Source: Desulfatiglandales bacterium (GTDB lineage: Bacteria; Desulfobacterota; DSM-4660; Desulfatiglandales; Desulfatiglandaceae). From it: DNA of 64,000 bases. Positions within the stretch are counted from its first letter, which is position 1. Every line of letters starts with the position of its first letter. A program made the translations under genes and the position numbers. The notes beneath the pieces are model-generated. The model was not told where the DNA came from. It saw only the letters and a program-made list of their open reading frames with translations, and did no database searches. Below, in pieces: positions 1-64,000 of the stretch. Location: NCBI GenBank assembly GCA_963662465.1, contig OY759599.1:4896001-4960000 (forward strand). The letters run 5' to 3'.

Positions 1-2
1 GA

Positions 3-1169
3 GAAAAACAGAGGCAAACGGCCTCTTCTACATCGGAGTCTCGCCCCTCGGGTCAGAGTAAATCCACCACCAGGGATACCGTGCCACCTGAAATTATCCT
101 GATCAGTCCGGTCCAGAATGACAGAGATTTGGTGCTGACCCTTAAAAATTTAGAAATCATTGAGGGCCAGGTCAAAGATGACAGCCCGCTGGTGTTTTTC
201 AGGATCAACAATGAAGATACTGAGGTGAACGGGGATGGCTTTTTTTCCAAAGCCATTGTTCTGAAAAAAGGAGACTGCAAGTTTATTCTGGAAGCGCTGG
301 ATAATGCCGGCAATCGGGCGATAAAAGAATTCAGCCTTTCCAGAAAACCGAACGGTTCAGGCCCGGAAGCAAGGGCATGGGCGACTGCAAAAATGCCGAC
401 TCTTTGGGGCCTTTCCATCGGGGTTTCCAAATACGGCAGTACAGCTGTGGATCTAAAATACGCGCATCTGGATGCGCAGAGTCTGTCACGGTTCCTGAAA
501 GATCAGGAGGGTAATCTCTTCAAAGAAGTCCATTTTAAAACCCTTGTCAACCAGGAGGTCACAAGGGATGTGGTACTGAAAACGATTTCCAGTCACTTGG
601 GCAAGGCATCTGAAAATGATGTGGCCTTCATCTTCATTGCGGGACATGGCATCAAGCATTCTCAGACCGGTTCCTATTATTTCATGCCTTATGATGCCGA
701 TTTCAACACGGCACTGTCCAAAGGCCTTCGTATGTCCGACTTTAACGAAGCTATCAATATTCTGTCAAAAAATGTTCGGAAAGTGATTGTTGCTATGGAT
801 ACCTGCCATGCCGGCGCCATTGGAGGAAGCGGGGAAAGAGCCATGGGCGGCGGAGAGGATCTTACCCGAGTTCTTGAAGCAGCCTCCGGAAGGTTTATCC
901 TGGCCGCATCAAAGGGCGGGGAAGCTTCTCTGGAAAATGAAAAATTCAAGCTCCATGAGGGGGATTCGGGGCATGGGGCTTTCACCTATGCCTTGATCAA
1001 AGGCATGTCGGGGGAGAGTGATTATGATGGAGATCTCTGCATCACCCTGCAGGAGCTGTCCCACTATGTGGCCAAGCAGGTTCCGCGTTTAACCGATGGG
1101 TGCCAGCATCCCTACTTCAGGTCCGAAGGGACGGACATGCCCTTTATACTTCTCGGTAAAGAACCATGA
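3..1169 (+). CDS. Caspase-family (peptidase C14, orthocaspase-like) protein with a preceding Ig-like module; 5'-truncated by the window edge
   Basis: His-Cys dyad motifs FIAGHG and DTCHAG, plus IGVSKY..LKYA..DA and GHGAFTYALIKGM. The frame is open from base 3 (EKQRQTASS...RDTVPPEI), so the real start lies upstream. Confidence 0.9.
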   Translation, partial: EKQRQTASSTSESRPSGQSKSTTRDTVPPEIILISPVQNDRDLVLTLKNLEIIEGQVKDDSPLVFFRINNEDTEVNGDGFFSKAIVLKKGDCKFILEALDNAGNRAIKEFSLSRKPNGSGPEARAWATAKMPTLWGLSIGVSKYGSTAVDLKYAHLDAQSLSRFLKDQEGNLFKEVHFKTLVNQEVTRDVVLKTISSHLGKASENDVAFIFIAGHGIKHSQTGSYYFMPYDADFNTALSKGLRMSDFNEAINILSKNVRKVIVAMDTCHAGAIGGSGERAMGGGEDLTRVLEAASGRFILAASKGGEASLENEKFKLHEGDSGHGAFTYALIKGMSGESDYDGDLCITLQELSHYVAKQVPRLTDGCQHPYFRSEGTDMPFILLGKEP

Positions 1170-1206
1170 TTGTCGCTGATGCTTATGAAAGGGAAAGGAG
1201 CGTGTT

Positions 1207-1902
1207 TTGAGAAATAATTGTACCCCCATTGCGTTTTTGCGTCGGACAATGCTCACCGCTGTTATGCTTCTGATGGGTTGCGCCGCCTCTCAACCGGTTT
1301 CGCCGGTGACCAAAATCCCACCTCCGCTGAAAAAAATAGACTGGTCCAGACTGCCTCCTGCACCCAAGAAAAAAGCCTTGGTGGCGGTGGCCGGTTTCGA
1401 GAACAAGAGCACCTATTCCGCCGATAAGCTCTGGGACACATCGTCCCAGATCCTGGCGGCATATCTTTTGCGCAGTGGCTATTTCCGGGTGGTGGAATGG
1501 TCGAAAATGAAACGGCTCTTTGACTGGGATACCCTGAGCGCCGCCAGTATTATCAAATCTCCGGAGAACATGAAAAAAGCCCAGCGCATTCTGCTCTGCG
1601 AGGATTTTATTTCCGGATCCATCACCTATTTTGATGTGCGCCAGCATGCTCAGGTGAGTGCCATGAGCAAGCAGAAGACCATCGACACCACCATTCGGGT
1701 CGATCTGCTGCTTCAAAGCGCACAAACCGGAGAATACCTCGCCGCTGGAACCGGGGAATCTTCGGTGAGGCAAGTTTACGCCGGGGGACTCTCCGGGGGA
1801 CAGACCGGCAGCTGGGACCCGGCATCCGCCGATAGGGCTTTGGATCAGGCTATTGGAAAAGCGCTATTTGAATTGATTGAGAATTATCACCGGCGGGGAT
1901 GA
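1207..1902 (+). CDS. CsgG/HfaB-family lipoprotein
   Basis: Lipobox LLMGC; VAVAGFENKS...LLRSGYFRVVE...ISGSITYFD...RVDLLL..TGE pattern; AAGGAG RBS 6 nt before the TTG start. Confidence 0.75.
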   Translation: MRNNCTPIAFLRRTMLTAVMLLMGCAASQPVSPVTKIPPPLKKIDWSRLPPAPKKKALVAVAGFENKSTYSADKLWDTSSQILAAYLLRSGYFRVVEWSKMKRLFDWDTLSAASIIKSPENMKKAQRILLCEDFISGSITYFDVRQHAQVSAMSKQKTIDTTIRVDLLLQSAQTGEYLAAGTGESSVRQVYAGGLSGGQTGSWDPASADRALDQAIGKALFELIENYHRRG

Positions 1903-1912
1903 AATTCCTTCT

Positions 1913-3184
1913 CTACTCATGCTGCAACGCCGTAATGGGATCCATCCGCGCCGCCTTCCGGGCAGGGTAGAGACCGAAAAAGACCCCCACAAAGACCGAC
2001 ATGAACAGGGGCAATACCACGGCGTAAGGGGTTACCGCCGTATCCCACCCGGCCCAGTGGGTGATGACCCATACCGCCCCCAAGCCCAGGCATACACCCA
2101 TCACACCGCCTACAGAGGTCAGCAGCACCGCCTCGGTAAGAAATTGAAACACAATGTCTCCACGGGTTGCGCCGATAGCCCGGCGGATTCCGATTTCCCG
2201 GGTCCGCTCGGAGACCGTAGCCAGCATGATGTTCATGATGCCGATGCCACCCACCAGGAGGGATACTCCCGCAATGGCCCCCAGCACAATGTTGAAAACG
2301 CGCTGGGTTCGCCGGGCCTGGTTCAACAGCTCCATGGGAACAATCACCTGGTAATCCTTCACCCGGTTGTGGGCCACCTCCATCAACCGCTCCACCATCT
2401 GCCCCGCCTCCAGGACCGTGTCCGTGGAAATCGCCCGGGCCACGATTTCGCTGAGTGCCTCTCCGCCCCAACGACCAGCCTGCCCAGAACGCCGGTCCAC
2501 CCCCGTATGAGCCCCCAGAGGAAGGAAGATAACCTGATTGAAATCGCGACTGACCATGGCGCCGCTTTCCTCCGTCTCCCGGGTGACCCTTTCCAGAATA
2601 CCCATTACCTTGAAGAGGTGGTCCCCAATCCGGATATCTTCTCCCACCTTCCCCGCAACACCGAAATAGGCGGCAACACCGGCGCCCAGCACGCAAACCA
2701 GATTCCGTTTGGCCACATCCCCATCGGCGATGAAGCGCCCTTTTGAAAGGCAGAGACCCAGCACCTCCGCATAACCGGGGGTACACGCAAAGATCTGCGG
2801 TGAGACATCCCGGGAAATCCCATGGGCCGAGGCTTTCACCTCCTTGAGGCAGACCGTATCCCGGATGAGGGGGCAGCTTCGCCGGATCTGCGCCATGTCC
2901 TCCCGACTCAGGCCCATGGACCATCTGAGGCGGGCCTTGGTCTGCTCCTCCGCCGTCAAGGCCACGGCTGTGATATAGATATTCCGGGCACCCAGTTCCT
3001 CAATCTGCCGGACCACCTTTTCCCTGGCACCCTCGCCTACAGACACCATGGCCAGTACAGCCATCACACCGCATACCACCCCCAGGATGCTCAAGGCGGA
3101 CCGGAGCTTATGGCGCACCAGGGATCTGGCGGCCACATGTATGGTCTTTACCGCCTGCTCAATCCGCCTGAACAACTTCGCCAT
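1913..3184 (-). CDS. MacB/FtsX-type ABC transporter permease
   Basis: RSALSILGVVCGV, VGGIGIMNIMLATVSERTREIGIRRAIGA and YPARKAARMDPITAL signatures. Confidence 0.93.
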   Translation of the reverse strand: MAKLFRRIEQAVKTIHVAARSLVRHKLRSALSILGVVCGVMAVLAMVSVGEGAREKVVRQIEELGARNIYITAVALTAEEQTKARLRWSMGLSREDMAQIRRSCPLIRDTVCLKEVKASAHGISRDVSPQIFACTPGYAEVLGLCLSKGRFIADGDVAKRNLVCVLGAGVAAYFGVAGKVGEDIRIGDHLFKVMGILERVTRETEESGAMVSRDFNQVIFLPLGAHTGVDRRSGQAGRWGGEALSEIVARAISTDTVLEAGQMVERLMEVAHNRVKDYQVIVPMELLNQARRTQRVFNIVLGAIAGVSLLVGGIGIMNIMLATVSERTREIGIRRAIGATRGDIVFQFLTEAVLLTSVGGVMGVCLGLGAVWVITHWAGWDTAVTPYAVVLPLFMSVFVGVFFGLYPARKAARMDPITALQHE

Positions 3185-3842
3185 CCTTCAGCACCACGGT
3201 TCGTCCCGCGTGGGCCGCCACCTCACGGTCATGGGTGACCATGATAACGGTGACCCCAGCCTTGTGAACACCTCGGAAAAGGGAAAGGATATCCTTCCCT
3301 GTCCGACTGTCCAGGTTCCCCGTAGGCTCATCGGCCAGGATCAGTTTGGGTCCCATAACCATTGCCCTGGCAATGGCCACCCGCTGCATTTCGCCCCCTG
3401 ATAGTTCGCCCGGCCTGTGGGTCAGCCGGTGCTGCAAGCCCACATGTTCCAGGGCTTCCAGTACCCGCCCATGGGGATCTTTCCCTTTGCTGCCGCTCGA
3501 ATATAGAAAGGGTACTTCCACGTTCTCCACGATACTCAGGTCCGGCAGCAGGTTGAATGTTTGAAACACGAATCCGATGGCATCGGCCCGCACGCTGGCC
3601 AGTTCCCGGTCGGAGGCCCAGCGGATGTCCACACCATCGAAAATATACTGCCCGGAGGTGGGCCTCCCCAGACATCCAAGGATGTGCATGAGGGTGGACT
3701 TGCCCGATCCGGAAGGCCCCATGACGGCCACCCACTCCCCGGATTGCACCGAAAAATCAACGCCTCTGAGAACAGGGATCTCGGTGTCTCCCCTCATATA
3801 AGTTTTGACAAGGGATCGGGCGTCTATCAGCGGTTGCATCAT
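3159..3842 (-). CDS. ABC transporter ATP-binding protein (MacB/LolD type)
   Basis: Walker [39 protein letters not shown]. Confidence 0.95.
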
Positions 3843-5290
3843 TATCCCCCCGGTCTTACGAGGGCCACCTTATCCCCCGGTTTCAGGCCTGCCAGGACCT
3901 CCACCAAGTCTTCATTTTCACGGCCTGTCCGCACACCCACTTTATCAAACCCGCTCATCCCCTGCCGATAGCAGAAAGTGTCCACGCCTTCGCGGAATAC
4001 CGCCTGAATGGGCACGGTGAGGACCGATGACGCCACTGCTTTGCTCAGAATGGAAACCCTGGCGGTCATGCCGGGCCTCATTCGGTCGTCCCGCCCCTTC
4101 AGGGCGACCCGCACCCGAAAATATTTCTCCCCATTGGAACCCTCAAACCGATTGGCAGCCATGACTCCGATGAATATCACTTCGGCCTGGAAGCGCGCGT
4201 CCGGGTAGGCGTCCATGGTTACCCGACAGGGCTGGCCCAGCCGCACCTTGTGGAGGTCGATCTCCCGGACCTGGGTCTTGACGATGAGGGAGGTGATGTC
4301 CGGCAGATAGAGAAGGGGCTGGTTCTGCCACGCCTTATCCCCGATCCTTGGCTTTCGCTTCTCCCCGTCCCGAAATGTTTCAAACAATATGGCGATTCCC
4401 TCGCAGGGCGCACAAATGACCGTTTTGTCCATCTCCTCCCGACCTCGCTGAAGGGCGGTTTTTTTGCTTTCCAGTTTTCCCAGGACTTCGTGAAGGGCTG
4501 CATCGGCCTGGGCGACCTTGTAAACACTCCCTTTTCGGGTCTGCTCCAGCTCAATTTCGGCCCGTTCCACCTGGGACTTGGCGGTTTCCACCAGCGAGGG
4601 AAGGACATGGGCTTTGTAGCTGGTGTATTTGGTTTTGGCCGACTCGTACTTTTCCTTCAGTTCGGCATACTTATCCTTTGCCAGACTGATCTCCGTGGGG
4701 TTCCCGAAGCCTTTTGTGTTGAGCTTTTCCAGGTCCCGAATGTAGGCGGCGTAGCGGCCTGACTCCTCCTTTGCGGCCCGCATCTCCTCCCCGTACTGGG
4801 CGAGGTTCAAAGGGCCTTCCCCTTCCACCACCTTTTTCAGGTCCAGGTGAGCCACCTTGAGAGTGTATTCCGCCGAGCGGATCTCGCGACCCACCTGGTT
4901 TTTCTGCCACTCCACCTTCTGTCGTTCCCCTTCCACTGCCGCCTGAAGGCTCAGGATCTCGCCGTCCAGTTCCTGGATACGTTCTTCGAAGGGGGTGGGG
5001 TCCAGACGCACCAGCACGTCCCCTTCCTTTACCTGGATACCTTCCTCCACCAGCCAGATAATCTTGCCCCGGTCGCCCCGGATGGACGAGGAGACCATGC
5101 GGGAGTGGGCCGTGTCCAGTACCCCAAGAGTGCTGACGCGCACCTCGAAACTTCTGGGCAGGGCGGTGCTAACCCGGACCTGCTGCTCTTCGGGCGCGGA
5201 GCCGCTGTAGCGCACGGCGAGGATCGCCACGAGGCAGGCCAGGGTGGCGCCCAGGAGGTACTTGGGGATGGTTTTAGTGCGATTGGGCAT
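3842..5290 (-). CDS. Periplasmic adaptor (membrane fusion protein, MacA/HlyD type) with a long coiled-coil hairpin
   Basis: N-terminal TM anchor, split lipoyl motifs (VEEGIQVKEGDVLVRLD; ICAPCEG), MRPGMTARV, VPIQAV, GLKPGDKV. Confidence 0.9.
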   Translation of the reverse strand: MPNRTKTIPKYLLGATLACLVAILAVRYSGSAPEEQQVRVSTALPRSFEVRVSTLGVLDTAHSRMVSSSIRGDRGKIIWLVEEGIQVKEGDVLVRLDPTPFEERIQELDGEILSLQAAVEGERQKVEWQKNQVGREIRSAEYTLKVAHLDLKKVVEGEGPLNLAQYGEEMRAAKEESGRYAAYIRDLEKLNTKGFGNPTEISLAKDKYAELKEKYESAKTKYTSYKAHVLPSLVETAKSQVERAEIELEQTRKGSVYKVAQADAALHEVLGKLESKKTALQRGREEMDKTVICAPCEGIAILFETFRDGEKRKPRIGDKAWQNQPLLYLPDITSLIVKTQVREIDLHKVRLGQPCRVTMDAYPDARFQAEVIFIGVMAANRFEGSNGEKYFRVRVALKGRDDRMRPGMTARVSILSKAVASSVLTVPIQAVFREGVDTFCYRQGMSGFDKVGVRTGRENEDLVEVLAGLKPGDKVALVRPGG

Positions 5291-5322
5291 TGTGTTTGTG
5301 TTGCTCAGGGTTGTATTATTTC

Positions 5323-5396
5323 ACCACGGAAACACAGAGATAACAGAGGTTTTTGAAAAAAAGTTTTTTTACAGTGTTAGCTGTGTAATCCGTGGT
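5323..5396. repeat. Imperfect inverted repeat ACCACGGAAACACAG...CTGTGTAATCCGTGGT
   Basis: Complementary arms around an A/T-rich spacer; a related element lies at 8427-8473. Confidence 0.6.
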
Positions 5397-5409
5397 ATAG
5401 AATCCTCCT

Positions 5410-6465
5410 TTACTGTGCGAGCCCACGAAGTGTCAGTGGTTCACTAATGGCGACCCGGGTTGTGCCTTCATTATCTTTGTACCAGAAAGCGTAGTTCCCG
5501 GTTTCATCACTGGCTGAATAGGACCTCGATACCCACCATTCCTGGTCGCAATAGGTCCCTTTAGCCGCAATGACCGTACTCGGTTGATCACAGAAAGTGA
5601 ACCAGTTGACGAAATCATCAGAGGAATATAGACATTCGGCCATCGTTGTGAGGCATTCGTTAAACTGACCGAATCGCAGCACTTCAACCGGGTAGTTGTT
5701 TGGGTTGTACACCGTGTATGTCAATTCATAAAATAGGTCAGATGGTCTCTGAATTGGATCAACCGGATTTGGCGAAAAAGTGATTTCAAGGGGCTGGTGC
5801 GTTTCAGAAGGGTATATGATGTACACATCCTTGATGGTGGCGGTAACCTCGCCGCCATTGGGGCCAGTTCCCACGCCGAACCAGTTGTAGTAATTTGTTC
5901 CTTCCATATCAAAGGGGGGCTCAAATTTTCTTGTTCCATAGCCCTCCACGTAATACCAAACCTCATTTCCGACCCTTGTAAGCGCCATCGTAATATCTTG
6001 TCCAAGTCTATACTGCCAGTCCCCGAAAAACCCATCCATATATCTTTCTATATTCCATTCAGTATCATTTGAACGATTTAAAACGCAGCTAATTGGCGCA
6101 AAGCCTTCGGAACCTGGGTCACTTAAGTACCAATATCCAACACGAATATTTGCAGTCAGATAATCATTACCGAGATAGCCCGCTCTTTTGCCAATACCGC
6201 AACCGACATTGTCTTTTAGATGGGATATGTGAATGGTAGCCTGAAATCCAAGGCACCCTTCGTAATCTTTTCCGATACTTACATTCACATTTTGCCCGCT
6301 GTTGATTGTAGCTGTAGCAGAATTTTCAAAGAATTGCCAAGTTCCTTGCTCGTAATTCCAATCCACAAGGCTCTCGACCGGTACGAGTCTCTGGGCAGTA
6401 CATACGTTTGAATGAACCATGAAGCAAGAAAAAACGAGTAATGCAAGGATTGTCTTTATCTTCAT
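5410..6465 (-). CDS. Secreted hypothetical protein with two beta-rich domains
   Basis: Start reassigned to MKIKTILALLVFSCF (AGGAGG RBS upstream); signal-peptide-like N-terminus; first domain is paralogous to 6522-7154. Confidence 0.75.
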   Translation of the reverse strand: MKIKTILALLVFSCFMVHSNVCTAQRLVPVESLVDWNYEQGTWQFFENSATATINSGQNVNVSIGKDYEGCLGFQATIHISHLKDNVGCGIGKRAGYLGNDYLTANIRVGYWYLSDPGSEGFAPISCVLNRSNDTEWNIERYMDGFFGDWQYRLGQDITMALTRVGNEVWYYVEGYGTRKFEPPFDMEGTNYYNWFGVGTGPNGGEVTATIKDVYIIYPSETHQPLEITFSPNPVDPIQRPSDLFYELTYTVYNPNNYPVEVLRFGQFNECLTTMAECLYSSDDFVNWFTFCDQPSTVIAAKGTYCDQEWWVSRSYSASDETGNYAFWYKDNEGTTRVAISEPLTLRGLAQ

Positions 6466-6521
6466 CAGTTTGTTCCTCCTGTTCGCCTGTGCAGAAAGTG
6501 GCCGCAATTTTTTCGCATTTT

Positions 6522-7154
6522 CTAGTCCGGGTAAACGACCGAAACGTCCTTTATCGTTGTCGTGATCCGGCTGCCGGGCGTTAAATTCTCCACGTCAAAT
6601 TGAACGTTATCGGCCATCTCACCCAGATTGATGGTTGGCGCGAACTTGGATACCCCATAGCCTGGAACGGTAAACCAGATTTCATTTCCGCTACGAGCGA
6701 TTTCCACAGTGATATCCCTGCCGGTAAGGAGTTCGAATTCCCCGAGATAACCGACTTCATAGGTATTTGACCAATAGCCCTCTGGATCTATCAGCGCAAT
6801 GTAATAGGATATTTCCCCTTCCCCATCCCATCCGCCATAGCCGATGTCCACGCAGGCCCTTACCGTGTGGTCACCCACGGTCCCTACGGTTTTGCAGATT
6901 CCACAACCGGAAAAGCCGACAATACTGCCCAGATTGATGGTGGCGCGAAGGCCCACGGAATTCTGGTAATTACCCCGCAGAATAGCCCAGCCACCCGCGT
7001 TTGTAACGGTGGCCGCGTTGCCGGAAAATACCCATTCACCCTCGGAATACCACCCCGACAGACTGGAAACGGGCTGATAGGTGAAAGCTTGGGTCAAGCC
7101 GACGGGCAGAATCAGCCATAGAGCTAGAAGCTGGGAAAAAACTTTTTTCTTCAT
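6522..7154 (-). CDS. Secreted hypothetical beta-rich protein
   Basis: Signal peptide MKKKVFSQLLALWLILPVGLTQA; AGGAG RBS; collinear similarity with 5410-6465. Confidence 0.75.
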   Translation of the reverse strand: MKKKVFSQLLALWLILPVGLTQAFTYQPVSSLSGWYSEGEWVFSGNAATVTNAGGWAILRGNYQNSVGLRATINLGSIVGFSGCGICKTVGTVGDHTVRACVDIGYGGWDGEGEISYYIALIDPEGYWSNTYEVGYLGEFELLTGRDITVEIARSGNEIWFTVPGYGVSKFAPTINLGEMADNVQFDVENLTPGSRITTTIKDVSVVYPD

Positions 7155-7233
7155 TTCACACTCCTTTCTTCAGATTTCGGTTTTGTAGGATCTGGAACTA
7201 ACTTTCTCCATGAAAATCACTTTCAAATTGTTT

Positions 7234-8400
7234 TTATCTTCTGATGCCGACAATGGCCTGGGTAACCCCGAATTCCCTCCCCGGGTAGCATGGTGCATTT
7301 GCCGAAGTCCAGTGTCGGGATATGGTTCCGCCGCCTTCCAGTCGGTTCCCCGAAGAATCCAGGCGGAGTTCCCGTTCGACCCGTTGATAGCTTGTCCAGG
7401 TCTCTCCCGGAGTACCATTCTCATCTTCGTAAGAGTACCTTAGGACGCCGCCTGAAAAGGTTCCCTGGTTAGTTCCATCGGAAGAAGAAAGCGTTACGGT
7501 GGAACCTTCCTGAGTAATGTTTACGTCATAGGTGTAATAGCCCCATATCTCCGCACCTGGGTGACATTCTTCATTGATCTTCTCCACCGGTGTATACTGA
7601 AACTGCCAACTCCCCGCAACCGTTGGGGCTGGTGGAGGGGGGGCGGGCGAGCTGTCATCTCCCCCGCCGCCTCCTGCAATCGCGGCACCCCCGCCCACGA
7701 CGGCGGCGGCGCCTGCGCCGATGCCCACCATGGCGCCGGTGGAGAGACCGGTGGAGGCGGCGACTGTTCCTCCGCTGGTGGCGGCGGCCGCGGCGCCGGT
7801 GGCGCCCCCGGTGGAGGCAATCTGGGTGGCGGTGTAGATGCCGGCCGCCACAAAGCCGAATCGCGCAGAGGACTCCACCACGTCCATTACGATTGAATCC
7901 GTAAAACCGGGTACCGTGGCAGGCGCCGATGACAATTCAGTACTCACCTGAATGGAACCTGTGGAAGCCACCTGCTGATATTCAGGAAGCGCACCCTGAT
8001 CCGCAGGCTTTCGCTCGGCCTGAAAGGCCTGTGTGCGCACCACTTGGTCTTTGTTGTTGACCGCCAGGATGAGATAGCTAATGGCGGCGGTGTTCTCGGC
8101 GGGCGCAGGCAGGATCCCCTGGTATTGATCTCCCTCGGAAAGGGCCATGGGCACGAACACATAATCCGCCTGGCCGACCGCCTTGAAATAACAGCGAACC
8201 AGCTTCACTCCCGCCGGGTCCTCCACCTCGGCCTTTATCCGAATGCGTTTCCCCGGAACAAAGGTGGTGATGGGATCGGTATCGATCTCGGTTTCGACCT
8301 TCTGAGCACCGGCGCCGAACGCTCCGCAAACAGGCAGAATCCACAGGAATACCGCCAACAGGGATAACACTATCCCAGACTTTCCTCTCTGTTTCACCAT
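7234..8400 (-). CDS. Exported protein: conserved Ig-like N-terminus, Gly-zipper segment, Pro linker, variable beta-rich C-terminal domain
   Basis: Signal peptide; N-terminal ~230 aa match 10157-11401; GGAGG RBS. Confidence 0.85.
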   Translation of the reverse strand: MVKQRGKSGIVLSLLAVFLWILPVCGAFGAGAQKVETEIDTDPITTFVPGKRIRIKAEVEDPAGVKLVRCYFKAVGQADYVFVPMALSEGDQYQGILPAPAENTAAISYLILAVNNKDQVVRTQAFQAERKPADQGALPEYQQVASTGSIQVSTELSSAPATVPGFTDSIVMDVVESSARFGFVAAGIYTATQIASTGGATGAAAAATSGGTVAASTGLSTGAMVGIGAGAAAVVGGGAAIAGGGGGDDSSPAPPPPAPTVAGSWQFQYTPVEKINEECHPGAEIWGYYTYDVNITQEGSTVTLSSSDGTNQGTFSGGVLRYSYEDENGTPGETWTSYQRVERELRLDSSGNRLEGGGTISRHWTSANAPCYPGREFGVTQAIVGIRR

Positions 8401-8426
8401 GTTTTTCCTCCTTGTTTGGTTTTTTT

Positions 8427-8473
8427 ACCACAAAACACAGGATTAAAAAATTCTTCCTCCGTGCCTCTGTGGT
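8427..8473. repeat. Imperfect inverted repeat ACCACAAAACACAGG...CTCCGTGCCTCTGTGGT
   Basis: Same ACCAC...GTGGT termini and ACACAG core as 5323-5396. Confidence 0.5.
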
Positions 8474-8484
8474 GATGACATCCT

Positions 8485-9912
8485 TTATCTTTCAATGAGC
8501 GTGCCCAGGGCGCCACGGAGCCGATAGGTCCCAATGATATAATCCGTCTGGACCGTCAATAGATCCAGCTGGGACCGTTGCAGCTCGGTTTCACTTTCGA
8601 TTACGTCAAAGTTGCTGGCCATGCCGTGATTGAACTTGATTCGCGCCAGTTCCAGTTTTCCTTGGGACTGCCGGATCTGCTCTTTCCTGAGAATGCTGCG
8701 TTTTCGGGCGTCCTTAAGGGCGTCCAACTCACGCCGTACCTCGCGCACGATCTCGTCCCGCCGGGTGAGCATGGAAAGGCGGGTGGTTTCGATGTTCATG
8801 AGGCTCTGCCGAAAAGCCCCCTTTTCCGCGGTACGGGCCCAATCCGTGCCGGTCACCAGGTTGATGCTCCAGCTTTGCTCGTTGAACCGCCAGGAATCCC
8901 CGAAGTTATCGCCCAAATTATAGCGCTTATAACCGGCCACCAGGTTCAGCTTGGGCAGCAGATTGCTCTCTGAGACTTTCGACTGCCGCTCCGATTCCCG
9001 CAGAGCATCCTGGGCCTGTTCTAGTTCTACGCGGTTCTTGAGCGCCACCCGAACGGCCTCCTTTTCCCCAATTTCCATGGTTTCGGGAACCAAGGGAGCA
9101 GAAACCCGGATGTCCTCCTCCATGGGCAGGGCCAGGATCAGTTTGAGGTCGTCCTTTTTGTTTCGAAGGGTCTCCTGAGTACGGTTGAGTCCGTCCTGGG
9201 CATCCTTGAGCCGGATTTCAGCCCGGTAGATGTCAATGGGGGAAGCCATGCCCACTTTTTCCTTGACCCTGGCGGACTGCACATCGCTCTGTAAACGCGC
9301 TGCCTGGGATTCGTAAAGCCGCACGGACTCCTTCTCTTTAATAACGTTGTAGACCGCGCTAACGGTTTCCAGCACTACACCCACCCGCGTCTGGTAGAGG
9401 GAACGTTCCGCACTACGGACCCCGTACTCGGAGGAACGCACACCGCTCAGGTTCACCTCTCTGCCGAATCCCCGAAGCAGGGGCACATCCACAAAGGTGT
9501 CGACCCTGCCCGTATAGCCGTTTTCACTTCGACCCACGTAAGGGGCGACCGAGACCTTGGGACCGTACTCGAATTTCTTTTCCAGGGTCATCCCCAGCCC
9601 CAGCCCCTTGTCCGTGTCCGAAACATAAGCGTCCGAGCCCGGGATGAACTTGAGTTCGAATTCGGACAATGACGTTTGGAGCGATACCCGGGAACCCTCC
9701 AGCCCGTAGGCCGATGTCAAAAGACGCCGGTTGGCTTCCAGGGCCTGATTGATGGCCTGCTCTAGGGACATGTGTATGCTTCGAGCCGGTTGGGCGTTTG
9801 TTGCAGGCCAAAATTGGGAATGTGCCTCAAAGGCGGTCAAATGATGGAAGAAGATACTATGAAAAATGAAGATACACATGAGGAAATGAGCTGTTTTACA
9901 TTTTGGGATCAT
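8485..9912 (-). CDS. TolC-family outer membrane efflux protein
   Basis: MSLEQAINQALEAN, VPLLRGFG, YNVI, KVGMASPIDI and FNHGMASNFDVIESE: the duplicated OEP repeat pattern. Confidence 0.9.
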   Translation of the reverse strand: MIPKCKTAHFLMCIFIFHSIFFHHLTAFEAHSQFWPATNAQPARSIHMSLEQAINQALEANRRLLTSAYGLEGSRVSLQTSLSEFELKFIPGSDAYVSDTDKGLGLGMTLEKKFEYGPKVSVAPYVGRSENGYTGRVDTFVDVPLLRGFGREVNLSGVRSSEYGVRSAERSLYQTRVGVVLETVSAVYNVIKEKESVRLYESQAARLQSDVQSARVKEKVGMASPIDIYRAEIRLKDAQDGLNRTQETLRNKKDDLKLILALPMEEDIRVSAPLVPETMEIGEKEAVRVALKNRVELEQAQDALRESERQSKVSESNLLPKLNLVAGYKRYNLGDNFGDSWRFNEQSWSINLVTGTDWARTAEKGAFRQSLMNIETTRLSMLTRRDEIVREVRRELDALKDARKRSILRKEQIRQSQGKLELARIKFNHGMASNFDVIESETELQRSQLDLLTVQTDYIIGTYRLRGALGTLIER

Positions 9913-10156
9913 CAGTCAAAAAACAGGCATCCAGCGCAATCAACACTGATTGAACTATATTTAGTAGGTCTATTGATTTCAAAAGTCAGAATTGAAAAAC
10001 CTTCCAACCTGAAGTGTAGAACTCAAGGTTAGTGCGAGGAATCAGGCGCCTCTTTGAAACTTTATTATCCATGGAGAATACCTGAAAAGTCTATCACACA
10101 ACCACAGCGGCAAGAAGACTTTATAAACGCCACTTATGCTTGACGGAAAACGTTGC

Positions 10157-11401
10157 TTATAGCAAACTATTGCAAAGAAACCCCATGCCGCCACCTTGAA
10201 TACCGCAATCCGGCAATTGCCAGTTCAATCTATCACTGGTATTATTGACTGTAACAGCAAACACTATTCTGCCATTTTGATCTGTAACCGACGTACCTCC
10301 TTGGTTTGTTCCGTACTGCCAAGATATCCGCACTCCTTGTCTTGGCGGTTCAGTAATGATAGAAAGCCCACTTATGTCAGTACCACAAACTACGCTAAAA
10401 TCGGGATAATTCTCAAGACGCGCACTATCCGGGCAAACATTTGGAATCGTTGTGGTTGTAGAAGTTGTTGTGGTTGTAGGTCTCGTCGTGGTGGAGGTTG
10501 TAGAAGTTGTTGTGGTTGTAGGTCTCGTCGTGGTGGAGGTGGATACCGTTGTGGTCGTTGTGCTTGTAGAGGTGGATGTTGAGGTTGTCGAGGTCGTGGT
10601 GGAGGTTGTCGTGGTCGTAGTTGTGGGCTGTGGTTGCAGACTGCTCGCGTCATCCCCTCCTCCACCGCCTCCCAGAGCTGCAGCGCCGCCCCCAATCACC
10701 GCTGAGATCCCCACCCCAATGCCCACTTTGGCGCCGGTTGAAAGCCCGCTACTAGCAGTGACGGTTCCCCCGCTGGTTGCAGCCGCCGCATCGCCTGAAA
10801 TTGGGTCCGCCGAAGCCCTCTGAGTGACTGCGTAAATACCGCCCACCACAATCCCAAAACGAGCAGAAGACTCAACCAGGTCCATTGCAATGGAGTCACT
10901 GAAGCCTACTGGCGGCTGACTAGCCTCGGGAAGTTCGGTGTAGAGCAGAATATTCCCTTCAGTATCGCTCAATTGCCAGGCCGGGACATCCTTTTCATCT
11001 TTTTCTTTCACTATGAAGGTTTGGGTTTTGAATACCTGATTTTTTCCGTTGACCACCAGAAAAAGATAATCGATCATGCTGGTGTCTTTGCTCGAAGCGG
11101 GGAGAATAGCCCGATACGTTCCTTCTTTTACAGCCGTCATCGGTACAAAAACATAGTCCTTTTGGCCGCCTGCTCGAAAATAGCACCGAACCAGATTGAT
11201 GCCAGATTTATCGTTGGCCTCAATTTCCAATACAATCCTCTTTCCGGGAACAAAATACTCAATTGGATCGTAACCGAATTCAATTGAAGGGTTTGGATCT
11301 GTCGCGCCAAATAATAACGTTCCATTAGGAGGCAAAACAAATAAAATACTCGCGACAATGCACAATAATTTTCCAAAAAAATGCATTTTCATCTTTTTCA
11401 T
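10157..11401 (-). CDS. Exported protein, paralogue of 7234-8400, with a Thr-rich linker and a different Cys-containing C-terminal domain
   Basis: Signal peptide; shared FVPGKRI, LVRCYF, DYVFVPM, VESSARFG and GLSTGA.VGIG motifs; ~60-aa T/S tract. Confidence 0.85.
   Translation of the reverse strand: MKKMKMHFFGKLLCIVASILFVLPPNGTLLFGATDPNPSIEFGYDPIEYFVPGKRIVLEIEANDKSGINLVRCYFRAGGQKDYVFVPMTAVKEGTYRAILPASSKDTSMIDYLFLVVNGKNQVFKTQTFIVKEKDEKDVPAWQLSDTEGNILLYTELPEASQPPVGFSDSIAMDLVESSARFGIVVGGIYAVTQRASADPISGDAAAATSGGTVTASSGLSTGAKVGIGVGISAVIGGGAAALGGGGGGDDASSLQPQPTTTTTTTSTTTSTTSTSTSTSTTTTTVSTSTTTRPTTTTTSTTSTTTRPTTTTTSTTTTIPNVCPDSARLENYPDFSVVCGTDISGLSIITEPPRQGVRISWQYGTNQGGTSVTDQNGRIVFAVTVNNTSDRLNWQLPDCGIQGGGMGFLCNSLL
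10454..10537. repeat. Exact 42-bp tandem duplication within the Thr-rich tract
   Basis: GGTTGTAGAAGTTGTTGTGGTTGTAGGTCTCGTCGTGGTGGA x2. Confidence 0.9.
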
Positions 11402-11505
11402 TTCGCTCCTCTCGCTCCTCCATAAAAATGGTCAACAAATTTTATGACTTGATAACAATCTGTTTCCTGAAATGCACTGACCCGGCAAAACAGAATAATC
11501 TGACT

Positions 11506-12291
11506 TCATTTCACATTGATGCGGACTTCCATGGCCTGTTGCAAAAGGTCTCCAGTTTCCAGTTTAACCGGACCTATGGGGAGGGTTTTTAGCATTTCAT
11601 GAACCAGCCATGCGACCCTTTCCTTCCGAGAGGCGTTTTTGTGACCAAGGAAATTTATAAAAATGTTTATGGGATCCACCTGCCATTGTCGATGTGCCGC
11701 TCGCCATTGCTGGGTTTGCCAAAGAGTCGTTCCCGTTTTGCAGTCTCGCAGATTGAGGGAACAGGAAACAACAACCGCATCATATACACCCTGGTGGATG
11801 CTGGCGGATTGCTCAATGCGACCTGACAGGATCGCATCACAATTGAGTAGTTGGCCCAGCCTGGAAGTCGCAATACCGCTGATCTGCCCAGGGGTTTGAA
11901 TGCCGAGGGAGTTCATAACACGGTCAACTTTTTGTGCAGAAATCGTCATATAACCCTTGGCTTTGAGACTGCGGTACACCTCGGTGTAAAGGAATCTTTC
12001 CACATCAGGTTCGAGAGAAAAATTGTCCATGGGCAAAACGGCAATTACGCCAGAGCAGTAATCACCGAATTCAGGATGAGTTGACCAAGATTCCTTTTCC
12101 GACAAATCAGAAGAAAAGACCTTAGTATTAACAATCATTAGCAAGGTTGTCGCAGCAATGAAGAGGGTTATCCAGTTAATATCTTGGAAGGATTTAGGCA
12201 TGCCTAGAAGGCCTGTACAAGGCAAGAGAGTATTTTTCAAGTTCCTCACGGACGCTTTCAAACGGCCTCCAGTTTTACAAGTCCTTTTCAA
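11506..12291 (-). CDS. DUF799/GNA1162-like protein; start uncertain (12291 TTG or 12201 ATG)
   Basis: IAVLPMDNFS...LKAKGY...LGQLLNCDAILSGRI...LRDCKTGTTLW pattern. Confidence 0.7.
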   Translation of the reverse strand: MKRTCKTGGRLKASVRNLKNTLLPCTGLLGMPKSFQDINWITLFIAATTLLMIVNTKVFSSDLSEKESWSTHPEFGDYCSGVIAVLPMDNFSLEPDVERFLYTEVYRSLKAKGYMTISAQKVDRVMNSLGIQTPGQISGIATSRLGQLLNCDAILSGRIEQSASIHQGVYDAVVVSCSLNLRDCKTGTTLWQTQQWRAAHRQWQVDPINIFINFLGHKNASRKERVAWLVHEMLKTLPIGPVKLETGDLLQQAMEVRINVK

Positions 12292-12422
12292 ACTGCTTGC
12301 TCAATCATGTTGACTTTCTGCGGCCACAGTCAGAGAAAGCAATGCAGTATTAGAGCATCTGGAGTCTAAACAACTTTCAAGAATTCAATGGGCGACATCA
12401 TATCATCAGTGAAAATTCTATG

Positions 12423-12701
12423 TCAATAAGTTTTTTTAATGGTTTTCAGCTGAAAACCATTAAAATATTGGGTAAACTGAGTATTCGTTTTTGATAACAT
12501 GATGCTGTTCCCGCAGGTATGGTCCGCATGGGCGTGGGTGTTGAGCACATACTTCAAGGTTAACCCCAAGGCATCTATCCTGCTGAGAATCTTCCCCTCG
12601 GCGCCCGCCGGATCGATAACCAGGGCCTCTTTTTCGGTTTCGCAGTCCACAATATAGGCAAACACCGCCATGGGCCCAACCTTCATCTGTTCTATCAACA
12701 T
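12423..12701 (-). pseudogene. 3'-truncated metallo-beta-lactamase-fold hydrolase (glyoxalase II-like)
   Basis: VGPMAVFAYIV..ALVIDP..VLNTHAHADH (HxHxDH) is present, but similarity ends at ~12485. Only 92 aa versus ~200 for the family. Confidence 0.8.
12434..12465. repeat. Perfect 32-bp palindrome TTTTAATGGTTTTCAG|CTGAAAACCATTAAAA
   Basis: Arms checked base by base; lies at the island/core junction. Confidence 0.9.
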
Positions 12702-12718
12702 GACCGCCCTTTCGCCCC

Positions 12719-13258
12719 CTAATCGGATTTGACGAACGGTTCAAGTTCCTGCATGAGCCTGGGGATCAGTTTTCGAACCACCCCTTCTTTTTCAAAGGCG
12801 CCGGCGGAGAAAAAATTTTTTGAACCGGCATAATCCGGATTCATCATGGGAATTTGCGCCTGAAGATTGGGGGCCAGGGCTTGGAATTGGGTAATGAGTT
12901 CCACGATCGGGATCTTCTCTCCGGGGTAACCCGCAAGCCATTTTAAACGTTTCATGCATTCAAAACGAATTCGGTCCAGCAAGAAAAGGTACTGGTCGAT
13001 GACCGCCATTTTATTTTTCGGCGATAGTTCGTTAAACTCGAACCCCGACCCCAGGTGATTGAGCCCCATGATCAGGTCATAGAGATAAAAAGTGCCGTCG
13101 TCCTTGCCCTGGGCCAGTAACGAAAGGGTTTCCAGGGAAATATGATGCAAACAGGTCTCCGATTCGAACACCTCCTTAAACCGGCTGTTCCAGTTTCGAA
13201 AAGCCTTTTTAACCCGTACATGGTGTTTGCCCGTTTCCAAATCAATGATGTGGGTCAT
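12719..13258 (-). CDS. Hypothetical protein
   Basis: 179-aa ORF with an RBS-like AAGGCAGG, co-oriented with and closely spaced between its neighbours. Confidence 0.7.
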   Translation of the reverse strand: MTHIIDLETGKHHVRVKKAFRNWNSRFKEVFESETCLHHISLETLSLLAQGKDDGTFYLYDLIMGLNHLGSGFEFNELSPKNKMAVIDQYLFLLDRIRFECMKRLKWLAGYPGEKIPIVELITQFQALAPNLQAQIPMMNPDYAGSKNFFSAGAFEKEGVVRKLIPRLMQELEPFVKSD

Positions 13259-13306
13259 GGGTTACCTGCCTTTAAAGCTGTTTTTTGTTCAACTGTTTTT
13301 CAAAGA

Positions 13307-15214
13307 TTAATGCCGTAATGGTTCGTCCCCATTTGCTTCCAGCGGAATGGTGAGTTCGTAAATACCGCTGTCCATGACGGCTTGAATAGGGAGTTCCGAA
13401 GCGGATTCAAATACCTTAAGCATCGGCTTGTTGGTGGCCAGTACGTCCGCCTTGAAGCTGCGGATGCCATTTTCCTTGGCAATTTTCTTGAGGGTTCGAA
13501 AGAGAAAAGAAGCGATTCCCTTTCCCTGATAATCTTCGTCCACCACAAAGGCCACATCCGCCACCGGTTTATCAGGAAAACGAACATACCGCGCTTCAGC
13601 AACGATGCGCCCTGCCCCCGCTTCCCCCATGAGCCCCACGATGGACATGGTCTTCGTGTAGTCTATATTGGCGTAATCCTGCATTTTAGCGTGGGGCATG
13701 GTCTTGATGGGAGAGAAATACCGATAATAAACCGATTTGTCCGAGAATCGATAGAAAAGACGTCTCATCTCATCCACATCCGACGGTTTGATGGCACGAA
13801 ACCGAATGGTAATGTCTCCTTTAAAGACTTTTTCACAGGTCAGATCCGTGGGGTAGAGAGCACCCGATTCCGAGAGGTAGATCTGGTCGGCGTACAAAAT
13901 GTTCTTTTCCTTGGCAAGACGAACCAGCTCCGCACGATCGTCCGGGTGGGCAATATCAATCAGTGCCAAGGCCCTTTCCCGAATGGTTCGGCCTTTCATA
14001 GCGGCCACGCCGTACTCGGTTACCACCAGATCTAAAAATTCTCGAATGGAAAACTGGTCCGGATAATCCTCCACTGAAATCAAAATGTTGGACTGGTTTT
14101 TCAAATTGCGGCTGGGCAGGGCGATAATGGTCCGGCCTTTTTTAGAAAAACGTGCGCCTTTAAAAAATTCCTGTGCTTCACTGGGGCCATCCCCCACATT
14201 GCCCTTGCCGTAGTGCAGGGCAACGCCGCCGGTGAGATCCACCTTGCGTACGGGGAGTACCACCATGGTGCGGTCGTTGCGCCCGATCCGTTTGGGGTCT
14301 GCCACCACGTCGATGCTTTGAAATTCAATCAGCGGGTTTCGATGAAGCCAGTAAAGCAATTCCGGGGTACCGATGGCATAGGCGGTTAAGGATTTTCCTA
14401 AGAAATGCCCTTTTTTTCGGTTGGACACGGCGCCGCTTTTCACCAGGTCCATGACGGCGTCGGTGAAAAACGGGGAATGGATGCCCAAGTCCCGCTTGTT
14501 TCGCAGATGCCGTGCCAGAGCGTCAAACAGGTGGCCCGCTGAAAAGGCGAGACAACTGCCATCTTCGATGAGGGAGGCCACATTGGCCCCCAGCCTGTCA
14601 AAGATGGGATCGAAGGGGGCGCGATCAAAGTAGATGGGGTGTTCTTCTGACTCCACCAAAAAATCGAAATCATCCACATGTACAAAGGTATCTCCCATGG
14701 TCCTGGGCGCGTCATGGTTGATTTCGCCCACCACCAGGGACGCTTGATCCATGGCATGGCGAGCCACATCGATGGCGGGCCCGAGACTGCAGAAGCCCGA
14801 TCGGTCCGGCGGAGTGATCTGAATAAACGCGGCATCGATCTCGATGATGCCGGATTGAATCAGTCTGGGAATTTCGGAAAAAGGGCTCGGGACCATATCA
14901 ACACGGCCGGAGGTAATTTCTTCACTGGCCACCCATCCGGCAAAAAAGGTTTTCAGTCGATATTTATGGTCCTGATTCTGGGTAATGGAAATAGCAGGTC
15001 CAAAGCTCATCAACTGAACGAACGTCAAATCCCTGAGGTTTCCCGCATCGGAATTCAGCAGGCTTTTGACCAGGGTACAGGGTTCCGCAACACCGGTTCC
15101 CAGAAAAATGCTCATTCCGGGTTTGATCTTGGAAAGGACTTTTCGGGGATTGACCAATTTGGTTTTCCATTCTTTAGGTTCGTTAATCGACATGAATGAC
15201 GTCTCTCTTTTCAT
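13307..15214 (-). CDS. Acetyl-CoA hydrolase/CoA-transferase-like domain fused to a C-terminal GNAT acetyltransferase
   Basis: IKPGMSIFLG, DAAFIQITPPD.SGFCSLG and VVTEYGVA; GNAT motifs FRAIKPSD, VAFVVDEDYQGKGIA and N.PMLKVF. ATGA overlap with prmC. Confidence 0.9.
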   Translation of the reverse strand: MKRETSFMSINEPKEWKTKLVNPRKVLSKIKPGMSIFLGTGVAEPCTLVKSLLNSDAGNLRDLTFVQLMSFGPAISITQNQDHKYRLKTFFAGWVASEEITSGRVDMVPSPFSEIPRLIQSGIIEIDAAFIQITPPDRSGFCSLGPAIDVARHAMDQASLVVGEINHDAPRTMGDTFVHVDDFDFLVESEEHPIYFDRAPFDPIFDRLGANVASLIEDGSCLAFSAGHLFDALARHLRNKRDLGIHSPFFTDAVMDLVKSGAVSNRKKGHFLGKSLTAYAIGTPELLYWLHRNPLIEFQSIDVVADPKRIGRNDRTMVVLPVRKVDLTGGVALHYGKGNVGDGPSEAQEFFKGARFSKKGRTIIALPSRNLKNQSNILISVEDYPDQFSIREFLDLVVTEYGVAAMKGRTIRERALALIDIAHPDDRAELVRLAKEKNILYADQIYLSESGALYPTDLTCEKVFKGDITIRFRAIKPSDVDEMRRLFYRFSDKSVYYRYFSPIKTMPHAKMQDYANIDYTKTMSIVGLMGEAGAGRIVAEARYVRFPDKPVADVAFVVDEDYQGKGIASFLFRTLKKIAKENGIRSFKADVLATNKPMLKVFESASELPIQAVMDSGIYELTIPLEANGDEPLRH

Positions 15215-16089
15215 TCCTTCAGTTGGGCTATAACAACCCTTTGACGATGACTGTAATCTTCGATCTTTGCTTCGTTTTGATAAACACCTGTTTGCCCTAT
15301 GGCAAAAAGTGCTTTTTCCACTTGATGGGGGGACATCTCCAACAAAAGCCAGCCGCCCGGGTGCAAAAATTCAGGCGCCCGGCAAATGATCTTTTTTAGA
15401 AAATGCATGCCGTCTTTTCCACCGTCCAACGCCAGTCTCGGTTCATGCAGGGCGACCTCGGGGGAAAGATCCTTGAATTCATGGGTGCAGACATAGGGCG
15501 GGTTGGAGGCAATCAGATGGAATAACGGCTTTTGGGAGCTGAAGGGTTCAAAAAGGTCCCCCCGAAAAAACTGTATCCTGTCTATTACACCCTGTTCCGC
15601 GGCATTTTCTCGCGCTATCCGTAGCGCCCCCTCACTGACGTCCGCGGCAAAAAAAAGGGCGTTGGGAAGCTCCTTTGCCATAGAGACAGGGATAACGCCG
15701 CTGCCGGTTCCCAGATCCAAAACGCGCAAGGGCATTTCTTTTAATTTCCCGGCAAGCGTTACGGCCTGATCCACAAGAATTTCAGTTTCGGGTCTGGGAA
15801 TCAGGACGTAAGGATTGACCCTGAACGTAAGAGACCAGAATTCCTGAACGCCGGTAATGTATTGCAGGGGTTCGCGTTTCAAACGACGTCTGATGAGGTC
15901 GCGGTAGCCGGAGACCTCTTTTTCGGTCAAGGGTTGATCAAAATTGAGATAGAGCGATATCCGTTTAACGCCAAGCTGAAAAGCCAGAAGCACCTCGGCG
16001 TTCAAGCGTGCACTCTCAATCCCCTTTTCCACCAGATAATTCGTTGACGTCTTCAGGAGTGCTTTTATGCACCAGACTTTGGGAATCAT
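15211..16089 (-). CDS. prmC: Release factor glutamine methyltransferase
   Basis: EPLQYI, VLIPRPETE, LDLGTGSG and SNPPY; downstream of prfA. Confidence 0.96.
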   Translation of the reverse strand: MIPKVWCIKALLKTSTNYLVEKGIESARLNAEVLLAFQLGVKRISLYLNFDQPLTEKEVSGYRDLIRRRLKREPLQYITGVQEFWSLTFRVNPYVLIPRPETEILVDQAVTLAGKLKEMPLRVLDLGTGSGVIPVSMAKELPNALFFAADVSEGALRIARENAAEQGVIDRIQFFRGDLFEPFSSQKPLFHLIASNPPYVCTHEFKDLSPEVALHEPRLALDGGKDGMHFLKKIICRAPEFLHPGGWLLLEMSPHQVEKALFAIGQTGVYQNEAKIEDYSHRQRVVIAQLKE

Positions 16090-16108
16090 GACAACGCTTG
16101 CACCGGGG

Positions 16109-17185
16109 CTAATTGCCGCCGGATTTTTTAAGGGCTTCGGTCTGAAAATGGGTAATCAACGGGTCAAGAACGAGATTAAGATTCCCCTGAAGAAAATCCT
16201 CAAGTTTGTAAAGCGTAAGCCCGATTCGGTGATCAGTGACCCGCCCCTGAGGAAAATTATAGGTCCTGATCCGCTCACTCCGGTCCCCGGAACCCACCAT
16301 GGTTTTGCGTTCTTCGGAAATACGTGAGTGTTGCTGGGCGGTTTCAAGGTCCAACATGCGGCTTCGAAGAACCTTCATGGCTTTTGCCTTGTTCTTATGC
16401 TGTGATTTTTCATCCTGACAGGTGACGACCAGACCCGTAGGAAGATGGGTAATGCGAACGGCTGAGTCTGTTGTGTTCACATGCTGGCCCCCATGTCCCG
16501 ACGAGCGGTACACATCAATCCGAAGGTCGTCAGCCTTGATTTCCACATCGACCTCCTCTGCCTCTGGAAGTACGGCCACGGTTACCGCGGAGGTGTGAAT
16601 ACGCCCCTGAGCCTCGGTTTCGGGTACGCGCTGAACCCGGTGTACCCCGCTTTCATATTTCAGCCGGCTGAAAACCATGTGTCCCTCCACCAGGAGGATC
16701 ACTTCCTTGAGCCCACCGATACCCGTCATGTTTTGAGACAGAACTTCGGTTTTCCAGTGCTTTAATTCCGCATAGCGGCTGTACATCCTGAAGAGATCCG
16801 CCGCGAAAAGGGCCGCTTCGTCCCCCCCGGTTCCGGCCCTGATTTCAAGCAGGGTATTTTTTTCATCGTTTGGATCCTTGGGAAGGAGCAGCAACTTGAG
16901 TTCATCTTCCACACCCGCCAGCCGGGAATCCAGCGCATCAATTTCTTCTTTGGCCAGTTTCCGCATTTCAGGGTCCGCATCTTCCAGAAGGGATCGATTT
17001 CCGGAAATCTCTTCCTGAAGGGCCTGATGTTTCCGCAAAACCATGATGATCGGGGTCAGGACACTATGTTCCTTTGCATACCGCTGGTATCGTTTCTGAT
17101 CCTGAAGAACCTCCGCCTGCCCAAGAAGGGTTTCCAATTCATGGTATCGGTCTTCCGTTTCTTTTATTTTTTCAAACATTACCAT
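16109..17185 (-). CDS. prfA: Peptide chain release factor 1
   Basis: GGQ motif (SGHGGQHVN), RF1 PxT motif (VPETE), RIRTYNFPQ. Confidence 0.97.
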
Positions 17186-17296
17186 GAACCTTTTTTTGCC
17201 TAAAGCGGCAAGCAGCAGTTTTAAGTTTTAAGTCTTCCTGACAATGGATTTCCTGCTTTTTGCAACAGAATTTCAGGAAATAAGAGACTAACACCG

Positions 17297-17512
17297 TCAA
17301 GACGCCTCTTTATTGAACTTGGCGTATTTTTGTTTAAACCGTTCTATTCGACCGGCCGAGTCAACCAGTTTCTGCTTTCCCGTAAAGAACGGATGACACT
17401 GGGAGCATATTTCAATGTTAATTTTTTCAACCGTAGACCCGGTTTCGAATTCATTTCCACATGCGCAATGCACGATGGTCTTATAATACTTTGGATGAAT
17501 ACCGCTTTTCAT
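17297..17512 (-). CDS. rpmE: 50S ribosomal protein L31 (Zn-binding type)
   Basis: [23 protein letters not shown]. Confidence 0.97.
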
Positions 17513-17553
17513 TTTACTCTCCTCTATTTTTTTAGCAATGCAATAACAAAGAT

Positions 17554-18801
17554 CTACTCACTCATGGAATCAAGGAAAGCCTTATTATCTCTTGTTCCTT
17601 TTATTTTATCAAGCAGGAATTCCATACTGTCAACCGGGGTCAACGGCGCCAGCAATTTGCGAAGAATCCATATGCGATGAAGGTCGGCCTGTTCCAGCAG
17701 GAGTTCTTCCTTTCGGGTCCCGGAACGATTGATGTCAATGGACGGGAACACACGCCGGTCGCTGAGTTTTCGATCCAGATGGATTTCCATGTTCCCCGTG
17801 CCCTTGAACTCTTCAAATATCACCTCATCCATTCGGCTTCCGGTATCAATCAATGCCGTGGCAATAATGGTCAGACTGCCCCCTTCCTCGATGTTTCTGG
17901 CCGCCCCGAAAAAACGTTTGGGTTTATGAAGGGCATTGGAGTCCAGGCCGCCGGATAGAATTTTTCCACTGGGCGGAATAACGGAGTTGTAAGCCCTTGC
18001 CAATCGGGTAATGCTGTCCAACAGGATTAAAACGTCCCGCTTGTGTTCGACCAGCCGCTTTGCCTTTTCAATGACCATCTCAGCAACCTGTACATGACGC
18101 TGGGGGGGTTCATCAAAGGTTGAACTGATCACCTCGGCGTTAACGGATCTGGCCATATCAGTCACTTCTTCGGGCCGTTCATCGATCAGCAATACGATTT
18201 TATGAATGGATTTATCGTTATGGGTAACGCTGTTGGCGATATTTTGAAGAAGCATGGTCTTCCCGGTCCTGGGCGGCGCCACAATCAAACCACGCTGGCC
18301 TTTTCCGATGGGCGTCATAAGGTCCATGACCCGTGTGGAGTAGTTGTCCGCCTCAACCTCCATCTTGATTCTTTCATCGGGATAGAGGGGGGTTAAATTG
18401 TCAAACAGGATTTTTTCTCTGGCGACTTCGGGATCTTCATGGTTGACCTTTTCCACCTTCAGGAGAGCAAAATAACGCTCGGATTCTTTTGGGGGTCGAA
18501 TCTGACCTGAAATGGTATCTCCCTTTCTCAGGTTGAATCGCCGAATCTGCGAGGGGGAAATATAGATATCATCGGGGCCGGGCAAATAATTGGCGTCGGG
18601 GGCTCTCAGGAAACCGAATCCGTCCGGAAGAATTTCCAATACCCCTTCGCCGTATATGAGGCCGTTTCGTGCTGAATGGGCCTGAAGCAAGGAGAAAGTG
18701 AGGTCCTGTTTGCGCATGCCGGAGGCGCCCTCAATTTTAAACTCCTTTGCCATTTCAGTCAATTGACTGATTCTCATCATTTTCAATTCTACAAGATTCA
18801 T
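17554..18801 (-). CDS. rho: Transcription termination factor Rho
   Basis: [34 protein letters not shown]. Confidence 0.98.
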
Positions 18802-18993
18802 ACTTGATCTCCATTCGGTAGGGTTTATAATCTTTAATAAATTATTTCGGGGTGGTCGTGTAATTTATGTGAGTTATTGAAGGTTTCTCAGCAGAGCAGT
18901 AATGGAGTTCAGTCGAACGTCCGGTCTGTACCGAATCTCCCAAAGAAAGGAACTCATTTGTTTGTAGGCCTATATCGTTTTTTCTCCTCCATG

Positions 18994-19992
18994 TCAAGGA
19001 TTTGTTTGGAAAAATTTCGTATTTATATTCAGGGCGCCGAGGACCCGTTTCATGTCGTCAGGGAAAGGCGACTCAAATTCCATATATGTTTTTTTTTCAG
19101 GATGGATAAATCCAATGCGTGCGGCATGAAGCATTTGCCGCTTCACAGCGGATGCCAAATTCGGATTCAGCTTAAAAAAACGCCTTTTTAAGACATCCGG
19201 ACCACGACCGTAAACCGGATCCCCCACCACGGGGTGACCCAGATAGGAAAAATGAACCCGAATTTGATGGGTTCTCCCTGTTTTGATGGCAATGGACAAA
19301 AGAGAAAATCCTTCTTCACATTCAGCAATTTTTTTCCACAAGGTCAGGGCGTTCCGTCCACCGCTTGTGACAACCGCCATCTCTTTTCGCCGGATGGGGT
19401 GCCGAAAAATAGGCAGGTCAATGCTGCCGCTTTTTTTCGGCAAAATGCCATGAACCAGCGCAATATATTCCTTTTTGATGGTTCCATTTTTAAATTGTTG
19501 TGCCAGAAATTGATGGGCCATGTCGCTTTTTGCAACGACCATAAGTCCGGACGTATCTTTATCGAGCCTATGAACAATGCCGGGTCTGAGAATTCCGCCA
19601 ATGCCTGAAAGATCCCCGCAATGTTTCAGGAGGCCGTGAACCAGAGTGCCGGATGAATGCCCGGGAGCGGGATGAACCACAATGCCCGGCGGTTTATAAA
19701 GGACGATCAGGTAAGCATCCTCGAAAATAACGGAAAAAGAAACATCCTCGGGAACAAGCGCCAACGGGGATGGCTTCGGCACGACGAGCCAAACCAGATC
19801 TTTAGTTTTCAGCTGGTAACTCGGCTTTACATGGGCGCCATTAACGGAAACCAATCCTTTCCGAATCAGGGACTGTATTCTGGATCGGGATAAATCCCCA
19901 TGGATACCAGCGAGAAACAGATCCAATCGGATGCAATTGGCGCTATCTGGAATCGTATGGGAAAAAGCACTGTCATGGGTATCGTTGTTCAC
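18994..19992 (-). CDS. rluD: RluA-family pseudouridine synthase with an S4 domain (RluD-like)
   Basis: RLDLFL..SRSRIQ S4 domain, HRLDKDTSG, TGRTHQIRVH, QMLHA. Confidence 0.88.
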   Translation of the reverse strand: MNNDTHDSAFSHTIPDSANCIRLDLFLAGIHGDLSRSRIQSLIRKGLVSVNGAHVKPSYQLKTKDLVWLVVPKPSPLALVPEDVSFSVIFEDAYLIVLYKPPGIVVHPAPGHSSGTLVHGLLKHCGDLSGIGGILRPGIVHRLDKDTSGLMVVAKSDMAHQFLAQQFKNGTIKKEYIALVHGILPKKSGSIDLPIFRHPIRRKEMAVVTSGGRNALTLWKKIAECEEGFSLLSIAIKTGRTHQIRVHFSYLGHPVVGDPVYGRGPDVLKRRFFKLNPNLASAVKRQMLHAARIGFIHPEKKTYMEFESPFPDDMKRVLGALNINTKFFQTNP

Positions 19993-20072
19993 TATTAATC
20001 TGGCATGAATGATACGAGCGAAACTAAGAAAAAATAGTCGGTTTCAGGTTTAGCGGCGTCCGTTTTGCGACA

Positions 20073-20552
20073 TCAAGAAAAAATACTGTCCAGATCATTT
20101 TCCACCTGGGATTCCGTGATTTCTTTTGCCAGGGATATTTCTTTAACCAAGAGGGTCCGAGCCGTATCCAGCATTTTCCGCTCTCCGAAAGAGAGTTCTT
20201 TATCAAATCTTAAAATTAATAAGTCTCGATAGACTTCAGCCACCTCAAAAACCGATCCGGTCTTTATTTTTTCCATATAGTCCCGGTAACGGCGATTCCA
20301 GGTCTGGCTGTCAAGAATGACGTCTCGTTTTTTGAGGATAGAAAACAGTTTGGGAAGTTCAGTCTTGGCGATGATGTCTCTTAGGCCCACATGATCCACA
20401 TTGGTGGTCGGGATCATAATAAGCATGTTATTGTCCAGTATGCGCATGACATAAAAATCCTGTCTGCATCCCGATATTTCCTGGGATTCTATTTTTTCAA
20501 TGACGCCGACGCCATGGGCGGGGTAAACGGCCAAATCACCTACCTGGAACAT
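20073..20552 (-). CDS. carD: CarD/CdnL family RNA polymerase-binding regulator
   Basis: MFQVGDLAVYPAHGVG, WNRRYR, LSFGERKML. Confidence 0.92.
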   Translation of the reverse strand: MFQVGDLAVYPAHGVGVIEKIESQEISGCRQDFYVMRILDNNMLIMIPTTNVDHVGLRDIIAKTELPKLFSILKKRDVILDSQTWNRRYRDYMEKIKTGSVFEVAEVYRDLLILRFDKELSFGERKMLDTARTLLVKEISLAKEITESQVENDLDSIFS

Positions 20553-20646
20553 CTAAACCTCCGTAGTGAGACTTAAGACAAGGCCACTCCCGAAGCCGCG
20601 CTGTTTTAATACCGCAGCAAAAGTAGGGACACTTTATGCACATCCG

Positions 20647-20710
20647 GCCCATTGCCGCAGGCCTCTCGGGTAAAAGTGACTTTTTACCCGAGAGGCTGTT
20701 GGCAATGGGC
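20647..20710. terminator. Long compound hairpin between hppA and carD
   Basis: Outer arms GCCCATTGCC/GGCAATGGGC; inner arms GCCTCTCGGGTAAAA/TTTTACCCGAGAGGC. Confidence 0.55.
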
Positions 20711-20745
20711 TTTTTCCGGTTTACGGGTTAACGGTTACGTTTCGA

Positions 20746-22803
20746 TCAACGGAAGATCAAAGAAACTGTCGGAAGGATGGGTGCAATCACAAGAGACACC
20801 ACCGACATCAATTTGATCAGAATATTCATGGCCGGTCCGGAGGTATCCTTGAATGGATCGCCTACGGTATCGCCCACCACGGCCGCTTTATGGTTATTGG
20901 AGCCTTTGCCGCCAAAGTGACCTTCTTCGATGTACTTTTTGGCGTTGTCCCAGGCGCCGCCGCCGTTGGACATAAAAAGCGCCAGGAAAGCGCCCATGAC
21001 GGTTGCGCCGATGAGTACGCCGGCCAAAGTCTCCTTGCCCAGCAGAAAACCCACCAGGACAGGGGTCAGCACGGCGATGAGACCGGGTTTAACCATTTCT
21101 TTCAGCGCGGAGGTGGTAGCAATAGCCACGCAAGTGGAGGAGTCTCCCTTGACGCCTTCTTTTCCTTCCAGAAGCCCCGGAATTTCCCTGAACTGACGCC
21201 GGATTTCCTCTACAATGGAATATGCCGCTTTGCCCACGGAGGTCATGGTGAGGGCCGCGCAGGTCATGGGGACCATGCCGCCGATGAAGAGGCCGATGAT
21301 GACCTTTGGGTTATCCAGGAGAACATCTCCCAGTTTGGCGGCCTGTGAATAGGCCACAAAGAGGGCCAGGGCCGTGAGGGCCGCGGAACCGATGGCAAAT
21401 CCCTTGCCGATGGCTGCCGTGGTATTGCCCAGGGCATCCAGACCATCCGTAATCTTACGGGTTTCAGGTCCCAGACCCGCCATTTCCGAGATGCCGCCCG
21501 CGTTGTCCACGATGGGACCGTAAGCGTCAACGGTCATGGTGGCGCCGACGGTGGCGAGCATGCCCACAGCCGAAAGCCCGATGCCGTAAATGCCGCAGGA
21601 TTCATAGCCCACGTATGTGGCGACGCAAATACCCATAATGGGGAGCCAGGTGGACTGCATGCCCACCGCCAAACCGGCAATAATAACCGTTGCGGCGCCG
21701 GTTTCAGACTGACCGGCGATCCGTTTGACCGGAGGTCCGGAGGTGTAGTATTCCGCCATAAGACCGATGGCGATACCGCAGAGCAATCCGGAAAAAATGG
21801 CCCAAAAAGCGCCAAAAGGCATACCCAGACTCTTGGTGATGATAATGGTAAGGATGATGAAGATGATGGCGGCCACAAAGGTAGTGTACCTCAAGGCGCC
21901 TGCCGGTTCGCCCTTCTGAAAGATTTTGATGGAAAATACGCCGAAAAACGAGCTGAGCAATCCGGCCGTAACGATCAGGATCGGCATGGCCATGTATTTC
22001 AGTTTAATGGCGGTTTCTTCCAACCCTTGCAGGATCGGAAATTCTTTAATGAATTCAGGGGTAACAGCCATGGTGGCACCGATGGCGACGGTGGCGATGA
22101 CGGATCCCACAAAGGATTCGAAAATATCCGCACCCATACCCGCGATATCACCCACATTGTCGCCCACGTTATCGGCGATGACGCCGGGATTCCGAGGATC
22201 ATCTTCGGGAATGCCCGCTTCCACTTTGCCCACCAGGTCGGCGCCCACATCCGCCGCCTTGGTATACACGCCGCCGCCCACACGAGCGAAAAGCGCGATG
22301 GAGCTGGCGCCCATGGCAAAGCCGTTGATATATTCGGCGGTGGCAGGATCTCCACCATATACCCAGAACCAGATGCCTACGCCCAGGAGCCCAAGGCCGG
22401 CCACGGCAAGACCCATGACGGAACCTGAAAAATAGGAAATATTCAGGGCTTCGGGCTGTCCATGTTTATTGGCGGCTTCCGCGGTTCGCGAATTTCCCCG
22501 GGTGGCGGCCGTCATGCCCGAAAAACCGGCCAGCATGGAAGCCAAAGCGCCGGTAATGAAACATATGGCGGTTTTCCAGGCGATGCCCCAGCCCAGAAGG
22601 ATAAAGACGATACCGATAAAAACGACTAAAACGGTATATTCCCTCTTTAAAAATGTCATGGCGCCGGTATGGATTTGATCTTCCAAATCTGCCATGAGGG
22701 CATTGCCGTTCGGCTGTTTTTTGATATAGTTGTAAATCAGCCAGGCAATAATCAAGCTTAGAATCCCTACAAAGGGAGCTAATTTAGTAAATCCCTGCAT
22801 CAC
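20746..22803 (-). CDS. hppA: Membrane pyrophosphatase, K+-dependent, probably Na+-translocating
   Basis: [30 protein letters not shown] (Ala variant), [11 protein letters not shown]. Confidence 0.93.
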
Positions 22804-23389
22804 TTCTTCCTCCTTGAATTGTTAATCTTCGGCAATTGATATAATTCATTGCCGCTTCAACCCCTTCCAAAACAAACAGTTCGGATGCCTTGACAGCCAT
22901 CCGCATGACGTCTTCCGCGGGCTTTTTTTCGTCATCATCAAAATAACTGAGTACATAGTCAACCACAGCCTCCCCGTGGCGCGGCCGACCGATGCCGATT
23001 TTGACCCGCGAAAAGTCTGAACTACCCAAAAGGTGAATAATGGATGAAACACCTTTATGGCCACCTGGCCCCCCATTCCTGACGACCTTGACCTTTCCCA
23101 ACGGTAGATCCAGATCATCGTGTATGACCAACAATTTCGTTGCTTCCAGGTCATAGTGGTGGATACAGTCCCTGACCGATTCGCCGCTCTTGTTCATGAA
23201 AGTCAGGGGGCAAAGAAGAACGATCGGGTTGCCCCGGAAATCAACCAAGGCATGCTTTGCACGAAATTGACGGTCTTTGAAGATCGCCCCAAGCGATTTT
23301 CCCCATTGCTCAACAGCTTCCTGCCCTATGTTATGCCTGGTATGTTCGTATTGTTGCCCAGGATTGCCGAGGCCTGCAATTAGGTACAA
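22784..23389 (-). CDS. pth: Peptidyl-tRNA hydrolase
   Basis: [35 protein letters not shown]. Confidence 0.96.
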
Positions 23390-23419
23390 ATTTTCCCTTC
23401 GAGGTTCACCCCCTTTCCC

Positions 23420-24091
23420 TTATTCTTTTGATTCTTCGGCGGTTTTCTCAGCTGAGCCAGCCGTTTCTTCCGTTGTTTCCGCTTCTTCACCTTCGGCTCC
23501 CGCTTCCTCTTCCTCTTCCGCGGCGCCCTTGATATTGATAACCGCGACGGTCAAGTTACCTTCATCCACAGCCCGAACACCCTCGGGAAGCGGGAGATCC
23601 CGAATGCGCACTTTTTCCCCGACGTCCAAATCGGAAATATCCACATCCAGGCTTTCGATGAGCTTGTCCGGAAAACAGCAGATAACGAGTTCTCTCCTGA
23701 TCTGCTGCAAAATACCGCCACCATCCGTAACCCCTTTGGGAATACCCTGGAGTCGAACGTGAATGGGCAGCGTCAGTTCCCGGTCATTGGAAATTTCATA
23801 AAAGTCCGCGTGTATAAAATTGTTTTTAATGGGATCGATCACCAGTTCTTTCACCATGACCTTTTTGATGATTTCCCCCTGGTCGGTTTCAATCTTAAGG
23901 TCGAGAATGGCGTTTTCACCTTTGCCGGCCTTTTCAAGCCGTAAAAGGTGAACTTCTTCAAGGGTTAGCATAACAGGGTCGGCGCCCGGGCCGTAGAAAA
24001 TTGCGGGGACCTGTTTGTTCTGCCTTAATCTTCTGGCGGCGCCTTTTCCTGTTTCGGTCCTGACGCGGGCAGCAAGCGCTAGTTGAGTCAT
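23420..24091 (-). CDS. rplY: 50S ribosomal protein L25/Ctc
   Basis: GKGAARRLR..VPAIFYG, HADFY, acidic tail; prs-rplY-pth synteny. Confidence 0.95.
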   Translation of the reverse strand: MTQLALAARVRTETGKGAARRLRQNKQVPAIFYGPGADPVMLTLEEVHLLRLEKAGKGENAILDLKIETDQGEIIKKVMVKELVIDPIKNNFIHADFYEISNDRELTLPIHVRLQGIPKGVTDGGGILQQIRRELVICCFPDKLIESLDVDISDLDVGEKVRIRDLPLPEGVRAVDEGNLTVAVINIKGAAEEEEEAGAEGEEAETTEETAGSAEKTAEESKE

Positions 24092-24168
24092 TGATTCTTA
24101 TTACCTCCGGCATTAATAAAATTTTTCACAAAGTAACGCGGCCCGACATCCCAGGCCTATTTTCCGGG

Positions 24169-25110
24169 CTACACAAACAGCGTGCTGACCGAGTTGGAAT
24201 GATGAATTCTTTTGATGGTTTCTCCCAGAAGCTCGGCGATGGAAAGGGCAATTATCTTTGAACAGGCCGCAGCCTCCTTATTCAGGGGAATGGTGTTGGT
24301 GATGACCAGACTGTCAATGGGAGAATCCACAATTCTTCCGATGGCGGGGCCCGAGAGAATCGGATGGGTGCAACAGGCATGTACCGCTATGGCGCCCCTT
24401 TCCTTGAGTGCACCGGCGGCCTGGGTCAGCGTCCCCGCGGTATCAACCATGTCGTCAAGGATAATGGCTGTTTTGCCTTTGACTTCGCCGATAATGTTCA
24501 TAGCTTCGGCAACATTCGGCGAAACCCGCCGTTTATCAATGATGGCCAGTGATGCCGAAAGTCGTTTGGCAAAAGCGCGGGCCCTTTCAACGCCCCCTGC
24601 ATCGGGGGAAACAATTACCGGGTCTCCCCGTGTGTTGTTCTGGATATATTTCAGTAAAATGGGCGCTGCAAAGATATTATCCACGGGAATGTTAAAATAC
24701 CCCTGAATCTGTCCCGCATGGAGATCCATGGCCACCACCCGATTGGCGCCTGCCGTGGTAATAAGATCCGCAACAAGCTTGGCGCTGATGGGTACTCGCG
24801 GCTTTACTTTCCTGTCCTGGCGGCTGTACCCGTAATAGGGAATCACGGCTGTGATCCGTTCGGCGGAAGCCCGTCTCATGGCGTCCATGATGATGAGAAG
24901 CTGCATCAGGTTGTCGTTTACCGGCGTAGAAGTGGACTGAATGACAAAAACATCACGCCCTCTGATATTTTCGCCCAGTTCAACCCGGGTTTCGCCATCG
25001 CTGAATGTTTCGGCAAGAATCCTACCGGGACTGACGCCGAGATAATTGCACACTTCGAGGGTTAATGCAGGATTGGAGGTTCCGCCAAATAATTTTATGT
25101 CATGGTCCAA
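24169..25110 (-). CDS. prs: Ribose-phosphate pyrophosphokinase
   Basis: [32 protein letters not shown]. Confidence 0.97.
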
Positions 25111-25149
25111 CGCAGGGTCCTCATTGTTTTTTACAAACGGTCATCTTCT

Positions 25150-26142
25150 TTATAAATGGCTGGGGTGGGAGGATTCGAACCCCCGAATGCGGGCGCCAAA
25201 GGCCCGTGTCTTACCGCTTGACGACACCCCAGTAACTCCTTCAACCACAAAAACCCGGCCCAAAGTTGCGGCGTTCAAAACCGATTTTGCATGGAAGGCC
25301 TTGCTTTTTGATTCAAAAACACCAAAAACGCTGGGACCGCTCCCTGACATCAAAGCGCCGACGGCGCCAGCATCCATCAAGGATCGCTTTATTTCCCTGA
25401 TAATTGGAAATCTGGAAACCGTAACCCGCTCCAGATCATTTTCTAAAAGATGACGAATATCCATCGGCATGCTCTTTAAATTCCTAATAATAAAGTAATA
25501 CTCGTTCGTTGTCAACTCAAATTCCCGTTTCTCTTCTTTCTCCGACTCAGATGGCCGTTTGTCCAAGGCCCCATAGGCCCAGGCTGTGGAAACGGAAATA
25601 TTGGGCATGACGATAACATAGCACAACGGCGGCCATTTTCCAATGGGTTCGAGTACCTCGCCGATTCCGCGAGCGATGCAAGGCCCCCGTTGCAGAAAAA
25701 AAGGTACGTCGGCCCCTAGTTTTACAGCCAATTCCGCCATTTCTTCCGAGAGAAGGGGGTCAGAGGCGCAAAGGATTTCGTTCAAAACCATGAGAACGGC
25801 AGCCGCGTCGCTGCTGCCCCCGCCTAAGCCTGCAGCCACGGGAATCCTTTTAGTGAGCACTATGGAAAGCCCCTGTTTCCAACCGATGCGCGAAAAAAAA
25901 GACCGCGCTGCGCGGAACGCCAGATTATCGGCGTTCGCCGGCGCCTGAAAACCGCGGCAAGCAATGTTAATTCCCGGTTCTTTAGTGAATGTTAGTTCAA
26001 GGCGATCGAATAAATCAACGGGCGCCATAATGGAAACCAGGCGATGGTATCCGTCAGGCCGACGTCCTGTGATTTTCAGCCGAATATTTAATTTTGCCGG
26101 GGCATCGACAACAAAGGGCCGGTTAAATTCAATGGTTGACAT
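25150..26142 (-). CDS. ispE: 4-diphosphocytidyl-2-C-methyl-D-erythritol kinase; reading frame runs through tRNA-Gln
   Basis: APAKLNI.L, KRIPVAAGLGGGSSDAA, LGADVPFF, MSGSGPSVF. Confidence 0.95.
   Translation of the reverse strand: MSTIEFNRPFVVDAPAKLNIRLKITGRRPDGYHRLVSIMAPVDLFDRLELTFTKEPGINIACRGFQAPANADNLAFRAARSFFSRIGWKQGLSIVLTKRIPVAAGLGGGSSDAAAVLMVLNEILCASDPLLSEEMAELAVKLGADVPFFLQRGPCIARGIGEVLEPIGKWPPLCYVIVMPNISVSTAWAYGALDKRPSESEKEEKREFELTTNEYYFIIRNLKSMPMDIRHLLENDLERVTVSRFPIIREIKRSLMDAGAVGALMSGSGPSVFGVFESKSKAFHAKSVLNAATLGRVFVVEGVTGVSSSGKTRAFGARIRGFESSHPSHL
25157..25231 (-). tRNA. tRNA-Gln (anticodon TTG) with encoded CCA
   Basis: TGGGGTGTCGTCAAGCGGTAAGACACGGGCCTTTGGCGCCCGCATTCGGGGGTTCGAATCCTCCCACCCCAGCCA: cloverleaf, anticodon stem CGGGC/GCCCG, TTCGAAT T-loop. 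Confidence 0.96.
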
Positions 26143-26161
26143 GTTTTTTTTGCCGAAGTCC

Positions 26162-26455
26162 TTATCTCTTTTCCTTCACATACCGCAGCCGAAGGTCCGC
26201 CAAGACGTTTTCAACAAACTTTTCCTCTTCACCGGTCAGGTTGCCCGCCGTTTTTTCTTTTAGCATGGCAATGGTATCAATGGTATGTTTGGCAAGTGGA
26301 AGATCCTTCTTTTTTTCATGGGTCTGGGGATCAGGCAATTCCCCCAGGTGAAACAGGGCCGTTGAACTCAGGCTGAAAATGAGTGCTGGAAAGCTGATTT
26401 CCGGCAACGGCATCTGAGCCGTTTCCCGTGAAGGTTCTTTTTTCTCTTCCGACAT
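26162..26455 (-). CDS. DUF1844-like protein
   Basis: ALFHLGE..DP...DLPLAKHTIDT.AML.EKT.GNL..EE pattern; located upstream of ispE. Confidence 0.8.
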   Translation of the reverse strand: MSEEKKEPSRETAQMPLPEISFPALIFSLSSTALFHLGELPDPQTHEKKKDLPLAKHTIDTIAMLKEKTAGNLTGEEEKFVENVLADLRLRYVKEKR

Positions 26456-26494
26456 GTGTCAATTCCTTTCCCAGATAAGCATAACGATGAATCG

Positions 26495-28075
26495 CTACAG
26501 GTCGATCCTGCGCGCTGAAATGATGTGTTTAAGATTTAACAGTTTTACGATAATATCATCATCAACCATTTCATTAATGGAGAGAAAAATTACATTTTCT
26601 TTATTCTCCTTTTCTTCACCCACCTGCATCCGATTGATATTGATTCCGTTTTCTCCAAGGGTGGAGGCAATGGCGCCGATAACCCCAGGTACGTTTTCGT
26701 TCTGGATTAATAAATTATGTCCTTCGGGAATCGCTTCGAGGTAGAAATTGTTGATTCGCAGAATCCTGACCAGTTTCTTGCCGAAGATGGTTCCGGAAAC
26801 AATATGTTCACTCTCCAATGTCTTTACGGTGAGCTTAGCGAGACTAGCAAAATCATCAGACGTTTGGGTTTTGGATTCTACCACCTTGATGCCCCGTTCA
26901 GCGGCAATATAGGGGGCGTTAACGAAATTGACGTCGTATTTAAGGATCGGCGTCAACAATCCCTTGAGCATGGCAGTGGTCAGCGGGGCGGTATCATATT
27001 GCGTGATGACGCCGGAATAATCAATCCTGACCTCCACCAGGGCGCTGTCGGATAACTGTGCCTGCAGGGCGCCCATCCGTTCCAGCAAAATGGCGTAGGG
27101 TCTCAAGGTGGTCATCAATTCAGCGCTGATGCCGGGGACATTGACGGCGTTTTTGACGGAGCCATGCAGCAGGTAGGCAATAATCTGTTCTGCAACTTCA
27201 GCGGCCACATTATCCTGGGCTTCCCGGGTAGAGGCCCCCAGGTGAGGGGTGCAGATGAAATTAGATAGCGACATCAGTTTGTGATCCCCAGGAGGCTCCG
27301 TGCTGAACACATCAAAGGCAGCGCCCCCCAGTCGCCCGGATTTCAGCGCCTCATAGACGTCATCCTCGTTAACAATGCCTCCTCGGGCGCAATTGAGCAG
27401 CATGGCCCCCTTTTTCATTTTGGCAAGGGTGTCCCGGTTAATCATGCCGGCGGTTTCTTCGGTTTTGGGAGTATGGATGGTAACATAATCCGCCCGGGCA
27501 AGGAGCTCATCCAGGGATACGGGCTCCAGGTCAAGCTTTTCAACGGTTTCCGGCTTGATATAGGGGTCAAAGACAATGACTTTCATCTTCATGGCGCGTG
27601 CCCGATCCGCCACAATGCGACCGATATGGCCGGCCCCGATAAGACCGAGGGTTTTGTTGAAAAGTTCCCGGCCCTTGAACGCCTTTTTTTCCCACTTGCC
27701 CGCCTTGAGGGATGCCGTTGCCTGGGGAATGTTTCGTGAAAGCGCCATCATCAGGGCAAGGGTATGTTCAGCCGTGGTGATGGTGTTCCCCTCGGGGGTA
27801 TTCATCACCACGATGCCCCGACGGCTGGCCTCGGGAATGTCCACATTGTCAAGGCCGATGCCGGCCCGGCCGATGACCTTCAGACGCTTTGCAGATGCGA
27901 GGATGTCCGCCGTAACTTGGGTGGCGCTGCGAATGACAAGCCCGTCGTAATTTCCGATGATTTCCTTCAGCGCTTGCGGGGCAAGGCCGATGTTCACATC
28001 CGCGTCGATGCCGGGGGTTTCCTGGAAAAGCTGGATGCCCACGGGGGAAAGGGGATCACTTACAAGAACTTTCAT
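26495..28075 (-). CDS. serA: D-3-phosphoglycerate dehydrogenase (long form with ASB and ACT domains)
   Basis: GRAGIGLDNVD, GAGHIG, NCARGG, TPHLGAST, C-terminal ACT domain. Confidence 0.95.
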   Translation of the reverse strand: MKVLVSDPLSPVGIQLFQETPGIDADVNIGLAPQALKEIIGNYDGLVIRSATQVTADILASAKRLKVIGRAGIGLDNVDIPEASRRGIVVMNTPEGNTITTAEHTLALMMALSRNIPQATASLKAGKWEKKAFKGRELFNKTLGLIGAGHIGRIVADRARAMKMKVIVFDPYIKPETVEKLDLEPVSLDELLARADYVTIHTPKTEETAGMINRDTLAKMKKGAMLLNCARGGIVNEDDVYEALKSGRLGGAAFDVFSTEPPGDHKLMSLSNFICTPHLGASTREAQDNVAAEVAEQIIAYLLHGSVKNAVNVPGISAELMTTLRPYAILLERMGALQAQLSDSALVEVRIDYSGVITQYDTAPLTTAMLKGLLTPILKYDVNFVNAPYIAAERGIKVVESKTQTSDDFASLAKLTVKTLESEHIVSGTIFGKKLVRILRINNFYLEAIPEGHNLLIQNENVPGVIGAIASTLGENGININRMQVGEEKENKENVIFLSINEMVDDDIIVKLLNLKHIISARRIDL

Positions 28076-28230
28076 GGGGTTTCTCCTACGTTCTTTTTAC
28101 CTTCCGAATTTATAATTTAAGGATTCGGGTTCCATATCAGCACGGATCGGCTGGTTCCACCCGCACCCTATTCCGCCGGTAATTTTGGCGCCTTCTAAGA
28201 TCCGAAACCGCTTGGAGCAGCACGCCAATC

Positions 28231-28875
28231 CTAAAACAAATGAAACAGTTTACCGAGCATACCCACCATGGAAATAGCGGAAAAGGTCATGGCAAAGCTG
28301 AAGAGACGAAATGTCTGGCTGCGGTTTTCCCGCAGACCTTCGTCAATGCGACGGTCAATACGTTCAATAATTTTATCAAGCTTTAAATCCACCTGTCCAA
28401 ACCGGTTGTCCATCTGTTCAAACCGCGTATCTATCTGCTCAAAGCGCTTATCCACCTGCTCGAAGCGCTTGTCTATCTGCTCAAAGCGCTTATCCACCTG
28501 CTCGAAGCGCTTGTCTATCTGCTCAAAGCGCTTGTCCACCTGTTCGAAACGCTTGTCCACTTGTTCAAACTGCTTGTCCACCTGCCCAAACCGGTTGGCC
28601 ACTTGTTCAAACTGCTTGTCCACCTGTCCAAACTGCTTGTCCACCTGTCCAAACCGATTGGCCATGTCGTTCTTCAGGTTGTCTTGAGATTTGGAAAGTT
28701 GGTCGAATTTATCGTTCAAGCCTTCGAATTTATAATCAAACTTTTGCTCAAGATTGTCAAACCGGACCTCGAAGTATTGAGATGTGGGGATCAACCTGGC
28801 AATGAGAACTTCAATGGTCTTCTCATTGATGCTGATTTCCGGCTTTTTTTCGCTGTTTTTGTCGTCCTCGCTCAT
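28231..28875 (-). CDS. Heptad-repeat coiled-coil protein with a C-terminal membrane anchor, copy 1 (13 FEQVDKR-type repeats)
   Basis: 21-bp tandem repeats; hydrophobic C-terminus LFSFAMTFSAISMVGMLGKLFHLF. Confidence 0.85.
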   Translation of the reverse strand: MSEDDKNSEKKPEISINEKTIEVLIARLIPTSQYFEVRFDNLEQKFDYKFEGLNDKFDQLSKSQDNLKNDMANRFGQVDKQFGQVDKQFEQVANRFGQVDKQFEQVDKRFEQVDKRFEQIDKRFEQVDKRFEQIDKRFEQVDKRFEQIDTRFEQMDNRFGQVDLKLDKIIERIDRRIDEGLRENRSQTFRLFSFAMTFSAISMVGMLGKLFHLF

Positions 28876-29154
28876 ATCTTCACCCCCTTTGAAGGCTCAA
28901 TACGGCTATTTTACAGCCTCGGGAACTGTTTGGCAAAAGAAATCCGGCAATGGATCGTCGTTCCGGGCTATGCTCGCAACCCAGTATCCTTATGCCGGCT
29001 CGAAGCTTCCATCTCAAAATGCTAAGACCATTGGCTATCGGCAATAGGATTTCCCCCCATGGACCTATTACAGCCTATCGCCTGAGTCTTTTAACCCTCA
29101 GACTACGTTCGTAGCTTTTTTGTTTTTTGTAACAGAAAACCTGGAAATAAGACA

Positions 29155-29673
29155 CTAAAACAAATGAAACAGCTTACCGAGCATGCCCACCATGGAAATG
29201 GCGGAAAAGGTCATGGCAAAACTAAAGAGACGAAATGTCTGGCTGCGATTCTCTCGCAACCCTTCGTCGATGCGGCGGTCAATACGTTCAATGATTTTAT
29301 CAAGCTTTAAATCCACCTGTTCAAACCGTTTGTCCACCTGTTCAAACCGTTTGTCCATCTGTTCAAACCGCTTGTCCACCTGTTCAAACCGCTTGTCCAC
29401 CTGTTCAAACTGTTTGTCCACCTGTTCAAACCGCTTGTCTATGTCGTTCTTCAGGTTGTCTTGAGATTTGGAAAGTTGATCGAACTTATCGTTCAATCCT
29501 TCGAATTTATCGGTCAATCCTTCGAATTTATAATCAAACTTTTGCTCAAGATTGTCAAACCGAACCTCGAAGTATTGAGACGTGGGAATCAACCTGGCAA
29601 TGAGAACTTCAATGGTCTTCTCATTGATGCTGATTTCCGGCTTTTTTTCGCTGTTTTTGTCGTCCTCGCTCAT
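29155..29673 (-). CDS. Heptad-repeat coiled-coil protein, copy 2 (6 repeats)
   Basis: Near-identical to copy 1 outside the repeat tract. Confidence 0.85.
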   Translation of the reverse strand: MSEDDKNSEKKPEISINEKTIEVLIARLIPTSQYFEVRFDNLEQKFDYKFEGLTDKFEGLNDKFDQLSKSQDNLKNDIDKRFEQVDKQFEQVDKRFEQVDKRFEQMDKRFEQVDKRFEQVDLKLDKIIERIDRRIDEGLRENRSQTFRLFSFAMTFSAISMVGMLGKLFHLF

Positions 29674-29895
29674 ATCTTCACCCCCTTTGAAGGCTCAATA
29701 CGGCTGTTTTACAGCCTAGGGAACTGTTTGGCAAAAGAAATCCGGCAATGGATCGTCGTTCCGAACATCCGCCAATAAATTGCCGGGCTATGGTTTATCG
29801 CCCCGAAAGGAGCTTATACCGTCCCAAAGAAACGACAAATAACAGCCTAAAATTTCAACCCTCGGGAGCCAGGGCCCGAAACGATGATCAAAATC

Positions 29896-30351
29896 CTAAA
29901 ACAAATGAAACAGCTTACCGAGCATGCCCACCATGGAAATGGCGGAAAAGGTCATGGCAAAGCTGAAGAGACGAAATGTCTGGCCGCGGTTCTCCCTCAG
30001 CCCCTCGTCGATGCGGCGGTCAATACGTTCAATGATTTTATCAAGCTTTACATCCACCTGTTCAAACCGTTTGTCCATCTGTTCAAACCGCTTGTCCACC
30101 TGTTCAAACCGCTTGTCCATGTCGTGCTTCAGGTTCTCTTGAGATTTGGAAAGTTGGTCGAACTTATCGTTTAATCCTTCAAACTTATCGTTTAATCCTT
30201 CGAATTTATAATCAAACTTTTGCTCAAGATTGTCAAACCGGACCTCGAAGTATTGAGAGGTGGGGATCAACCTGGCAATGAGGATTTCAATGGTCTTCTC
30301 ATTGATGCTGATTTCAGACTTTTTCTCGCTGCTTTTGTCGTCCTCGCCCAT
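29896..30351 (-). CDS. Heptad-repeat coiled-coil protein, copy 3 (3 repeats)
   Basis: Near-identical to copies 1 and 2 outside the repeat tract. Confidence 0.85.
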   Translation of the reverse strand: MGEDDKSSEKKSEISINEKTIEILIARLIPTSQYFEVRFDNLEQKFDYKFEGLNDKFEGLNDKFDQLSKSQENLKHDMDKRFEQVDKRFEQMDKRFEQVDVKLDKIIERIDRRIDEGLRENRGQTFRLFSFAMTFSAISMVGMLGKLFHLF

Positions 30352-30379
30352 ATCTCCACCCCCTTAACCTTGTTATGCA

Positions 30380-30553
30380 TTAAGTAAGCGTTCGAATAAT
30401 GTGTTTAGCGAGATATTCCTTGATTTCACGGTGTCGTGGAACAGGTTGCGACAATTTTGTAGTTGGATTGTGGTACCAATCGTGTTTTCCTCCGCGACGA
30501 AGTAAAACGCAACCCATCTTATCCAACTTCGATATTAGTTCTCGCCTTTTCAT
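30380..30553 (-). CDS. hicA: HicA-family toxin (57 aa; absent from the supplied ORF track)
   Basis: Hand translation MKRRELISKLDKMGCVLLRRGGKHDWYHNPTTKLSQPVPRHREIKEYLAKHIIRTLT: GxH and VPRH motifs; ATGA overlap with the upstream antitoxin. Confidence 0.85.
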   Translation of the reverse strand: MKRRELISKLDKMGCVLLRRGGKHDWYHNPTTKLSQPVPRHREIKEYLAKHIIRTLT

Positions 30554-30741
30554 GCAACAGCCAACTCAGCAACACGCCGTACCGAAGGAATAGTACCGCT
30601 AATAAGTTCCCGGTAAATATCTCTAAGATTTTCCTGAAGTTCTTCTATGGTCTCTCCTTGAGTCATGTAGTCAGAATATTCCTCAAAATACCCGATCCAC
30701 ATTTCACCATCTTGCCAATAGGTATATCTTAGTAAAGTCAT
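30550..30741 (-). CDS. hicB: Short HicB-like antitoxin (no DNA-binding domain)
   Basis: YWQDGEMWIGYFEEY.DYMTQGETIEELQENL motif; coupled to hicA. Confidence 0.82.
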   Translation of the reverse strand: MTLLRYTYWQDGEMWIGYFEEYSDYMTQGETIEELQENLRDIYRELISGTIPSVRRVAELAVA

Positions 30742-31126
30742 AGCCTTGCCCTTTGGTTTAAGTGTTTATAAGTGAGTCCCTGACAGATGATGGTTATCGC
30801 ACTTAATTCGTTTCATGCGGCAATACGTTCTTCCGTATAATTTTTGGTTTTGGTCTTGTTTCACCTTTGATTGTTGCCGACGTCTAACGATGCGAGCATT
30901 TTCTCTATTTTCGGTGTGCTGACCGTTGTTATTTGAATCTCCTTAAAGTCAGCAAACCATAAGTTTTATACTATCACCATCTGCGAACAACATGTCAAGA
31001 GAGATGGTGGGTGAAAATAACGGAGGCTTTTCCTTTTTTCAGAGGCGAACCCGGTCTCGTGCCCTTTTGAGCAGCCAGGCGGGGGGGGGGATGGAAAATT
31101 ATCATTGCGGAAGGCTTGAAAAATGC

Positions 31127-31155
31127 TTGACATTTTCTTCATAACTTGCTAGTTC
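31127..31155 (+). promoter_or_regulatory. Possible sigma70 promoter of the porin gene
   Basis: TTGACA, 17-nt spacer containing TG, imperfect -10 TAGTTC. Confidence 0.4.
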
Positions 31156-31318
31156 CCTGTGACAAAGCATCAGTATGGATATTTATGATCAAAAGGCGGC
31201 TTCCTAAGAAGCCACATTTTATTGAAGAAAGGGGGCGATATTCAAGACGATCTTTCGAAATGCGGTGTTTTTTTCAAAGTTTAACCCGGAACAATTCTTT
31301 TTTTAGGAGGAGAGAGTA

Positions 31319-32593
31319 ATGAAGAAGCTATTTATTGTTGGGATTGCAGCGCTGTTGTTGGTTGCTTTTACAGTGCCCGCCATGGCTAAAGTGAAGATGG
31401 GTGGTATTATCTTTACGGATTTATATTATCTGGACAGGGATGCGAATAACTCCAGAGCCTGGGGTACAGGGGATGACCCTTATCAGGTGACCACTATTCA
31501 GGTGCCGAATATTACCCGGCTGTACGGCAGATGGACTAACGAAGACAATGTTGGCATGTACATTGAGCTGGGTATTGGTCAGGTTACTGGTGGTGTTGAC
31601 CCTGTCAGTGGTGGACCTGAACAAGATGACGGCGTTAGGCTGAGACACGCCTATGGCTGGTGGGATATAACCCCCCAATTCCAAATCATGGCCGGTAAAT
31701 CCACCACGCCCTTTTCACCCTTGGATCCTTCTCAGTTGATGGGTACCCGCTCCGGGTCCGTCAATATCATCGGCGTGGGATATGGTAACTACTATTCCGG
31801 TCGTTTTGCACAGTTACGGGGTGAATTTAAATTTGGAAAAATGGGGCGTGTGGCCATTGCTCTGGTAGACCCCAATGGTACTGTTCGAATGCAGACGAAT
31901 GCCTACCAGAACTTTTTTCCTTATGATCAGGTCCAAGTAGGTACAAATCCGGATGGTACTGCGCGTTACGCCGCACTTAGCACTGACTACCAGAACAACA
32001 CCAAAATCCCACGGATTGACATTGGCGTGCCCTTGTATTTCGGCCCCGTCAGCATTTACCCAAGTTTTATGTATCAGCACAGGACCGTTGACGTTATCAA
32101 CGAACAATTGTCCAGATATGACAATTCCCTTGATACCTACGTTGGCTCTCTCGGCTTCAAGGCAGGTTTCGGCCCCTTCGGCATCGCAGCGGAAGGTCAG
32201 TATGGCAAAAACTGGGCCAACAGCCGATGTCTGATCGGTACCTCCGCTCCGGCAGGCCTCGCGGCTGCGGTAATTGATATCTCAGGCAGTGGAAAGGTCA
32301 ATGATTCAACCTCTTACGCGTACTGGATTGATGCTTCTTACAAAATTGGACCGCTTACACCGCATGTGATGTTTGGTCAGATGCACAGCGAAGTAGATGT
32401 GTACCATAGTGCGGAAGCTAGAGCTACTTCAAGCTTCTGGGGATTCAGCATTCCGATCGATCTGGCCAAGGGATTCAGGGTTCGCCCCGAACTCATGTGG
32501 TATGATGACGGTGAGCTTCAGGTCCAGGGACAGGATGCAGTAGATTTCGGTAAATACGCCATGTACGGTGTGCAGTTCCAGATTACCTTCTAA
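31319..32593 (+). CDS. Outer membrane beta-barrel porin-like protein
   Basis: Signal peptide ending AMA; LRHAYGWW; alternating beta-strands; C-terminal beta-signal QFQITF; strong RBS and own terminator. Confidence 0.8.
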   Translation: MKKLFIVGIAALLLVAFTVPAMAKVKMGGIIFTDLYYLDRDANNSRAWGTGDDPYQVTTIQVPNITRLYGRWTNEDNVGMYIELGIGQVTGGVDPVSGGPEQDDGVRLRHAYGWWDITPQFQIMAGKSTTPFSPLDPSQLMGTRSGSVNIIGVGYGNYYSGRFAQLRGEFKFGKMGRVAIALVDPNGTVRMQTNAYQNFFPYDQVQVGTNPDGTARYAALSTDYQNNTKIPRIDIGVPLYFGPVSIYPSFMYQHRTVDVINEQLSRYDNSLDTYVGSLGFKAGFGPFGIAAEGQYGKNWANSRCLIGTSAPAGLAAAVIDISGSGKVNDSTSYAYWIDASYKIGPLTPHVMFGQMHSEVDVYHSAEARATSSFWGFSIPIDLAKGFRVRPELMWYDDGELQVQGQDAVDFGKYAMYGVQFQITF

Positions 32594-32650
32594 GACCCTT
32601 TATCTGTTTTTTATGCCCTCAGTTCACACGAGTGCATAAGTTGTTTTTCC

Positions 32651-32689
32651 AACCCCTTTCCCATAGTTTTTGGGGAAGGGGTTTTTTTT
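32651..32689 (+). terminator. Intrinsic terminator after the porin gene
   Basis: AACCCCTTTCCCA...TGGGGAAGGGGTT stem followed by a T run. Confidence 0.85.
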
Positions 32690-32814
32690 GCGGAACGGAC
32701 GCCGTATAATCCTCCCATCCGTAGGTCAGGGTGCGACACGATGTCAAATTATTTGACACTGATTACACACCGTAATAAAGCGGTGTTGCCAAAAAGCCTT
32801 GACAACAAAGTTGA

Positions 32815-33162
32815 ATGAGATATTTGAAGGTCAAAAAAGAGCTGTTTAAAGGACTGTGGATATACAAGGCGGATTATGCAAGGGAAAAACATTCGGTAGT
32901 AAGGATAGATTTCAGCAAAGAAAAGGCGGAAAACAAGGTTGATAAGGATATCTATATCTTTGAGTTTAAATTTAACGGGGATGAGAATAATGCTTTAAAT
33001 CAGATTAAAGAAAGGAAATATTTTGAGAAGTATCAAGGGACGGAGGTCAGGCATCAGAGGCGAGATAAGGGAGTGACAAAGAAATTTATCTCTTCGGTGT
33101 TTGGCTTTACCGACCGGAACGTGGGGGAATGGGTCGTTGAGAAAATGTCAGCACGAAGCTAA
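32815..33162 (+). pseudogene. Internally deleted remnant of an AAA-ATPase-like + PD-(D/E)XK nuclease protein
   Basis: KKELFKGLWI...VVRIDFS (N-terminal AAA-like part) joined directly to IYIFEFK...ALNQIKERKYFEKY (C-terminal nuclease part). Confidence 0.65.
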
Positions 33163-33179
33163 GGAAAAGGGCTGCGCCA

Positions 33180-33722
33180 TCAGAGGAGGGAAAAAGAACG
33201 AAGAACTTCCGCAACCTTCGGATTTGAAGAGGCAAGCTCCCGCATTGCTTCGATGAGCGATGTTATTTGTTTTTTGTTTCCCGCAATCTTTTCTTCGACT
33301 TTTGCCACCTTGTCCTCAAAAGGGCGGATCATGGTCCTTCGGTCCCAGAGGGCAAATGAAATGGCTACCGCGACAATTCCGCCAAAAGTAGCCAAAATGC
33401 CCACAATGAGTTGAAACATATCGCTGATCCTGTTTTCCACTTGCTCGAAATGTTTATCCACCTGCTCAAAACGTTTATCCAGTTGCTCGAACCGTTTATC
33501 CAGTTGCTCGAACCGTTTATTCATATCCGATCGAAACTCCACGAACCGTTTATCGATTTGCTCAAACCGTTGGTCTACTCTCTTTTCCAATTCCTGCATT
33601 TTTATATTCAGTTGTATGAGCATTTCCCGATCCTGCTGTGAAAAACCATTTTCAGCTCGGACAACACAAGGCAGAACGAAGACAAAACTGAAAAGATAGA
33701 TCAGAAAAGCCTTCTTATTCAT
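33180..33722 (-). CDS. Signal-peptide coiled-coil protein with FEQLDKR heptads and an internal TM helix
   Basis: Signal ending VRA; FEQIDKR/FEQLDKR repeats; TM LIVGILATFGGIVAVAISFALW; DRRTMIRPFE. Confidence 0.8.
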   Translation of the reverse strand: MNKKAFLIYLFSFVFVLPCVVRAENGFSQQDREMLIQLNIKMQELEKRVDQRFEQIDKRFVEFRSDMNKRFEQLDKRFEQLDKRFEQVDKHFEQVENRISDMFQLIVGILATFGGIVAVAISFALWDRRTMIRPFEDKVAKVEEKIAGNKKQITSLIEAMRELASSNPKVAEVLRSFSLL

Positions 33723-33760
33723 GAAAAAGACCTCCTTATTTAAAGGGTATGATTTCGTAT

Positions 33761-35365
33761 TTATTCCAGATCATACACCACAAGCCGGCTTTTGGGGAAT
33801 CCGAGAAAATAACTCTCGCTGGTCACATTGGCCACAATCAGTTCATTTTGGCCGTCGTTATCCACATCAGCCACCTGGTACCCCACAACCGTTCCGGAAA
33901 GTTTCTGGCTGGTCCATTGGGAAACCAGGCCTGCCTCATCCCAGTCCATAAAATGAACCCGCCCGCTGCCGAACCAACGGAAATCCGTAAATATTCTGCC
34001 GGCTTTGGAATCATTTTTGCAGATAAGCACTTCTTTTTTTCCGTCTTTGTTGACATCGTAGGAAAAGATAGGGGACGCAATAAAAAGCCTTTGGGCAGTA
34101 TCGGCCATGCGGTTCATATCCGGATTCATATATTCCATATAGCAAAGACTTCCGCCAAAAAAATCGTCACTTTTCCACATCCGTTCACCTGTCGGATTGT
34201 AAACCTGCAAATGCTCCCATGGACCCAGCAAAATGGTAAAAAGAGAACCTTTTCCGGTAAGATCACTCTGAACAAAATTGAACACGTTGGCAAAGCGGGG
34301 AAGGTTGAGCGACCCTGCTGAAACAAAGTCGCTGCCCTGGCGTTTCAGGAGATCAACTCCCCCAAAATAATTCCCTTCGGCGTTTCGTCTCTGACCCAAG
34401 ACCACCTTTCCCTTGCCGGGGAGATCTACTACGCGAATCAGCCACGTCTGACCATGAATAATTTCGTTGAATTTAGCCCCGTCCCATTCAAGCACAAAGG
34501 AGCCGGCATTGGTGGCGGTAAGATTACAGACGTAGATCTCAGCCTTGCCGTTTCCATCAATATCGGCCACATTCATTGAGATGTAGTTAGGGGACCAACT
34601 GCCCTCGATAGTTTTAAAAAGATAAGGGCCTTTCTTCTGCCACTTGTAAATGAAAACGTTCGTTTTATCAATCACAACCAGTTCGTTTTTTCCGTCTCCG
34701 TCCAGATCCCCCACGTCCAGTCCTCTGATTTCAACTTTGAGACGCTGAACGAAAGAGGGCTTTTTATGGGAACCTTCCGCGTCCTTGCCAATGTTAATCA
34801 GCGCACCGGCATCACCTTCCGTGTGTGCAAATTCACCGGGTCTGTGTTCCTGAACAGGGATATCTTTTCCCATGATTTTGGCGTTGATGTTCTCCGCAAA
34901 CTGGTTGACCGTGGGAATAACGCCGTCCATTCCCTTTGACTGGTCGTAGGCCGTGACCAGAACTTCCGATTTTTTGACATCCAGGATTTTGGCATCCAGA
35001 CTCAGACTTTCCCCAAATACGGTGAGACTGCCGAAAATAACATAGTCGGCCCCCAGCGCTTTGCCCATTTGCAGCGCTTTTTTTTCATTGATCGGCCCCG
35101 GTACGGCGGCTAATTCCTTTTTGATGATCCCCTTTTCGATAATTTCCAGTTTATCTTTCCAGGCAAGTCTGGAACTCAGCATGTCCATGATACCTTCCTG
35201 AAGGAAATTAAGGTCTCGGTCGGCGTTCATGGTGAAGGGGAGAATAGCAAGCTTTTGAGGTTCCTCGCAAAAAGTGGGTGCAATATTAAACAGAACCAGC
35301 ATAGACGAAACAAAAAGGGTTAAGGTGTAAACGATAATTTTGGTTTTCATCATCTTCCTTTCCAA
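33761..35365 (-). CDS. Exported FG-GAP/VCBS-repeat beta-propeller protein with an N-terminal TolB_N/CsgG-like domain
   Basis: LAILPF...ALGADYVIFGSL domain; repeats GDLDGDGKNEL, ADIDGNGKAEI, DVNKDGKKEV, ADVDNDGQNEL. Confidence 0.8.
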   Translation of the reverse strand: MERKMMKTKIIVYTLTLFVSSMLVLFNIAPTFCEEPQKLAILPFTMNADRDLNFLQEGIMDMLSSRLAWKDKLEIIEKGIIKKELAAVPGPINEKKALQMGKALGADYVIFGSLTVFGESLSLDAKILDVKKSEVLVTAYDQSKGMDGVIPTVNQFAENINAKIMGKDIPVQEHRPGEFAHTEGDAGALINIGKDAEGSHKKPSFVQRLKVEIRGLDVGDLDGDGKNELVVIDKTNVFIYKWQKKGPYLFKTIEGSWSPNYISMNVADIDGNGKAEIYVCNLTATNAGSFVLEWDGAKFNEIIHGQTWLIRVVDLPGKGKVVLGQRRNAEGNYFGGVDLLKRQGSDFVSAGSLNLPRFANVFNFVQSDLTGKGSLFTILLGPWEHLQVYNPTGERMWKSDDFFGGSLCYMEYMNPDMNRMADTAQRLFIASPIFSYDVNKDGKKEVLICKNDSKAGRIFTDFRWFGSGRVHFMDWDEAGLVSQWTSQKLSGTVVGYQVADVDNDGQNELIVANVTSESYFLGFPKSRLVVYDLE

Positions 35366-35563
35366 ATTAAGTGGTCATTGTTGATAAGGCCATTGAACCA
35401 TTGCTTTTTTATCCTGCTCCCTGACAACTGTCCCCTGCCCCCTATGATATGAACGATTACAATATTTCTTTCAATTCAGTGCAGTGAAGGATATAATAAT
35501 GATCTCGAAGCTCAAAGGCAAGGTCTTATTCAGTTTGGAAGAATCCTGTAGGAGGGAAACAAC

Positions 35564-35968
35564 ATGAGAATCAAAAACATCGATCACATCGGCATTGCCG
35601 TCAAAAGCATTGAACAGGCGGGTAAATTTTATACGGACATTCTGGGGCTTCATATCGAAGAGATTGAAACGGTGGTGGAACAGAAAGTTAATGTGGCTTT
35701 CATTCCCATTACCGACAGCGAGGTTGAATTGCTGGAATCGGTGGAACCCGATGGTCCAGTGGCAAAGTATATCGAAAGTCGGGGCGAGGGGATACAGCAT
35801 ATCGCCTTTCGCGTGGACGATATCAAAGCATGCCTTCAGGAACTCAAGGAAAAGGGCGTTCGACTCATCGATCAGGCGCCGCGCCACGGTGCCGGGGGCG
35901 CAAAAATCGCATTCATCCATCCCAAAGAAACCAACGGCGTTTTGGTGGAAATCTGTGAACGGGATTGA
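35564..35968 (+). CDS. mce: Methylmalonyl-CoA epimerase
   Basis: IDHIGIAV, VELLE, GEGIQHIAFRV, FIHPKETNGVLVE. Confidence 0.9.
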   Translation: MRIKNIDHIGIAVKSIEQAGKFYTDILGLHIEEIETVVEQKVNVAFIPITDSEVELLESVEPDGPVAKYIESRGEGIQHIAFRVDDIKACLQELKEKGVRLIDQAPRHGAGGAKIAFIHPKETNGVLVEICERD

Positions 35969-35986
35969 TGCCGGCAGGGGTGTCGC

Positions 35987-36202
35987 CTAAAAGCGGTAGG
36001 TAATCAAACCATGGGTGGTATCATAAGGAGATACACTGACCTGAATACGGTCGCCGACCATCACCTTGATCCGGTGCTTTTTCATTCTACCTGAAAGAAC
36101 GCCTCTTACCGTGATGTCATTTTTACAATGAATTTCCATGGAACCACCGCCAAGAACCTTGGCAACGACGCCTTCCAGCTGAATCAAATCATTTCGACTC
36201 AA
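35987..36202 (-). CDS. infA: Translation initiation factor IF-1 (divergent)
   Basis: TTG start after AAGGAG; LSGRMKKHRIKVMVGDRI.V.VSPYD..HG.ITYR; 71 aa. Confidence 0.85.
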   Translation of the reverse strand: MSRNDLIQLEGVVAKVLGGGSMEIHCKNDITVRGVLSGRMKKHRIKVMVGDRIQVSVSPYDTTHGLITYRF

Positions 36203-36347
36203 AATGCTCCTTTCCCGGCAGTAACGCCTGAGTTGGATATTATGCGCGTGCCAGGTCCCTTTAAGAGAATGCTCGCACGGCTTGACAAAACATCTAACCA
36301 TATCATTTTGTGGGCGGATGTCAATAAAAATTGCTGAAGGAAGATAT

Positions 36348-36953
36348 ATGGACGACGGGATTATAAATGGCGTATCAGGGGTTATCCTTGCGGGGGGAAA
36401 GAGCCGTCGTTATGGGAAAAACAAAGCCCTGGTTGATATTGACGGCATTCCCCTGATTCAAAGGGTGTTGGGGGTTATGAAAAGCCTGTTTCCCTCTGTT
36501 ATTCTCATCACCAATACCCCTGAAACCTATGCCTTCCTTGATATTCCCATGTATGAGGATAAGATTAAAGGATTAGGTCCTCTGGGGGGTATTTTTACGG
36601 CTTTAGGCGTTATTCCTGAAAATGCGGGATTTTTTGTGGCTTGCGATATGCCCTTTCTCAACCGCGATTTGATTCGATATCTGGTGGCGGTTCGACAGGA
36701 TTTTGATGTGGTGGTGCCTAACCTGTCAGGAATGTTTGAATCACTTCATGCGCTCTATACCATAAAATGCCTGCCGGAAATTGAAAAATTGATCCATGCC
36801 GGCATGTACCAGACCATTCAGTTATTCCAAAAGGTTTCCGTTCGCTATGTGGATGGCAGTGAGATTCGAAAGTTTGACCCCGAACTCAGATCCTTTTCCA
36901 ATATCAACAGGCCGGAAGAATTAGTAAAAATAAGGACCCATTTTCTTAAATAA
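36348..36953 (+). CDS. mobA: Molybdenum cofactor guanylyltransferase
   Basis: ILAGGKSRRYG.NKA, GPLGGI, VACDMPF, F.NINRPEE. Confidence 0.9.
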   Translation: MDDGIINGVSGVILAGGKSRRYGKNKALVDIDGIPLIQRVLGVMKSLFPSVILITNTPETYAFLDIPMYEDKIKGLGPLGGIFTALGVIPENAGFFVACDMPFLNRDLIRYLVAVRQDFDVVVPNLSGMFESLHALYTIKCLPEIEKLIHAGMYQTIQLFQKVSVRYVDGSEIRKFDPELRSFSNINRPEELVKIRTHFLK

Positions 36954-36966
36954 TTGAGGAGAACCC

Positions 36967-37998
36967 GTGTTACAATTGATCCTTGCCGTTGGTTTTGCCA
37001 TTTTGATATCCGCCGTATGCTCTCTTTTTGAGGCCGTCCTTTACTCCGTTCCCTTGCGCCAGGTAGAGGCCATGATCCAAGGGAAAAAGTTCGGGGGCAG
37101 AACCTTTAAGCGCCTTCGCCGAAACATAGAGCGGCCCATCGCCGCCATTTTATCCCTCAATACCATTGCCAATACAGCGGGGGCGGCCTTTGCCGGCGCC
37201 GCGGCCACGGCGGTTTTCGGTCAGGAATGGTTGGGGTATTTTTCAGCTGCGTTTACCCTGGCCATTTTGATTCTTTCGGAAATTCTTCCCAAAACAGCAG
37301 GGGTTGTGTATGCCAGGTCCCTGGTGGGACCGGTGGCCTATGCCCTCAAAGGACTGGTATGGATCATGGCGCCGGTCATATGGCTGAGTGGCCGCATCAC
37401 ACGCCTGATCGGTCGGGGAAACAAAAATGAGACTGTAACGGCTGAAGAAATTCAGGTAATGGCCCGGTTGAGTCGACAGAGCGGCGGTATCAAGATCTTT
37501 CAGGAACAGGCCATTGAACGGGTGCTGACCTTGCAGGAAAAAGCGGCCAAGGATGTCATGACCCCGAGGACCGTCATCTTTTCCCTGAACCGGCATCTTA
37601 AAATATCGGATGCCGTCAAGGCGGCCGGCAAGTGGGAACACAGCCGCATCCCCTTGTTTAACAAAAGTCCGGAGGATGTGGTGGGGATTGTTCACACTCG
37701 GGATATCCTGATCTCCCTTGCTAAGGGACACACGGAGGACCCGCTGGAAAATCTCATGCGTCCCATCCATTTTGTGGCTGAAACCGCCAGGCTGAATATG
37801 GTTTTGGGGGAGTTCCTCGATCTGAAACAACATCTTTTTGCGGTCATTGACGAGTATGGAGGACTGGCCGGATTGATCTCTCTTGAAGATATTCTCGAAG
37901 AAATTCTGGGCCGGGAAATCGTGGACGAGTCGGACCAGGTAGCGGACAAACAGGAACTGGCGCGAAAACGCCGATCAACGAGCTTCGTATCTAACTGA
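36967..37998 (+). CDS. CNNM (DUF21) + CBS domain protein (hemolysin/CorB family)
   Basis: SAVCSLFEA, ILSLNTIANT, SEILPK, VMTPR, VIDEYGG..G.ISLED. Confidence 0.9.
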   Translation: MLQLILAVGFAILISAVCSLFEAVLYSVPLRQVEAMIQGKKFGGRTFKRLRRNIERPIAAILSLNTIANTAGAAFAGAAATAVFGQEWLGYFSAAFTLAILILSEILPKTAGVVYARSLVGPVAYALKGLVWIMAPVIWLSGRITRLIGRGNKNETVTAEEIQVMARLSRQSGGIKIFQEQAIERVLTLQEKAAKDVMTPRTVIFSLNRHLKISDAVKAAGKWEHSRIPLFNKSPEDVVGIVHTRDILISLAKGHTEDPLENLMRPIHFVAETARLNMVLGEFLDLKQHLFAVIDEYGGLAGLISLEDILEEILGREIVDESDQVADKQELARKRRSTSFVSN

Positions 37999-39814
37999 TG
38001 GTGAGTTTCATTTCTCGAACATCCACTTCAGCGCCGAGACTTTCCAGCAAGCGCTTAATTTCTTTCTTTTTATCTGAACTCCCCTCCCTGAAGGAAATAA
38101 TGATTTCCTTGACGGGACATCCTTTAAGAATTTTCTCCAGATCTTTGAACCCTCCCAGCACCGGATAACCGCGGATTCTTTTTCGAACCATATCTTGATT
38201 ATCATCCATGAACCCTTTGATGGTCATGCAAAGGGTCTTGTTGGTTTCAATTTCTCTAAGGAGCATCTGCCCCCCGATTCCGGCCCCGTAAACAAGGACA
38301 GGTTTGCCCTTTCGATTCCCTTGTCGGACACCCTCTTCCAGCAAACGAAAAGAAAGCCGGGTAAGGCTTATAAGCAGCAACATGAGACCCCAGTAAATCA
38401 CAAAAACGGCCCGTGAGAAGCTGTAGAATCGATATAGGAACAAAAGGAGCAAAATCGGCGCAATGGTCCCGGCGGTAATGGCTTTTCCATAGGAAATCAG
38501 GTCCCGGATGCTGGTGTCTTCCCATATGCCGCGGTAAACGCCGAAAAGAAAAAAGAACAGGATCTGGCAGGCAATGACCATTGGGAGTGATTTGAGGAAA
38601 AAACCAAAATTCGGACCGGGAATTCCCTCGAAACGGAGAAGATAGGCCGTATAATAGGCAACGGTAATCAGAACCACGTCGAGAAGTACCTCAAGAAGCC
38701 TTCTTCGGTAGGTAATTTCAATGAGCAACGGCGTCATCTTGCCGGAGTGTTCGGAGACAATGGATTTTTCCGAGTAAACTTTAACCTTTGCCAGATAAAT
38801 CCAGAAGAAAAGGATGAACAGCAAATACATAACGATCAAAACCACGCCGGCGCCAATGTTCAGATGGTTTATGGCAAGGGCCAGCAAACCGGAGGCCACG
38901 GAAAAGGCATAGAGTACCAGGACCGCTTTTCTCTCAGAAAAACCGATGGCAACCAGGCGGTGGGAAGAATGATCGCGTCCTCCTTGAGAAATGGGCCGGC
39001 GAAAAAGTTTGCGCATCAAGCTTACGAACCCCGTATCCAGTATGGGAATAAAGAGGATCAGTACCGGTATTACAATCACCGAGAGCAGATGAAAAAAGCC
39101 CGCTTCTCCACTTGATGTTGAGGCATTCCCGGTCATGGTCAGGCAGGCCAGAACAAAACCGATGAAAAGACTGCCCGCATCTCCCATGAAAATGGAGGCG
39201 GGGTTAAAATTGTACACCAGAAAACCGAGGATAGCTCCCAGATAGGTGCAAAGAATCAAAAGGCCGGGGCCGGCAAGGTGGTCCGGGGCCGGATTCAGAT
39301 AGTGATAAAGGAAAAGAAAAGACCCCGCAATAAAGGCTGTGCCGCATGAGAGTCCGTCCATGTTGTCCAAAAGATTGAAGGCATTGGTGATGCCCACAAT
39401 CCATAGCATGGACAAACATAAGTCGAGGGTTTTGGAATCGCTCCAACCCAAACGAAAACCGAAGAACAAAAAGATCGCCGTAATGATGACCTGACCAGCC
39501 AACTTGTGTTGGGGGTCCATGTTGAAAATATCATCGATAAGTCCCAGTGCAAAGATGCCCGAAGCGCAAAGCATCATGGGTAGATAAAGCTGACCGGAAG
39601 TCGTCCAACCCGCGTAAAGTGCCCCTGAAATCCATGTTATCAGCATGGCTGAAAAAATGCCGACACCGCCCAGAAGGGCTGTTTCCTTTCTGTGCCATCG
39701 GTTGTCCCTGGGTACTGCGACCTGTCCTGACTTCAAGGCCAGTTTTTTGACCAACGGCGTGAATATGAGCGCAAACGCAAAACTTATGCCAAAAAAAGAT
39801 AGATAAAGCGACAT
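37991..39814 (-). CDS. WecA/MraY-family polyprenyl-phosphate sugar-1-phosphate transferase fused to a membrane + Rossmann-like domain
   Basis: GLIDD, NAFNLLDNMDGL, FMGDAGS, DHSSHRL; C-terminal VLVYGAG and GFMDD..IRGYPVLG. Confidence 0.85.
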   Translation of the reverse strand: MSLYLSFFGISFAFALIFTPLVKKLALKSGQVAVPRDNRWHRKETALLGGVGIFSAMLITWISGALYAGWTTSGQLYLPMMLCASGIFALGLIDDIFNMDPQHKLAGQVIITAIFLFFGFRLGWSDSKTLDLCLSMLWIVGITNAFNLLDNMDGLSCGTAFIAGSFLFLYHYLNPAPDHLAGPGLLILCTYLGAILGFLVYNFNPASIFMGDAGSLFIGFVLACLTMTGNASTSSGEAGFFHLLSVIVIPVLILFIPILDTGFVSLMRKLFRRPISQGGRDHSSHRLVAIGFSERKAVLVLYAFSVASGLLALAINHLNIGAGVVLIVMYLLFILFFWIYLAKVKVYSEKSIVSEHSGKMTPLLIEITYRRRLLEVLLDVVLITVAYYTAYLLRFEGIPGPNFGFFLKSLPMVIACQILFFFLFGVYRGIWEDTSIRDLISYGKAITAGTIAPILLLLFLYRFYSFSRAVFVIYWGLMLLLISLTRLSFRLLEEGVRQGNRKGKPVLVYGAGIGGQMLLREIETNKTLCMTIKGFMDDNQDMVRKRIRGYPVLGGFKDLEKILKGCPVKEIIISFREGSSDKKKEIKRLLESLGAEVDVREMKLTIS

Positions 39815-39832
39815 GGTTCATCCTTTTGGATA

Positions 39833-40984
39833 TTACAATCCGGTCTTCTTCCGTAAAAATGAAAGCCGGGGCAGAAGATGGATCGGACGTTCATCCGAGG
39901 CGCGACGCAGAAGATAAATAACGGCAAAAATGAGAAAAATATCCGGAATCCATACACCGATCATCGGAGAAAGAACCCCTGTTGAACAGACGCTTCGAAT
40001 GATCATCAAAAATAGGTAAAACACGGCAAACACCATGAGACTGACCCCGATTCCGGCGGAACGTCCGCGACCCCGTATTTGGGCCCCAAGGGGAACGCCG
40101 ATGATTCCCATCAGCAATACGGCCAAAGGAATGGAAACTTTCTCCAAAAGTTCCCGCATAATCCGGTTATATACCGCTTCGGTTTCAGGCGTTTCTTTCA
40201 ATTGGGCGATCAATTGCCCGGGGGAGAGTTCATGAGGCGCTTTTCTTCTGGATGCCAGGTCGGCCAGAACATCTTTGAGGCCGATATTCAACGCATAGGT
40301 GTTGAATTTGATGGTTCGGGAAGCGCTCAGATTTTTTTCCACCAGAAAAATGGTGCCCCGCAAAAAGAGCAACGTGATGGTTCTTTCGGCCGGTCTCATG
40401 ATAACCTGCGCTTCGTCCGAAACAATGGTGTTGGTCATTTCCCGGTCTCGCCGGTCCACCACAAAAACGTCTTTCAATAGCCGCTTTTCCCGGGAAAAAC
40501 TGTTGACATAGAAAACCAGATTTCCAAAAGGCTCACAGAATACCCGTTCCTTGATTCCGAGATCCGCTTTGGTCTCCGCGATTTTAAACAATAGGTCTTT
40601 GAACGACCGGTTTCCCCAGGGAGCGGCAACCGTGCTGATAGCCAGACACGCAAAAAAACCCGCCAGGGAAAAGATGATCACCGGCGGCAACATCTGGTAG
40701 AGACTGATGCCGGAAGATTTCATGGCGATGATCTCGCTGTCCGCGGAAAGGCGCAGAAAGGCTACAACCACGCTCATAAGAGTAACCGCCGGAAGAGCAA
40801 AAGTCAGGATATCGGGAAGCAGAAAAAGCACCATCCCAGCTACCTGTGATGCACGAACGCCCCTTGTTACGATCAATTCAGTGATGGAAAGCATTCGAGC
40901 CGCCATCATGATGAAGATAAAAACAAAGAGGCTCGCCAAAAAGGTGGGCCATATTTCCCTGAGAATATATCTGTATAGCGTCAT
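39833..40984 (-). CDS. lptF: LPS export ABC transporter permease (LptF/LptG family)
   Basis: MTLYRYILREI, RLSADSEIIAMKSSGIS, six-TM layout with a periplasmic domain; start reassigned to the ATG at 40984. Confidence 0.85.
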   Translation of the reverse strand: MTLYRYILREIWPTFLASLFVFIFIMMAARMLSITELIVTRGVRASQVAGMVLFLLPDILTFALPAVTLMSVVVAFLRLSADSEIIAMKSSGISLYQMLPPVIIFSLAGFFACLAISTVAAPWGNRSFKDLLFKIAETKADLGIKERVFCEPFGNLVFYVNSFSREKRLLKDVFVVDRRDREMTNTIVSDEAQVIMRPAERTITLLFLRGTIFLVEKNLSASRTIKFNTYALNIGLKDVLADLASRRKAPHELSPGQLIAQLKETPETEAVYNRIMRELLEKVSIPLAVLLMGIIGVPLGAQIRGRGRSAGIGVSLMVFAVFYLFLMIIRSVCSTGVLSPMIGVWIPDIFLIFAVIYLLRRASDERPIHLLPRLSFLRKKTGL

Positions 40985-40986
40985 TT

Positions 40987-41020
40987 GGATTTCGGATTTC
41001 GGATTTCGGAATGCGGATTT
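40987..41020. repeat. Heptamer microsatellite (GGATTTC)n
   Basis: GGATTTC x3, then GGAATGC and GGATTT. Confidence 0.8.
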
Positions 41021-41085
41021 GTACCACGGCATTAAGGAATAACTCAAGCTGATTGAAGTGTTCTATCGCCGGAAAGATTAACCGC

Positions 41086-41775
41086 CTATTTAAAAATCCC
41101 ATATTTAACAATGGTGTAAACAGCTTTGAACCCATCCTTCCAGCCGATTTTTTTCCCCTCGTCGTAGCTCCTGCCGTAATAGGAAATGCCAACCTCATAG
41201 ATGCGGCATTTTTTTCGGGCTATTTTAGCGGTCAACTCGGGTTCTATCCCGAAGCGGTTCTGCTCAAGGGTGATGTCTTTGATGATTTCGGTCCTGAATG
41301 CCTTGTAGCAGGTTTCCATGTCGGTCAAATTCAAATTTGTGAACATATTTGAAAAAAGCGTGAGCATTCTGTTCCCCACATAATGCCAGAACAAATGGAC
41401 CCTGTGGGGACCGGCGCCCATGAATCGGGAGCCGTAAACCACATCGGCCTTTCCGTCCATAATGGGCTCCAGCAGTTTGGGATACTCCATAGGGTCATAT
41501 TCCAGATCGGCATCCTGAATCACCACCACCTCGCCGGTGACATAAGCAAGCCCCGATCTGATGGCGGCGCCCTTGCCCATATTCCGGGTATGATAAATGG
41601 TTTTGGCAACCGTTTTTTCCAGGGTTTCCCGGATAAGTTCCGCTGTGCCGTCGCTGGAACCGTCATCCACCAAAACAATTTCCTTGTCCTCGATCGGCGC
41701 TTCCATGACCCGTTGAAGCAGCGTGAGAATATGTGTTTTTTCATTATAGCAGGGAATGATAATGGATAGTTTCAT
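41086..41775 (-). CDS. Glycosyltransferase family 2 (polyprenol-phosphate glycosyltransferase-like)
   Basis: LSIIIPCYNE, VDDGSSDGT, QDADLEYDP, TDMETCYK. Confidence 0.92.
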   Translation of the reverse strand: MKLSIIIPCYNEKTHILTLLQRVMEAPIEDKEIVLVDDGSSDGTAELIRETLEKTVAKTIYHTRNMGKGAAIRSGLAYVTGEVVVIQDADLEYDPMEYPKLLEPIMDGKADVVYGSRFMGAGPHRVHLFWHYVGNRMLTLFSNMFTNLNLTDMETCYKAFRTEIIKDITLEQNRFGIEPELTAKIARKKCRIYEVGISYYGRSYDEGKKIGWKDGFKAVYTIVKYGIFK

Positions 41776-41827
41776 AACAGGTTTTCTCCGAGTGTTCGTT
41801 TCAATTTAGAATCCTAAGCGTATTTGT

Positions 41828-42418
41828 TCAGTTTCCCCTGATTTGGACCCATCCCCAATGGCCAAGTCCCACAACCGATACCATTACCAGGACCGGATCT
41901 ACCAGATAATCCCAGAGGTTGCCCGATTCCAACAGATGAAGATCATAGGCCAGAATGGTGGCCAGAAGGAGCAGTGCGAATCGGTTTTGCAACATCAGCA
42001 ACAGCAAGGTTATGATGAAGAAGCCAATAAACAGCCAGGAGAAATGCCAGCCGGCGCCATAAGGATCAAATGGACCGAGCCCCAAGGCCATTGGGTAAAG
42101 GGCTATTCCGGCCAACAGGGAAACTCCCTGGCATGTTCTGACCGCCGTTTTGTTTAAAAGATAATATTGAAATGCATTTTTCAGGACCCAGGTCAAAAGA
42201 AGGGCTGTTAGTGGAATGCTGGGATTGGCGTAAAGACTGATCAACCAGCGCCCAACAGGCAACCCCCCGACGGGGAGGATAACGATCAGCGCCGCCGCTG
42301 AAGCAATCATCAGCGTCGGGACCCACCCCCGGTGCGGCTTTCCCCATAACAGCAGTCCCCCCTGGCAGAGGGCCATGATGAGAAGAAAGGGGAACATAAA
42401 AGAGAATATCGTTATCAT
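41828..42418 (-). CDS. Hypothetical integral membrane protein
   Basis: Multiple TM segments; LYPMALGLGPFDPY and S.NLWDYLVDP; ATGA overlap with the upstream gene. Confidence 0.75.
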   Translation of the reverse strand: MITIFSFMFPFLLIMALCQGGLLLWGKPHRGWVPTLMIASAAALIVILPVGGLPVGRWLISLYANPSIPLTALLLTWVLKNAFQYYLLNKTAVRTCQGVSLLAGIALYPMALGLGPFDPYGAGWHFSWLFIGFFIITLLLLMLQNRFALLLLATILAYDLHLLESGNLWDYLVDPVLVMVSVVGLGHWGWVQIRGN

Positions 42419-43602
42419 TTTCCGGATGCCTGCTTCAATTGATGGTCAACCCAGGCCTCGTTAAAGGACACGTGCTTAATTCGTTTTCTTTTCCATGTAT
42501 AGACCAGATGGATTAACCCGTTTTGTCCCCTTATCATGTAAGGGTAAGAGAATTCCTGATCCGGGCTGTTTTCAAGGGGATGGATACGGATCCAATTAAG
42601 ACCTCGATCGCTGGAAACCGCCAGGCGAAGCGTTTCTCTGGTTTGCCGGCTGTCGTTAAAGGCCAGGAGTATGCGTCCACCGGACAAGGGCAGCGCGTCC
42701 ACCGCCGAATCCGGGTTGGGCAAATCGAGAAGGCGTGGTGAAGACCAGGTCCTACCGCCGTTTTGGGTCCGGGCCATGGCGATTTGTCTGTCCCGGGAAA
42801 GGCATCGGTAAAAGGCCAGTGCCTGTTGGGCGCCCCCCAGTGCAATGGAAGGCTGTATGAAGGATGCTCCCCCGGCCATGCGGCTTTTCCAATAGTTGAT
42901 GTCATAATTTTCTGGGGAAAAGGACATCCACAGAATCTCGGGAAAATCGCCCAGGCATTCGTGATAGATGGGAACGGCAAAGCCGTTTCTACCCCCATCC
43001 GCCATATTGACCGGCAACGGCCTGCCTTTCACCAGTTCACTGATATTGAAAAAAGGGCTGAGGGTGAGTCTTTGGCTGTCGGACCAGGTATGCCCTGCAT
43101 CCCGGGAAATCTTGACATTGAGGGAACTGCCGGACCAGCCACCCATGGTGATGGTCACATAAATCAGATAGAGTTCATCCCCCGGCCCTTTAAAAAGAAC
43201 GGGATTGCCCACTTTGCGAATATACCGGTTGAGTTCCCGGCCCGCAGACATTCGATTCACCAGGACCCTGGGACTTGACCAGGGAGCGTCAAAGCCCTGG
43301 GGCTTTTCCGTAAAGAAAATCGCCACATCCTTGGCCCCTTCCCGGGTACCTCCGTACCAGGTTGCCGCAAGCCCACCGTCGGGCATTTCACAAATGGAGC
43401 CCACATGGACGACGCCTGATGGGGAACCCGGACTGATAAATTCCTGGGACATAAAAGGGATTTGATTTCCAGAAAGATCAGCACCGGGAAGAAGAGAAAA
43501 TGATGTGTTCACCGAAGGAGCGGTGGCAAACCAGGTCCACGCCGGCCATCCATAGGCCAAAAGCGTCAAAATGCTCAAGATGGTGATGAGGCGTTTGCTC
43601 AT
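42415..43602 (-). CDS. BNR/Asp-box (sialidase-like) beta-propeller protein
   Basis: Asp boxes SRDAGHTW, TQNGGRTW and SSDRGLNW; WYGGTREG; FSYP. Confidence 0.85.
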   Translation of the reverse strand: MSKRLITILSILTLLAYGWPAWTWFATAPSVNTSFSLLPGADLSGNQIPFMSQEFISPGSPSGVVHVGSICEMPDGGLAATWYGGTREGAKDVAIFFTEKPQGFDAPWSSPRVLVNRMSAGRELNRYIRKVGNPVLFKGPGDELYLIYVTITMGGWSGSSLNVKISRDAGHTWSDSQRLTLSPFFNISELVKGRPLPVNMADGGRNGFAVPIYHECLGDFPEILWMSFSPENYDINYWKSRMAGGASFIQPSIALGGAQQALAFYRCLSRDRQIAMARTQNGGRTWSSPRLLDLPNPDSAVDALPLSGGRILLAFNDSRQTRETLRLAVSSDRGLNWIRIHPLENSPDQEFSYPYMIRGQNGLIHLVYTWKRKRIKHVSFNEAWVDHQLKQASGK

Positions 43603-43606
43603 GGGG

Positions 43607-44617
43607 TTAACAAATTCTGGGGAGCTGCTCACCGGTTAGCATGGCAAGGATACGGTTGCCGCCGATCTTTGTTTTCAGCAGCACCCTTCCGGCATTATCG
43701 GCGGTGACTTTTCCAATGATGCGGGTTTTTTCTCCGTAGGGGTCCTGTTTCATGGCTGAAAGAATCATTTGGGCATCTTCCGGGGCGGCGATGATCAGAC
43801 ATTTTCCTTCATTGGCCAGGTAAAGGGAATCCAGGCCCAGAATTTCCGAGGCCGCCAGGACCGGCTTTGAAATGGGAAGATCTGCTTCAAAAATCTGGAT
43901 GCCCACACCCGATTGGCCGGCAATCTCATTTAGGGCCGTGGCCACCCCCCCCCTTGTGGGATCCCGCAACACATGAACGCGTTTGCTGATTTTCAGGATC
44001 GAAGCCACCAGGGTATTGAGCGAGGCGCTGTCGCTCTTAATCTGCGTTTTAAACGAAAGGCCTTCACGGCTGGTCAGGATGGCGATGCCGTGATCACCAA
44101 TATCGCCGTTAATCATCACCAGATCTCCGGGTTGGGCATTCCGGCTGCTCACATCGACACCGTCGGGAATCATGCCAATGCCAGCGGTATTGATAAAGAT
44201 TTTGTCCGCGTTTCCCTTTGGCACCACCTTGGTATCGCCGGCCACGATTTTTATGCCCGCCTCAACGGATGCCCGTGCCGCGGCATCAATAATTCTTTCA
44301 AGGTCTTTGACCGGGAAACCTTCTTCAAGAATAAGCCCAAGGGTTAGATAGAGGGGTTGGGCCCCCTGCATGGACAAGTCGTTGACAGTACCGTGAATGG
44401 ACAGGCTGCCGATGTTGCCGCCGGGGAAAAAAATGGGATCCACCACATAAGAGTCGGTGGTCATGGCCAGGTTTCGGCCGCACAACCGGATGACGGCACT
44501 GTCGTCCATCCGATCCAGGATATCATTTTGAAACCGCGGCATAAAAACGGTCTCGACCAGTTCTCGGGAGGCTTCCCCGCCGCTGCCATGATCAAGGGTG
44601 ATTTGTTTAAGGCTCAT
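43607..44617 (-). CDS. hypE: Hydrogenase maturation carbamoyl dehydratase
   Basis: HGSGG, TTDSYVV.P.FFPGG.IG, RDPTRGG, C-terminal LPRIC. Confidence 0.96.
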   Translation of the reverse strand: MSLKQITLDHGSGGEASRELVETVFMPRFQNDILDRMDDSAVIRLCGRNLAMTTDSYVVDPIFFPGGNIGSLSIHGTVNDLSMQGAQPLYLTLGLILEEGFPVKDLERIIDAAARASVEAGIKIVAGDTKVVPKGNADKIFINTAGIGMIPDGVDVSSRNAQPGDLVMINGDIGDHGIAILTSREGLSFKTQIKSDSASLNTLVASILKISKRVHVLRDPTRGGVATALNEIAGQSGVGIQIFEADLPISKPVLAASEILGLDSLYLANEGKCLIIAAPEDAQMILSAMKQDPYGEKTRIIGKVTADNAGRVLLKTKIGGNRILAMLTGEQLPRIC

Positions 44618-44649
44618 GCTTGAAGTTTCTCCGAAATTGGGAGAGCTCT

Positions 44650-45729
44650 CTAAGGCCCATCCATGTGGGGTTCAATAATCACTTTGATGCAGTCATGCTC
44701 GGTGGGGGCGCAAACATTCCGGAACCCTGAAGGGCCCTCCGCCAGAGACAACCGGTGCGTGACCGTCTTAAGAACCGGGACGGCCTTTTCCTTAATGAGC
44801 GATAGGGCGGTTTTGCAGTCAGCGGGCGCCCCGGCATAGGTGCTGGTGAGAGTAATTTCCTTTCGCCAGAAAAGGTCGTTAAGGGCCGCGGGAAGGGTCG
44901 CGCCCTCGGGAGCGCCGGCGAAAAACAGGACAGTCCCCCCCTTTTCCACGGCTTTCATGGCCAGCGGGATAAATCCATCGAAGCAGATGATCACCAGATC
45001 CGCCAGACGGCCTTCGTTGGCCTGGCGAAGGGCGGTCAAAATGTCGTCGTTCCCATGAAGGGCAAGATCCGCCCCCATTTCCCCGGCCTTCAGCAGTCGG
45101 TAGGGAATGGTGTCAACGGCCGCAACCAGGCCCGCCCCGAGGGCGCGGGCAAGAGCCACATGAAGCAGTCCGGATATGCCGCTTCCCAGTACCAGGACCG
45201 TTTGCCCCGGCTTTAACCGAGCATTCTTTTGCCCGCGCAATACGCAGGCCAGGGGTTCCATGAATGAGGCTTCGTTATAGGTCACCTCATCGGGGATCGG
45301 AAAGGTCCCGCGGTCCACATTGATGCCGGGAACCCTCAAGTATTCGGCAAAGCCTCCCGGGTCAAAATGGGTACCGCTGAGCAAGGTGTCGCAAACCGTA
45401 TGGTGTCCCGAAAGACAGTAATGGCAGGTGTTGCAGGGAACATGATGGGTGACAGCCACCCGATCGCCGGGCTTGAATTTCTCGACCTGGGCGCCGGTTG
45501 ACACCACAATGCCAGCCACCTCATGACCCAGCACGAGGGGTACCTTGTCGCGCCGGTACCATTCCATCACATCGCTGCCGCAGATACCGCCGGCGATGAC
45601 TTTCAAAAGCAGTTCATCCGGGCCGATTTCAGGTATGGGCATTGTTTCAAGGCGGACATCTTGATTGGCGTAATACATCAATACGCGCATGGTTTCCGGA
45701 GTCATGGCGTTATTTAATAGGGTATTCAC
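44650..45729 (-). CDS. Zn-dependent medium-chain (polyol/threonine-type) dehydrogenase
   Basis: GICGSD, GHEVAG, structural Zn site CNTCHYC...C, VLGSGISG. Confidence 0.9.
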   Translation of the reverse strand: MNTLLNNAMTPETMRVLMYYANQDVRLETMPIPEIGPDELLLKVIAGGICGSDVMEWYRRDKVPLVLGHEVAGIVVSTGAQVEKFKPGDRVAVTHHVPCNTCHYCLSGHHTVCDTLLSGTHFDPGGFAEYLRVPGINVDRGTFPIPDEVTYNEASFMEPLACVLRGQKNARLKPGQTVLVLGSGISGLLHVALARALGAGLVAAVDTIPYRLLKAGEMGADLALHGNDDILTALRQANEGRLADLVIICFDGFIPLAMKAVEKGGTVLFFAGAPEGATLPAALNDLFWRKEITLTSTYAGAPADCKTALSLIKEKAVPVLKTVTHRLSLAEGPSGFRNVCAPTEHDCIKVIIEPHMDGP

Positions 45730-46628
45730 GATTTTTCCCGCCGGGTGGTTTCAAAAAGATCAAGGGCCTGTTCCGGTGTGGCGCCGGCGTGAATGACAGC
45801 ATTCAACGCTTTCATGACGGCCAGAGGATGGGGATGTTGCCACACGTTCCTTCCCAGGTTAACCCCAATGGCCCCTTTTTGCAGTCCGTCATAAACAAAT
45901 TCAAACACTTCCAGGGCTGATTCGCATTTGGGTCCACCGGCGATGACCACCGGAACAGGACATCCCATGGCGACCTTTTCAAAGCCGTCACCGCAATAAT
46001 AGGTTTTGACGATTTTTGCGCCCAGCTCCGCTGCAATCCGGCATGAGAGCGCCAGATACCGGGCTGTCCGTTTTTCCATCTCCTTGCCCACGGCGGTGAC
46101 TGCCATAACGGGAATGCCGAAGTTTTCGCATTCATTGACGAGTTCCGCCAGATTTTCCAGGGTTTCCCGTTCGTACTCGCTTCCAACAAAAATAGAAACG
46201 CCCACGGCCGAGACATTCAGCCGCACCATCTCTTCAATAGAAGTGGTAATCACCTCGTTGGCCAAATCTTCCCCGATGACGCTGGTGCCGCCGGAGACGC
46301 GCAGGATAATGGGCGTATCGATGTCAAAATCGATTGCGGCCCTCAGAACGCCACGGGTGACAAAGAGGCCATCCGCATAGGGAGAAAGCGCTTGGATGGT
46401 TTCAGCCGGTTTTTCCAAACATCGCGTGGGCCCTTGGAAATAGCCGTGATCAATGGGAAGAAACTGGCAGTGTCCGTCCGTTCCAATCAGGCGGGAGAGC
46501 CTGTTCTTCATTCCCCAATCCAGGTTGTCAGCCCCTTTTAACCATTCCTTGCGGGCCTCTTTTTTTTCCGGCGGCATCTCATTAATTTCCCTGGCCTCCA
46601 GAATTCCTTCCGCATCCGGCATATCCAT
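45726..46628 (-). CDS. lsrF: LsrF-like thiolase / class I aldolase
   Basis: DWGMKNRLSR, DHGYFQGPT, AAELGA.IVKTYY, VIAGGPK, GRNVWQ. Confidence 0.85.
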   Translation of the reverse strand: MDMPDAEGILEAREINEMPPEKKEARKEWLKGADNLDWGMKNRLSRLIGTDGHCQFLPIDHGYFQGPTRCLEKPAETIQALSPYADGLFVTRGVLRAAIDFDIDTPIILRVSGGTSVIGEDLANEVITTSIEEMVRLNVSAVGVSIFVGSEYERETLENLAELVNECENFGIPVMAVTAVGKEMEKRTARYLALSCRIAAELGAKIVKTYYCGDGFEKVAMGCPVPVVIAGGPKCESALEVFEFVYDGLQKGAIGVNLGRNVWQHPHPLAVMKALNAVIHAGATPEQALDLFETTRREKS

Positions 46629-46781
46629 GTCCTCCCGAAAGAAGTTAAGTTTGCATTACGATTCCAATTCAAAAAAGTGGATTCTACATGGTTAAGCCAT
46701 GGGATGCAACCGGATATTCTCTTGACGCCGTCACGACAGGCGATGTATAGGCTCATAAACATCGTTAAAGAGGAATATGAT

Positions 46782-47297
46782 ATGTCGATAAACAATGGTA
46801 TTCCACCCTGTCTGATACACATTGACAAGGAGGGACAATGGTTTCACAAAGGGGTAGAGATGGTTCGACGCAAATTTGTTCGGTCGTTTTACCAGCAAAT
46901 GGAGATGGACGCCGCGGGTCGATACCTTATTCGTCAGAATGCTGATCTCTGCTATGTGGATGTGGAAGATACCGCGTTTGTGGTCAGGCGCGTATCAGCT
47001 ATCTGTGAAGGAAGCGGCAAAAGCGCCGGATTCATGCTGACCCTGAGTGATGACGCCAAAGAAGAACTGATGCCGGACACCCTGTATCTAGGAGAAGAAA
47101 ATGTCCTCTATTGCAGGGTGAAAGACCGAACTTTCCCGGCGCGCTTCAATCGCGCGGCCTATTACCAATTGGCCGCGCATATTGAAGCGGAGGGAGACGA
47201 CTATGTTTTGCCCGTCAATGGCAAAAGATTCAATATTGCCTTTGTCCCCACAAAGGGGGGGATGCCTTTAACCGGTATTCTCCCTCTACTACTTTGA
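46782..47297 (+). CDS. DUF1285-like protein
   Basis: IDKEGQWFHKG, CYVDVEDTAF and ARFNRAAYYQLA patterns; GAGG RBS. Confidence 0.7.
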   Translation: MSINNGIPPCLIHIDKEGQWFHKGVEMVRRKFVRSFYQQMEMDAAGRYLIRQNADLCYVDVEDTAFVVRRVSAICEGSGKSAGFMLTLSDDAKEELMPDTLYLGEENVLYCRVKDRTFPARFNRAAYYQLAAHIEAEGDDYVLPVNGKRFNIAFVPTKGGMPLTGILPLLL

Positions 47298-47375
47298 AAA
47301 TAAACTGAACCATTTTGTTGTCTTAATTTGAATTTATGATTCATTCGCCGTATATTTTTTTGTTTCCATTTCTAT

Positions 47376-48908
47376 TTATGCCGCCCGTTTCATGCCACCT
47401 CTTAGCTTGAAGCGTTGAATTTTGCCGGTTGCCGTTTTCGGCAGCTCGTCTGTAAAGAGAACCTGCCATGGACATTTGAATTTCGGAAGTCTGTCGGCGG
47501 CGTATTCAAGAATGGCTTTGCTTAACCCGATTCTCTCTTTTTCCGTGGCGGCATAGGCTTTTTCCGGCGACACATAAGCAAACGGTTTGACGAGTCCTTC
47601 GATTTCATGACCCACAACCGCGCATTCATTGACTGCCTCATGGGCCATCAGGACGTTTTCGATCTCCACGGGGGAAACCCAGATTCCGCCCACCTTGAGC
47701 ATGTCGTCGCCTCGTCCCTGGTAGGTAAAATACCCCTCTGATCGGTTGTACATGTCTCCGGTCCTGAACCAGCCGTCGGCGGCCATTTTGGAGAGATTTT
47801 CTTCCGGCCTGTTCCAGTAACCCGGGGTCAGGCTTTGCCCCCTGATCAGAAGCTGTCCTGTTTCACCGTCCGGCACGGGATTTCCCGCATTGTCGACAAT
47901 CTTGGCTTCAAAGCCTGGAACCAGTTTTCCCGAGCATCCTTCTTTTACATCATCCTGACGGTTTGAGATGAAAATATGAAGTGCTTCGGTGGAACCGATG
48001 CCGTCCAGAATGTTAAGGCCGGTTTTTTCCTTCCATCTCTGGAATACCTCGGGGGGGAGCGCTTCTCCCGCGGAAGCGCATGCGCGAATGGAAGGAAAGC
48101 GCGTTCCGTTCATTTTTTTCAACAGTGAATTATATTGCGTGGGCACCCCGAAAAACAAGGTGGGCTGATAGTTTGAGATGATATTCATGATCCTTTCAGG
48201 AGATGGCGGCTCGGAAAGCAGCACCGAGGAAGCGCCATGGCTGAAGGGCAGGGAAAGGCTGTTTCCAAGTCCGTAGGCAAAGAAAAGTTTGCTCACGGAG
48301 AAAACCGTGTCATTCTCGGTAATCTTGGCGATATGTTGTCCATAGGCTTTTGCAGTGAAGAACATGTCAATATGTTTGTGGGGGGTGCCCTTCGGTTTTC
48401 CGGTGCTTCCGGAACTGTAAAGCCAGAAAGCGATGTCGTCCTCATGGGCGGGATGGGTGTCCGCTTGTTCCGAGGATCGCGCAAGCCAGTCATCGAACCC
48501 ATCATCAGAAAAAATCCGGTAACAGAGGTGGCGGGTTTTGGCCTGAGCTGCTTTGCTTTTTTTCTCCGTAACCAGAACTCTGGCTTCACTGTCGTCTAAG
48601 AGGTATTCGTAGTCCCCTTTTCCCAGCATGGTGTTGATGGGAACCGGCCATGCGCCATACTTGATGCTGCCTAAGAATGCATAAACGAATGCCGGGGAAT
48701 CCGGGAGATGAATCATGACCCGATCCGTCGGCTTTACATTTAGTTCAGCCAATATATTGGCAAATCTGTTCACATTTTCAAGCACCGCGGCATAGGTGAT
48801 TTTCTCGCTGCCGCAATGCAGAGCGACCTTGTCCCCGCGCTGGTCGGCATTGTGATGGAGTAGCTCAGCAGCAATGTTAAATGTGTCTTTCGTGGCAGAT
48901 TGGTTCAT
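47376..48908 (-). CDS. Benzoate-CoA ligase family acyl-CoA synthetase
   Basis: WLYSSGSTGKPKG, KLFFAYGLGN, DGIGSTEALHIF, LPKTATGKIQRF; start reassigned to MNQSAT. Confidence 0.9.
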   Translation of the reverse strand: MNQSATKDTFNIAAELLHHNADQRGDKVALHCGSEKITYAAVLENVNRFANILAELNVKPTDRVMIHLPDSPAFVYAFLGSIKYGAWPVPINTMLGKGDYEYLLDDSEARVLVTEKKSKAAQAKTRHLCYRIFSDDGFDDWLARSSEQADTHPAHEDDIAFWLYSSGSTGKPKGTPHKHIDMFFTAKAYGQHIAKITENDTVFSVSKLFFAYGLGNSLSLPFSHGASSVLLSEPPSPERIMNIISNYQPTLFFGVPTQYNSLLKKMNGTRFPSIRACASAGEALPPEVFQRWKEKTGLNILDGIGSTEALHIFISNRQDDVKEGCSGKLVPGFEAKIVDNAGNPVPDGETGQLLIRGQSLTPGYWNRPEENLSKMAADGWFRTGDMYNRSEGYFTYQGRGDDMLKVGGIWVSPVEIENVLMAHEAVNECAVVGHEIEGLVKPFAYVSPEKAYAATEKERIGLSKAILEYAADRLPKFKCPWQVLFTDELPKTATGKIQRFKLRGGMKRAA

Positions 48909-48953
48909 GATATTAACCCCCTTGTAATTGAACATTATTTGGAAAGGGTAAGG

Positions 48954-48968
48954 GCAAAAAACGTGCCA
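48954..48968 (-). promoter_or_regulatory. Sigma54 (-24/-12) promoter of the CoA ligase
   Basis: Minus strand TGGCAC-GTTTT-TTGC with exact consensus spacing, ~45 nt before the ATG; adjacent to a sigma54 activator gene. Confidence 0.85.
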
Positions 48969-49098
48969 CTGAGCGCAGTTAGGATGAAGCCATTGTGATA
49001 TCAGCCTGTTATAATATTCATTGGGATAAAACCCGGAGAAAGGGACTTTCAATGATGAAAAGCTTTTTAAAAAGGGGTTTTAAAAATTGAAAGGGGGG

Positions 49099-50484
49099 TT
49101 ACGGGGTGTGCAGGCGGCGTTTACTGGGGATCTTGTAGTTTTTCATCTTTTTGGTCAAGGTGGGGCGTGAAATACCCAGGCGCTCACAGGCTCGACCGTA
49201 ATGCCAGTGAACTTCGTTTAAAACCCGGAAAATGAGATCTTTCTCCGTCTGGGGCACTTCAGATCGGTCCGCTTCCGATTCCCATCCGGTCTTTCCATCC
49301 GCTCCGGGTAAAAGAGAAGCGACCTCATCTTCTGCAATGATGTCGCCTTTGGTCTTAAGGGCCGCTTTGGTGAGGATGTTTTCCAGTTCACGGACGTTCC
49401 CCGGCCACGGGTAATCGGTCATCCTCCGAACCGCCCCGACATCCACCCCCGCAATCCGGTTATGAAGCTCGGCATTGATCTTGGCCACAAGATATTCAAT
49501 GATCAGGGGAATATCACTTTTTCGTTCCCTGAGGGGTGGGATATGGATCGTGGCCACGCTCAGGCGGTAAAAGAGATCCTCCCTAAACCGCCCCTCCCGG
49601 ACCATGGAAAGAAGCTCCCGGTTTGTGGCGGCGATCACCCTTGCCTTCAATGGCAAGATCTTTTCTCCACCGACCCGCTGAAACTCCCGTTCCTGTAAGA
49701 CCCTTAACAGCTTCGCCTGGAGTTCCATCGGCATTTCCCCCACCTCGTCGAGGAATACGGTCCCCTGTTCGGCATTCTCAAACAGCCCTTTTTTTGAGGA
49801 AACGGCGCCGGTAAAAGCGCCTTTTTCGTGGCCGAAGAGTTCGCTTTCCAGAAGATTTTCGACGATGGCCGAACAGTTGATGGCCACAAAGGGTTGATCT
49901 TTGTGTGAACCGTGAAAATGAATGGCCTTTGCCACCAGTTCCTTGCCGGTTCCGGTTTCTCCCTGAATCAGAACCGTTACCCGGTTCTGGGAAAGAACGC
50001 CCATGGTTTTGAAGATTTCATTCATTTCCCTGGTCTTACCGATAATTTCGCCTTTTTGAAAATTTTTGGCGGGGCGTCTTGCCTTAGGATGATGGGTTTG
50101 TTGCATTTTTGAGAGTTCCAGTGCCCGGGTAATGGCTCCTTCCAGCTCATCCACGTCAATGGGTTTGGGGATGTATTCGAAGGCGCCCGCCCGGATGGCC
50201 TTGATGGTGGTGCCCATGTCGTGAAAAGCGGTCACGATGATCACATGGGGGGAATTTTCGCCGTTCCTCAGTTCTTCCAGGATTTCAATTCCGTTTCCGT
50301 CCGGCAGCCGGACGTCAAGGATTACCAGATGAGGCGCAAAGGAAGAGACCTTTTCGATGCACTCCTTTCCGTTGACGGCGCAGGCAATGTCAAACCCCTT
50401 GTCCCGCAGATAGACCTCCAGCAACTCCAGAGAGGAAGGTTCGTCATCCACAATGAGAATTTTCGCTTTTTCGGGCTCCGGCAT
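49099..50484 (-). CDS. Sigma54-dependent response regulator (NtrC/AtoC family)
   Basis: Receiver domain (ILIVDDE, LDVRLP, KP), GETGTGKE, GAFTGA, WPGNVREL, Fis-type HTH. Confidence 0.95.
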   Translation of the reverse strand: MPEPEKAKILIVDDEPSSLELLEVYLRDKGFDIACAVNGKECIEKVSSFAPHLVILDVRLPDGNGIEILEELRNGENSPHVIIVTAFHDMGTTIKAIRAGAFEYIPKPIDVDELEGAITRALELSKMQQTHHPKARRPAKNFQKGEIIGKTREMNEIFKTMGVLSQNRVTVLIQGETGTGKELVAKAIHFHGSHKDQPFVAINCSAIVENLLESELFGHEKGAFTGAVSSKKGLFENAEQGTVFLDEVGEMPMELQAKLLRVLQEREFQRVGGEKILPLKARVIAATNRELLSMVREGRFREDLFYRLSVATIHIPPLRERKSDIPLIIEYLVAKINAELHNRIAGVDVGAVRRMTDYPWPGNVRELENILTKAALKTKGDIIAEDEVASLLPGADGKTGWESEADRSEVPQTEKDLIFRVLNEVHWHYGRACERLGISRPTLTKKMKNYKIPSKRRLHTP

Positions 50485-50487
50485 GAC

Positions 50488-52026
50488 TTATGGGCTCCCA
50501 TTTGCGGTCCGGTCCGGATCCGACGGCAAAGGCAAGCGCATGGTGAAGCGCATGCCCCCGTCTGTATCGTAAGACGCCTGTATCATACCCCTGTGAGCTT
50601 CGATGATCCGGCGGGCGTTGGCGAGTCCCAGGCCCGTGCCTTTGGCCTTCTTGCTGAAAAAAGGGTCGAAAATGGAGGGTAGATCCTCAGGACTCACACC
50701 GCGCCCATCGTCTGTGATGGCAACCTCCACCGCTTTCATCTTCCGCCTGTATCGGGCGGAGATGTGGATGTTGCCTTCTTTTTCCACCGCCTCAATGGCG
50801 TTTTGGAGAAGGTTTATCACCGCCTGTTCCATTTTCTCCCGGTCCATGGATATGGATGGGAGATTTTTTGAAAACAATCGCGTCACATGGATCCCCTTTT
50901 GATAAATCTTCGCATCCAGAACCTCCAAACAATCGTCAATGACGCTGGTGACGACGCCGGGCATAAACACGAACTGGATGGGCCTCGCCAGGTCCAGCAT
51001 TTCGGTTACAATCCTCTCCAGGCGGGAAATCTGCTGAGACAAAATTTCCAGTCGACGTCTGTCCGTACCTTCATAAACGGCATTTTTGAGGATCATCTGG
51101 ATGCTCATCTTGGCGGAAGAAAGAGGATTTCGGATTTCGTGGGCAAGGGATGTGGTCACGCGACCGATGCGGGCGAGACTCTCAGCTTCCCGAACCCGCT
51201 TTTCTATGGTCATACGCTCCGTAATATCACGGCATATCCCGATGAAGGCCGTCTTTCCCTGGTAGGATGCGAGGGTCGCGGTGTTTTCCGTGGGAAGCGC
51301 CATTCCGTCTCTGTGCAGCCGGAAATAAACATACTGGTCTTTCAAAACCCTTTCTTCGGTTCCCCCTTCACAGATCCGGCGAACTTCCTGTCTCGACTCA
51401 GGGGCAATAAAATCCATAAACGCTTTGCCGATCACCTCTTTTTTTGTGTACCCGTGCATAACACAAAATGCTTGGTTGGCAAAGAGAATCCTTCCCTGCT
51501 GATTCACAAAGTAGCCGTCTCTAATCTTTTCCACCAGGGTTCGATATTTTGACTCTGATTCGGCCAGTTGTTGGGTGCGCATTGCCACCTTAACCTCGAG
51601 CGCCTGGGAATACGCTCTGATCTCCGCCTCGTGCAACGCCTGAAAATAATCGCTGAATTGATAAAGGGTGTAACAGAGACACGAATTAATCTGCTCCATG
51701 GCGGGTATAAGGCTTTGTGCATCCAGCTCACGGCCAAGGATCGGCAGCAGGATGGTTCTGTAGAGTTCAAAGGCTTTTTGGACTTCGGACAGGGAAAACC
51801 CTTCTTTTGAACGGATCCGGCTGATCCACTCGATGACCGCATCTATTTTGGAATAATCATGGTAGGCAATCACCGCAAAATTGGCGTCGGCAGCGGCCGA
51901 ACAGGTCCGGTAAAGCACCTCGGGGGACTGGGCCGAATAGGTGGGACTAACATCTTTGTGAAGCTTCTCCACCCACTGGCCGATGATTTGGTCCCTGTTG
52001 TGAATCAGAATTCCTGGAATGTTCAT
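50488..52026 (-). CDS. Cytoplasmic sensor histidine kinase (RsbRD_N-like + PAS + HisKA + HATPase)
   Basis: LAHEIRNPL, NLLQNAIEA, DDGRG, GTGLGL; PAS ending DITER; no convincing TM segment. Confidence 0.9.
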   Translation of the reverse strand: MNIPGILIHNRDQIIGQWVEKLHKDVSPTYSAQSPEVLYRTCSAAADANFAVIAYHDYSKIDAVIEWISRIRSKEGFSLSEVQKAFELYRTILLPILGRELDAQSLIPAMEQINSCLCYTLYQFSDYFQALHEAEIRAYSQALEVKVAMRTQQLAESESKYRTLVEKIRDGYFVNQQGRILFANQAFCVMHGYTKKEVIGKAFMDFIAPESRQEVRRICEGGTEERVLKDQYVYFRLHRDGMALPTENTATLASYQGKTAFIGICRDITERMTIEKRVREAESLARIGRVTTSLAHEIRNPLSSAKMSIQMILKNAVYEGTDRRRLEILSQQISRLERIVTEMLDLARPIQFVFMPGVVTSVIDDCLEVLDAKIYQKGIHVTRLFSKNLPSISMDREKMEQAVINLLQNAIEAVEKEGNIHISARYRRKMKAVEVAITDDGRGVSPEDLPSIFDPFFSKKAKGTGLGLANARRIIEAHRGMIQASYDTDGGMRFTMRLPLPSDPDRTANGSP

Positions 52027-52420
52027 GTATGGCTCCAATCCGGTACAACGCTCGCAGCTCTTTTTGGGTCGGGTGCAATACAAAAAAATGAAAGCATAAA
52101 AAAGAGTCATCAAACCTGAGAATTTCAGGAATTATGCTGAAACGGACATTTTCTGGCTTGTTTTCTTTTTGGAACCGCTGCCTGGAAAATTAAGATTCGC
52201 GATCGGTGGATAGGCTGGGTGACGGATGTTCGCAAACGAAACCTTGGTTTGCAACAACACACGTTTTTTGATTTCAAATTCTTCGCTAACAGAACAAAAG
52301 GGGCAAAGCCGCCAAGATCGCGACAATAAACTCAAGATTTCAATTAAAGACATTTTTTGAAGTAGCTGCCAATGCTTGGGTGCAACACAAAAAAGTTGTG
52401 CGGGCGAACCCAAGCATAAT

Positions 52421-52445
52421 GGCGGACACACAGGTCCGCCCTTAC
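52421..52445 (-). repeat. REP-like palindrome (GTAAGGGCGGACCTGTGTGTCCGCC)
   Basis: Same family as 56333-56392 and 60127-60152. Confidence 0.75.
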
Positions 52446-52554
52446 CAGCATATTGCGAACCAAAAGATGGGGGTGGGTAGGAGCCAAAAACCGAGCAACG
52501 AATTTGAGCGTTTTTGACCCTTTTTAGACACCCTACCTTTAATCGTCTGATCCA

Positions 52555-54459
52555 TCAGGAATTTCCGTCTACGGGGGTCACGATTTCTATTTCCGCTTTC
52601 TTGCGAAGATATTTGATCCAGCCGTCAAAAATGCGTTGGTGTTTCGTCTGGGTCAGCGAAGTGCGATAATTACTTTTCTCTTCCTGAAATTTCTTTTCGT
52701 CGATTCCCTCATTTGCCTCCCATCGAATAACGAAAGCGCCCTTATTGTTCACAAAGGGCTTATCGGCATATGGGTTATCTTTGCCCAATTTAAAAGCCAT
52801 TTCATTTAACGCCGGCGCATTGCCGATGTCGGGTATGGGGTCGCGTCGGGTGAAAAATTCGGTTTCCTGAATCTTCAGGTCTTTTTCCTTTGCGAGAGCT
52901 TGCCAGTTTTTCCCTTCCTTAAGTGCCTTCAGATAACCTTCCGCGGCCGATTTAGCCGCGGCTTCGGCCTCATGAGCAATAAAGTTTTTTTCTACCGCCG
53001 CTTTGACCTCTTTTAGTTCGGGAAGATAGCTGGCTTTGCTTTCAGCGATTTGGAAGATATAAAACTTGCCACCCAGCTCCATAAGACCACTGGTTTCGTT
53101 CTCTTCCAGGGCAAAGAGCGAAGGCCCTAATTTTTCGCTGCCCGCAATGGCGGGTATCGGCTCATTCTTGGCAAAGTGTTCGGATTTTTTTGCCGTAATG
53201 CCGTGCTGATTCCCATAAGCAGGCAAATCCGCATCATAGGGCATCTGATCCAGCAGGGTTAATCCCTTTTCATGGGCCAGTTCCGTAGCGACATTTCCGG
53301 TTAACGTGGCCGCAATCTCCTCTCTGACTTTTTCCAGAGGGGTTGACCCCGCCTCTTTGATGTCCTCCACCAGAATGATGTGATATCCAAACCGGGTTTG
53401 GACCAGGTCGCTGATCTCACCTTTTTTTAGTGCAAAAGCCGCTTCTTCAAAAGGCGTCTCCATCTGTCCCACGCCAAAATAACCCAGATCCCCACCCTGT
53501 GATTTTGAAGGGCCTTCGGAATATTCTTTTGCAAGGCCGGCAAAGTCTTCGCCCTTGCGCGCCTTTTCCAATACACTTAACGCCCGCTTTTTGGCGTCAT
53601 CTTTGACTTCATCAGAATCACCTTGATCAAACTTGAACAGGATGTGTCTTGCCTTAACCTGTTTTGGCTGAGTGTATTCATCGGCGTTGTATTCGTAAAA
53701 GGATTGAATTTCCTTTTCAGTGATTTCAATGCCACCCTCAAAACGCTTGGGATCGATCTCAAGATAGGCCACGCTTATTTTTTCAGGCACCCGGTATTGT
53801 TCTTTGTTTTTCTCAAAGTATTTTTTCAGTTCGGCATCATTGATCTTTACGGATTGCTTAAAACTTCCCGGATCGAATTCAACAAACCCAATTTTGACCT
53901 TTTCGTTGGCAAAGGTGTAATACTCCAGAACTTCCCGGTCGGTGACGTTCAAAAAGGCAAACAAAAACTGCTTGAGTTTTTTATCCAGCAATTCCGATGT
54001 GAAGCCTGTTTCAAAATCTTCCGGCTTCATGTGGTTGTTGCTGAGAAGGGCCTGGTATCGTCTCATGTCAAACTGACCGTTGATCTGAAATGCGGGATAA
54101 GCCATGATCGCTTTCTGAACTTCCGCTTCCGTTACATCAAGCCCCAATTCCTTAGCGGCCTGACTCATGAGCCGTTGGGTGATCAGCGATTCCAACGCCC
54201 TGTTTTTGAGATTAAACATTTTGATCATGTTGTCGTTCCACATGCTCTTATATCTTGATTGAAGCGCCGCCAGCATATCCCGGTAAGCTTTTTCGTACTC
54301 CGGGCCATTGATCAACTCTCCGTTTACATAGGCAATTTTAAGGGCCTGGTCGGATGTAAAGGAATATCCAAAATAGAAAACGAAAACGACGGCAATAATC
54401 GCAATCAAGGCTTTGATCAACCAGGATTTGGCATGTTTTCTCATGAGGCTCAATAACAT
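52555..54459 (-). CDS. ppiD: PpiD/SurA-like periplasmic chaperone and parvulin PPIase
   Basis: N-terminal TM, SurA_N-like region, [29 protein letters not shown]. Confidence 0.88.
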
Positions 54460-54741
54460 TCAGCACTTCCTCCCATTGTCATTTCCCATAATTGTGCCAT
54501 CAAGCACAATGGTCCATTTCTACAGAATCCGCGAAACTAGCACGATTTTTAAAAGAAGTCTATGACAATCTTCAGGAACTAGAGACCTCACCCGCAGGAT
54601 CGCCATGTTTATCGAAATCGCCTTGTCAAAGGCATTTTCGTGTGGTAATAGTTCGGAAAAGAGCGGTGTTGCATAGATGGTTGAAATTCGGCGTCTTACT
54701 CCCTTCCAGGCGCTTACCTCGAATGTCAGGGTGTTTTTATT

Positions 54742-55062
54742 ATGATGACAAAAGAATACTGGAGCATCACGGAGGTGGTGGAGTTTCTTCAGGTTGACGA
54801 GGCGTTCCTGCGCAATCTGGAAGAAGAAGATATTGTGTGCCCTTCTTGTAGCGAAGGGCTTTCGGACAAATTGTTTTCCGCCGATGAGTTGGAAAATGTG
54901 CGGTTCGCAAAAATCCTGATAAAGGAAATGGATGTCAATCTGGCCGGTGTTGAGGTGGCGTTGCAAATGCGCAAAAGCATGATCGCCATGCGAAAACAGT
55001 TCGACGCCATTCTGGAAGACCTGGCCCGGGAAGTGGAAGAAAAGCTGAAACGCCTTTCCTGA
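54742..55062 (+). CDS. MerR-like CbpM/HspR-type protein
   Basis: YWSITEVVE, L.KEMDVNLAGVEVAL.MR, C-terminal coiled coil. Confidence 0.75.
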   Translation: MMTKEYWSITEVVEFLQVDEAFLRNLEEEDIVCPSCSEGLSDKLFSADELENVRFAKILIKEMDVNLAGVEVALQMRKSMIAMRKQFDAILEDLAREVEEKLKRLS

Positions 55063-55071
55063 TTGACAACA

Positions 55072-56205
55072 TCATATCCTGATGGCGCTTCTAACGTCTT
55101 CCCCGTACATTCCATCCATTTTTTGGACTGCCGCAAGGATTTCCGGGTCATCCGTCTGAGGGACTTTAACCACCAGTTTGACCATGAGATTGCCTCTTGT
55201 TTTGGTCTTAAGGTTGGTAGCCCCCTTACCCTTCAATCGGAGAACTTTTCCGGTCTGGCTGCCGGCGGGCACCTTCATTTTGATTGGTCCGTCCACTGTC
55301 GGAACGTCGATGGCGCCGCCCGCCATGGCTTCTCTTACGGTGATGGGAATATCCATATGGAGGTCATCGCCCGTTCTCGTTAAAAAAGGATGGGGTTTCA
55401 GGTGAATGATCAGGTAAAGATCACCAGGTCCGCCCCCATTGGAACCGGGTTCGCCTTTTCCCGCAATGCGCACCTTGGAGCCCTCCTTGACGCCCTTGGG
55501 GACGACAATCCGTATTTTTTCAGTTCCCAGAACCTGGCCGGAGCCGCCGCATGCGGCGCAGGGTTTTCCGATTTGGCCATGGCCCTGGCAATGAGGGCAG
55601 GGCTTGGTAAAATGCATGGGACCCTCCGCCACATCCAATCTGCCGGAGCCGCCGCAATAGGAACAGGTACTCAGGGTGGAATGGGGATCCTTCCCAGACC
55701 CGCCACAGATATCGCAGGTCTTGGCTTTCTGCATGCTCAGCTCCGTTTCAAAACCTCTCAGCGCCGAGATAAGGTCAATGGTCATGTCATGCTGAAGATC
55801 CCGCCCGCGCATCGGCGCCTGGGTTCGGAAACCGCCTGATCCCATGCCGGCGCCGAAAATATCTCCGAAAATATCTTCATAGCTCTGGTATCGGCCAAAC
55901 CCTTCGCTGCCCGCACGCTGCCGGCCCTCCTGGAATCCGCCCCACTGTGAATGTTGCCTGGCTTTTTCGGCGTCAAATCCGGATTGAAGGCCATCCCTTC
56001 CAAATTCATCGTAAAGCGCTCTTTTCTCTTTATTGCCGAGACAGTCGTAAGCCTGGGATATTTCCTTGAATTTTTTTTCCGCTTCAGTATTGCCCGGATT
56101 GATGTCAGGATGCCATTTTCGGGCCAGTTTACGATAAGCCTTCTTGATTTTTTCCTGGGAATCATCCTTGGAAGCCCCAAGGATCTTATAGAAATCTGTT
56201 TCCAT
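55072..56205 (-). CDS. dnaJ: DnaJ chaperone
   Basis: J domain with HPD, G/F region, four CxxCxGxG motifs, C-terminal domain. Confidence 0.92.
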   Translation of the reverse strand: METDFYKILGASKDDSQEKIKKAYRKLARKWHPDINPGNTEAEKKFKEISQAYDCLGNKEKRALYDEFGRDGLQSGFDAEKARQHSQWGGFQEGRQRAGSEGFGRYQSYEDIFGDIFGAGMGSGGFRTQAPMRGRDLQHDMTIDLISALRGFETELSMQKAKTCDICGGSGKDPHSTLSTCSYCGGSGRLDVAEGPMHFTKPCPHCQGHGQIGKPCAACGGSGQVLGTEKIRIVVPKGVKEGSKVRIAGKGEPGSNGGGPGDLYLIIHLKPHPFLTRTGDDLHMDIPITVREAMAGGAIDVPTVDGPIKMKVPAGSQTGKVLRLKGKGATNLKTKTRGNLMVKLVVKVPQTDDPEILAAVQKMDGMYGEDVRSAIRI

Positions 56206-56332
56206 GGCACGGTCCCGCTCAGAATTAAAAATTGAAGATTATTGTGTATGAAAAAATATTTTGGTACTGTATATACTGAAATTTCGCCGTAATTGCCACT
56301 GATTTTTCATGCAGCCATATTTTAGGGTTTAA

Positions 56333-56392
56333 GTAAAGGGCGAACCTGTGTATTCGCCCTTTACCTGGGCAGACACACAGGTCTGCCCCTAC
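56333..56392. repeat. Inverted doublet of REP-like palindromes (REPIN-like)
   Basis: GTAAAGGGCGAACCTGTGTATTCGCCCTTTAC followed by the reverse complement of GTAGGGGCAGACCTGTGTGTCTGCCC. Confidence 0.85.
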
Positions 56393-56424
56393 TGGATAAA
56401 TGCTTGCCATAAAGGGAATGCAAT

Positions 56425-57315
56425 TTGATGCCGCCAAAATCATTACAAAAGTTTTCCGGCGAGATCGTTACGGAAAATCAATTTAAGGAAATCATAGAAA
56501 TTATAGAGACATTTCCAAACCTTAGTCGAACTGAACTGGCGAATACCTTTTGCGAACTGTTCTCCTGGAAAAGGCCCACCGGAAAGCTGAAGGGCATTGA
56601 GTGCCGTCAATTCCTCGAACGTCTGGAGGCGAAAGGCGTTATCCGTCTTCCCGCATACCAGGCGCCGTCCGGTAAAAAGAATAAAACAAAGATTCCCCGA
56701 AGCAGCGAAACCGATTCACAGGCCGTTATTTCAACAAAGCTGCGGGACCTGAGGCCCATCGTGTTGACAAGGGTTAAAACACTGGCGCAACGGCAGCTTT
56801 GGTACCAATATGTGGACCGGTACCATTATCGGGGATATCAGTTGCCCTTTGGCGCCCAACTTCGGTATTTCATTAAATCCGGAGCAACGGATACGTTGCT
56901 GGGATGTTTTCAGTTTTCCAGCCCTGCCTGGCGGATGATGCCGAGAGACCAGTGGATTTCCTGGAACGACGAGCAGCGCCAACGCAACCTGCAAAAGATT
57001 GTGAACAACAGCCGGTTTCTGATATTTCCCTGGGTCCAGGTGAAAAACCTTGCCAGCGCAACCCTGACCCTGGCCGCGCGAACCGTTCCCGATGACTGGG
57101 AGGATTGCTATGGTCTCCGGCCGGTCTTAATGGAAACACTGGTGGATGAAAAACGGTTCACGGGCGCTTGCTATAAAGCCGCCAATTGGTCCTATGTAGG
57201 CAAAACAACCGGCCGCGGGCGGATGGACGAGGGGATTATTCGTGATGGCATGGCCATCAAGTCGATCTATCTATACCCCCTTTCAGACGGTTTTCGGGAC
57301 GAACTGGTTAAATAA
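56425..57315 (+). CDS. DUF4338 / Druantia DruA-like domain protein
   Basis: YHY.GY..PFGAQLRY, RDQWISW, IVNNSRFLIFPWV.VKNLAS, RPVLMETLVD..RF.G.CYKAANW..VG.T.GRG. Confidence 0.8.
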   Translation: MMPPKSLQKFSGEIVTENQFKEIIEIIETFPNLSRTELANTFCELFSWKRPTGKLKGIECRQFLERLEAKGVIRLPAYQAPSGKKNKTKIPRSSETDSQAVISTKLRDLRPIVLTRVKTLAQRQLWYQYVDRYHYRGYQLPFGAQLRYFIKSGATDTLLGCFQFSSPAWRMMPRDQWISWNDEQRQRNLQKIVNNSRFLIFPWVQVKNLASATLTLAARTVPDDWEDCYGLRPVLMETLVDEKRFTGACYKAANWSYVGKTTGRGRMDEGIIRDGMAIKSIYLYPLSDGFRDELVK

Positions 57316-57373
57316 ATGACTTGACTCAGTGATGAACCGTACTAATATTGGGCCTGCTTTGCCATGAAAAGAC

Positions 57374-57403
57374 AGCTGTTAGCTGTTAGCCGTTAGCTGT
57401 TAG
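57374..57403. repeat. Heptamer microsatellite (AGCTGTT)n
   Basis: AGCTGTT AGCTGTT AGCCGTT AGCTGTT AG. Confidence 0.8.
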
Positions 57404-57508
57404 TTTGATAGCGGTAGATGTCGTTTTCATGTTGGGGATGGAATGCCCGCGTGATTCATGAGCGTTTACCCTCAGACCTAATCGTCAATTTTACCGGGAG
57501 ATTTTCCC

Positions 57509-57880
57509 ATGACCCGCTATCTCCCCCTGATACTGCTGGGGGTGCTGTTAAATGCCACAGCCCAACTATGCCTGAAACAGGGGATGCGCCAGGTGGGCCA
57601 TTTCGCTTTTTCCCTGGAAAACATCCTGCCCATCGGCTTCAAGGTGGCGCTCAACCCATTTGTATTTACGGGGCTGATGTGTTATGTGATCAGCGTGCTG
57701 GTATGGCTGATGGCCCTTTCCAGAGTGGAGGTCAGTTTTGCCTATCCTCTTTTGAGCGTGGGTTATATCGTCACCGCTTTTGCGGGGCAGTTTTTTTTCG
57801 GCGAGGCCCTGGGACCCATGCGTTGGGCCGGGATACTCGTTATTTGCCTCGGTGTTTACCTCATTACCCGGAGTGCCTGA
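57509..57880 (+). CDS. SMR/EamA-like undecaprenyl-phosphate-L-Ara4N flippase subunit (ArnE/ArnF-like)
   Basis: Four TMs; AQLCLK, WLMALSRVEVSFAYPLLS; stop overlaps the arnB start (TGATG). Confidence 0.82.
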   Translation: MTRYLPLILLGVLLNATAQLCLKQGMRQVGHFAFSLENILPIGFKVALNPFVFTGLMCYVISVLVWLMALSRVEVSFAYPLLSVGYIVTAFAGQFFFGEALGPMRWAGILVICLGVYLITRSA

Positions 57881-59031
57881 TGCGAAAGGATTTTTTGCCG
57901 TTTTCACGACCGTCCATCACGGAAGAAGATATTTTGGCCGTGGGAGAAGTCCTCCGTTCTGGATGGATCACAACCGGTCCCAATGCCGCCGCCTTTGAGC
58001 GTGACTTTTGTGAATATGTGGGGTGCTCCCATGGGGTGGCCCTGGCATCGGCCACCGCCGGCATGCATCTTCTCCTGAAGGCCATGGACATCGGGCCGGG
58101 GGATGAAGTGATTACCCCGTCCATGACATGGGTCTCCACCGTGAATCTGATTGTTCTGGCCGGCGCCGTCCCTGTATTTGCCGACGTTGACCGGGACACC
58201 CTGATGGTTACCCCCGATACGGTAGCCCCCTGTTTTTCATCGAAAACCAGGGCGGTCATTCCCGTGCATTTTGCCGGTGCGGCGGCGGATATACAGGCGT
58301 TACGAAACCAGGCGGCTGAAAAGGGCGTGCCCTTGGTGGAAGATGCGGCCCATGCGCTGGGCACACACCATCAGGGACGTCATGTGGGGGCAACGGGGAC
58401 ATCCATATTCTCTTTTCACCCCATTAAAAACATCACCACCGGCGAGGGAGGCATGTTCTGCACCGACGACAAAACCCTGGCGGAACAAATCAGCCGACTG
58501 AAGTTTCATGGACTCGGCGTGGATGCTTACGACCGGCAAACCCAGGGCCGCTCACCCCAGGCCCAGGTGCTGGAACCGGGATACAAATACAATATGACCG
58601 ACATAGCCGCAGTGCTGGGACTGAGACAGCTTCATCGGGTAAATCAGTTCAACCGCAAAAGAAGCCAGCTGGCCGCCAGATACCATGAATGGCTGGCAGG
58701 CATTGACGAACTCCTGCCCCTCTCCATTCCGCGAGATACCACGCGGCATGCCTGGCACCTGTTTATTGTACGCCTTGACACGAACCGGGCCGGCATGAAC
58801 CGGGATGAATTCATGGAACGGCTGAAGGCCAAAAACATCGGCACAGGCCTCCATTTCCGTGCTGCGCACTTGCAGAAATACTACCGGGAATCCATGGGAA
58901 TGGCAAGTGGCGCGCTTCCCAATACCGAATGGAATTCCGACCGGATCTGTTCGCTTCCCCTTTTTCCCGATATGACCTTTGAAGATGTGGACTCCGTGGT
59001 GGAAGCCATCAAGGAACTCCTAACCCATTGA
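57880..59031 (+). CDS. arnB: UDP-4-amino-4-deoxy-L-arabinose aminotransferase
   Basis: Start [54 protein letters not shown]. Confidence 0.93.
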
Positions 59032-59074
59032 TTCAGTAAGGACCGGCCCCCGTGCCTGCCCATTAGAAACCATT

Positions 59075-60130
59075 ATGGAAAATCAACAATCAACAATCAA
59101 CAATCAACAATCAAAGGTTTCCATTGTCATTCCCGTGTTCAACGAATCGGCAAACCTGAGCGAACTTCTCGTCCGTTGTCTTACGACCTGCAACCGGATG
59201 GACAGGGCCTTTGAAATTATTCTGGTGGATGACGGCAGTACGGATGGAAGCCGGGAAATGATTGAAGCGGCTGCAAACCAAACCCCCGGCATTATTATCG
59301 GGCTCCTTCTGAACCGGAATTACGGTCAACATTCCGCCATTATGGCCGGATTTGCACAGGCCGGGGGGGACATCATCGTTACCCTGGATGCGGATCTTCA
59401 GAACCCGCCCGAAGAAATCGTCAAACTGGTGCAAAAGGCCGAAGAAGGGTTCGATGTGGTGGGAAGCGTTCGCGTTCCCCGGCGGGACACTTTCTTCAGA
59501 AGGGCGGCGTCCCATATGGTCAACAAGGTGGTTCAGATGTCCACCGGCGTTCATATGCACGATTACGGGTGTATGCTGAGGGCCTATCGCCGTCATATTG
59601 TGTCAGCCATGCTTCAGTGCGGAGAGCGGAGCACCTTTATTCCCGTGCTGGCCAACAGCTTTGCCGGGCATACGGCCGAAGTGGATGTTCAGCATGCCGA
59701 GCGTTCCGCCGGGGATTCCAAATATAGTCTCTGGAAGCTCATCAACCTCCAGTTTGACCTGTTGACCGGCATGACCACCTTTCCCCTTCGCCTGCTGAAT
59801 GTTCTGGGCGTCGTTATTTCCGCCTTTGGCGTGGGATTCGGCCTCTTTTTGTTTCTGATGCGACTGATTTATGGCGCCGAATGGGCCGCGGCAGGGGTAT
59901 TTACCCTCTTTGCCATCCTGTTTATTTTTATCGGCGCCCAATTTCTGGCCATGGGCCTGCTGGGGGAATATATCGGGCGGATCTACAGCGATGTGCGGGC
60001 CCGTCCGCGGTATTTTATCGAGCGGGTCGTGGGAACCAACCCCCATGTCACTGAGGACAGAGGTCTGAAGACAGAGGTCAGAGGTCTGAGGTCAGAAATC
60101 GGAAATCGGGGATCGGAAATCGGAACGTAG
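59075..60130 (+). CDS. arnC: Undecaprenyl-phosphate L-Ara4FN transferase
   Basis: [55 protein letters not shown]. Confidence 0.93.
59081..59114. repeat. Heptamer microsatellite (AATCAAC) ~5 copies at the arnC 5' end
   Basis: Read directly from the sequence. Confidence 0.85.
60051..60127. repeat. Eleven degenerate heptamers (CAGAGGT/CGGAAAT) at the arnC 3' end
   Basis: 7-nt periodicity from 60051 up to the stop codon. Confidence 0.8.
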
Positions 60131-60152
60131 GGGCAGACCTGTGTGTCTGCCC
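60127..60152 (+). repeat. REP-like palindrome GTAGGGGCAGACCTGTGTGTCTGCCC
   Basis: Identical to the reverse complement of 56367-56392. Confidence 0.85.
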
Positions 60153-60190
60153 TTTGGCCCTGTACCCGCTTATTATATAAGGACATATTT

Positions 60191-62215
60191 ATGAAAACAA
60201 TAGTTCTGGCCTATCACAATATCGGCTGTACCGGCATCAAGGCGCTTTTGCGGAACGGTTTTGACATTGCAGCCGTGTTTACCCACAAGGATGATCCAAA
60301 GGAGGATATCTGGTTTGAGTCCGTGGCCGAACTGGCGGCACGGGAAAATATTCCGGTGTATGCCCCGGAAGATATCAACCATCCCCTCTGGGTTCAAAAG
60401 ATTCGTGATCTCGCCCCCCGGATGATATTTTCATTTTATTATCGGAACCTGGTGCGTACCCCCATTCTGGATATCCCCAGCCAGGGATGTCTGAACCTTC
60501 ATGGAAGCCTGCTGCCAAAATATCGGGGGAAATGCCCCATCAACTGGGTGCTGGTCAACGGTGAAAAGGAGACGGGGGTTACCCTTCATCACATGACCAC
60601 CCGGCCCGATGACGGCGATATCGTAGGGCAAATCAAAATCGAAATCGATGAAGATGATACGGCCCACTCTCTTCACAGCAAAGCGGCAACGGCGGCGGCG
60701 GAAATGCTGGATGAGATTCTTCCTGAATTGCGGACCGGCAAGGCCCCGAGAATTCCCCAGGAGCAGTCCCTAGCATCCTACTTCGGTGGACGCACCCCCG
60801 CTGACGGGGAGATTGACTGGGACATGCCCGCGTTCAAAGTCAGGAACCTGGTGCGAGCCGTGACACGCCCTTTTCCGGGGGCCTTCAGCCATATGGGTGA
60901 TCGAAAATGCTTTTTCTGGGCTGTAACGGAGGTCTCACGGGAAGAAGAGGCCAAACCGGGTACGGTACTTTCGCTGGATCCCCTGGTGGTTGCCTGCGGA
61001 AAAGGCGCTCTTAAACTTGAGGCCGGCCAGCGGGATGGAGACGTGTTCATGGGTGGCGCCCAACTGGCAGCCGATATGGGTCTTGTAGAAGGCATGAGTT
61101 TTGGAAAACGGGCCGGCGACCGAATCAGGTCTTCCAGAAAGAAACGGGTGCTGATTCTAGGGGTGGACGGCTTCATCGGGAATGCTCTGAGCGAGCGTCT
61201 GCTGGAAAGCGGGCGGTATGAAGTGCATGGAATGGATCTGCATTCCAAGTACATTCAGCGCCTTTTGGGCAGCCCCGGTTTTTATTTCGATGAGGGGGAC
61301 ATTTCCATCCACAGAGAGTGGATCGAATACCATATTCGAAAGTGCGACATCGTTCTTCCCCTGGTGGCCATTGCCACCCCCATCGAATATACGCGGAACC
61401 CGCTTCGTGTGTTTGAGCTGGATTTTGAAGAAAACCTGCGGGTGGTACGGTACTGCGTCAAATATGACAAACGGGTTATTTTTCCCTCCACCTCCGAAGT
61501 CTACGGCATGTGCGACGACATGGATTTTGACGAGGATAACTCCAGGTTGATCCTGGGGCCCATTCGCATGCAGCGATGGATCTATTCCTGCTGCAAGCAG
61601 TTGCTGGACCGGGTCATCTGGGCCTATGGTCAGCAGAAAGGGCTGAAATTCACTCTTTTCAGACCCTTCAACTGGATCGGTCCCCGGCTGGACAGTCTCA
61701 TGTCCGCCCGCATCGGTAGTTCCAGAGCCATTACCCAGCTGATTTTAAATCTGGTTGAGGGGACCCCCATACAACTGGTGGATGGCGGAAACCAGAAAAG
61801 ATGTTTTACGGACGTCACGGACGGGGTGGAATGCCTGTACCGGATTATCGAAAACAAGGGAAACTTTTGCGATGGTCGGATCATCAACATCGGAAACCCC
61901 GACAATGAGGCCAGCATTCGCGCTTTGGCGGAACTCCTGGTGTCCAAATTCAACCAGCACCCGCTGAAAGGACGATTCCCGCCCTTTGCCGGATTGCGGG
62001 AGGTGGAGAGCCGCGCCTATTACGGCGAGGGATACCAGGATATGGAACACCGAAAGCCCAGCATCCGCAATGCCAAACGCTTGTTGGACTGGGAACCTTC
62101 CGTACCCCTCGAGGCATCCGTTGCAGAAACTCTGGATTATTTTCTACGGGAGGCGATCCGTTCCGGGGATTTTGATATCATTGGGGATAATAATAACAGC
62201 AATCAGGATCTGTAG
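60191..62215 (+). CDS. arnA: Bifunctional UDP-L-Ara4N formyltransferase / UDP-GlcA decarboxylase
   Basis: [12 protein letters not shown] formyltransferase domain; [38 protein letters not shown]. Confidence 0.96.
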
Positions 62216-62236
62216 GGTTTAGATCGGTTGGGTTCA

Positions 62237-63136
62237 ATGGAAATCGGCCTGCGTATTGACGTGGATACTTTGAGAGGAACACGCTTTGGGGTTCCCGCCC
62301 TGTGCAGCCTTCTGTTGAAACACGGCGTTTTCGCGTCATTTTTCTTTTCCGTGGGACCGGATAACATGGGCCGTCACCTGTGGCGGTTGATGCGGCCGGG
62401 TTTTTTGTGGAAAATGCTGAGAACCAAGGCCCCCGGACTCTACGGGTGGGATATCCTTTTGCGGGGGACCGCCTGGCCGGGACCGGTAATCGGTCGAAAG
62501 CTGCCCCACCTGATTGCCGCAACCGCCCGTGCCGGTCATGAAGTAGGGCTTCACGCGTGGGATCATCATGCCTGGCAGGCAAAGATCGACATGATGACGG
62601 TCGGGGATATTTCACATTCCCTGAACCGGGGGGTTGACGCCCTGACCCGAATCCTGGGGAAAATGCCGCTCTGTTCCGCCGTTCCCGGATGGAAATGCCG
62701 GGACCGGGTCCTCCTTAAAAAGGCCGATTTCCCTTTTGCCTACAATAGCGACTGCCGGGGGCGGAGTATCTTCTATCCGGTGGTGACGGGAAAAACCCTT
62801 TCTCAGCCCCAGATTCCCGTGACCCTGCCCACCTATGATGAGGCGGTTGGCCGGGGGGGGATCGACGATGGCAATTTCAATGAGTATATACTGTCGCTTA
62901 TCAACGACGCCCGACTGAATGTCCTGACCATCCATGCCGAGGTGGAGGGGATTAAATATCTGGATATGTTCGACCGTTTTCTAAAATCCGCCCGATCCAT
63001 GGGCGCAGACCTGGTTCCTTTAGGGTCATTGCTGAACAGCACCCACCCCATTGAAACAGCCGCCATCAAGCCCCGGGAGATTTCCGGCCGCGAGGGTTGG
63101 GTTGCCTGCCAGGAATCTTGGGATGGCGCCTGCTAA
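62237..63136 (+). CDS. arnD: Undecaprenyl-phosphate-L-Ara4FN deformylase
   Basis: GLRIDVDT.RGT, SVGPDNMGRHL, HEVGLHAWDH, TIHAEVEG. Confidence 0.93.
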   Translation: MEIGLRIDVDTLRGTRFGVPALCSLLLKHGVFASFFFSVGPDNMGRHLWRLMRPGFLWKMLRTKAPGLYGWDILLRGTAWPGPVIGRKLPHLIAATARAGHEVGLHAWDHHAWQAKIDMMTVGDISHSLNRGVDALTRILGKMPLCSAVPGWKCRDRVLLKKADFPFAYNSDCRGRSIFYPVVTGKTLSQPQIPVTLPTYDEAVGRGGIDDGNFNEYILSLINDARLNVLTIHAEVEGIKYLDMFDRFLKSARSMGADLVPLGSLLNSTHPIETAAIKPREISGREGWVACQESWDGAC

Positions 63137-63151
63137 CCCATGAAAATGGCA

Positions 63152-63598
63152 TTAATCCCATCCAACAGGTTCATATCCCTTTTCGCTTAAGCATTTGTTG
63201 ACGAAAATTTTATAGGCAGCGCTGGGTTCCGAGGCCCTGAAAAGTCCGTAAAACAAACCCACTGCCGCGCCGCTGGCCGCACCCGTTGCAACACCGCCTC
63301 CCACATTGCCGGAAATAGCGCCCCCAACCACGCCGCCGACCGCGCCCGCCGCTGCTCCGCCCGCTGTACTTTTGACAACCTTATCGCCCTGTTGGGGGGT
63401 TACACCGTATTCTTCAGCCATTTCCATGCATTTCCGGATATCGGCATCGGCCTGTTCCCTGCCCACATTTACCAAATAACCATTGGGATAAAGTACCGGT
63501 TTTTGAGAACACCCCGGCAAAAGGCCGAAAAGGGCGACCATCAGCAACGCGGCTTTCAACATGAATTTATTAAATGATAATGGATTCGAATGCATCAT
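63152..63598 (-). CDS. Glycine-zipper lipoprotein
   Basis: Lipobox LLPGC; PVLYPN; GAAAGAVGGVVGGA zipper; CLSEKGY. Confidence 0.8.
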   Translation of the reverse strand: MMHSNPLSFNKFMLKAALLMVALFGLLPGCSQKPVLYPNGYLVNVGREQADADIRKCMEMAEEYGVTPQQGDKVVKSTAGGAAAGAVGGVVGGAISGNVGGGVATGAASGAAVGLFYGLFRASEPSAAYKIFVNKCLSEKGYEPVGWD

Positions 63599-63660
63599 TT
63601 TTTCGTACTCCTTTCTATCACCTGGAAAATGTCTCAGACCGCTCTCTTGGTGTCAAGTGT

Positions 63661-63698
63661 CACAAAAAAGGGGTTGCAATTGCAACCCCTTTTTTGTG
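63661..63698. terminator. Perfect 38-bp palindrome, probable bidirectional intrinsic terminator
   Basis: CACAAAAAAGGGGTTGCAA|TTGCAACCCCTTTTTTGTG, 21 nt after the stop of the last gene. Confidence 0.8.
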
Positions 63699-63719
63699 CT
63701 GTAAATTTAAAATGAACGG

Positions 63720-64000
63720 TTACCCGTAGGTGAACCCTTCAGGCAAATCTTCCGCGGGAACGCCTTCCTTCACCCAGGACAAATCCGTGATGGTGTAGGT
63801 AGGGTTCACGGTCCTGAAAATGGGAACGACCTTCATGCCGATTTTTGGCTCTCCAATGGACAGATAACTCATCAGAATGGTGCTGACGCCGTCAAATTCC
63901 ACATTGATGAACTTGATGGGTTTGTCCAGGGTATTGAACGCGCCCGACCGTTCACAAACCATGAAGGTATGGATTTTTGCGGTGTTCTTGCAAACATCGG
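63720..64000 (-). CDS. DUF35-like OB-fold protein, 5'-truncated by the window edge
   Basis: Frame open to the window end (DVCKNTAKIHTFMVCER...VEFDGV...PKIGMKVVPIF). Confidence 0.6.
   Translation of the reverse strand, partial: DVCKNTAKIHTFMVCERSGAFNTLDKPIKFINVEFDGVSTILMSYLSIGEPKIGMKVVPIFRTVNPTYTITDLSWVKEGVPAEDLPEGFTYG

Follow-up and report, generated by a model that had tools for sequence, protein, structure and literature searches.

A recurring bacterial gene cluster that places a predicted wide TolC pump beside domain-swapping carrier proteins

A cluster of 11 genes occupies the first 12.5 kb of the window, i.e. the whole stretch of 64,000 nucleotides of Desulfatiglandales DNA that was analysed, and starts ~2.1 kb before window base 1. 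Its features, with their positions in the window unless stated otherwise, are the following.

L001:17926-19347, outside the window: DUF4384 gene, co-oriented with the caspase gene and further 5'
1..1169, plus strand: C14 caspase-like protease (PF00656), 3' part; accessory module
1207..1902, plus strand: CsgG-family lipoprotein (Pfam CsgG) with a lipobox-like LLMGC; accessory module
1913..3184, minus strand: MacB-type permease (MacB_PCD + FtsX); core
3159..3842, minus strand: ABC ATPase of the MacB/LolD type (ABC_tran); core
3842..5290, minus strand: membrane fusion protein (MFP), HlyD-type, 482 aa; core
5410..6507, minus strand: exported beta-protein 1, with a domain similar to beta-protein 2 and a second domain; local passenger
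6522..7154, minus strand: exported beta-protein 2; local passenger
7234..8400, minus strand: carrier B, 388 aa; core
8485..9912, minus strand: TolC-family outer-membrane factor (OEP); core
10157..11401, minus strand: carrier A, 414 aa; core
11506..12291, minus strand: GNA1162/DUF799-like protein (Pfam GNA1162) without lipobox; accessory module
12397..12426, minus strand: sigma-70-like promoter match heading the minus-strand run (11/12 consensus match with TG; a consensus match only)

An ORF check of the window showed that all 11 genes are intact, with uninterrupted ORFs in the order and on the strands first described. Matches above the Pfam cut-offs were obtained for C14, CsgG, MacB_PCD and FtsX, ABC_tran, the HlyD-type MFP, OEP and GNA1162/DUF799. 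The ORFs named in the initial annotation are thus real and, for the domain families, backed by Pfam. The protease described there as intact keeps its catalytic motifs, but its ORF extends beyond the edge of the window and starts ~0.6-0.7 kb upstream. The true start of the DUF799-like gene is probably a downstream ATG near 12201. Neither the two carriers nor the two beta-proteins match any Pfam or NCBIfam family at cut-off, and a plasmid search gave no match. We found no description of the cluster in the open-access literature searched (without bioRxiv supplements).

Carriers A and B share 51% identity over 229 aa and are unrelated beyond. They are members of an unnamed family of 342 clusters, with an architecture composed of a putative signal peptide, an Ig-like module, an uncharged Gly/Ala segment, a poly-Gly linker and a C-terminal domain. 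In carrier B, the putative N-terminal signal peptide is followed by an Ig-like domain (residues 38-130), a conserved subdomain (131-213), a hydrophobic Gly/Ala segment (~222-241; window 7678-7737), a poly-Gly/Pro linker and a predicted eight-stranded avidin/lipocalin-like barrel (257-388). An ES-x-x-R-FG motif is found at Arg180 (window 7861-7863), immediately past which charged residues drop from ~25% to 1-4%. Carrier A shares the N-terminal module and the Gly/Ala segment with carrier B; these are followed by a Thr/Ser-rich stalk and by a C-terminal domain with four cysteines, unrelated to that of carrier B. Fold searches with the carriers returned generic Ig-like and eight-stranded barrel folds only, with residues 133-256 barely covered. 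An atlas search with the N-region retrieved unnamed clusters only, and a single-protein scan of genome contigs yielded two low-complexity matches and nothing else.

Within the family, N-modules that are 94-97% identical precede unrelated C-termini, and the C-terminal domains are thus demonstrably swapped. They include lipocalin, Ig/PKD, LamG, Lcl_C and NHL types. The initial proposal of a shared N-terminus with swappable C-termini therefore stands as regards the swap, but it is the Gly/Ala segment, rather than the Ig-like N-terminus, that is common to all pump-linked genes: unrelated N-terminal domains are found on the same segment directly 5' of this TolC type. N-terminal fusions of periplasmic types also occur in the carriers, with PG_binding_1 in two proteins and a FecR-like domain, below cut-off, in one. 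Among 176 carriers, 164 have a hydrophobic N-terminus and 131 a G/S run. Their C-terminal parts have a median of 120 aa; they are shorter than 45 aa in seven carriers and longer than 200 aa in seven others, one of them a six-bladed propeller too large for folded passage. A strict passenger size limit was rejected on account of the latter seven. No longer carrier forms of 784-2235 aa were found, which is weak evidence.

The N-terminal peptidoglycan-binding fusions, together with the paired Cys residues and adhesin-type domains at the C-terminal end, point to a putative topology that spans the outer membrane, with the N-terminus inside and the C-terminus outside. Alternatively, the carriers could be single-pass sensors of the inner membrane or pump accessories, with the caspase acting in envelope signalling and no protein being exported. 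Consistent with this, 167 of the 176 carriers contain a hydrophobic 19-mer (mean hydropathy of at least 1.6), and several adjoin genes for Ser/Thr kinases, FHA, PP2C or T6SS-like proteins. A few segments are strongly hydrophobic with lysines after them, resembling inner-membrane anchors. Nevertheless, signal peptide cleavage followed by a stop-transfer segment would place the C-terminus in the cytoplasm, which fits poorly with the paired Cys and with the flank that follows the segment, net acidic in 127 of the 176 carriers and basic in 20. The Cys count is even in 83 of the 92 C-terminal parts that have at least two Cys, and in 25 of 31 among cluster representatives, for a Poisson expectation of 60%. 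Furthermore, on a rough insertion scale, which makes this a weak test, both window segments score ~ +3 kcal/mol, versus -1.1 to +1.2 for four MacB helices. We consider an inner-membrane location with no export improbable.

The permease, ATPase, MFP and OEP channel are found together, all above Pfam cut-off, as in a MacB-type tripartite efflux pump. They do not represent the E. coli MacAB-TolC equivalog, as the scores against NCBIfam MacA and MacB are 188.8 and 62.6 bits for cut-offs of 966 and 342, respectively, and as the TolC protomer is predicted to have six strands instead of the four required. The MFP exceeds E. coli MacA in length by ~110 residues, which lie in the helical hairpin region. 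The six beta-strands in the AlphaFold2 model of TolC (four in repeat 1 and two in repeat 2; fold comparison Z 29, rmsd 3.8, 381 aligned) predict an 18-stranded channel if it is trimeric. The beta region of the first repeat is 58-67 residues long in 11 of 11 orthologues. AlphaFold models also give six strands for each protomer of the Brachyspira TolC-like proteins, which are predicted to be 18-stranded (10.1101/2025.01.03.631275). That paper attributes neither a substrate nor a system to them, whereas here the predicted wide form goes with a particular set of genes.

The core of the system is formed by the carrier, TolC, MFP, ABC ATPase and MacB. Since the close CsgG and TolC subfamilies are rare in the phylum, being present in one and six of 401 sampled genomes, respectively, yet occur beside the carrier in 12 and nine of 37 loci, these neighbourhoods are above chance. 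A TolC orthologue is present in nine of the 15 carrier loci having at least 1.5 kb downstream. For the converse count, we took the 24 independent loci of this TolC subfamily that have 1.4 kb or more of upstream sequence. A carrier-type gene lies directly 5' of TolC in 11 of them (seven full family members and four recognized by the Gly/Ala segment) and within the wider flank in three more, i.e. 14/24 nearby. Four others have one elsewhere in the genome, three give only a weak carrier match and three give none. In the phylum sample, the family was found in two of the six pump genomes and in none of the 395 others. Thus, the conserved co-occurrence predicted at the outset is borne out both from carrier to pump and from pump to carrier. 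Carrier and TolC similarities correlate weakly over 10 loci (rho 0.26, with non-independent pairs), and a co-phylogeny is not supported.

The three pump loci without a detected carrier would also be compatible with the export of a small molecule, lipid or glycan, the carriers, CsgG-like and DUF799-like proteins and caspase then being co-regulated envelope genes and not cargo. The same holds for six-stranded TolC-like proteins with no adjacent carrier, as in genomes G022 and G063 and in Brachyspira (10.1101/2025.01.03.631275), and for the role of CsgG-fold rings such as PelC in polysaccharide export (PMC12141448). Nevertheless, the loci show no recurring biosynthetic genes, and the gene directly 5' of TolC is the carrier across many unrelated families, even where its N-terminal domain is replaced. 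Non-protein export is therefore improbable, and the carriers are probably the cargo of this pump.

The two secreted beta-proteins, initially counted as system components, are local passengers and not conserved members. They share 31% identity over 216 aa and are absent from all 37 carrier loci, and among 13 re-fetched pump loci a single beta1-like gene was found, in G653, where it precedes a TolC of this type. For beta-protein 2 only two close relatives were found, and an atlas search weakly suggested a 3-keto-disaccharide-hydrolase-like fold.

The full caspase (585-619 aa) is composed of a hydrophobic N-terminus, an alpha/beta domain, an Ig-like domain and a C14 domain (PF00656, 54.3 bits for a cut-off of 21.4) with intact His-Gly and Asp-x-Cys motifs, both also present in the four full-length homologues aligned. 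No close solved structure was found for it. Its suspected link to CsgG is substantiated by caspase fusions to this CsgG type in both orders among relatives, and the caspases that partner CsgG derive from two different C14 subtypes. The CsgG-family protein belongs to a tight subfamily (47-78% identity), and the DUF799-like protein to one with an invariant QWRxAHRQW motif and a profile match to the solved GNA1162 (4hrv, E 5e-7). With curli CsgG, GNA1162/DUF799 and PelC-type rings, the locus has the Pfam CsgG and GNA1162 matches in common. In contrast with curli CsgG, the polar hairpin regions are shorter here (24 and 36 residues versus 30 and 46 in E. coli), and caspase fusions occur in relatives. 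CsgF and curlin (PF10614, PF07012) have no match in the complete genome G000, with positive controls in E. coli. A curli role was thus rejected; the protein is likely a periplasmic ring or scaffold, and the outer-membrane secretion ring envisaged initially, a second pore, is unlikely. Local HMM comparison found no link between the N-terminal domains of the caspase and DUF4384 protein and the CsgG or DUF799 profiles; their fold resemblance is an impression only. Caspase, CsgG-like and DUF799-like proteins, taken at first as full members of the system, are frequent neighbours but constitute a dispensable module: none was found in G096, a 99% complete genome with carrier and pump, although the carrier of G096 keeps the family profile.

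By analogy, the cluster would work like the Aat system combined with LapA-type retention, yet it belongs to neither. As in this cluster, Aat (AatPABCD with dispersin/CexE) and the MacAB-TolC export of STII combine a MacB-type permease with a separate ATPase, an adaptor and a channel like TolC, and their cargo is a neighbouring small Sec-exported protein that ends up surface-associated (PMC7943197, PMC5985334). Here, in contrast, the carriers are modular, polymorphic and of 350-400 aa, with an internal Gly/Ala segment in place of an acylated N-terminal glycine, and the predicted six-stranded TolC comes with a caspase/CsgG/DUF799 module. Aat membership was rejected, as no C-N hydrolase of the AatD acyltransferase type was found among the locus proteins scanned and no conserved Gly follows the signal region in the carrier alignment. 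LapA/LapE/LapG share the folded N-module that is followed by an Ala-rich stretch, a poly-Gly linker and then variable domains, extracellular in LapA, as well as a TolC-like channel and a nearby periplasmic cysteine protease (10.1101/198937, PMC10990149). However, the carriers have Sec-type N-termini and are ten times smaller, the transporter is MacB-type rather than HlyB-type, and the protease is C14 rather than LapG/C93. With RTX motifs in none of the 176 carriers and no Peptidase_C93 match in G000, a LapA-type T1SS adhesin was also rejected.

In the manner of Aat and dispersin, the whole carrier might be secreted, its glycine-zipper segment inserting in the outer leaflet, polymerizing or attacking neighbouring cells, with the caspase removing the N-module as a pro-domain. 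The Sec-exported Aat cargo does insert into the outer leaflet after export (PMC7943197), 150 of the 176 carriers contain a small-xxx-small zipper, and the charge drop past Arg180 resembles a processing junction. Nevertheless, the peptidoglycan-binding fusions argue that the N-terminal end stays inside, no small immunity-type gene recurs among the loci listed, and the C-terminal domains resemble adhesins and not enzymatic toxins, which makes whole-carrier secretion rather unlikely.

In the model that we favour, at roughly even odds, the pump moves the C-terminal domain of the carrier across the outer membrane and the N-terminal module stays periplasmic as a tether. Of this model, the sequences themselves show the genes and their co-occurrence, the way in which the carriers are built and the swapping of their domains. 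The carrier would be exported by Sec and form its disulfides in the periplasm, where MacB and the MFP would recognize the uncharged Gly/Ala segment and pass the small C-terminal domain on through the channel; as a precedent, MacB pumps accept folded cargo that Sec has delivered to the periplasm (PMC5985334, PMC7943197). The folded N-module may then be retained, with the segment and linker threaded through TolC as in LapA or embedded in the outer membrane as a helix, an arrangement that we find about as plausible as not. In the case of LapA, a folded N-module keeps the adhesin in its TolC until a periplasmic cysteine protease frees it (10.1101/198937, PMC10990149). In loci that have them, the CsgG-like and DUF799-like proteins might scaffold a periplasmic caspase that cuts the carrier and releases or matures its outer part, although we hold this step to be doubtful. 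The best candidate site would be after the conserved Arg of ES-x-x-R-FG. Orthocaspases cut after basic residues (PMC6426788). Taken as one outer-membrane display pathway for Sec-exported proteins, a C-terminus-first push by MacB through an 18-stranded TolC, a glycine-zipper anchor with a periplasmic plug, caspase shedding from a CsgG-fold ring and swappable folded tips make up a tentative scheme, less likely than not.

Carrier-free pump genomes, oversized C-terminal parts, lysine-flanked segments, G096, the weak rho and a short threading span count against the model. Regarding the span, AlphaFold2 folds carrier residues 208-213 back onto the N-module, leaving little to thread the whole TolC. 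A complex prediction with two TolC copies and residues 128-262 of carrier B scored 0.00, which is evidence neither way. Of the dedicated processing, export and display module first proposed, the co-occurrence, the domain swap and the caspase-CsgG tie hold, but the accessory genes are dispensable and the beta-proteins are passengers.

We have thus described a recurring bacterial gene cluster in which a predicted wide-TolC pump lies beside domain-swapping carriers, whose end domains are likely displayed at the surface and may be clipped off by the partner protease. Even if nothing beyond the co-occurrence holds, a family without a name, comprising several hundred clusters, is delimited together with its partner genes. 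If the model is true, the carriers would give the 18-stranded TolC-like channels, so far unexplained, their first candidate class of substrates, and the bacterial caspases located in the envelope a concrete substrate and role. They would also represent a way for Gram-negative cells to display interchangeable domains, folded and with disulfide bonds, that need neither a beta-barrel anchor nor a lipid. The cluster is small enough to be rebuilt in E. coli, and its natural domain swaps suggest a surface-display tool.

All eleven ORFs named in the initial annotation were found without interruption, among them the C14 protease that it called intact, but the start of that gene lies upstream of base 1, outside the window. 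Matches above the Pfam cut-offs were obtained for the C14 protease (caspase), CsgG-family protein, MacB permease, ABC ATPase, membrane fusion protein (MFP), OEP/TolC and GNA1162/DUF799, and no family was assigned by the scan to carriers A and B or the two beta-proteins. The genome containing the window is complete (8.16 Mb) and holds no further carrier paralogue. The caspase gene follows a DUF4384 gene located upstream of the window, and this plus-strand DUF4384-caspase-CsgG run converges on the minus-strand run, which is headed by a strong sigma-70-like match (to the consensus only).

A metallo-beta-lactamase-fold ORF of 92 aa (window:12423-12701, minus strand) matches the first third only of a 190-aa paralogue and looks truncated; its end, abutting the cluster promoter, perhaps marks an insertion edge. 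Upstream of the window, a gene for a TumE-like toxin and a small ORF preceding it (L001:15607-16962), possibly a toxin-antitoxin pair, lie about 1 kb ahead of the DUF4384 gene, flanked by a HATPase_c_2 gene on one side and an anti-sigma-antagonist-like ORF on the other. Elsewhere, the genome encodes a second TolC-like protein, whose first beta region also seems extended, and a second C14 protease (G000:C1:6241622-6243343 and 2622903-2624285, respectively).

Carriers A and B share 51% identity across 229 aa. A word search yielded 85 relatives, 82 of which were used to build a family profile; with it, 342 clusters were detected at E below 1e-30, of which the best 150 are listed. Conservation holds to about residue 248 and collapses beyond. 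In the AlphaFold2 model of carrier B, an Ig-like domain (38-130) is followed by a confident subdomain to about residue 180, a low-confidence Gly/Ala segment (217-247) and an eight-stranded barrel (257-388) that resembles avidin or lipocalin on fold comparison (Z 10.5, rmsd 2.7, 98 aligned). The position of Arg180 is Arg in 80 of the 82 relatives, and charged residues fall to 1-4% across the following 60 positions. Family statistics cover 176 of 209 proteins, the other 33, without a match to the motif pattern, being left out. A hydrophobic 19-mer is present in 167/176, and two family members have an N-terminal peptidoglycan-binding domain. Two giant beta-helix/PKD proteins of 3000-4000 aa (P0119, P0211) contain 17-19 repeats matching the carrier Ig-like domain, and two carrier matches (G575:C60:23930-24877, G610:C107:3478-4560) have one TGA stop each.

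The C-terminal parts of the 176 carriers have a median of 120 aa (>200 aa in seven, <45 aa in seven), and 169 of them fall into 47 BLAST clusters, with lipocalin, Ig/PKD, LamG, Lcl_C and NHL domains identifiable. The swappable C-terminal domains initially proposed were seen directly: among 61 pairs with N-modules at least 80% identical, 21 have C-termini of different clusters, some of them with N-modules 94-97% identical. Cysteine number is even in 83 of the 92 carriers with at least two, and the 20 residues after the Gly/Ala segment are net acidic in 127/176 and basic in 20. Three short carriers (P0077, P0201, P0204) have no passenger domain, a single strand closing with Trp just past the hydrophobic segment.

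In 37 metagenome carrier loci, 21 of them with flanks of <3 kb, we found close orthologues of TolC in 9, MFP in 7, MacB in 5, CsgG in 12, DUF799 in 12, caspase in 2, DUF4384 in 1 and the beta-proteins in none. Where flanks reach at least 3 kb, a module gene is present in 10/16 loci and absent from 6/16. One locus (L007) has the full window arrangement minus carrier B and the beta-proteins. Caspase-CsgG fusions occur in L034 and L036, their C14 subtype differing from the window's, and the reverse order, CsgG-caspase, in genome G653. A FlgT_N-like protein recurs in six carrier loci and a small lipoprotein in four, neither being found in the window's genome. The FlgT_N/LipL46-like protein (about 430-490 aa), weakly similar to the caspase N-terminal domain, and the 160-aa lipoprotein are found in L009:7889-9925, L014, L019, L021, L023, L024 and L033, carrier loci without the window's caspase. 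Elsewhere, carriers cluster with PAAR-like, VipA/VipB-like, FHA, PP2C, FHA-SLT and Ser/Thr kinase genes (L025:456-13576, L026:201-19011), one kinase having a C-terminal DUF4384 and an Lcl_C/Ig lipoprotein following the cluster, or lie immediately 3' of FHA proteins and a CpaF/T2SSE-type ATPase (L011:530-5677, L012:148-2380).

In 401 genomes of the phylum, we found the carrier in two, the close CsgG subfamily in one and the TolC subfamily in six. Both carrier genomes have the pump; in two more, the gene directly upstream of TolC codes for an unrelated N-terminal domain joined to this Gly/Ala segment, with a C-terminal domain of small size, and no such gene adjoins TolC in the remaining two. Carrier and pump are both present in genome G096 (99% complete), which gave no CsgG, DUF799 or caspase match; these three are thus accessory. 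Of the co-occurrence initially proposed, the carrier-pump association recurs, but the C14, CsgG and DUF799 components are not constant. The TolC subfamily was detected in 33/381 and 5/209 genomes of two further samples, which include 0/10 other members of the window's genus, and the system is therefore patchy. Setting aside nine of the 33 new TolC loci with <1.4 kb upstream, a carrier-type gene directly precedes TolC in 11/24, lies in the wider flank in three more (one by a weak segment match) and elsewhere in the genome in four, one with several dispersed copies; three have weak matches only and three none. These counts cover pump genomes, with related genomes not independent. Genome G562 (contigs C1, C14, C15, C35) combines a single pump locus with six or more dispersed carrier-type genes. 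In L130 (G579:C3), this pump's MFP and MacB are split across frames by decay or sequencing error.

By membership, the system is a MacB-type tripartite pump. Its MFP exceeds MacA in length by about 110 residues. The first beta region of TolC spans 58-67 residues in 11/11 orthologues, and the AlphaFold2 model (pLDDT 87.6) places four strands there and two in repeat 2, predicting an 18-stranded channel if trimeric. The solved structures matching it are ordinary TolC/OprM proteins; the same six-strand form is predicted in Brachyspira, with none reported previously according to a preprint (10.1101/2025.01.03.631275). The CsgG-like protein is more likely a periplasmic scaffold than a second pore, since its hairpins are shorter than those of curli CsgG and none of the curli partners was found for it.

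MacB pumps take folded Sec cargo in the periplasm, dispersin, of about 20 Å, being the suggested upper bound (PMC5985334); a channel of greater width would be suited to the carriers' barrels and sandwiches of roughly 100 residues. The peptidoglycan-binding fusions place the carrier N-terminus in the periplasm, and the paired cysteines, adhesin-type domains and acidic flank argue for a C-terminus outside the cytoplasm. With a membrane-like segment between the two, the simplest reading would be that the carrier spans the outer membrane, N in and C out. It might run through TolC in the way that LapA is threaded through LapE (10.1101/198937; PMC10990149), or the segment might cross the bilayer as a helix. 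The caspase could be the counterpart of LapG, with a candidate site, ES-x-x-R-FG, at the charged-to-uncharged junction. This putative cleavage is the least secure step of the model, because the motif may have a structural role and there is a system that has no caspase. Large passengers, a few anchor-like basic segments, a span short for threading and pumps without carriers also count against the model.

The likely mode of working resembles that of Aat (PMC7943197) and the retention proposed for the carriers that of LapA, yet by their defining tests the system is neither of these, nor curli. No description of this cluster was found in the literature searched. That it constitutes a new outer-membrane display-and-release pathway is a tentative and rather doubtful reading; the system itself is real and recurring, and apparently undescribed.
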